A DNA stretch of 32,000 nucleotides, taken from assembly GCA_963816705.1 (NCBI GenBank), contig CAWFLZ010000010.1, positions 301,764 to 333,763 on the forward strand, read 5' to 3'. Under the pieces are notes generated by a model. It had not been told where the DNA came from. It did no database searches and saw nothing but the letters and a program-made list of their open reading frames with translations. This document shows positions 1-32,000 of this stretch, one piece after another. Every line of letters starts with the position of its first letter. The first letter of the stretch is position 1. A program made the position numbers and the translations under genes. This DNA is from an uncultured Acidobacteriaceae bacterium. GTDB lineage: Bacteria > Acidobacteriota > Terriglobia > Terriglobales > Acidobacteriaceae.

Positions 1-1740
1 CGGTATCCGAATAAAGGATGCTGGCACGGTAGGCGTAGTCGGGGCGGCCGTCGCCGCGATAATCGGCGATGCCGACCTTATACGCTTCACTCGCGCCGAA
101 TTGGGCGTCGAGACGGCTCACGGCGAACGTCTGCGAGTTGAATGCCGAGGGAGTTGACGCGGGCGCCGGATTGCCGGTTTCGTCGGTCGCCTCCCAGATG
201 CCGATAATGGGCAGAAGCTTCAACTCGGTGGGCGCTCCGGTTTCGTCAAGCGCTGTAATCGCGACCGATGCCGTCCGGTTTACCCGCGCGTTAAATTGGA
301 AAAAGTCGCTGGAACCGTAGCCAGAGGTCCAGGATGCCCAGCCGCCGCCTTGCGGGAGCGGCGCTGGATTCGTGTAGGTCGAGCCGCTGCCCGGATGAGT
401 CTGCGCAACTTCGCTGCCCTGCATGAGAACATCGCGCTCGATGTTCGAGCCGCTTTGAATCGTGATGACAACCGGCGCGAACGATCCTGAGGGCGCGACC
501 TGAGTCGGCCCATAAGGCTCCACTCCCCACGACCAGTTTGGGTCGAGGCCTTCGACGCTCAGCTGATATTGCGCAGTATTTTGGCCGGTGGGAATCGTCA
601 GTTGTCCAAGATCGTAAAAGCCCTCGACCGAAGTATCGCTCGAGCCGAAACGGTTGAACGGCAGGCCATTTGCATCGTCGTATCCGGTAATAACGTTGCC
701 CGCGTTGCCCACAAAGCCGAATCCCGAGACCGAAGTGACGACATACTGCCGCGAAGGATTGTTGTTATTGTCCAGCAGCCGGGCGATGACGTTGACGCCC
801 TGCATCTGCTGCGCGGCGATGCCGGAGGAATTTGTAAAGTAGACGTTCCCGTAGATTCTGCCGGTCGCTTGCGGATTGCTGCCACCGGGATAGAGGCGGG
901 CGAGCGCGGTGATGTCGTCCAATTTTGGGATCGAGGGATTGGGATAGCAGAGGCTGATCGGCACACAATTCACCGGGTCGAGGAAGTGCATGACCGGAAA
1001 GCCGGCGTAGTCGGCGGAGCCTGGCTCGGGATTGTGGGTGAGGACGTTGTCGTTGGCCTGCGACCAGCCCAGGCCAAAGATGCGGCCGAGCACGCGCACC
1101 AGCCGATACTGCACATCAGGCAACTGAGAGTTGGATGAGGCACAGACGCCATTGATGACCGCCACCGCATGCACAATGTTGCCGCTCGCCGAGAAGTTGT
1201 CGGGACCGCCGTAGACGGCGTTGGTGAAGCAATCGCCGGCAGCTCCGGCGCCTGCGCCGAGCAGCGCATCGGTAACGGTGCCGTCGAAGTCATAGACGAT
1301 GCCGAGCGGCGTGCCGGTGGCGACGAAGTGATATCGGCGGGCGCGGTGATGACGCCGAATTGTCCTTGTATGTCGCCCCCATTCACATCTTCGGCGAGGT
1401 GGCCGCCTTGCGTTACGGTCAGGCTAACGCCGGCGGCGGTCGTCCAGGCAGAGATGGCGGCGGCGACGAAGCTGTCGGCTTGCGCATTCGTGAGTATCGG
1501 GCTCAGGTCGCCCTGATCGGTGAAGTATTGGACGGTGGCGCTCGTCCAGAGCATCGATTGCCCTTCGACTCCACGGTTGTAGCCGGCTCCGGCGACCCAC
1601 GCCGGTCCTCCGGCGTGGAGGTTGGCTGCAACGAGAAACACGAGCGCAGGGACGATGACGAGAAGGAGCGGTGGTCGCAGGAATGGCTTCGTCTTCATCG
1701 TCGCGTTCATCGCGGCATTCATCGTGGCATTCATCGTCAC
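1..1740 (-). pseudogene. Large secreted matrixin/metzincin-fold-like protein. The 5' end is in the window and the 3' end runs off the left edge. The reading frame is broken once near 1318-1335.
   Basis: ORF 970..1740 has a signal peptide (MKTKPFLRPPLLLVIVPALVFLVAANLHA) and a matrixin-like N-terminal block (LWTSATVQYF...AAISAWTTAAGVSLTV). It becomes S/P/T/R-rich nonsense after GVITAPADIT. Spot hand translations of the adjacent minus frame (about 960-1318 and 541-660) are stop-free and protein-like (TGTPLGIVYDFDGTVTDALLG...RVLGRIFGLGWSQ...FPVMHFLDP...FNRFGSSDTSVEGFYDLGQLTIPTG). The rest, down to position 1, is assumed open and was not checked codon by codon. This frame is missing from the ORF track, as expected if it has no stop inside the window. 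Confidence 0.6.
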
Positions 1741-2360
1741 TCTCCTCGCGCGGCGCGGATGGCACGCTCGAGTTGCGAGACGGAGGTGCGCTTATGGACG
1801 GCTGACGCGTTCGCGACCGCCGGCGAATCCTGATCATGCCCTCCTTGTGACTTTGATCGCGCCGGCGACGCCGGGTCGGCGATGCTTTGGTCGGCGACGC
1901 TCTGGCCGGTGGAATCCAGACGAAGCTGACCTTGCGCTCCGCCGACAGGGCTGGTTAGCCCGAGGCGGCTGGGCGGATATAAGAAGAGCAGAACGCGCTC
2001 GCCGGATCGCAGCGCAGGCTGGCGAGACAATGCGCCGGTCCACTCGCGGATGGTCAGAATCTGTCCGCGTTGGACGCCGGCGACTGGGCGGTCAATTCGA
2101 AAGCGCACCTCGATGAAGTCCCCGCCCCAGCGAAGATTGGACGGGGTATCCGATGAAGTTGTGTTCTGGGCGAGACGTGGGCCGGTGCTAAGCACGGTGC
2201 CGGCGAAGATCATTCCGGCGCGCCGGGCAAGGCGCCTCCATTGCGGCCCGAGAAGGCGCTCGGCGGCGGCCTGGTCGGAGGGCGCGGAAGCCAAGGCTGA
2301 CAGCGGGCAAAGAATTAGACAGGCGAGGGCGATCGGGGACAGGCGTCTCCACACACGCAT
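1737..2360 (-). CDS. Hypothetical secreted protein (207 aa)
   Basis: N-terminal signal peptide (LSPIALACLILCPLSALASA). The stop TGA at 1739-1737 abuts the multi-ATG start region of the downstream gene. No family recognised. Confidence 0.6.
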   Translation of the reverse strand: MRVWRRLSPIALACLILCPLSALASAPSDQAAAERLLGPQWRRLARRAGMIFAGTVLSTGPRLAQNTTSSDTPSNLRWGGDFIEVRFRIDRPVAGVQRGQILTIREWTGALSRQPALRSGERVLLFLYPPSRLGLTSPVGGAQGQLRLDSTGQSVADQSIADPASPARSKSQGGHDQDSPAVANASAVHKRTSVSQLERAIRAARGE

Positions 2361-2483
2361 AGCGGCGCTCTTTCATGGAGAGGACGGACCGTGAGCGGCC
2401 CTGGGAGTGAAACCAATCTAGCGCGCGGCGGAGCGGGAAGATATGCGCTGCGTCACTGTGGAATTGTGATGAATCGGGAGGTT

Positions 2484-2504
2484 AGAGGTCGGAGGTCAGA
2501 GGTC
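2484..2504. repeat. Heptamer tandem repeat (RGAGGTC)x3
   Basis: agaggtc ggaggtc agaggtc read directly, in the intergenic space between the Lys-rich lipoprotein gene and the 207-aa gene. Confidence 0.8.
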
Positions 2505-2544
2505 AAATTGCAGAAGTAGAGTCACACCCCACGCTACTCGGCCT

Positions 2545-2805
2545 CTACCTGAAAACACTCTGGTTAGCGCGGCGTTTGGCGAGATCCTTGTTGGCTTTCT
2601 TGTTCGCTTTTCTCTGCGCCTTCTCGAATTTCTTCTGCGCCTTGCTTTGTTTCTTGTTGGCCTTCTTCAGCATTTTCTGCTGCTTCTCAGCGTCCTTTTT
2701 GGATTTCTTCGCGTATTGTTCAGGCGTCATGCGCTGGGCAAATGCAGGCGCGGAGCATCCGACGCTCAAGGCGGCCAGCAGCAGAAAGGCGGCGATTCGT
2801 TTCAT
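2545..2805 (-). CDS. Small Lys-rich secreted protein or lipoprotein
   Basis: ORF 2545..2832. The likely start is MKRIAAFLLLAALSVGC at 2805, giving a signal peptide with a lipobox-like SVGC. The mature part is low-complexity and K/Q/A-rich (KKSKKDAEKQQKMLKKANKKQSKAQKKFEKAQRKANKKANK). Confidence 0.55.
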   Translation of the reverse strand: MKRIAAFLLLAALSVGCSAPAFAQRMTPEQYAKKSKKDAEKQQKMLKKANKKQSKAQKKFEKAQRKANKKANKDLAKRRANQSVFR

Positions 2806-2907
2806 AACGTCTCCGACTGGGTGTCTTGACATGATCTTACAGCACGGAGCTGCCAGGAGTAACTTACTTTGGTGTTTCCGGGTTTTCGGGAGAAGGGCAG
2901 GGAATGC

Positions 2908-3225
2908 CTACCGCATCCCGCCGACGAAGATGCCACAAATGGTATTCAGCAGGAAAGCGAGCGAGATCCCAATCATGAAGCCCCGCGCCAGCATTGAACC
3001 GGCAATGTTTTGATAGGTCACGTAGCCGATGCCGCCCAGGATTCCGAGGTTGAGAATCTCGGCCACCCAAAACCGAGCCGCGCCTCTTCCTCCCTCGAGC
3101 CCCATTACGAACACGAACACCGCGACCGGAATGAGGATGCCTACCACCACTCCCAGAAACAATCCTCCGAGCAATTTGAGGATGCTGGTGCCTGCGCCGG
3201 TTGACTCGGGCAGCTGTTCAAACAT
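2908..3225 (-). CDS. Small polytopic membrane protein (about 105 aa, about 3 TM helices)
   Basis: ATG at 3225 is preceded by GAGGAG with a 7-nt spacer. It overlaps the radical SAM stop by 8 nt (ATGTTTGA). Hydrophobic helices: ILKLLGGLFLGVVVGILIPVAVFVFVMGL, ILNLGILGGIGYV, FMIGISLAFLLNTICGIFVGG. Confidence 0.65.
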   Translation of the reverse strand: MFEQLPESTGAGTSILKLLGGLFLGVVVGILIPVAVFVFVMGLEGGRGAARFWVAEILNLGILGGIGYVTYQNIAGSMLARGFMIGISLAFLLNTICGIFVGGMR

Positions 3226-4639
3226 GCGTGCGCTCCTCAATGGTATTCCGTAAAGGAACGAGCCGCTCCGCCTCCAGTTGATCGCGGTAAAAGAGGTTGT
3301 AGGTGTCGAACGGAATCAGACGCCCATCCGGAGGCACAATGTGGATGCAGCTCTTTTTCACCGAGCGAACGTCGAAGGAATAGGCATCCATGAATTGCAC
3401 AATCAAAATACGAAATATGTTCTGATATCCGATGGATTCCGGTGCGGCCAGCTGCGGCAGGCAGCACAGTAGGTCGCGCAGGCTGGTAGCGCCGCTTGCC
3501 GGAGAATGGTTGGTGGCGAAGAGCCGGAAGACGCCCTCGCGCACGGCGTCATCTTCCTCATAGACGATAGTGTTGCGGCCGCCTTCGATTAGAACTTTCG
3601 GATCGATCAGCCCGGTGAGCGGCGTGACCTTGCCGCCCATCTTAAGTGCATAAGCCATCGCCAGACAGTCGGGATGGCACGGTACCGGGATCAAATCCTC
3701 TGGTCGAAACACGGCAGACTGTTCGAGAATCTTACGCCGCACTTCCGTGAGCGTGAGGCGGTCGCGCGCGGGATCAAAATGGTCGACGCGTCCGGCGACC
3801 TGGACAGGTTGAAAGGTAACACCGCGCACGCAAGGCTGTTGCAGCGCGAAGTCGATAATGCGGCCGAGTTCCGTGTCATTGCAGCCCCGTTTCACGGTGA
3901 CGACCAGCGTCGTCGAAAGGTTGAGCGCATTCAGCCGTTCGATGGCTTCTGCGCGCGTGCGCCGGAGATCGGCGCCACGCAACTCCATCAGCGGTTCACG
4001 CTCGAAGGAATCGAATTGTAGATAGACCTCGATATCCGGCGCCGATTCGGCCAGTCGCCCGGCAAACGTCTCGTCCTGCGCGATCCGAATGCCATTGGTG
4101 TTCAACATCAGATGACGGATCGGCTGTGCCGTCGCGTAGGCCAGAATCTCGAAGAAATCTGGATGAAGCGTAGGTTCGCCGCCCGAAATCTGCAACACAT
4201 CCGGTTGGCCCTCGTTCCGCCCAACCGCGTCAATCATTTTTTTGACAAGCGGCAAAGGCCGATGTCCGCGCACAGGCGAACTTTCCGCATAACAAATGGG
4301 GCAGGTCAAATTGCAGTGGTCGTTGATTTCGACCAGCGATAGGCAGGAATGCTGTTCGTGATCGGTGCAGAGGCCGCAATCATAGGGACATCCCCACTTG
4401 ACCGGCGTGTTGTAATGCACCGGCATCTCCGGAGGCTTGAGGAAAATTTCGCGGCAGCGGCGGTAGTATTCTATATCGTCGGCGATCAGGATCTCTTCCG
4501 CGCCATGAAGCGGGCATTTCTTAAGCGGGTAGACATTCCCCTCCCGAAAGACAATTTTGCCTTCGACCTTGGCAAAGCAGCGGGAGCAGATCGACAAGAC
4601 AATGTCATAGTAAAGATAAGGTCGAACCCGTGCAGCCAT
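3218..4639 (-). CDS. Radical SAM enzyme, COG1964/class-D-like architecture (the family that includes archaeal tetraether synthase Tes/GDGT-MAS)
   Basis: CX3CX2C radical SAM motif CNLTCPIC, preceded by GCPYDCGLCTDHEQHSC. N-terminal ribbon CSRC...CPLHG and C-terminal CHPDC plus further Cys residues. ISGGEPTL glycine-rich SAM motif. ATG at 4639 has a strong SD (GGAAGGAGG, 5-nt spacer). The GTG at 4681 offered by the ORF track is less likely. Confidence 0.85.
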   Translation of the reverse strand: MAARVRPYLYYDIVLSICSRCFAKVEGKIVFREGNVYPLKKCPLHGAEEILIADDIEYYRRCREIFLKPPEMPVHYNTPVKWGCPYDCGLCTDHEQHSCLSLVEINDHCNLTCPICYAESSPVRGHRPLPLVKKMIDAVGRNEGQPDVLQISGGEPTLHPDFFEILAYATAQPIRHLMLNTNGIRIAQDETFAGRLAESAPDIEVYLQFDSFEREPLMELRGADLRRTRAEAIERLNALNLSTTLVVTVKRGCNDTELGRIIDFALQQPCVRGVTFQPVQVAGRVDHFDPARDRLTLTEVRRKILEQSAVFRPEDLIPVPCHPDCLAMAYALKMGGKVTPLTGLIDPKVLIEGGRNTIVYEEDDAVREGVFRLFATNHSPASGATSLRDLLCCLPQLAAPESIGYQNIFRILIVQFMDAYSFDVRSVKKSCIHIVPPDGRLIPFDTYNLFYRDQLEAERLVPLRNTIEERTHV

Positions 4640-4687
4640 GATCGCCTCCTTCCTGCGCATCCCGCGGCGGAAGTATGACACACACGC

Positions 4688-5459
4688 TTAGTCCGCTTTC
4701 ATCAATAGCGCGGGCGTGTCTGACGCTTTTCGCAAAACGATTCTCATCAGGTCACGCCAGCAGTATGCCACGACTCCGAGCGATGCCCATTGAAGCGCTG
4801 ACATTCCCAGGACTTTGGGTTCCGGCTTCAGAAAATCCACGCCAATGCGCCACAGCGAATAGGCAATCATGAATACTCTAAATACGTCGCCTGTCTGCCA
4901 TGTGGATCTGGCGACTGCTTTCAGCCCGTGGAAGAGCAAAGGACAAAGCAACAGGAGAAACGCGATTTCATAGAGCTGCGTTGGATGACGGCGAATGCCA
5001 TCGCCGAAATCGACCCCCCACGGAAGCGTGGTCGCATTGCCAATAGGTTTGATCGGACAGGCCTGTAAGAAAACATCCGATCCGGCCAATGGCAATGCCG
5101 AGCGCGAGGGGGATGGCAAGTAGATCCCCCGTGCGAACGCGGATGCCAATCTTGGCTTTGACTGCTTCGACCACGATCCATCCACCGATCAACGCTCCGA
5201 CTATCGTTTTTCCTCCAGTGAGCCCGGAATGCCAGGCCAAAAGAGGATCTTCGAGCCAGGCCAAAATGCGGCTGCCGAAGACGGCTCCGAAAGCGGCGGC
5301 GGCGATTACCTGCCAACGCTCGACTGGATCAATTACATCTTTGAATTTTCGTTTGAGCGCCACATAAATCTGAAACGCGATGGCATAAGCGAGTATCTCC
5401 ATCACATAGTGAGGATGGAGAGAAAGCTTCCAGATCCGGAGATACACAGGAAAGTGCAA
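4688..5459 (-). pseudogene. Prolipoprotein diacylglyceryl transferase (Lgt) family protein, split over two frames (shift near 5040-5050)
   Basis: N-terminal part is in ORF 4968..5459 (GGKTIVGALIGGW, GRIGCFLTGLSDQTY). C-terminal part is in ORF 4688..5185 (GNATTLPWGVDFGDGIRRHPTQLYE). Removing one T from tatt (about 5042-5045) joins them as ...DQTYGNATTLPWGV.... Start is TTG 5459 or GTG 5447. Confidence 0.75.
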
Positions 5460-5642
5460 GTCTGAAGTTTAGTGAATCGTCTGGGTTTAGACTATGTGGT
5501 TTACTAATGATCTTACATCTCAACGCGAGCCGCGTGCAGCAGTTGGCCATCACCGCTGAGATCCCGGCCGCATATTACGGCGGCGAACACCGTAATATCC
5601 GCTCCCCGATGATGGCCGAGAACAGGAAAGTCGGAGACCGTT

Positions 5643-8498
5643 TTAGTCGTCGTCGCCATCGGGCGCGGGATTGTTGAATTCGCTTGGTGGGCGAACCGTC
5701 TCCTCCCCTGGATAGGGCCGTGTGAACCCGGTCGATTGGTACCAGTTGAAGTGGTTGACGGTGTCCGGATCTTCGGAATCAGGCTTGCTCAGTTTGCCGG
5801 CGAAGATCTCCGCCTTCTTCTGGAGCCAAGCCGCCCTCAGAGCCTTGACCGCGGGGCTGTCGTTCGCGTGGTCATCGTTTCCTCCAACGCCCTGATCCAG
5901 CGGGACCTGGTTCGGCACGTGCGTCCAGGGCTGGAAATTGTCCGGAGGCGGCGTTCCCTTAACGAAGGCGGTCCTCATCGGCGACGCAACCAGGTCGAAC
6001 TGGTTCATGGGTGGCAGACCGAGGATTTGCTCGATCGTCCGAGTCATGTTGACCTGCGTGTAGTAAGTGTGGTCGGTCGGCCCACCTTGCACAGCATACG
6101 GGCTGACGATGTAGCCGGGGCTGCGATGACCGTCGATGTGGTCGACGCCGTCCTGCGCGTCGTCTTCCTCGATGAAGATCGCCGACGAGGACCATACGTT
6201 GCTGTGGGTGATGTAGTCGATCATGCGCCCAACGGCCAGGTCGTTATCCGCCTGTTCGGCGTCCACGCTCGGCGGACCGCCGGTGTGGTCATCCATGATC
6301 CACAGGATGCTCAAGGCGGGCACCGTGCCGGCTGCGACGTCATTGTTGAAGTCCTGCACCCACAGATCAACCCGGAACTGGTCGGGGATGCGCAGATCGA
6401 AGATCGGGAAGTTTGTCACGAGATGTTGAGACACGGCTGGGACCGAGGAGTGGGCCGTGATCGTGTTCTGATAGTAGAGCGTCTTCTCCTGGCCAGCTTC
6501 GAAGTTCTGCGAGTCCGTGTAGAAGTCGGTCCAACTCGGCTCGCCGGTCGATCCGCCCGGTTGTAGAAACGTATCGTACTCGACGTATTCGCCGTAGATC
6601 TTCGTCGACAGACCGGCGGCCTCGGCTTCCGAGAACAGGAAGCCCTTGGTTTGATAGACAAGGGCGTCCCCGGCGTTTCCGCCCGGATAGCTGCGGACCC
6701 AGTCTGGCGACTGGATGTCGTCGGCGTAGGGTGCCATGCCCTCCGTGATCCACTGATGACCATCGGCCGATTGGCGGCTCGCGTTGTAGAAGTTATCGAG
6801 CAGCGGGAAGCGCTGGATGAGCGCGTGTGCATTCGGCGTGTCCTTGCCACCAAATACTGCCAACGAGGCGTCTCCATTGCCGGCGGCCACATCGCCCAGG
6901 ATCTGATCATAGGTGCGGTTTTCACGGATGATCAGGAACACGTGCTTGATCAACGACGGATCGCCAATCTTTTTCGGAATTGCGACTGGTTTAATCTTCG
7001 GCGTCCCGCCGCTTGCAGACTGGATATTTTTGACCAGATCCCAGTGGTTGTTCCGGAAAACCCGCGCCGTCATCTGCTGCAAGGTCGCATTGCTGGGCAC
7101 AGGGATGATGCTGACGGTGCCATTGTCCTGGTGTGTGTTGTAGTCGCAGACGCCGTAAAAGCACCCGTACGAATTCAGCGTTCCAGTGCCCTTGTCGTTC
7201 GCAACGAAGAGCGTGTCACTGGCGGCGTCCAGCACGATTGAGCTGGGCGCGTAGGCTACCGGGATCATACCGATGACAGGATTCGGCACGCCGGGGACGA
7301 GGCTCACCACCGCGATCGCGTTCGCGTTGTAAAGCGCGACATAGGCAACATTATTCGCGGTATCGACGGCGATGGAATTCGGCGCGGCTCCGTAAGCCGA
7401 TTCACCGGAGCCGGGTACTCCGATGGGCAGCCCAAGGTTGATCGTCTGCGTGACCTGGTTGGTGGTCGTGTCAATCACCGAGATGGTATCGCTGTACGTA
7501 TTTGCGACCAGAAGATACTTTCCGTAGAACGCCATCCCGGTCGGGTGCAGACCGGTCGCGATAGTTGCCGTAACCGTCATCGATGGCAGATCAACCACGG
7601 AAACGGTACCGGTGATGGCGGCTCCGACCACTGAATCGGCGACGATTTCAGTCCCGGCCGAGTAGATCTGGAAGTCCGACTCCGTAGCCGCCCGGCCACC
7701 CTCGTTGCTGATGTAGGCGGTTGTGCCATTGCTCGCGATCACGATACTGTGCGGCGCGTTGCCGACGCGGATCTCCGGACCCTGGACGGGTGGCTGCGCT
7801 GTCAGATCGATTTGAGCGACGGTGTCGTTCTGATTCAGCAAGGCGTAGGCGCTCTTGCCATCCGGTGTGATCGCAACGCCGCCGGGATAAGAAGTGCTCG
7901 GAGTATAGAACGTGCCGCAGGGTATGTCGTAAGAACCCCCGGGGCTATTTGGAAAGCAGGCGATGAAAGAATTGTCCGGCGGCACGCTGACCTGGACGTC
8001 GTCGCTCAGCAAGCCCTTCGAATTGACATTCGCGATGGTGACATTGCTGCTGTCCTGGCTGAACACCAGGTACTTGCCATCGGGCGAATAGGTGATTCCG
8101 CTGTAACTGCCGGTCGGATCGTTCCCGAACGGCCGGTAGTTCTGCAAGAGTTTGCCGGTATTAACGTCGAAAATCTCGACGGCCCTCCACGCGCCCATAG
8201 TGAGAACGGCGGCCGTGTGACTCTTGAGGCTGGGGTTCAGCGCGATGGCCTTCGCGCGGACCCGCTTGCCGAGGTTCACTTGTGTGCCGGCTGGGGTGAT
8301 GATCTGGCCATCGCCGACCACCCATTCGCCCTTCCCCTGCGGCCCGGTTTGGTAGGTCGGGTAGTACTTCGACTGAGCAGCGGCGAACCCTGCACAGGTC
8401 ATCCCGGTGGCCAACCCTGTCGCCACCAGGCCGGCGAGCGGATACAGACGCTTCATCCGAGCCTTGTTTCGATTGATTCGGGACGATTTTCGAGACAT
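5643..8498 (-). CDS. Secreted fusion protein: N-terminal YncE/YVTN-type beta-propeller plus C-terminal phosphoesterase (phospholipase C/AcpA family)
   Basis: Signal peptide MKRLYPLAGLVATGLATGMTCAGFAAAQ. Repeated propeller blades (GVAITPDGKSAYAL, PHSIVIASNGTTAYISN, PTGMAFYGKYLLVAN, PNSIAVDTANNVAYVA). Phosphoesterase motifs IIRENRTYDQILG, SADGHQW, DDHTGG, EEDDAQDGVDHIDGHRSP. Confidence 0.9.
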   Translation of the reverse strand: MSRKSSRINRNKARMKRLYPLAGLVATGLATGMTCAGFAAAQSKYYPTYQTGPQGKGEWVVGDGQIITPAGTQVNLGKRVRAKAIALNPSLKSHTAAVLTMGAWRAVEIFDVNTGKLLQNYRPFGNDPTGSYSGITYSPDGKYLVFSQDSSNVTIANVNSKGLLSDDVQVSVPPDNSFIACFPNSPGGSYDIPCGTFYTPSTSYPGGVAITPDGKSAYALLNQNDTVAQIDLTAQPPVQGPEIRVGNAPHSIVIASNGTTAYISNEGGRAATESDFQIYSAGTEIVADSVVGAAITGTVSVVDLPSMTVTATIATGLHPTGMAFYGKYLLVANTYSDTISVIDTTTNQVTQTINLGLPIGVPGSGESAYGAAPNSIAVDTANNVAYVALYNANAIAVVSLVPGVPNPVIGMIPVAYAPSSIVLDAASDTLFVANDKGTGTLNSYGCFYGVCDYNTHQDNGTVSIIPVPSNATLQQMTARVFRNNHWDLVKNIQSASGGTPKIKPVAIPKKIGDPSLIKHVFLIIRENRTYDQILGDVAAGNGDASLAVFGGKDTPNAHALIQRFPLLDNFYNASRQSADGHQWITEGMAPYADDIQSPDWVRSYPGGNAGDALVYQTKGFLFSEAEAAGLSTKIYGEYVEYDTFLQPGGSTGEPSWTDFYTDSQNFEAGQEKTLYYQNTITAHSSVPAVSQHLVTNFPIFDLRIPDQFRVDLWVQDFNNDVAAGTVPALSILWIMDDHTGGPPSVDAEQADNDLAVGRMIDYITHSNVWSSSAIFIEEDDAQDGVDHIDGHRSPGYIVSPYAVQGGPTDHTYYTQVNMTRTIEQILGLPPMNQFDLVASPMRTAFVKGTPPPDNFQPWTHVPNQVPLDQGVGGNDDHANDSPAVKALRAAWLQKKAEIFAGKLSKPDSEDPDTVNHFNWYQSTGFTRPYPGEETVRPPSEFNNPAPDGDDD

Positions 8499-8820
8499 AT
8501 GGGGCGCTCCTCCTCAGATTGTTAATCCTGTAATCGGGCTCGGCCGCTGGGCGTGGAAAGCCAGTGGGGCGCAGATATGAGGAGCGATGCTAGTTGCCAA
8601 TCGTTATGGGCCTGTTACGGACTGATGAATATCAGGTGAAACTCGCGGTACACGGGATGAACTCTAGCGGGGGAATTATGTCGTCTAACAGACCTGGAAT
8701 TAGAGCGATATCATGTCTTGCGCACCAGAGCGGCGCGGGGGTTGTCGACGAAAGATGTTTCTTCTATAAATAGAGGCGTTCAGCTTTGCGATGTTGATGT
8801 CCATAGGCTTCACAGCAAGC

Positions 8821-9027
8821 CTATGCGGAAGTTCGCACCAACACTAACTCCGGGGTACAGCGCGAAGTTTGGATGGACTTGGCAGCGTCTTCGGCCGTGA
8901 ATCGCCCCATAATAAGCGCCAGCTTGCGGTTGGTCGTTGTCTGTATCGGAGTTCGATCGATCCGCTGGACATACTGAACGGCCAGAGTACCGCGATTCAC
9001 TTTCACAACAAACTTTGTGGTTTTCAT
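8821..9027 (-). CDS. Small hypothetical protein (68 aa)
   Basis: ATG-initiated ORF in a more AT-rich stretch with ordinary hydrophilic composition (MKTTKFVVKVNRGTLAVQYVQRIDR...). Weak RBS and no family recognised. Confidence 0.35.
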   Translation of the reverse strand: MKTTKFVVKVNRGTLAVQYVQRIDRTPIQTTTNRKLALIMGRFTAEDAAKSIQTSRCTPELVLVRTSA

Positions 9028-9134
9028 GGTTTCTTCTATCTTACGCCCTGGATCCTCATCGTGGTCGAAATACCTTGGTCCCTCCTTCCCGTAGAATCAG
9101 ACGTGACCGCACCCTAGCCCTGGGAGGCCCTGAG

Positions 9135-9627
9135 ATGAATATAATGCCCGCGCTCTTTAGCTCGCCGCTGTTGGTTACCTTTGCTTTCGCCCAGCGCCCT
9201 CGCCAAGGGCGACCATGCCCTGGTCGGCACGTGGCGACTGGTGGAGTTCGCCGATCTCGATAAGGATGGCAAGTGGCAGCACCGCTTCGGTGAACATCCG
9301 CTGGGATACTTCGTTTACGACGCCACCGGGCACGTGCACGTTCAGCTCATGAAGGTTCCGCCGCTGAAACCTTTTCCAGAAGCGAACGGCGCTCAGGGCA
9401 AACCGCCCTCATCCGAACACGCCCTCGCCGCCTACGCCGCCTATTTCGCCTACTTCGGCACCTACACCGTGGACGCAAAGAAGCACGTGGTGACTCATCA
9501 TGTCGAAGGCAGCCTCGCTCCGGATTTCACCGACACAGATCAGCCGCGTCCCTTCAAACTGGAAGGCGACCGGTTGGAGATCGGTGACGGCAAAACCTGG
9601 CGGCGTGTTCTGGAGCGGGTGCGCTGA
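9135..9627 (+). pseudogene. Lipocalin-like domain protein. The signal peptide and the mature domain are in different frames.
   Basis: GGGAGG lies 7 nt upstream of ATG 9135, which opens a signal-like peptide (MNIMPALFSSPLLVTFAFAQ) that stops after 42 codons. The lipocalin-like body (LVGTWRLVEFADLDKDGKW...GYFVYDATGHVHVQLM...) is in frame +1 (ORF 9181..9627), where TTG is the only available start. Confidence 0.7.
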
Positions 9628-10150
9628 TCTCGTCACTCCTGCGGAATAGCCGTCGATACGCGGCCTCTTGCCAACGCAGTCCAAGGGCCGCACTCTGGCC
9701 GGCGCAAGAACGAAAGGACGTACGCAAGCCGGGGCCAATCCGTGAACTCGTAACCCGACTTAGGTGACCGGAACAAGGCCTTTGGAGAGCTGTTCCTGTC
9801 CGGGAAGGCGCGTCAGAATGGGATTTCCGCCGAACATTGCGGAAACATCGAAGCCCATGCCTATGACGTTTGGTACCGGCCTTGCCTGCTTTCTCGCTCA
9901 TACCGTTGGCGCGCGGACCGAAATCCTCCGCTCCTCATCCTTCCCGGAGTCCAAGACGCTGATTCTGATGGGCGGAGGGCTGATCCTGCTGGCCAGCCTG
10001 GTGCGGTGGCTTTACCCCTTGGGAGGCATCGTGGCTCCCAAGAGCATGCAGGTGATTCTGTGGATCTCACCCAAAGAAGTTGTGGAGCATCTGTCCGGGC
10101 GGGAAAGCAGCTAACGGTCCTTCTTTCGCTGTTTCGCGGCTGACCAAACC

Positions 10151-10552
10151 CTAAAATTCCAGGTATGACCCGGGGCGTGGCGGAAGCGCACCGTCCGTGC
10201 CGGTTGCCAGCAGGTTTTCGCCACCGCTTTTCCCGCCATCGTGCAGAGTTTCCCAAGCGGATTCAGTCAGCGCCGGGTCGGCGCCGACAATCTCTCGAAT
10301 CATTTGCCAGGCCGCCAGATTGAGCGCGCCTTCGGGAGCCGGTCCCATTGCCAGCGAGACCGAACAGGGCGGGCAGAAGGAGATTCGCTGGGCAGAAGAT
10401 TTTTGCCGCGGCCGAACGCCGACAGTCTGCGCAAAAAGATACACCGCGACCGACTTGTCGCCAGACTCGATCTCTCGATTACAGCGCAAACAATAGGAAT
10501 GTTCCACGCGTTGATGCGCCTCGCTCGGCGAGCGCCATCCTACTTTCGCCAA
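10151..10552 (-). CDS. Hypothetical protein with two CxxC pairs (zinc-ribbon-like)
   Basis: ORF with a TTG or GTG start 58 nt downstream of the SDR/DUF2867 gene on the same strand. CLRC...CPPC. GC3-rich codon usage like its neighbours. Confidence 0.45.
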   Translation of the reverse strand: MAKVGWRSPSEAHQRVEHSYCLRCNREIESGDKSVAVYLFAQTVGVRPRQKSSAQRISFCPPCSVSLAMGPAPEGALNLAAWQMIREIVGADPALTESAWETLHDGGKSGGENLLATGTDGALPPRPGSYLEF

Positions 10553-10610
10553 TGCGCAGGCTGCCTAGCAAGTATGCAGGAAGATTCCCACGAAGAACCG
10601 AGAGTTGCCA

Positions 10611-12035
10611 CTAAACGGCCCCGCTGGCTTCCGCGCGCTTCCTGATTACCCTGAGCATGCCGGAAAAAATCATCGCGTGAACCGGGTACAAGCCGCACCA
10701 ATAGATCTCTCCGGCCAGACCGCGCGGCTGGAACCATGCGCAGCACTGCAGCAGCGTCCGGTCATGGGGCCGGGGTGTAAGGTTGAATTGCAGCCATGCT
10801 GCGCCCGGCACCTTCATTTCTGCCCGCAGCAGAACATCGCTCGGCGCGTCGGCGCGTTCGACCTGCCAGAAGTCGATCACATCGCCGGCTTCGATACCGG
10901 ACGCTCGTGACCGCCCACGTTTCATGCCTACGCCTCCCATGAGTCGATCGATCCAACCCCGCGCAGACCACAGAAAGTTCGCGTAGAACCAGCCGTTCTT
11001 CCCTCCGACGTTGCCGATGAACTTAAACACGCGCCCGGGGGGAGCGTCGACGATCGTTTCCCTCACGTCGCAGATGATCCCCTCGGCGCGAAATGTCCGG
11101 TGCGACGCTCCGCCCATGCTCGGCAGAGGCATCAAAGGCGCCGGCCTCTCCAGTGCTCGTTGGACGGCGGCGGCATACGACATCGGGCGGATCGAAGGAA
11201 ATAGTCGGGCGGCCAGCGCATTGGTGCAAATGGATTCGCTTCGGAGCCCCTCGATGAGCGGGCGAGATACGGCGGGCGGCACCGGCGTGACGAAGTCCAG
11301 CCAATAGGACGACAACCGCGGAGTCAGCACCGGAACGCGCATCAGCCATCGCCCTAGCCCACGATGCCGGGCATACGCAAGCATCATGCTGCGATAGGTC
11401 TCGATTGTCGAACCGCCGACCTCGATGGGCTCTTCCACCGCCTCGCGCAGGTCAAGCGCGGCTTCGAGGTATTCGAGTACATCGCTAACTGCTATCGGCT
11501 GAGTTCTTGTCACGACCCAACGAGGACAGATCATGACCGGCAGCCGTTCCGTCAGGCAGCGAATGATTTCGAAAGACGTACTGCCGTTGCCGACGATGAT
11601 GCCGGCCCGCAGCTCGATCAGAGGCGGCCCAAATTCTCGCAACACCGCGCCCGTTTCGTGCCGGCTCTTGAGATGCGCTGAAACCGAAGCTCCAGTCGCC
11701 GCCAGACCACCTAGGTAGATCACCCGTCGCACCCCGCACTGCTTCGCTGCGATGGCGAAGTTGTGGGCGGCCTGCCGGTCCCGCGATTCAAACCCTTCGA
11801 CTCTCCCGGACATCGAGTGTATGAGGTAGTAGGCGACATCGATTCCGTCGAGCGCCGGTGGAAGTGTCTCGGCTCGCAACGCATCCGCCTCGACGAACTT
11901 GATTTGCGCGGAGTGAAGTTGGGGGGCGCGCCCGGCATTACGGACAATGCAGGTGACGTCGTGACCCACCGCCGAGAGTTTTTCCGCCAGTTGCCGTCCA
12001 ATGTAGCCGGAGGCGCCAGTCACCAGGACCCTCAT
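10611..12035 (-). CDS. NAD(P)-binding SDR/NmrA-like oxidoreductase fused to a DUF2867-like C-terminal domain
   Basis: Rossmann motif MRVLVTGASGYIGRQL. C-terminal half resembles DUF2867 (WFYANFLWSARGWIDRLMGGVGMKRGR...DVIDFWQVE). Its start overlaps the tspO stop as ATGA. Confidence 0.85.
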   Translation of the reverse strand: MRVLVTGASGYIGRQLAEKLSAVGHDVTCIVRNAGRAPQLHSAQIKFVEADALRAETLPPALDGIDVAYYLIHSMSGRVEGFESRDRQAAHNFAIAAKQCGVRRVIYLGGLAATGASVSAHLKSRHETGAVLREFGPPLIELRAGIIVGNGSTSFEIIRCLTERLPVMICPRWVVTRTQPIAVSDVLEYLEAALDLREAVEEPIEVGGSTIETYRSMMLAYARHRGLGRWLMRVPVLTPRLSSYWLDFVTPVPPAVSRPLIEGLRSESICTNALAARLFPSIRPMSYAAAVQRALERPAPLMPLPSMGGASHRTFRAEGIICDVRETIVDAPPGRVFKFIGNVGGKNGWFYANFLWSARGWIDRLMGGVGMKRGRSRASGIEAGDVIDFWQVERADAPSDVLLRAEMKVPGAAWLQFNLTPRPHDRTLLQCCAWFQPRGLAGEIYWCGLYPVHAMIFSGMLRVIRKRAEASGAV

Positions 12036-12514
12036 GCTGCGCCTTCATTCAGGCGCCAAATTCCGAAGTTCAAGTAGGAAGCGTAGAGGACCCATGCGCC
12101 GTAGGGTGTCATAAGCCAAAAGGCGAGGCGTGAGGATTCCGCGAATCGCATGGCGGTCGTGGCAATGGCCGCCAACAAAACGATGATTTCGACCAGCGCC
12201 GCTCCCGGCCTTCTCAGACCGAAGAAGACGACCGACCAGAGTCCGTTGAGGATCAATCGCACCATGAACAGAGCCAGTGCCAACCCCACGTCTTTGTGAA
12301 TTCGCTGCCGCCACACTAGCCAAGCCGCCGCCGCCATCAGCGCGTAAAGGATTGACCAGACCGGACCGAAGACCCATGGCGGCGGAGTGCCCGCGGGCTT
12401 CCGCAGACCGGGATACCATGTTTTCACCGAGCGTGCCGTGAATAACGATCCGCTCGCGGCCACCGTGAAACAAATTCCAAAGATGATCGCGAGCCCGATC
12501 CAGTCCCTAGGCAT
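12032..12514 (-). CDS. tspO: TspO/MBR family tryptophan-rich sensory protein
   Basis: WYPGLRKPAGTPPPWVFGPVWSILYALMAAAAWLVW, GLWSVVFFGLRRP, LYASYLNFGIWRLN. The probable start ATG 12514 overlaps the photolyase stop by 8 nt. Confidence 0.9.
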   Translation of the reverse strand: MPRDWIGLAIIFGICFTVAASGSLFTARSVKTWYPGLRKPAGTPPPWVFGPVWSILYALMAAAAWLVWRQRIHKDVGLALALFMVRLILNGLWSVVFFGLRRPGAALVEIIVLLAAIATTAMRFAESSRLAFWLMTPYGAWVLYASYLNFGIWRLNEGAA

Positions 12515-13892
12515 GGCTCCGCTCCCTCGTGCCGATCTGTGCAATGTAACGCTTTGAGTCGAACTTCCGTCCGGTGCTGGCCAGCGACATATATCGTACC
12601 TGTCCAAACACGGGTCGCTCGAACCAGGGCCGATCGTGCTTGCCTACAATGGCCCATGCAATGCCCGCGTAGCCGTTAGGATCGCGGCCGTCAAGTTCAT
12701 AACGGTCATTGAGCCAAACCGCACGTTGGTAAGCGGTCGCAACCGACGGACTCCACTCCAGGATTTTCTTGGCCCAATACATCCGCATGTAGTTGTGCAT
12801 CCAGCCCGTCAGGACCATTTGTTTCTGAGCGGCGTTCCACAGAGGATCGTGAGTCTCCGCCTGCTCGAGCTGTTGTTCATCGTAAACAATCGGGCGGCGG
12901 TCGCCCGAGTGTTGCGCAAAAGAGCGATCCGCCCATGGCTCGAGGCATTCGAAGGAATCATAGTGTGAGTTGTAACGGACGAAATTCACCGAGAGTTCAC
13001 GTCGGATAATCAATTGTTCCAGAAATGCCTGCTTGGCAACCGCCGGCGCGGATGCCGCCTGCACGGCCTGCGCGATGGTGAGGGGACCGATATGGCCAAA
13101 GTGGAGATAGGGCGACAGCTCGCTGGTTCCGGAAAGTTCCGGGTGATTCCGGTCTCTGGGATAATTCCGCAACCCGTGTTTGACGAAATCAGCCAGAATG
13201 CTTAGCGCACGCGTGGTTCCACCCTGCCAGGTTTCCACCGGCGAAACGGAGCGATCGAGGGACCAGCCGGCGGTGAAATCCTCATGCACCGAAAGTGACT
13301 GCAGGGTTCGCGGCTTGTTCCAGGGTATTCGCGCTTTGACCACTCTCGTTGGAACGAGAAACTGAGGCAAGAGTTCCTGGAGTCGCGGGCGGATCGTGCG
13401 AGCGCCAAAATGCTCTTTACCAAGCAGCCGCCAGGGCACGACGACATCGGCATCGACCGTCCAGAGAGGTACTTTCAAATCCTGAGCGGCGCGAACTCGC
13501 CAGCGCTCCGTTTCGCGCAAGGGATTTTCGTCGCCAATTACGATCGCCGGGCGGACCTCTTCACAAGACCTTCTTAAGCTGTGTTCAGGGAACGTCCGCA
13601 GCACAAAGCCGACATTGCGCTTGCAGAGCCCCTCTTCAATGTCCGGAATTCCGGAGGCGAGAAAGCGGTAGTGACGCAGATTGGCGTGCGGATAATAAGG
13701 AACGGGGGCAAGGAAAGCAACCACCGGCTTCCCGAGTTCGTTGCCAAGCTCGACCGCCATATCCAAAGCCGGGTTGTCCAATGCCCGCTGGGCCCGCTGC
13801 ATCCAGTAGACCACGCACTCCCCTTCTGGATTCGGCGCTCCGGGTTTCCGCACGGTGATGCGGGGGTCGAGACTGAGTGTTTTGATTCCCAT
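12507..13892 (-). CDS. phr: Deoxyribodipyrimidine (CPD) photolyase, class II-like
   Basis: N-terminal VVYWMQRAQRALDNPAL, central LSPYLHFGHI, C-terminal WNAAQKQMVLTGWMHNYMRMYWAKKILEW and NGYAGIAWAIVGKHDRPW. Confidence 0.9.
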   Translation of the reverse strand: MGIKTLSLDPRITVRKPGAPNPEGECVVYWMQRAQRALDNPALDMAVELGNELGKPVVAFLAPVPYYPHANLRHYRFLASGIPDIEEGLCKRNVGFVLRTFPEHSLRRSCEEVRPAIVIGDENPLRETERWRVRAAQDLKVPLWTVDADVVVPWRLLGKEHFGARTIRPRLQELLPQFLVPTRVVKARIPWNKPRTLQSLSVHEDFTAGWSLDRSVSPVETWQGGTTRALSILADFVKHGLRNYPRDRNHPELSGTSELSPYLHFGHIGPLTIAQAVQAASAPAVAKQAFLEQLIIRRELSVNFVRYNSHYDSFECLEPWADRSFAQHSGDRRPIVYDEQQLEQAETHDPLWNAAQKQMVLTGWMHNYMRMYWAKKILEWSPSVATAYQRAVWLNDRYELDGRDPNGYAGIAWAIVGKHDRPWFERPVFGQVRYMSLASTGRKFDSKRYIAQIGTRERSHA

Positions 13893-13936
13893 CCCAGGTA
13901 AAAAAGTGGGAGAGAACGCATAGTCGTTCTCCCCCG

Positions 13937-13956
13937 TCTTCCTCTATCTTCCTCTA
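13937..13956. repeat. 10-bp tandem duplication (tcttcctcta x2)
   Basis: Read directly between the photolyase start and the DUF378 stop. Confidence 0.7.
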
Positions 13957-13959
13957 ACT

Positions 13960-14202
13960 CTAACGAGCGCGAGCCGGAGCCGATTCGTGTCCCCAGCGAT
14001 GCTGAATAGCCTTGAAAGAGACGGCCTGGTACAGCGCCGCCAGGCCGACCAGCGTGTACACCCCGGAACTGAGGGTTGAAGTTTCGCCGAATTTCATGCC
14101 GAAAATAGCGGCCACCAGGTCGAAGTGCGCAACCCCCACCAGACCCCAGTTCAGCCCGCCCACTACAAGAAGTACAGCTGCGACCACATCTAACGTTTTC
14201 AT
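13960..14202 (-). CDS. DUF378 family small membrane protein
   Basis: LLVVGGLNWGLVGVAHFDLVAAIFG...VYTLVGLAALYQ. ATG 14202 has GGAGG 5 nt upstream. Confidence 0.85.
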   Translation of the reverse strand: MKTLDVVAAVLLVVGGLNWGLVGVAHFDLVAAIFGMKFGETSTLSSGVYTLVGLAALYQAVSFKAIQHRWGHESAPARAR

Positions 14203-14217
14203 CTTTTCCTCCATTAT

Positions 14218-14705
14218 TTAGTCTTTGGGTAGAAGCACCGTGTCGATCACGTGGATCACACCGTTAGAGGCCAAAATATCGGCCTTCACGACCTTGGCGT
14301 CATTGACCATGACCGTGCCGTCATTGACCGTCAGTTTCAGCGTCCTGGCCATTGAGGGTTTTCACCGAAGACATGTTTCACCACCTGCGCCGCCGTCAGT
14401 CCGCCCGCCACCACGTGGTAAAGCAGGATGGCCTTCAACTTTTCCTTGTTCTCGGGCTTGAGAAGCGACTCGACTGTGCCCGCCGGCAGCTTGCTGAAGG
14501 CTTCGTCGGTCGGAGCAAACACGGTGAAAGGGCCCTTGCCTTTCAGGGTGTCAACCAGACCGGCGGCTTGAAGCGCCGTAGCCAGCGTTTTTAAAGTTCC
14601 CGCTGCCACCGCGGTGTCAACGATGTCCCTTTTTGCGGAGCCGGCGGCTGCGGGCATCGCGCTAGCCAGGACGCTGAGCATCAATGCAAAACTCGCCACT
14701 TTCAC
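14218..14705 (-). pseudogene. Secreted fasciclin (FAS1) domain protein with a disrupted reading frame near 14337-14380
   Basis: ORF 14337..14705 gives a signal peptide plus [23 protein letters not shown]...LLYHVVAGG, then stops early. The conserved C-terminus [40 protein letters not shown] lies in another minus frame ending at 14218. A third frame reads [10 protein letters not shown] in between. Confidence 0.8.
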
Positions 14706-14871
14706 GTTATCTCTCCTTAGGTTTTTATTTCTTGTTCTCTCTGTTTTCTGTTGCTCTTTGGCCTGTCTGCTGTATTAACTATAGAGAACAATCATTTGAA
14801 CAACACGATAAACAACCGAATCCTGCAACTCGTGTGAGCGCCAGTCAAAAGTTCAGTCCGCTCTTGTACTG

Positions 14872-15477
14872 GTGAGAAAAGAGAGGAAGCGAGTGGTCAA
14901 CAAAACAATTGTCGAAGGGCTTCGGCCCTATGCCCTCGGGGAAAAACTGCGGGGCCTGCGGCTGCGCAGAAGCATGGGCCTGGTGGAATTGGGCAAGCAC
15001 ACTGGCCTCTCCGCGGCGATGCTCTCAAAACTGGAACGTGGCAAACTGTTCCCCACGCTCCCCACGCTCCTGCGTATCGCTTTGGTGTTCGGGGTGGGGC
15101 TGGAATATTTCTTCACCGACGAGCGCAAGCGTCATGTGGTGGCGATCGCACGCAAGAAGGAGCGCTTGCGCTTTCCAGACACTCCGGACGGAAGGACCAT
15201 CGCGTACAACTTCGAGAGCCTGGACTTCAAGGCCACCGAACGCAAGCTCAATGGTTTCTACGCGGAATTCGAACCCGTTGACTCCGGCAAGTCGCGGCCT
15301 CACCAGCATCCGGGCGTGGAGTTGCTTTTTCTGATCTCCGGGAAACTGGACCTCACCATCGGCTCCGAGACGTTCAACCTTGAATCGGGGGACGCCGCGT
15401 ACTTTGATTCAGGAGTGCGCCACAGCTATCACCGTGCCAGCAAAAGCCCGTGCACCGGCGTCATCGTCACCGCCTGA
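14872..15477 (+). CDS. XRE-family HTH transcriptional regulator with C-terminal cupin domain
   Basis: HTH: LGEKLRGLRLRRSMGLVELGKHTGLSAAMLSKLERGK. Cupin: HQHPGVELLFLISGKLDL...GDAAYFDSGVRHSY. Start is GTG 14872 or GTG 14893. Confidence 0.9.
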   Translation: MRKERKRVVNKTIVEGLRPYALGEKLRGLRLRRSMGLVELGKHTGLSAAMLSKLERGKLFPTLPTLLRIALVFGVGLEYFFTDERKRHVVAIARKKERLRFPDTPDGRTIAYNFESLDFKATERKLNGFYAEFEPVDSGKSRPHQHPGVELLFLISGKLDLTIGSETFNLESGDAAYFDSGVRHSYHRASKSPCTGVIVTA

Positions 15478-15497
15478 CAAAGTCACCGCCTGACAAA
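15466..15497. repeat. Perfect 16-bp tandem duplication (gtcaccgcctgacaaa x2) spanning the regulator stop codon
   Basis: Copy 1 is 15466-15481 and contains the TGA stop. Copy 2 is 15482-15497. Read directly. Confidence 0.9.
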
Positions 15498-15761
15498 CCG
15501 CAGCCCCCATACGCCGACCCCCAACGGCCCTCATCGCACTCTCCTCCACGTAAGCAGATCGCTTATCGCGAAAGCTCGCAAATCCAATTTACTTCCCACG
15601 TCTTTCCCCCATCCGGCGAGAACGACTGTTCCATGCGTGAGGAGTTGGACACTACGTGTAATTCATTCCATAACAATGTCGGGATTTAACGTCAACCGAC
15701 TGCTGCGGGGATATAATCATCTGTCTTAGTCACCAAGAGCGAACGCTCGATTGGAAACTGC

Positions 15762-17108
15762 ATGTTGCAAGCTAGGATTCGCTTAGCCACGGTTTTTGCT
15801 GTTAGTTTGCTGTTTGCTGCTCCACTTTCAGGTCAGGCTGATGAAGATGTCCACCGATGTATAACAGAGGCGAACGCTGACCTCGCGATCAACTACTGCA
15901 GCCGGGCAATCGAGTCTGAAACTCTTCCTACTACCTCCATGCTCGCAATTAGCTTACACAGCCGTGGTGTCGCGTACTACAAGAAGCACGACTACGACAA
16001 CGCCATTCAAAACCACGATCGCGCCATCCAGTTGAAGCCGCAGTTCGCCCAAGCTTTCTACGATCGCGGGCTTGCCTACTACTCCAAGTCAGAATATGAC
16101 CAAGCCATTCAGGACTTTGACGAGGCCGTTCAGCTCAACCCAGAGTCCAGCGTGGCCTTTAACAGCCGCGGAACTATATACGGCCTCAAGGGAGACACTG
16201 ATAGCGCAGTGCAAGACTTCGATGAGGCCATCCGGCTGAAGCCGGATTATGCTGCTGTCTACTACAATCGCGGCATTTCCTACTACTACAAGTCCGACGA
16301 CGACCGGGCAATTCAGGATTATGACGAAGCCATCCGATTGAAGCCCGACTTCGAACCTGCCATCCACAATCGCGGCCTTGCCTTCAAACGCAAGGGAGAT
16401 TTGGACCGTGCTCTCCAGGATTTGGACGAATCCGTTCGCCTCGATCCCAAGGATGCTCTCGCGTTTTGTAATCGCGGGAGTGTCTATGCGGAAAAAGGAG
16501 AGTTTGACCGTGCTATCCAAGAGTACAGCCAATCCATTCGGCTCAATCCCCGTGATACAGACACTCTCTATCGTCGCGGTAATGCCTACGCGACAAAGGG
16601 AGACTTTCCTCGCGCACTCCAGGACCTAGATGAGGCGATCCGGGTGCAACCTACATATGAATCCTTGGTGTCTCGTGGCAACATCCGCTTCGAACAAGGT
16701 GACTTCGCGGCCTCGGTGCCTGATTTCGCCAAAAGCAGCCAACTCGAGCCGACGGATATGTACAGCATGATGTGGCTTTATATCGCACGAAGCCGTGCCG
16801 GACTCAACCCAGACGGTGCTCTGAGCGGTTCCCAAAAGCTAGACCTGACGTCATGGCCCGGTCTCCTGATCTCTCTATACCGTGGCGAAATCTCTCCAAG
16901 CTCTGTGATGGAGGCCGCTGCGGATACCGATCCGAAGAAGCAAAGCAACCAGATGTGCGATGCCCATTTTTATATTGCCGAGTACGACGTGCTACGGGGG
17001 CTTCGCGACGAAGCGACCCGAGAATTACAGGCGAGCATCGATACTTGTCCCGCAACTACCCTCGAATACAGGGCTGCAAAGGCCGATCTGAAGCGCGTTG
17101 CACGCTGA
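15762..17108 (+). CDS. Secreted TPR-repeat protein with NlpI-like C-terminal region
   Basis: Signal peptide LATVFAVSLLFAAPLSGQA. About 9 consecutive 34-aa TPR units (AIQDFDEAIRLKPDYAAVYYNRGISYY...). The C-terminal MMWLYIARSRAG...WPGLLISLYRGEISPSSVM...CDAHFYIAEY resembles the NlpI C-terminus. Confidence 0.85.
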   Translation: MLQARIRLATVFAVSLLFAAPLSGQADEDVHRCITEANADLAINYCSRAIESETLPTTSMLAISLHSRGVAYYKKHDYDNAIQNHDRAIQLKPQFAQAFYDRGLAYYSKSEYDQAIQDFDEAVQLNPESSVAFNSRGTIYGLKGDTDSAVQDFDEAIRLKPDYAAVYYNRGISYYYKSDDDRAIQDYDEAIRLKPDFEPAIHNRGLAFKRKGDLDRALQDLDESVRLDPKDALAFCNRGSVYAEKGEFDRAIQEYSQSIRLNPRDTDTLYRRGNAYATKGDFPRALQDLDEAIRVQPTYESLVSRGNIRFEQGDFAASVPDFAKSSQLEPTDMYSMMWLYIARSRAGLNPDGALSGSQKLDLTSWPGLLISLYRGEISPSSVMEAAADTDPKKQSNQMCDAHFYIAEYDVLRGLRDEATRELQASIDTCPATTLEYRAAKADLKRVAR

Positions 17109-17491
17109 GGTGTTGATAACAGGCGGCTGTCGAAAAACTTTTTTCCTGAAAACTGCGAAACCTAGATTGCGTCAGGATGATTTACAAGCGACTTTCTCGA
17201 TGCGGGTAGACATTTTCTATCCCTGAATTTGAGACCGTTTTTCGGGGAAAGAGACTTTTTCAACACCCACAGGCGTTTGCATTCATCGACACCCGAGGCA
17301 TCAGTCCACCTCCAAAATGCGGATCGGCAAGACTGAGTCGCAATGGCCGAAGCTCACCCAAGGATCACGAACCGCGGCTTCCCAGTGACGCGAGGCGCGC
17401 CATGCAGACAAGTGTCGTGCAACTCACCGGAATCAACGACGCGGCTAAACGCCATCATCGGAACCAAGTTGTGATCTAGTCAAGAACGGCA

Positions 17492-18304
17492 GTGAACGGG
17501 CAGTCTACTTGCGTGGGAACGAGCGTGAGATCGAACGTGGGAACGACCGCCGCATCACGACAAATAGGTAAGTCAGCCGCCGACCTTGCGCGGCCAACCG
17601 TCCGCCAGCAAGTCGCCGCCGTTTGCTATCGCACCGGCACACGGGGAATTGAATTCCTGCTGGTGCGCACGCGCGGCGGACGCTGGATTTTTCCCAAGGG
17701 CGGCGTCGAAGCGGGCCTTACCCAGGCGCAGTCGGCGGCGCTCGAAGCATTCGAAGAAGCCGGCGTTCACGGCCGAATCGAAGAGATGCCGTTCGCCCGC
17801 TACCGTCTCGCGAACGCTGTCAGTCAGAAAGAGAAATCAATTCGCAAGAAGCTAATTCGCAACCGGAAGGAATCTCGCGCCCGGGATCGATCCGCCCGCC
17901 CCTACGCGGACGACGAAACGGTCACCGCTCATCTCTGCGAAGTCTCTCATCTCGAAGCGCCGCAGGAAGCCTATCGCACCCCCACCTGGTTTTCGCCCGA
18001 AAAGGCGAAGCGCCGGCTGATGGAAAATCGTGACCACGATTTGGGCGAGGAGTTGTCCGGCGTCGTCGATCGCGCGGTGTCGCGCATTCGGCGGCTGGAG
18101 GCAAGCGCCGGCAAGGAATTTCAAAACGATGCGCTGCGCAAGGTGCGCTTTGAGGCGTTCGAAGATATGCACTTGGCGCGCTCAGGAAATCCCGCCCGAT
18201 TGCGCCGGCTCTTGATAGACGCCCGCAACCCGCGGCCTGCGGCCGCTATTGAGGTCGAAGCGCCAGTGCCTGTTTTGCGGCACAAGAAGAATTACGTTCA
18301 GTGA
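17492..18304 (+). CDS. Nudix-domain hydrolase with a basic insertion and a long C-terminal extension
   Basis: Nudix box region WIFPKGGVEAGLTQAQSAALEAFEEAGVHG. Start uncertain, with several in-frame GTGs between 17492 and 17537. Confidence 0.7.
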   Translation: MNGQSTCVGTSVRSNVGTTAASRQIGKSAADLARPTVRQQVAAVCYRTGTRGIEFLLVRTRGGRWIFPKGGVEAGLTQAQSAALEAFEEAGVHGRIEEMPFARYRLANAVSQKEKSIRKKLIRNRKESRARDRSARPYADDETVTAHLCEVSHLEAPQEAYRTPTWFSPEKAKRRLMENRDHDLGEELSGVVDRAVSRIRRLEASAGKEFQNDALRKVRFEAFEDMHLARSGNPARLRRLLIDARNPRPAAAIEVEAPVPVLRHKKNYVQ

Positions 18305-18326
18305 GATTGCCTGCAGGGAGCGGACA

Positions 18327-18584
18327 ATGAAAGTGACTGTAGAGATCGATCAAAAATGGGTAAGAATCGTCCGCTCACCGATCTACTTTCTCGTGACTGC
18401 CTTGACCGGAGTTTCCGTTACGTTTGCTCCCTTATTTTTGTACTGGAGCGGCAAGGGCAAGTTCTATCCTGACCATGAAGGAATTGTTGTGCCGCTGTGT
18501 TTTGTCGTGATCTTTTGCATTCCGTGTTTCTATTTCCCGTTGGGCAATGCCGTGGCTAAAGAAATCAGGCAAAATTCAAAGTAA
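18327..18584 (+). CDS. Small membrane protein (85 aa, 2 TM helices)
   Basis: ATG 18327 preceded by GGGAGCGG. Helices IYFLVTALTGVSVTFAPLFLYW and VVPLCFVVIFCIPCFYF. Confidence 0.5.
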   Translation: MKVTVEIDQKWVRIVRSPIYFLVTALTGVSVTFAPLFLYWSGKGKFYPDHEGIVVPLCFVVIFCIPCFYFPLGNAVAKEIRQNSK

Positions 18585-18645
18585 CCCGCTACCCGATCCC
18601 GCGAAGCATTTGTTCAATTCCATTTCTGCGATACCATCTCTTGTG

Positions 18646-19257
18646 ATGCTTCGCGAAGCCACGATTGAAGGTCGCCATGAACACCGTGCCGAACCACGGC
18701 AGGAAATCCTGCGCGCGGCCGCCCGCCTCTTTCAGCAACAAGGCTACGACGCCACCTCGATGAACGATGTCGCGGCCGCCCTCAAGCTTTCCAAGGGCGG
18801 TCTCTATCATCACTTCCAGTCCAAAGACGAGATCCTCTTCCACATCATGTCCCATGCCATGGACATCACCGAAGAGCGGGTGATCAAGGCGGCGCGCCGC
18901 GTCGAGGATCCCGAAGAGCGCCTGCGCACGCTGATTCGTCTCCACATTGGAGTCGTGCTAAGCGAAGAAGACCGCGAGATCACGGTCATGTTGCACGAGA
19001 ACCATCCTTTGCCGCCCGCGCTGCGCCGCAAGATTAACGGACGAAAAAAAGACTATATCCATTTTGTAGAGATTCTGATTGCCGACGCCCAGCGCCAACT
19101 AAAATCGAGCGGAACGGTAACGCCTCGCGCCGGAGCGTTCGCCCTCCTGGGAATGATTAACTGGATTTACCAGTGGTACAAGCCAGGCAGCGCGCTAACC
19201 GGCGACGCGATTGTGAGTCAATTTACCGAGATATTTTTCCGCGGAGCACTAGGGTAG
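18646..19257 (+). CDS. TetR/AcrR family transcriptional regulator
   Basis: RQEILRAAARLFQQQGYDATSMNDVAAALKLSKGGLYHHFQSKDEIL. Probable start at MLREATIEG (18646) inside ORF 18547..19257. Confidence 0.9.
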   Translation: MLREATIEGRHEHRAEPRQEILRAAARLFQQQGYDATSMNDVAAALKLSKGGLYHHFQSKDEILFHIMSHAMDITEERVIKAARRVEDPEERLRTLIRLHIGVVLSEEDREITVMLHENHPLPPALRRKINGRKKDYIHFVEILIADAQRQLKSSGTVTPRAGAFALLGMINWIYQWYKPGSALTGDAIVSQFTEIFFRGALG

Positions 19258-19294
19258 CAAGCCGACAGTTAAAGTTCTCAGCAAGCACATCCTA

Positions 19295-19393
19295 AGCGGA
19301 TAAACGCGGATGAACAAAGAATGAACCAGGATTAGAATTCTAGTTCAAGAAACCGAAAAGAAAATCCGCGTGCATCCGTGTAAATCCGCGGAG
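19295..19393. repeat. Palindromic intergenic element built from inverted CGCGGAT/ATCCGCG motifs
   Basis: Left arm is gcggataaacgcggatgaac. Right arm is aaaatccgcgtgcatccgtgtaaatccgcgg. It starts 38 nt downstream of the TetR stop, so it may act as a terminator. Confidence 0.6.
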
Positions 19394-19410
19394 AAGAAGT
19401 TCCCCCGCCG

Positions 19411-19431
19411 ACCTGTGGCCTGTGACCTGTC
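19411..19431. repeat. Heptamer tandem repeat (RCCTGTS)x3
   Basis: acctgtg gcctgtg acctgtc, read directly. Confidence 0.75.
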
Positions 19432-19576
19432 ACCGCCCAAGAGTGCAAACTTTTTCCCGGAATAAATTCCACTGCGCTTTTTTACCTTCTGTTGACAACT
19501 CCCAGCGGGTTACACTGCTACGCTGGCTCGCCGACCGAGCGGGTGACTTCCCGCGTCCACTGCGGCCATACGGGGG

Positions 19577-21097
19577 ATGGGAATGAAAGTAGAAAGCAGA
19601 ACCGCACAGTTCCAAACAGTTTTTGTCTTGATTCTTGTGGGCGCATTCGCCCTTTTTTCAGCGGCCAATGCGGCGGCTCAGACCGGCGCCTGGCTTTCGC
19701 ATTCGCACGATGAGCAACATACGGCCCTTTCGACCGTTCAATCACAACCGCTCAGCTCCATTCACTGGCACACGCCCGTAGACCTGTTTCCGCCGCAGGG
19801 CGAAATTTACATTCACTATGGCTCGCCGCTGGTCACAGCCGCCAATACCGTAATCGTCCCGGTAAAGACCGGCACGAACAGTTTCCGCGTCGAGGCCATC
19901 AACGGCACGACCGGCAAAAAAGTTTGGCAGCTCAACACCGGCTGGCAGGCGCCAGGTGCAACTTTTGTCCCAGGACTCGGCCCGACCATTTCCGGCAGTA
20001 CCCTTTATGTTCCCGACATCGCAGGCCGGGTCATTGCGCGCCCGAATCCCGACGAAAAGAAACAGAAGGCCAGCAAGCTCTATTTTTATGGGGTAAAGAA
20101 CTTCAAAAAGAATCGGGCGGCGTACGAAGCCAACGTCCAGATCAACACGCCCCTGACCACCGACGCGGCCGGCAATCTCTTCTTCGGCTTCGACATCCTC
20201 GGCTCGACGCCCCTGAATCTCAAGGGCGGCCTGGCGCGCATCGGAACCGATGGCACAGGAACCTGGGTCTCGGCCGCCAGTCTGAGCGGCGATAACTCGG
20301 TCTACGAAGTTTCCATGAGCGCCGCGCCCGCCCTCTCGCTCGACGGCAGCATCGTGTATGTCTCGGTCGATAACGGCGATTACGGCTATCTGGTCGCGGT
20401 CAACAGCGCAACCCTCGCCCCGATCCACAAAGTCCTGATGAAGGATCCTTCCTCGGGACTGAATGCCATCGTCTTCGACGCCAGCTCCGCCTCGCCCACC
20501 GTTGGCCCGGATGGCGACGTCTACTTCGGCGTCATCGAAAATCCCTTCCCCAATCACAACGACCGCGGATGGCTCCTGCACTACAACGCCGACCTCACCC
20601 AGACCAAAATCCCGGGCAGCTTCGGCTGGGACGACACGGCTTCGGTTGTCCCGTCGTCGATGGTGCCAAGCTATACCGGCACGTCGACCTATCTGCTGAT
20701 GACCAAATACAACAACTATTGCGGTGTGGGCAACGGCAACGGAAAAAACGAGATTGCGATTCTCGATCCGAATGCCACCGAGCACGATCCGATCATTCCC
20801 AATACATTGGTCATGAACGAAGTGCTGACCCACGTCGGCGTGACGCCGGATCAGGATTGTCCGGGAGGTGTAAGAGAGTGGTGCATCAACACGGCCGCCA
20901 TCGATCCCTTCACGAAGTCGGTAATGGCCAACAGCGAAGACGGCAACCTCTATCGCTGGGACCTGACCACCAATACCTTCACCCAGGTGGTACCCCTTTC
21001 CACCGGCGTCGGAGAAGCCTATACGCCAACCGTCATCGGCGCAGATGGAACGGTCTACGCGATCAACGACGCGATTCTGGATGCGATCGGAAAATAG
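19577..21097 (+). CDS. Secreted beta-propeller-like hypothetical protein (506 aa)
   Basis: Signal peptide VFVLILVGAFALFSAANAAAQ. Recurrent strand-turn motifs (DAAGNLFFG, SLDGSIVYVS, GPDGDVYFGV, SEDGNLYRWD, GADGTVYAIN) typical of PQQ/propeller blades. Confidence 0.8.
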   Translation: MGMKVESRTAQFQTVFVLILVGAFALFSAANAAAQTGAWLSHSHDEQHTALSTVQSQPLSSIHWHTPVDLFPPQGEIYIHYGSPLVTAANTVIVPVKTGTNSFRVEAINGTTGKKVWQLNTGWQAPGATFVPGLGPTISGSTLYVPDIAGRVIARPNPDEKKQKASKLYFYGVKNFKKNRAAYEANVQINTPLTTDAAGNLFFGFDILGSTPLNLKGGLARIGTDGTGTWVSAASLSGDNSVYEVSMSAAPALSLDGSIVYVSVDNGDYGYLVAVNSATLAPIHKVLMKDPSSGLNAIVFDASSASPTVGPDGDVYFGVIENPFPNHNDRGWLLHYNADLTQTKIPGSFGWDDTASVVPSSMVPSYTGTSTYLLMTKYNNYCGVGNGNGKNEIAILDPNATEHDPIIPNTLVMNEVLTHVGVTPDQDCPGGVREWCINTAAIDPFTKSVMANSEDGNLYRWDLTTNTFTQVVPLSTGVGEAYTPTVIGADGTVYAINDAILDAIGK

Positions 21098-21165
21098 AAG
21101 TGACGCGGGCCTTGCTTTTGAACGCTGACACAAAAGAACTGGGGGTGCCCCACCTTTCGCGTCGT

Positions 21166-22802
21166 GAAGCTGTGAAAAAACCACCGGCGAAGTTAATTGA
21201 CAGAGTTGAGAAGCAGGGTAAGCTCGGGGCATGAGCGAGCCCCTAATCCGCAGGATCAATCGCGAGCAGATGTGTTGGCGAGCCGTGGATGTGGAGCAGT
21301 TGATCGAAGAGGGTCATCCGGCGCGGGCCATCTGGGAACTGGTGGGGCGGCTGGATCTGGAGGGTTTCTACGCGGGCATCGAATGCAGCGCCGAAGAAGG
21401 AGGGCGTCCCGCCTATGATCCCCGCTTGCTGATCAGTCTGTGGATTTATGCCTACAGCCAGGGGATCGGGTCGGCGCGGGAGGTGGCGCGGCGCTGCGAG
21501 TGGGAACCGGCGTTCGAGTGGCTGACGGGCTGCGAAACCGTGAACTACCACACGCTGTCCAGTTTCCGAGTGGAGTATCGGGCGGAGTTAGATGAGTTAT
21601 TCACGCAGGTGCTGGCGCTGATGAGCGCGGAAGGGCTGATCACACTGGAGCAGGTGGTGCAGGACGGGACCAAGATCAAGGCGCAAGCGGCGAGCGACAG
21701 CTTTCAAGGCGAGGCGAAGATTGCGGAGCATCTGGAGCGGGCGCGACGGCGCGTGCGCGAGATGGGGGAACCGGATCAGGAAGAAGGGGGGAGCCGGGCG
21801 GAACAGGCACAACGGCGAGCGCGACGCGAGCGGCAACAGCGGTTGGAGCAGGGACTCGAAGAGCTGCAGAAACTGCGTCCCAGCAAGCCACGGGCGCGGG
21901 TGAGCGTGAGTGAACCGGAGGCGCGCCGGATGCGGCAGGCCGACGGGGGCATCGCGCCCAACTACAACGTGCAAATCTCGGCCGATGCAGCGCAGTCGCT
22001 GATCGTGGACGTGAAGGTGACACAAGCCGCCAATGACAGCGAGCAACTGGCGCCGGCCGTCGGACGTATCGCCGCTCGACTGGGCCGCAAGCCGCGACAG
22101 ATGCTGGCCGATGGAGACTTCACCAATCGCCGCAGCATCGAGGCGATGGCGGAGTTGGAAGTGGATTACGTGGGCAGCTTACGCAAAGGCGGCGCGGAGA
22201 AAGACAACACCGGCACCGGACGTTTCACGGCTGCCGTCTTCGTCTACGATCCCGAGCACGATCGCTACTCGTGTCCGGGAGGCAAGCATCTCCGTTACGA
22301 AGGACGGCACAAACACAAGACGGGAAACTTTTTCTACCGCTATGAAGCCCGCGCCGAGGACTGTCAGAGCTGTCCGCTGCAACCGCAATGTTGTCCAAGC
22401 AATCAGCATCGCGGCCGTGGACTGTTGCGCACCGAAGAAACCGCGGCCATGATCGCCTTTCGCCAGAAGATGGCTACACCCGAGGCGCAGCAGCAGTATC
22501 GCCGACGCAGCCGGGTGATCGAGTTCTGCCACGCCTGGATCAAAAGCAAACTGGGATTGCGCCAGTTCCACCTGCGCGGCCTGGCCAAAGTGCAAATGGA
22601 AATGCTCTGGGCCTGCCTCACCTACAACCTGCAACAATGGATTCGCCTGCGCAAACTACAACCCGCAACCGCCTAACCCCGCAGCGAGAAATCGAGAAAC
22701 ACCTTGCGCCAATCAAACTACCCCTCCAGTCCCCGCAACCCCTTCACCAACCCGCGCTCTTTCTTATTTAGGGGTTGCCGAAGACGGTTTTTTCACAGCT
22801 TC
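21166..22802 (+). mobile_element. IS1182-family (IS5-like) insertion sequence, about 1.64 kb, with 17-bp perfect terminal inverted repeats
   Basis: IRL GAAGCTGTGAAAAAACC (21166-21182) is the reverse complement of IRR ggttttttcacagcttc (22786-22802). There is a single transposase ORF between them. Confidence 0.85.
21231..22676 (+). CDS. IS1182-family DDE transposase
   Basis: N-terminal InsH-like domain (GRPAYDPRLLISLWIYAYSQGIGSAREVARRCEWEPAFEWL), an E/R-rich coiled linker, and a C-terminal Cys motif (CQSCPLQPQCCPS) followed by EFCHAWIKSKLGLRQFHLRGLAKVQMEMLWACLTYNL. Confidence 0.9.
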   Translation: MSEPLIRRINREQMCWRAVDVEQLIEEGHPARAIWELVGRLDLEGFYAGIECSAEEGGRPAYDPRLLISLWIYAYSQGIGSAREVARRCEWEPAFEWLTGCETVNYHTLSSFRVEYRAELDELFTQVLALMSAEGLITLEQVVQDGTKIKAQAASDSFQGEAKIAEHLERARRRVREMGEPDQEEGGSRAEQAQRRARRERQQRLEQGLEELQKLRPSKPRARVSVSEPEARRMRQADGGIAPNYNVQISADAAQSLIVDVKVTQAANDSEQLAPAVGRIAARLGRKPRQMLADGDFTNRRSIEAMAELEVDYVGSLRKGGAEKDNTGTGRFTAAVFVYDPEHDRYSCPGGKHLRYEGRHKHKTGNFFYRYEARAEDCQSCPLQPQCCPSNQHRGRGLLRTEETAAMIAFRQKMATPEAQQQYRRRSRVIEFCHAWIKSKLGLRQFHLRGLAKVQMEMLWACLTYNLQQWIRLRKLQPATA

Positions 22803-23103
22803 GCCTTTCGAGAAGTGGCCGATTCGCGCCGCCCGCAGCATTTCGCTGTTACGCTGCTTGCGCTCGAATCTTCGTCTGGCGCGAAATTACGCGCAGCAAG
22901 ATGCGAGCCTGTCGGCAGCGGTCTTTCGGACGCTGCGCGAGAGCAACCTGCGACCGTTGGAGTCGGTCCCGCGCGCACAGTGGGTGGAGTGCTATGGGGT
23001 GCACGAGGTACGCGGACGGCAAACGGTCGAGGAGTTCGTCCGCCTGGAAACGGCCCACGACTTGAACCATCTTCGGCAGATCGACCGCATCCTGGGTGGG
23101 TGA
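22803..23103 (+). pseudogene. C-terminal remnant of a DinB-superfamily protein, abutting the right end of the IS
   Basis: The frame is open from the IS boundary. The C-terminus WVECYGVHEVRGRQTVEEFVRLETAHDLNHLRQIDRILGG is DinB-like. Only about 100 codons are present, with no ATG or GTG start, and the N-terminal half is not on the other side of the IS. Confidence 0.45.
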
Positions 23104-23114
23104 ATTTTTCCCAC

Positions 23115-23621
23115 TCAGCGGACCGAGATTTCCCCGAAATTAAAAGCAGTGATGACGTGATGATTAAGTGTGATCGTGGAGCGGTATTTTCGGCCGCCGA
23201 TGCTCTCATACTCGAACGTTGCTACATGATTGGCGTTGTAGCCGCCAAGCGTTTCCACTAATGTCACGCGGGATGTTGCGGGGACGGCTGGCATATAGCG
23301 CCACGGTTGCTCGCCCAGCCCTTCATTCCTCGTAATCCGATACCGGAGATTTATTGCGACGCCGTTGCCAACATTGTGTATGACATAACTGCCCTGATCC
23401 GCCCGAGCGACCAAACTACCGACCGCCCCGCCCATCTCCAATATCACGTCTGCCCCGTCGCGCAGCTCACATAGGAACGTCACAAAAGGTTTCTGGGCGG
23501 TTTCCACTTGTTGCTGTGACGATCTACGAATTCGGTAAGTCTCAATGCAATAGACGGCAAGCCCGAGAACACCCAACGTCTGCACCACCAGCATCAGGAA
23601 TTGGATACAGTGATCGGACAT
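23115..23621 (-). CDS. Membrane-anchored hypothetical protein (N-terminal TM helix plus about 120-aa probable beta-rich domain)
   Basis: Probable start MSDHCIQFLMLVVQTLGVLGLAVYCI at 23621. The ORF track extends to 23756. The soluble part contains YVIHNVGNGVAINLRYRI and FEYESIGGRKYRSTITL. No family recognised. Confidence 0.55.
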   Translation of the reverse strand: MSDHCIQFLMLVVQTLGVLGLAVYCIETYRIRRSSQQQVETAQKPFVTFLCELRDGADVILEMGGAVGSLVARADQGSYVIHNVGNGVAINLRYRITRNEGLGEQPWRYMPAVPATSRVTLVETLGGYNANHVATFEYESIGGRKYRSTITLNHHVITAFNFGEISVR

Positions 23622-23669
23622 GGGACGGATGTTAGCACGATAGGGCTTCGTTCTCGCTATACTCCCGGC

Positions 23670-24171
23670 ATGACATTTTGGGCAGAAGTTCTCGCCATAT
23701 TCATCGGTGACGTTTTCGCAAGCGCCCTCTTCGTTTTGTTCTATGTGATGGTCCAATGGTTTCTACGGGCCACGGACGTGACGGTTTCGTACAACTGGGG
23801 ATGGAAGGGGACGGACTATTCCCCAAATTTCGACATACGTAATCGTTCGAGTTCGAGATGCTATCTGTTGGCGAACATTGCTTACACGCGAAACAAGGGA
23901 AAAGAGAAAGTCTGGTTTGACAACGATTCTATTTTTTGACAAAGAGCTGCCAGCCGGGAGCATGAGAGGCCGTGATTATAAGGTCGCTCCAGTTAGTGGC
24001 ATCGCTTCGGCCGAACAGGCCATAGGCTTGGAGGTCACCGTGCGCCTACAAAACGGAAGACAGTTTTGGTTGAAGGGTCAAGGGCCAGGGCAACTCAAGA
24101 TGGGACGAATTCAGAAGATAGCGTTTTGGTTGCGCGACAAATTCGAGAAAGCCGCAATCTCTTTGGAATAA
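23670..24171 (+). pseudogene. Membrane-anchored hypothetical protein interrupted at a T6 tract (23932-23937)
   Basis: MTFWAEVLAIFIGDVFASALFVLFYVMVQWF...VWFDNDSIF* (ORF 23601..23939) continues in frame +1 as (F)DKELPAGSMRGRDYKVAPVSG...FWLKGQ... (ORF 23878..24171). Removing one T restores a single ORF of about 166 aa. Confidence 0.5.
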
Positions 24172-24355
24172 AACATTCTGCGAAACCTGGGGATAGCCCG
24201 GGACGTTCACTAGTTTTCTATCCTGATAAAATACCGGCGATTCCGGGCCGGGAGCGAGCAACGAGTGAACGTCGGTCTGTGCCCAGTTTACTAGTTCAGA
24301 TTGAGTAAAGGGAAAACAGAGAGGAGAGCCAATATTCGCGACCTATGATGCGTGT

Positions 24356-24383
24356 TTGATCGCGCCGTGGAAATCGCTACAAT
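24356..24383 (+). promoter_or_regulatory. Putative sigma70-type promoter of vapBC (TTGATC-16 nt-TACAAT)
   Basis: -35 at 24356-24361 and -10 at 24378-24383, about 50 nt upstream of ATG 24432, which has an AGGAGGA SD. Confidence 0.4.
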
Positions 24384-24431
24384 TAGTCACGGAGAAAGCC
24401 AACCCGCCGATTTGGGAACAGGAGGACTGCG

Positions 24432-24695
24432 ATGACGATTGAAATTCATAGGCCGGAACTCGAAGCCCTCATCCGGGACTGGATGAAGACGGGCGCGTTC
24501 CCGACAGTCGAGGATGCCTTGATACAGGCTTTAAAATCCTCCCCGCTCCCATCGGAACCAAGCGCCGGATCGGCGAGAGGCGCTTCTTCTACCGGCGCTG
24601 TAGTGCTCGCGGCGTTGCAGGCTTCACCATATCCGGAAATTGATCTCACGCCGCCTCGTGTGCGCCTCGACAATGTGCGGGATGTCGTGCTCTGA
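24432..24695 (+). CDS. vapB: Type II antitoxin (VapB-like)
   Basis: 87-aa ORF whose TGA overlaps the vapC ATG by 1 nt (TGATG). The C-terminal tail (ALQASPYPEIDLTPPRVRLDNVRDVVL) looks like the toxin-binding tails of VapB antitoxins. Strong SD. Confidence 0.75.
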   Translation: MTIEIHRPELEALIRDWMKTGAFPTVEDALIQALKSSPLPSEPSAGSARGASSTGAVVLAALQASPYPEIDLTPPRVRLDNVRDVVL

Positions 24696-25117
24696 TGGCG
24701 TGGCTGCTGGACACCAATATTCTGTCGGAAGGACGGAAGCCAAAGCCCGATGCTCGCGTGACAGCCTTCTACGCCGCGCAACCGCTCAACACGCTCTATG
24801 TCAGCGTCGTAAACATTGCCGAAATTCGCTTCGGCATCGAACTGCAGCAAGACCTGGCACGGCGTGTTCAGTTAAACGACTGGCTGACAATGAGCCTGAG
24901 GCCCGCCTTCGCGGGACGGATACTGCCGGTTACTGAGGATATTCTGCTCAAGTGGCGGCTATTGATGGAAGACGGACGGAAAATAGGGCATACCTATTCA
25001 CATCCAGACCTTTTGCTTGCAGCGACGGCCTTGCAGCACGGGCTTACGGTTGTCACCCGCGACCGCAGCGACTTCGACATGGCACGGGTGCCGGTTTTCA
25101 ATCCCTGGGACGCCTGA
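24695..25117 (+). CDS. vapC: PIN-domain ribonuclease toxin VapC
   Basis: MAWLLDTNILSE (first acidic residue), NIAEIRFGIE, DLLLAATALQHGLTVVTRDRSDF. Confidence 0.9.
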   Translation: MAWLLDTNILSEGRKPKPDARVTAFYAAQPLNTLYVSVVNIAEIRFGIELQQDLARRVQLNDWLTMSLRPAFAGRILPVTEDILLKWRLLMEDGRKIGHTYSHPDLLLAATALQHGLTVVTRDRSDFDMARVPVFNPWDA

Positions 25118-26098
25118 TTGCCTTGCGTTGCCGATTCTCTCATCTGTGGAGAAGATTTATACCGGGGAGAGAACGCAGAGATAATCTCCCCAAGTAACAT
25201 GCCATTGTCTCCACCACCGCGAACACTGAAGTTGACAGAGAGCTGCACCACGTTCTTAATGACCCCGGACATCCGGCGTCATTTGCATTATTTGTCTCTC
25301 CAGTGATCCTGATAAATCGCGGACAGGGTAAGACGGAATGCCCACCACTCCTCGGCAGCAAAATCAGGTAAGCGTCTCGCCGGTCCCAACCAGGTCGATT
25401 GCAAGCAACTGGAGGGCGATTCTCCAATCGTCCATGCCAAAAATCAACCTCGGACGCACAAACTTGCGCAAAAATAAATTTGGGCAAATGAAAGTGGGCA
25501 AGTAAACTCCGGACAGACAATAAGTTCCAAGGTTTTCCACAGACCGGCGGTCCAACTTCCTGTTCCGTTTCCCTGCGCGCATCCAAATTTCGTGTCCAAT
25601 GCATGCCTTGTCAACTTGACAAGAATCACCCCGCGCCACCCCCGTAAGACGGACAGTGCACGAGTAACTCCTTATTACGCAATAACTCGATCTAAGTCCT
25701 TCCCCTTCAGAGGCTGAAAGCGACCGAAACCAGAACTCCCCGCCAACCCCATGATTCCGGTCGGTCAAGAAAGCCCAGAAAAAAGCCGACCGGTACCAGA
25801 GAGCAAACATCCATCCCCTGAAAAATCCCCGATTCGGCACTTTTCAGGAGACCCGAAAATCAAATTTATTTTATTCGCATTCCCTTCGCTGCAAAAGGCG
25901 TCATAACCAGGCAACAATGTAAGTACAGTAATGTCATCTTTTCAACGTGGAACACACCGCACCTCCAGGACGAAAAACGAGACGGAAACAAAACTGCAGA
26001 GACGCGAAGAAAAAACGAAAAACCAGACCGGCGCAAACCGCCAAATTAACCGCGGAGCTGACCGAGGAAGGCCGCAGAGCGCGCAGCGAAGATCGTCT

Positions 26099-26136
26099 AA
26101 ATAGAACAGCCCGCAAGACTTACGCCTTGCGGGCTG
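26099..26136 (-). terminator. Rho-independent-type terminator hairpin (11-bp perfect stem, 8-nt loop). The T-rich tail is on the minus strand.
   Basis: cagcccgcaag (26107-26117), acttacgc loop, cttgcgggctg (26126-26136). On the minus strand it is followed by TTCTATTT. Confidence 0.55.
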
Positions 26137-26314
26137 CCCCGGTGGACTGTTTGGGATTGACTGAGGTGGTCACTCTCGTGGCCCCTCGCTCGTTCCGGTT
26201 CCCGCCGACCTGCGGCAGGAGGATCAGCCCAAACTCACGGATCATTTGCGAGAGAATGTCCCCCGATTCCCCCGACCAAAGGTTCCTCGGAGAACTCCGC
26301 TTAGAGCAACCGCC

Positions 26315-26374
26315 CTAAGACTCAGCCACCTCACCTGGTCTGGTACTTCTACAACAAGAATCTGAACTTGTCAT
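26315..26374 (-). CDS. 19-codon mini-ORF (MTSSDSCCRSTRPGEVAES) behind a near-consensus SD
   Basis: AAGGAGGTG lies 5 nt upstream of the ATG (26374-26372) and the stop TAG is at 26317-26315. A possible -35 TTGACT lies on the minus strand at 26432-26427. The terminator hairpin is about 180 nt downstream. Confidence 0.3.
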   Translation of the reverse strand: MTSSDSCCRSTRPGEVAES

Positions 26375-26562
26375 CCGACCACCTCCTTTCCGGTGTAAGC
26401 GCAGAGTAGTACGAAAATGAGAGGGAAGTCAATCGGGCAAAGGGAGGAAGACGGGAGGAACCGGATTGGTCACGGTCAGCCGCCTTAAGTCAATTGGGCG
26501 CGTCGAATGCCGTCCCAAGCTTTGGGCATTCAGAAGTTTAGACGGGCGTTTACGGTAGGGAT

Positions 26563-28332
26563 CTACGGCAAGGATTGCACTCGCTGCAACTCGCTACGAG
26601 CCACGGCATTTTCCGGGTGATAGGTGACTTCGGCCTGGTATTCGGCGATGGCCAGTTTCTCGAGGCCCCGGGCTTCAAGGATTTTGGCCCGAACGAAGTG
26701 GAAGCCGGGAGAGCGCGGCGCTCTCTGGAGGGCCAGTTCGGCGCTCTCCGACGCTTGGGCCAATTCTCCCTGTTCCATTTGGGCGCGGGCGAGAAAGATG
26801 AACTCGTCCGGATCGCGATCGTCGATTCGAATTGCGCGAGTCAGATAGTTCTCGGCCTCGGCGAATCTGCCTACGCGGTAGTAGGTATAGCCCAGATTGT
26901 AATTCGAGGACCAGAAGCGCGGGTTCCGCTGGAGAACGCTCAAGTAGAGAGGGATCGCGCTGTCGTAATGGCCCAAGTCGAACAGTTCATTCGCGAGATT
27001 GTCCTTCACGATGAGGTTTTGGGGAGCGGACTTGATTCCGTTCGAGTAGAGCAGAATGTTGTTCGCCCACTGCAACTGATAGCTGATGGCGGCAACTAAG
27101 GCGGCTGCGGACAGAGTCGCTACCATGGCCCACTTTACGACCGAAATCGACCCCGGCCTTTGCGCAGTTGAGATTTGTTCGATCGCCAGGGAGATGAGAA
27201 GCACGATCCCGAATGAAGGAAGGTAAAGAAAACGATCGTGCACAAAATTGTCGGAAGCCACCGCGCGCAGATACAGAGTGGGCAGGATTGGCAGCGCTGT
27301 CCACAAGAGCGCGAAAAAACCAAGACCGCGGCTGGAGAGTCTCAAAATCCCGTACGAGGCCGCCAGCATGGCAACCAGCAAAAAAATGGCAGGCAGCAGG
27401 AAATTTTCGAAGGTGGGCTTGGTGACGTAGGCCAAAGAGTAGAACTCACTCGAAGACAATGGAAGCAGCAGATGTTTCAAGTCGAACCAGATCACCGAAG
27501 GCCAGGTAAAGAACATCGTTGTCCAGGGCAGAGGCGTGATGGGGCTGGCCAGGCCGTGCAGCATCAGGACTCGGAAGGCCAGATACGCCCCGAGGACGAT
27601 GAAATACGGGATTGAGACCCACGTTTCCCTCCACGCCGATTTCATGCTCGCCTTCCCAAACGTGAGCGGTGAAGGCACGGTCAGCGCAAAACCGAGAATC
27701 AGAAGTGGGAAGACGGCGGCGGTTTCCTTAGACAACAGCGCCAGCGCGAACAACAGCAGGGAGAGTCCTATCCACATGGTTGTTCTGTCGTGCTCGCGAA
27801 ACTTCAGATAGGCGAGAAAGCTGCCGAGCAGCAAAGCCGACATCAGCAGATCGTTGACGGAGGAGAGCCAGGCCACGTTTTCGGCGTGCGCTGGATGCAG
27901 TCCAAAGAGAAGGCCCGCAATTGCCGCCGTGGCGCGATGGTTGGTGAGTTTTCTGACGACCGCAAAAACAAGGCACGTTGTCAAAACATGGCAGGCCAGC
28001 ATGGCAAAGTGCCATCCTGCCGGGTTCAAACCGAAGCAAACGTAATTCAGACGCAACCACAGCAACGTGATCGGCCGGTAAAAGGTGCCGCCGGTTGCAA
28101 TCCCATGGGCGGTTACGAACTGGGGGATGAAGTAGTGCGAGAGGGACCCCCAGGATCGAATGGTGGTGTTATCGACGATGACCGGCTTGTCGTCATAAAC
28201 AAAGCCGAAGGCGAGCGTCCCCAGGTAAGCCAGAGCCGTAACCGTGCAGACCAGCGATTCCATCACCCCGTTCTTGTCGAGGAACTGCCTGACGGACCAA
28301 GGGTCGTCCAATTCTCCATTGGGTGGCTGCAC
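26563..28332 (-). CDS. TMTC/PMT-like GT-C membrane glycosyltransferase with C-terminal TPR domain
   Basis: N-terminal FGFVYDDKPVIVDN motif (as in TMTC O-mannosyltransferases), at least 9 hydrophobic helices, and C-terminal TPRs (YDSAIPLYLSVLQRNPRFWSSNYNLGYTYYRVGRFAEAENYLTRAIRID...). Start uncertain: GTG 28332 or ATG 28263. Confidence 0.85.
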   Translation of the reverse strand: MQPPNGELDDPWSVRQFLDKNGVMESLVCTVTALAYLGTLAFGFVYDDKPVIVDNTTIRSWGSLSHYFIPQFVTAHGIATGGTFYRPITLLWLRLNYVCFGLNPAGWHFAMLACHVLTTCLVFAVVRKLTNHRATAAIAGLLFGLHPAHAENVAWLSSVNDLLMSALLLGSFLAYLKFREHDRTTMWIGLSLLLFALALLSKETAAVFPLLILGFALTVPSPLTFGKASMKSAWRETWVSIPYFIVLGAYLAFRVLMLHGLASPITPLPWTTMFFTWPSVIWFDLKHLLLPLSSSEFYSLAYVTKPTFENFLLPAIFLLVAMLAASYGILRLSSRGLGFFALLWTALPILPTLYLRAVASDNFVHDRFLYLPSFGIVLLISLAIEQISTAQRPGSISVVKWAMVATLSAAALVAAISYQLQWANNILLYSNGIKSAPQNLIVKDNLANELFDLGHYDSAIPLYLSVLQRNPRFWSSNYNLGYTYYRVGRFAEAENYLTRAIRIDDRDPDEFIFLARAQMEQGELAQASESAELALQRAPRSPGFHFVRAKILEARGLEKLAIAEYQAEVTYHPENAVARSELQRVQSLP

Positions 28333-28512
28333 AAGATCGAGTATAGGGGGAGGATTTCTGGCTCTTGATTTCGAAAACGGCCAGCGGGTTACATCGGTAC
28401 CCTATTCACTGACGTTTAGTGCATGGATTTCCCGAATTTTGCTAGCCCCTCCGAGTACATGCCCGCATGATACCTACCTTCGTTACTGCCCTGTCCCTAG
28501 ACTGGAAAAGCA

Positions 28513-28576
28513 GTTCTCAGTTCTCAGAAAACCGGCAACCCTTTGGAGTTTGATTTTTCGTCTGAGAACTGGGAAC
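28513..28576. repeat. 15-bp inverted repeat made of heptamer units (gttctcagttctcag ... ctgagaactgggaac), loop about 34 nt
   Basis: 14 of 15 positions are complementary. It begins 14 nt downstream of the ubiX stop and may be a terminator for the minus-strand transcript (tail tgcttttcc). Confidence 0.5.
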
Positions 28577-28589
28577 CGGGAACTCGTTA

Positions 28590-29192
28590 TCACCCTTTCC
28601 ATGTGTAGGCATCCGGCTGCGGGAGGCCGATGTGGGCTAGGACGCGATTGGCGAATTCCTGGGCCATGGCATCGGCGCTGGGCGGGTGGTTATAGAAGGT
28701 GGGAATCAGCGGAAAGATCGTCGCTCCAGCGTCGGCGGCGAGCGACATGTTGCGGATGTGGACCTTGTTGAGCGGCGCCTCGCGCACGCAGAGAACTAAA
28801 GGCCGGCGCTCTTTGAGTGACACATCGGCGGCGCGCTCGATGAGTTGCGAAGCGATGCCGTTGGCGATGCGCGCCAGTGTGCCGACGCTGCATGGGATGA
28901 CGATCATGGCGTCGGATGGATATGACCCGCTGGCGACGTTGGCACCGATGTCGGCGTTCGACTGCTGCTGAATTTTTGTGGAAGGCGTGCCGATGATTTG
29001 ACGTATGAGGTCGGAGCGGCCTTCGATGGCAAGTTCTTCGGCGAGGACGCGCAGGGCGCTGTCGGAGGCGATGAAGTTGGCAGTTTTTACGCGCGGGTCG
29101 CGTTCGACGGTGAGCAGAAAGTGCTTAAGAAACAGCGACCCACTGGCGCCGGTGGTGGCGATGGTGAGATTTTCCGGCGGCAATACAGTCAC
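28590..29192 (-). CDS. ubiX: UbiX-family flavin prenyltransferase
   Basis: IATTGASGSLF, MIVIPCSVGTLARIANGIASQLIERAADVSLKERRPLVLCVREAPL, GATIFPLIPTFYNHP. GTG start. Confidence 0.9.
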   Translation of the reverse strand: MTVLPPENLTIATTGASGSLFLKHFLLTVERDPRVKTANFIASDSALRVLAEELAIEGRSDLIRQIIGTPSTKIQQQSNADIGANVASGSYPSDAMIVIPCSVGTLARIANGIASQLIERAADVSLKERRPLVLCVREAPLNKVHIRNMSLAADAGATIFPLIPTFYNHPPSADAMAQEFANRVLAHIGLPQPDAYTWKG

Positions 29193-29340
29193 GGTTGGCG
29201 CTCCCTAGGGTAAGAACAAGCAGACGGACTCGAAACGTTTTGAGCATAGGGATGCATCCAACGCAAGTCAAGGACGAGAGGCAGAGCAGTTAGCACAGCG
29301 GCTGAACTTTTGATGGCGACTTTTTGACGCGAGCGATTTA

Positions 29341-31020
29341 ATGGCAACGACCGGCATCCTACGATCGCGACGCAGCGTGGCTCAACTCCACGCGGTGGCT
29401 GGCGTGGAGCGTGAGATACGCGCCAATGACAATTCTTTTGCGCACAAGTACGTGCGCGACTTCCGTCACGCTTTCCGTTCGTATCAGAAGGTTCTATCCG
29501 CCGAGGATGTCGGCGAGAAAATGGGCGAGGCCGGAATTGCGCTGATCGGCGACTACCACGCGCTCCCTACGTCCCAACGGTACCTCGCCTCGCTGCTTCG
29601 TGCGCCCGCGTTGCATGACCGTGCGCTCGTGCTCGGAGTAGAAACGATTTTTGCCCGCGACCAGCACATCGTCGACGAATGGCTGCGCGGAGAGATCGAC
29701 GAGCGTGAGCTTCGGCAGCGCATTCGTTTCGATCTCGATTGGGGATACGACTGGGCGCCTTTCTTTGATGTTCTCTCGGCGGCGCGCGAGCAGGGCGCGC
29801 CGATTTACGGGCTCGATTGCATGCCGCGCGAGGACTTGCGCAAGATTGGCGCGCGCGACCGGCATGCGGCCGACAAGATTGCCGAGATGCGGCACGCGCA
29901 TCCGGATGCGCTGATCTTCGTGCTGTTTGGCGAGTCGCATCTTGCGCCGCAGCATTTGCCGGCGTGTTTGGCTGAGCGCCTGAAGGACAGCGGGCTTGCG
30001 GCAGATCAAGCTGCGCGGCGCGTGCTGACGGTTTTGCAGAATGTAGATTCGCTTTACTGGCGGGCCGCGGGCGAGGCCTGCGATCGGGTCGAGGCGGTGG
30101 AAGTCAGCCGCGACATCGTCTGCGTGTTTAATGCGACGCCGCTGGAAAAATACGAGAATTACCGGCTGTGTCTCGACCGCTGGGGACGCGGCGATGACAG
30201 CGGGCCGGACCTTGGGCCGACGCTCTATAACCTGATCGACGGGCTGGTGCGTTTTCTCGGCATCAATCAGTATTCGTCGCACAATTCTACGCAGCCGCGG
30301 CTGCTGGTCGATCTGATGCCGGAAGTCTACTCGCGCAGCTCCGACGCGCTGCTGCGCCGGCTGCTTTCGCGCAAGGGATTTTCGGCGGCGCAGAAACGGG
30401 CGATGCTGCACCGGGTCAGCGAACGCGGCGGGGCATATCTGGCTACGCTGAACGCGTTTTACGTTCGCAAGTTTGACATGACTTCAGCGACCGAGGATGC
30501 CGCGCGCTTCCTGCATCATGCTTGCCGGGGATTGCCGGATCGCGTGAATGGAAGGCATCATTCGCCGCGCGGTGCGCAGGATGCTTTTTTTGCGGCGGCG
30601 CTGGAACATGCGCTGGCTTGCTTCGGGTCGCGCGTGCTGCACCCGGCGGGCGCGCCGTTTCGTGACGCAGACCTGGAAGAACTGCACGAGCTGACGTGCG
30701 AAGATCTGGAGCGGCAGACCTCGCTCAAATTTCCGGATGTGGTCGAAGTACTCGAGTTCCTCTCGTGGTATCGGCGATCGGCGCGGGGGAATTTATTGCA
30801 GCATGCGAGCGCCGACTGGACGCGCGCACTCGCCTTCACCGGACGGAAGTGGGAGTACGCGACGGAACGCCTGGGATGTCTGCTAGGAAACGACTTGTAC
30901 GACGCCTATCTCGAAGGGCGGCTCGGTCCTCCTGCGGTGCGGCGCTTGTTCCTGGCGCATCTGGAAGAGCCGGGCGCGGCGAGCGAAGTTTACGCAAACC
31001 TGAGCGCACGTCTGCGGTAA
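29341..31020 (+). CDS. Hypothetical 559-aa protein with an N-terminal ChaN/Tiki-superfamily-like domain
   Basis: IALIGDYHALPTSQRYL and FVLFGESHLAPQHLP resemble the paired GxxH motifs of ChaN/erythromycin-esterase/Tiki proteins. The C-terminal half was not recognised. Confidence 0.6.
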   Translation: MATTGILRSRRSVAQLHAVAGVEREIRANDNSFAHKYVRDFRHAFRSYQKVLSAEDVGEKMGEAGIALIGDYHALPTSQRYLASLLRAPALHDRALVLGVETIFARDQHIVDEWLRGEIDERELRQRIRFDLDWGYDWAPFFDVLSAAREQGAPIYGLDCMPREDLRKIGARDRHAADKIAEMRHAHPDALIFVLFGESHLAPQHLPACLAERLKDSGLAADQAARRVLTVLQNVDSLYWRAAGEACDRVEAVEVSRDIVCVFNATPLEKYENYRLCLDRWGRGDDSGPDLGPTLYNLIDGLVRFLGINQYSSHNSTQPRLLVDLMPEVYSRSSDALLRRLLSRKGFSAAQKRAMLHRVSERGGAYLATLNAFYVRKFDMTSATEDAARFLHHACRGLPDRVNGRHHSPRGAQDAFFAAALEHALACFGSRVLHPAGAPFRDADLEELHELTCEDLERQTSLKFPDVVEVLEFLSWYRRSARGNLLQHASADWTRALAFTGRKWEYATERLGCLLGNDLYDAYLEGRLGPPAVRRLFLAHLEEPGAASEVYANLSARLR

Positions 31021-31110
31021 CTCGCCCGCGGTCACGCCTCTGCGCTAACTTTTCTGCGCTAACTTCGGCTTCTGCTATCCTGCCTTGTTCATTGTTCTTT
31101 GTTCTTGCCC

Positions 31111-32000
31111 ATGTCCGAAGATTCTCCACTTGAGAGGCAGACGCCCGATGCGCTGATGCTGTTTGGCTTCTGGTATCGCGCGCTGCCGAGCGATGCGGTC
31201 AAGGGCGGCGAACTGTTTTCGACCATGCTGCTCGAACAACCGCTGGTGGTTGGCCGCGACCAGCAGGGACGGACGTTTTCGCTGCGGGATGCTTGTCCGC
31301 ATCGCGGCATGCCGCTTTCGTGCGGCCGCTTTGACGCGGGCGAGATCGAGTGCTCGTATCATGGCTGGCGATTCGAGCCGCACTCGGGACAGTGCACCGC
31401 GGTGCCTTCGCTGGTCGCGGATCAGAAGCTCAAGGTCGATCGCATTTATGCCGGCAGTTATCCCTGCGAAGAGCGCGATGATTTTATCTGGGTGTTCGTT
31501 CCTGACCCGGGGCCCGCGGGCGCGGGGTTCACGAAGGCCGCGCCTGCTCCGGCGCCCGCGCCGGAGATTCCTAAATTCAGCGAGAGTTACAAGCTGGCAT
31601 ATCTCACTGCCGATCTGCCGTGCTCGGTCGATCATGGAATTATCGGGCTGATGGATCCGGCGCATGGGCCGTTCGTTCATCAGGCTTGGTGGTGGCGTTC
31701 GCGGCATTCGATTCATGAGAAGCAAAAGAATTTTGAGCCGATACCTTATGGCTTCCGCATGAGCGCGCATACGCCGAGTTCAAACAGCGCGCCCTACAAG
31801 CTTTTACGGCTCTATGCGAAGGCAGATTCAATCACGACGACGATTGATTTCGTGCTGCCGAATATGCGGTCGGAGGTCATTCGCGCGGGCAAGTACTGGT
31901 TTTCAAGCCTGACGACGGTGACGCCGATTACGCGCAATCGATGCCGCATTGACGTGGTGGCGGCGTGGAATCTTTTTCGGTGGATGCCGTTTGGGGCCGA
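31111..32000 (+). CDS. Rieske [2Fe-2S] non-heme iron oxygenase (PaO/Tic55-like), 3' end beyond window
   Basis: My own translation from ATG 31111 gives CPHRGMPLSCGR...CSYHGWRF (Rieske CxH...CxxH) and DPAHGPFVH (DxxHxxxxH mononuclear iron motif). The frame is open to the window end, which is why it is missing from the ORF track. Confidence 0.85.
   Translation, partial: MSEDSPLERQTPDALMLFGFWYRALPSDAVKGGELFSTMLLEQPLVVGRDQQGRTFSLRDACPHRGMPLSCGRFDAGEIECSYHGWRFEPHSGQCTAVPSLVADQKLKVDRIYAGSYPCEERDDFIWVFVPDPGPAGAGFTKAAPAPAPAPEIPKFSESYKLAYLTADLPCSVDHGIIGLMDPAHGPFVHQAWWWRSRHSIHEKQKNFEPIPYGFRMSAHTPSSNSAPYKLLRLYAKADSITTTIDFVLPNMRSEVIRAGKYWFSSLTTVTPITRNRCRIDVVAAWNLFRWMPFGA

Follow-up and report, generated by a model that had tools for sequence, protein, structure and literature searches.

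Organization of the module

The window (the whole 32,000-nt stretch of DNA analyzed here) carries a three-gene module in which a radical SAM (rSAM) enzyme, judged by its predicted model to be a true structural homolog of Tes/GDGT-MAS along its entire length, is accompanied by an Lgt paralog and a small membrane protein. By sequence comparison the enzyme is not Tes, and the module would probably be a new system that modifies lipids or lipoproteins, not a source of brGDGTs in particular. Our preferred reading, to which we assign a probability of roughly 0.4, is that the triad is a lipid-tail radical-coupling machine acting on a diacylglyceryl unit from the Lgt paralog, possibly tethered to the cysteine of the small protein. 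The Lgt paralog of the window is frameshifted, so the module may be inactive in this genome.

The layout of the module is given in Table 1. All four cysteine groups that the initial annotation had described in the rSAM enzyme were found in its ORF, and the small membrane protein that it had placed across the rSAM stop codon was confirmed, with two to three predicted transmembrane (TM) helices. The Lgt-family gene that it had reported held in part: the motifs and the distance of 48 nt between the Lgt-like stop codon (4688-4690) and the rSAM ATG were recovered, but the gene is not one ORF, a 1-nt insertion having been missed. The promoter and terminator scan gave no signal exceeding the shuffled expectation, no tRNA genes were found in the window, and no lipid-pathway context was detected in the remainder of the window outside the module. 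The gene for a 951-aa phosphoesterase adjoins the module; this neighbor position is not kept in relatives. Because an exact look-up of the window's own protein returned no gene on record, relatives were used for the analysis.

Table 1. Features of the three-gene module, numbered from the first nucleotide of the window.
Feature	Position	Strand	Details
rSAM gene, 473 aa	3218-4639	minus	ORF list, Pfam and fold match; rubredoxin-like ribbon, N-terminal auxiliary cluster motif, RS motif, and C-terminal domain with Cys321, Cys392/393 and Cys431
Ribosome-binding site AGGAGG	4645-4650	minus	5 nt upstream of rSAM ATG; direct sequence reading
Lgt paralog, N-terminal part, frame A	4968-5459	minus	TTG start at 5459; Pfam LGT 1.4e-09, profile positions 1-133
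Frameshift site in Lgt paralog	5042-5043	minus	Extra T (TAT T GGC) versus TA(C/T) GGC in intact orthologs
Lgt paralog, C-terminal part, frame B	4688-5041 (ORF 4688-5185)	minus	Pfam LGT 1.7e-11, profile positions 137-232
Small membrane protein, 105 aa	2908-3225	minus	Start at ATGTTTGA; 8-nt overlap with rSAM stop

The radical SAM enzyme

The cysteine groups of the rSAM enzyme consist of a C18-x2-C21-x20-C42-x2-H45 ribbon, GC84PYDC88GLC91TDH94EQH97SC99, the RS motif C109NLTC113PIC116 and PC321HPDC325, followed by C392/C393 and C431, and Pfam recognized Zn_ribbon_HMPTM and Radical_SAM domains. The AlphaFold model (pLDDT 90, pTM 0.90) matched 7TOM/7TOL with TM-scores of 0.80/0.76 (E 2e-41) over approximately 500 columns, spanning the full enzyme with its lipid-pocket C-terminal domain. 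The next best PDB matches covered the RS core only, with TM-scores of at most 0.40.

Three of the four Tes metal sites are present. The motifs CX2CX20CX2H, CX3CX2C plus His, and CX3CX2C agree exactly with the published Tes motifs, and the Tes cofactor layout proposed in the initial annotation stood for the rubredoxin-like, N-terminal cluster and RS motifs. The C-terminal site, in contrast, is altered. Val414 occupies the position of Tes Met439 (labile, [4Fe-4S]C site), and C438, C455 and C470 of Tes align with Ile413, Ser430 and Asp445, with C456 alone retained, as Cys431. The position of Tes Tyr459 is Ile434 in the window and Ile or Leu across the window's clade. The identities of the cluster-ligating Tes cysteines used here are putative and come from the alignment. 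Because the CC392/393 motif sits in a low-confidence loop (pLDDT < 50), a third cluster in the enzyme is likewise to be regarded as putative.

The enzyme scored 258.5 bits on the Tes profile NF045702 (cut-off 450), with a good match only at residues 15-332; the verified Tes representatives P0257 and P0260 reached 481 and 556 bits. Its highest NCBIfam score was obtained with the TrsS profile NF045646 (299.5 bits, positions 16-451, cut-off 490), on which verified TrsS sequences reached 490-607 bits. In a neighbor-joining distance tree of 76 sequences, without support values, Tes and TrsS were sister groups and the window's clade lay on another branch. The profile and phylogenetic comparison suggested at the outset thus sets the enzyme apart from both Tes and TrsS, and its first description as Tes/GDGT-MAS-like applies to the fold over the whole length, not to membership of the Tes clade.

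Conservation of the module

We inspected the best 80 genome loci of the rSAM family, taken from a scan of up to 600 stretches, and found the Lgt paralog within 5 kb of the rSAM gene in 68 of them, covering at least eight phyla; 4-5 of the remaining 12 loci were truncated by contig ends. The only neighbors conserved over the 80 loci were the Lgt paralog and small hydrophobic ORFs. The Lgt-like gene adjoins the rSAM gene in relatives at 94%, 87%, and 78% identity, and the same trio occurs in another gene order in branches at 42%, 38%, and 37% identity. Natural Lgt-Zn-ribbon-rSAM fusions formed at least 57 distinct clusters. The N-terminal domain of a fusion model matched E. coli Lgt (5AZB); as the pTM was 0.64 and the linker was disordered, no confident domain interface was predicted. 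The three-gene synteny anticipated in the initial annotation is therefore strongly conserved.

The family is very abundant in soil metagenomes and in Terriglobales, with at least 8000 matches, of which the best 120 each had an identity of at least 71%. Orthologs at 58-68% identity were present in Paenibacillus, Bacillaceae, Rhodanobacteraceae, heterocystous cyanobacteria, Flavobacterium, and Betaproteobacteria. Partners in sister clades were also of lipid type (CMAS-like methyltransferases, UbiA, and ICMT/PEMT). Neither the literature searched nor NCBIfam contained a description of the triad, and the three-gene module appears to be undescribed, as had been supposed.

The Lgt paralog and its frameshift

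The motifs of the Lgt paralog are divided between two frames, with GRIGCFL in frame A and LPWGV and RHPTQLYE in frame B. Frame A contains the family-conserved His17 and GR126IGC129F motif (alignment of 66 paralogs), loses its register after about position 5043 and stops at 4968, and frame B holds GNATTLPWGVDFGDGIRRHPTQLYE and the Y..R pair equivalent to E. coli Y235 and R239. The halves scored 38 and 44 bits on Pfam LGT (cut-off 24.9) and jointly covered profile positions 1-232 of 240. On the equivalog TIGR00544 (cut-off 118.9), intact close orthologs scored 41-52 bits and one distant-branch paralog 81 bits.

Throughout the 66 paralogs, the equivalents of E. coli Lgt R143, H196, Y235, and R239 were 100% conserved, the E202 position was Glu or Asp (66/66), and the E243 position was acidic; the E. 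coli reference sequence was checked against the 5AZB alignment. Y26 was replaced by His in 91% and H103 by Val in 89%, and N146 was replaced by Cys in 66/66 paralogs and 47/57 fusions. Y26 and N146 are reported in the mutagenesis literature to be essential in E. coli Lgt.

Alignment with the intact orthologs L090 and L001 located the extra T within ACCTAtTGGC. The same frameshift occurs in L091, a contig from a different assembly that is 100% identical to the window, and is implied in a Logan contig, where the 165-aa C-terminal half was the only part called. Measured against L090, dN/dS was 0.09 and 0.14 for the two halves, close to the 0.07 of the rSAM gene, and 0.20 for the small protein gene, consistent with purifying selection on all three genes of the module. 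Both halves are otherwise undamaged and have low dN/dS; therefore, the lesion would be either very recent or a consensus error. Programmed frameshifting was rejected from the sequence, as a +1 shift would be required, and stop codons, rare codons and the known +1 contexts are all absent from the site.

That the module is a remnant, recently inactivated in this genome, stands a little short of even odds. The sharing of the extra T by the window, L091 and, by implication, the Logan contig points to a real mutation, as does the lack of a long homopolymer at the site. However, both Lgt halves are under strong purifying selection with no second lesion, the rSAM and small genes are intact, and the contig names suggest long-read assemblies, which can contain indel errors.

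The small membrane protein

The small protein is hydrophobic, and across the family its last helix is signal-peptide-like and ends in [A/G][A/G/S/T]-Cys. In the window this helix ends LLNTIC-GIFVGGMR, where the family motif is LLN[AG][AGST]C, and the residues at the Cys are N-T-I-C. The Cys was kept in 34 of 35 sequences, with A/G at position -2 and A/T/S/G at -1, and the mean net charge was +3.1 ahead of the helix and +0.4 past the Cys. Comparison with the lipobox [LVI][ASTVI][GAS]C showed that the charge pattern and positions -2/-1 fit in most of the 35 sequences; the Cys motif is in the last helix, not at the N-terminus, and position -3 is Asn in 20/34 sequences, which is non-canonical. In one acidobacterial subgroup, a different small protein, which contains SLGLCG, is encoded between the Lgt-like and rSAM genes. 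With the filters applied, the small Cys protein was not detected in about half of the loci. The initial annotation had missed the conserved Cys.

The end product could be the small protein itself, with the Lgt paralog S-diacylglycerylating its Cys and the rSAM enzyme making a subsequent change (acyl-tail cross-link or thioether); bulk lipid would not be the target. We regard this as unlikely. The signal-peptide-like helix and the Cys motif are kept across phyla in two unrelated types of small protein, which favors protein lipidation, but the motif lies on a C-terminal helix rather than in an N-terminal signal peptide, Asn prevails at -3, and about half of the loci yielded no small Cys protein. 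Likewise, the Lgt core residues are kept, whereas Y26, H103, and N146 are substituted. Further support comes from ICMT-type (isoprenylcysteine carboxyl methyltransferase-like) genes within two related operons and from one related locus whose small protein ends ...VVCY.

Proposed mechanism

In the preferred coupling reading, the three genes would form one membrane machine for radical chemistry on the hydrocarbon tail of a glycerolipid. The Lgt paralog, a 7-TM protein with a cytoplasmic C-terminus, would bind phosphatidylglycerol or a similar phospholipid via the retained Lgt arginines and would either present the diacylglyceryl unit or transfer it, as Lgt does, to a thiol. The likeliest acceptor would be the conserved Cys of the small protein, which lies 16-24 residues past a positively charged loop and may mimic a lipoprotein signal peptide with its lipobox. 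The cytoplasmic rSAM enzyme, with its GDGT-MAS fold, would be docked on the C-terminus of the Lgt paralog, or is fused to it in many bacteria; it would cleave SAM, abstract H at the end of an acyl chain and form a new bond aided by the C-terminal auxiliary cluster. The leading candidate product would be a lipid coupled tail to tail, which may be membrane-spanning or macrocyclic. The homology, fold, conserved residues, synteny, and fusions described above are observed; the substrate, the new bond, the loading of the small protein with a diacylglyceryl unit, and the existence of a third cluster whose ligands are rewired are inferred.

Several observations count against the coupling machine. Tyr459 and Met439 are replaced and, of the aligned C-terminal Tes cysteines, only C431 is kept; in the Lgt paralog, Y26 is His and N146 is Cys, the latter also in most fusions. 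According to the alignment, the outer leaflet would hold both the Lgt active site and the Cys of the small protein, with the rSAM enzyme in the cytoplasm, so handing over the tail would call for a path that this reading does not explain. In addition, some of the hosts, e.g., cyanobacteria and Paenibacillus, are not known to make membrane-spanning lipids.

A more elaborate version is a long shot: the Lgt paralog would S-diacylglycerylate the Cys in the last TM helix of the mini-protein, and the rSAM enzyme would couple the tethered tails with one another or with a lipid in the opposing leaflet, giving a protein-anchored macrocyclic or membrane-spanning lipid. If true, it would represent a new class of lipoprotein/bolalipid biosynthesis, with a protein as the lipid carrier, widespread in soil bacteria of many phyla.

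Other functional readings

The module might instead be the acidobacterial synthase of iso-diabolic acid or brGDGT-type membrane-spanning lipids, fed with diacylglycerol lipid by the Lgt paralog. We consider this improbable; support for a role specific to brGDGTs or iso-diabolic acid is weak. Besides the Tes-like fold and the abundance of the family in Terriglobales and soil metagenomes, the fatty acids of its hosts argue for it: many host groups (Bacillales, Flavobacterium, Rhodanobacteraceae, Myxococcota, and Acidobacteriota) are rich in iso-C15 fatty acids, the ends of which are phytanyl-like. Zeng et al. suggested that bacterial homologs of Tes make brGDGTs, noting that the brGDGT producer Edaphobacter aggregans has one distant Tes homolog (32% identity, 4e-61; PMC8941075), a distance resembling that of the window's rSAM enzyme from archaeal Tes. 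However, only 3 of 14 iso-diabolic-acid-producing acidobacteria have Tes homologs (PMC13159169). One cultured acidobacterium appeared among the best 80 genome loci of the scan of up to 600 stretches, so that others may lie beyond them, and the enzyme falls outside the Tes clade, without Tyr459 and Met439. Orthologs also occur in cyanobacteria and Betaproteobacteria, which are not known to make iso-fatty acids or membrane-spanning lipids. Because the module is found in many soil bacteria, a brGDGT-specific role is less likely; the brGDGT link suggested in the initial annotation is not supported, given the orthologs at 58-68% identity in several other groups and the 3/14 producers, and the module is particular neither to Acidobacteriota nor to organisms known to make membrane-spanning lipids.

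It is improbable that the rSAM enzyme acts on a non-lipid substrate, e.g., in sulfur, selenium or metalloid chemistry as hinted for its relative TrsS, with the Lgt paralog and the small protein serving only as a membrane anchor or thiol relay. TrsS gave the top NCBIfam score over the full length, but the window's clade and TrsS are on different branches and a verified TrsS locus is without an Lgt gene. Related operons contain ArsP, a YeeE-like transporter fused to ICMT, DsbD_TM, and a MerT-like protein with an LLCC motif, and an ICMT-like neighbor is weakly similar to the methanethiol methyltransferase MddA; in the 80 loci, however, neither a transporter nor a methyltransferase accompanies the window-type triad. 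The vicinal CC is conserved in the rSAM enzyme (C392/393) and, in fusions, directly past TM7, which favors this reading, whereas the C-terminal lipid-pocket domain of GDGT-MAS is kept. A defence-system reading was dropped because PADLOC showed generic viperin-like rSAM similarity alone.

Implications

Relatives of Tes in bacteria have long been put forward as candidate producers of brGDGTs, which underpin widely used palaeotemperature and pH proxies, and no bacterial homolog has been experimentally tested (PMC11868695). The largest soil clade of bacterial Tes homologs is not a stand-alone Tes but part of an apparently obligate membrane system of three components, which in some cases is one fused polypeptide; its other components are the Lgt paralog and the cysteine-bearing mini-protein. 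Tests of the homologs should express the three genes jointly and look at the small protein as well as the lipids. Genes of this rSAM clade should not be counted as brGDGT markers in metagenomes. The system may also connect lipoprotein-type chemistry with radical chemistry on lipid tails in a new way.

Comparison with known systems

GDGT-MAS/Tes (MJ0619, PDB 7TOL/7TOM, NF045702) shares with the window's rSAM enzyme the four-domain architecture and fold (TM 0.80), the rubredoxin-like CX2CX20CX2H, N-terminal CX3CX2C plus His and RS motifs, and the conserved C-terminal block FMDAY...CIH...IPF.TYN. In contrast, identity is 29%, the window's enzyme is on a separate branch and about 34 residues shorter between two aligned blocks, and it has lost the equivalents of C438, C455, and C470 and gained C392/393; C321, widespread among bacterial Tes relatives, is retained. 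Tyr459 of Tes is strictly conserved in about 1000 archaeal homologs. The window's enzyme also goes with an Lgt paralog and a small protein bearing a Cys, neither of which the Tes/GDGT-MAS literature examined mentions for archaeal Tes.

TrsS (NF045646), reportedly a radical SAM (seleno)protein described by Haft and Tolstoy in 2025, belongs to the same superfamily and has the same N-terminal cofactor motifs. Verified TrsS sequences, however, cluster with Tes, apart from the window's clade, and a verified TrsS locus contains a methyltransferase, a C_GCAxxG_C_C protein and an MFS transporter, but no Lgt. Mss (Sahonero-Canavesi et al. 2022), the bacterial membrane-spanning lipid synthase of Thermotoga and Thermoanaerobacter, is also an rSAM enzyme, proposed to couple the acyl tails of ester phospholipids (PMC13159169, PMC13459092), a reaction of the type that we propose for the module. 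Its difference from the window's enzyme is drawn from the published description, in which Mss is a distinct enzyme, with no Tes homolog in Mss organisms and no mss homolog in Acidobacteria (PMC13159169).

Finally, the paralog shares with Lgt (PF01790, E. coli 5AZB) the Pfam LGT domain, the 7-TM layout and the invariant equivalents of R143, H196, Y235, and R239. Apart from the frameshift in the window's copy, it differs in its presumed acceptor, a small polytopic protein instead of the secreted prolipoproteins of Lgt, and the window-type paralog is always paired with or fused to an rSAM enzyme.

Organization of the Triad

The minus strand of the window carries a triad of genes encoding an Lgt paralog, a radical SAM enzyme (rSAM), and a small membrane protein. 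As the initial annotation had reported, 48 nt separate the Lgt-like stop from the rSAM start downstream of it, and the last 8 nt of rSAM, stop codon included, are shared with the small ORF; all four cysteine groups of that annotation were likewise found in the translated rSAM, in which a Pfam search detected Zn_ribbon_HMPTM and Radical_SAM domains. The Lgt-family motifs that the annotation had assigned to the upstream gene were present, but this gene was not a single ORF: two ORFs in different frames, a break that had been missed, each matched one half of the profile.

Comparison with intact orthologs located one extra T at 5042/5043 (ACCTAtTGGC versus ACCTA-CGGC). The same sequence was found in L091, a 100%-identical contig of another assembly, and only the 165-aa C-terminal half of the gene was called in a Logan contig. 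Measured against a 94%-identical relative, dN/dS was 0.11 for the Lgt-like gene with the T removed, 0.09 and 0.14 for its halves, 0.07 for rSAM, and 0.20 for the small gene; all three triad genes are under purifying selection. Because dN/dS was low in both Lgt-like halves, the lesion is either a very recent event or a consensus error.

The phosphoesterase gene directly upstream of the Lgt-like gene was also present in L091, which is from the same species, and did not adjoin the module in the intact orthologs L001 or L090. At the place matching the Lys-rich ORF just downstream of the triad, L090 and L091 carried 86-aa ORFs. A jump in GC skew (+0.20 in 21001-22000) coincided with the transposase gene.

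Features of the window and metal sites of its rSAM
Feature	Position	Strand	Remarks
rSAM gene	ATG at 4639, TGA at 3218-3220	minus	473 aa
AGGAGG	5 nt upstream of rSAM ATG	minus	
Small ORF	start 3225 within ATGTTTGA, end 2908	minus	105 aa
Lgt-like ORF with GRIGCFL	4968-5459	minus	one half of Pfam LGT profile
Lgt-like ORF with LPWGV and RHPTQLYE	4688-5185	minus	other half of Pfam LGT profile
Phosphoesterase gene	5643-8498	minus	951 aa; beta-propeller repeats, C-terminal Phosphoesterase (PF04185)
Lys-rich ORF	2545-2832	minus	95 aa; signal-like N-terminal segment, extremely Lys-rich tail (KKSKKDAEKQQKMLKKANKK...)
Transposase gene	21231-22676	plus	IS-type DDE (DDE_Tnp_1_6, DDE_Tnp_1, DUF772)
Rubredoxin-like Fe	rSAM C18, C21, C42, H45		GDGT-MAS C9X2C12X20C33X2H36 (PMC9433317)
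[4Fe-4S]N	rSAM C84, C88, C91, with H94/H97		GDGT-MAS C73, C77, C80 and a His (PMC9433317)
RS cluster	rSAM C109, C113, C116		GDGT-MAS CX3CX2C (PMC9433317)

Conservation of the Triad

The proposed three-gene neighbourhood was borne out, as the Lgt paralog accompanied rSAM in close relatives, cross-phylum loci, fusions, and distant branches alike. Relatives at 94%, 87%, and 78% identity had an intact Lgt paralog (233-296 aa), rSAM, and the overlapping small ORF, in surroundings that otherwise differed. Each species was represented by one genome in a scan whose best 80 loci (58-77% identity) were from Acidobacteriota; from Paenibacillus, Brevibacillus, Neobacillus, Niallia, Heyndrickxia, Fictibacillus, and Gottfriedia; from Oleiagrimonas, Rhodanobacter, and Dyella; from Fischerella and Cylindrospermum; from Myxococcota and Planctomycetota; from Undibacterium and Parachitinimonas; and from Flavobacterium. 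Carriers of an intact triad include Paenibacillus harenae DSM 16969 (L047), Oleiagrimonas soli (L044), and Paracidobacterium acidisoli (L025). An Lgt-like gene lay at most 5 kb from rSAM in 68 of these 80 loci, mostly directly upstream on the same strand, and 4-5 of the other 12 loci end at contig edges. All-against-all clustering of the neighbouring ORFs in the 80 loci revealed no further conserved neighbour besides small hydrophobic ORFs.

The two proteins also occur as one chain. In P0124, LGT, ribbon, and rSAM are joined in one protein of 733 aa, and a search with it returned at least 57 distinct fusion clusters (656-825 aa), some on megabase-size contigs (up to 6.2 Mb), from sources including Tepidisphaerales and Verrucomicrobiota. 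P0288 and P0322 are further natural fusions. The N-terminal domain of a fusion model matched E. coli Lgt (5AZB); NCBI labels the fusions merely "prolipoprotein diacylglyceryl transferase family protein". The link of rSAM to an Lgt-family membrane protein is obligate and often covalent.

The trio was also found, with other gene orders, in branches at 42%, 38%, and 37% identity, where an ICMT/PEMT-type membrane methyltransferase joins it twice. The operon of the 37% relative (L094 3604-7215, and L095) encodes a small Cys protein, rSAM, an ICMT/PEMT-like methyltransferase, DUF4395, and the Lgt paralog; the best match of the methyltransferase was protein-S-isoprenylcysteine O-methyltransferase (87 bits, under the cut-off), with weak similarity to MddA. 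In the 38% relative (L087 502-5408), genes for a small protein with the C-terminus ...AGVVCY, for rSAM, and for an Lgt paralog (GRIGC) are followed by those for an ArsP_1 permease and for a transporter of YeeE type fused to an ICMT domain; this gene set could point to a chemistry of sulfur or metalloids in the branch.

Fold, Metal Sites, and Family of rSAM

The archaeal tetraether lipid synthase GDGT-MAS (Tes; 7TOL, E 1e-63) was the only solved relative of rSAM by sequence, with two aligned segments, residues 14-322 and 404-464. The AlphaFold model, derived from 76 sequences (pLDDT 90, pTM 0.90), superposed on 7TOM/7TOL along its whole length (TM 0.80/0.76, E 2e-41), and all other PDB matches covered the radical SAM core only (TM ≤0.40). 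The model shows rSAM to be a GDGT-MAS-fold enzyme.

The resemblance in cofactor layout noted earlier held for three metal sites, whereas the C-terminal site differed. In the alignment, the labile Met439 of GDGT-MAS is replaced by Val414, and Tyr459, strictly conserved across ~1000 archaeal homologs, by Ile434. The cysteines of the Tes motifs SCM, RCC, and PFC correspond to Ile413, Ser430/Cys431, and Asp445; the window's clade keeps Cys321 (PVPCHP), Cys392/393 (LLCCLP), and Cys431 instead, with the CC motif inside the model's only low-confidence loop (residues 374-400). Rewired ligands could plausibly hold a third cluster.

Membership in the Tes/GDGT-MAS family was not upheld. The window rSAM scored 258.5 bits against the Tes NCBIfam model (cut-off 450) and 299.5 bits against that of the related TrsS family (cut-off 490). 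Among 30 diverse superfamily representatives scanned with NCBIfam models, P0257 and P0260 were verified as Tes and P0234, P0255, P0259, and P0268 as TrsS; in a distance tree these two families were sister groups, and the window rSAM belonged to a tight clade that branched elsewhere. Its sequence places it in the superfamily (a ribbon of Pfam HMPTM type; the "class D" group IPR034474 that PMC9433317 discusses) but in neither family. Another superfamily member, P0265 (688 aa), has a C-terminal DUF5714 fusion, a further uncharacterised architecture.

Membrane Partners

In an alignment of 66 Lgt paralogs, the residues matching E. coli R143, H196, Y235, and R239 never varied and those at E202 and E243 remained acidic, showing a predicted phospholipid-binding core to be kept. 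Relative to E. coli Lgt, however, Y26 is replaced by His, H103 by Val, and N146 by Cys (Cys in 47 of 57 fusions), and the paralogs score far under true-Lgt cut-offs. Where TM7, the last Lgt helix, gives way to a disordered linker, the fusions (family A4) have a CC pair (P0124 246-247), its two Cys conserved in 57/57 and 56/57. Alignment with E. coli Lgt and the positive-inside pattern of the fusion predicted a cytoplasmic C-terminus, which fits a cytoplasmic rSAM.

A gene for the small protein was found downstream of rSAM in roughly half of the loci, and some loci had two; tandem pairs with the Cys motif were seen in L027, L055, L056, L067, and L084. Its end helix carries the motif LLN[AG][AGST]C[FW]G or LVAACFG, with the Cys present in 34 of 35 sequences, 16-24 residues past the last charged residue. 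Position -3 is usually Asn (N-T-I-C in the window copy), and mean net charge was +3.1 over the 10 residues preceding the helix and +0.4 in the tail past the Cys. In its layout the segment resembles the signal peptide of a lipoprotein, ending in a lipobox-like motif. An acidobacterial subgroup has a different small protein between the Lgt paralog and rSAM, with SLGLCG closing its first helix. The small protein is a third partner at the membrane, marked by a conserved cysteine.

Proposed Function and Comparison with Known Systems

We propose that the triad couples lipid tails, a tentative reading with a probability of roughly 40%. The Lgt paralog would bind phosphatidylglycerol and either present the diacylglyceryl unit or hand it on, the most likely acceptor being the cysteine of the small protein. 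rSAM would then abstract hydrogen from an acyl-chain end and form a new bond using a C-terminal cluster, much as PMC13459092 describes a cluster-sulfur intermediate for Tes; the leading candidate product would be a tail-to-tail coupled lipid. Against this, the Tes-specific residues are absent from rSAM, an active site in the outer leaflet would have to be connected by an unexplained route with an enzyme in the cytoplasm, and the fusion model gave no confident interface (pTM 0.64).

The more specific role first suggested, synthesis of brGDGT or iso-diabolic-acid lipids, is improbable. Many host groups of the module are rich in iso-branched fatty acids, in line with such a role; however, among the best 80 loci are many bacteria that are not known for these lipids. 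Bacterial Tes homologs have been proposed for brGDGT synthesis (PMC8941075), none tested (PMC11868695), and in the brGDGT producer Edaphobacter aggregans there is a single distant homolog, diverged to a similar degree (PMC8941075). Nevertheless, Tes homologs occur in just 3 of 14 iso-diabolic-acid-producing acidobacteria (PMC13159169). PMC13274423 cites a survey in which 46 acidobacterial strains were typed for their lipids.

In agreement with the view of the triad as undescribed, neither NCBIfam nor our literature search gave an account of it: the search turned up no paper naming both a tetraether synthase and a diacylglyceryl transferase, and none that pairs an Lgt paralog with a radical SAM enzyme, and NCBIfam held no model for the Lgt paralog or the small protein. 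In a verified TrsS locus (L092 40-3833), the neighbouring genes encode a SAM methyltransferase, a C_GCAxxG_C_C protein, and an MFS transporter; no Lgt was found there or in two other branches, which have methyltransferases, UbiA, or DsbD-like genes. The lipid-tail coupling candidate is best filed as a Tes-superfamily lipid radical SAM enzyme with two dedicated membrane partners.
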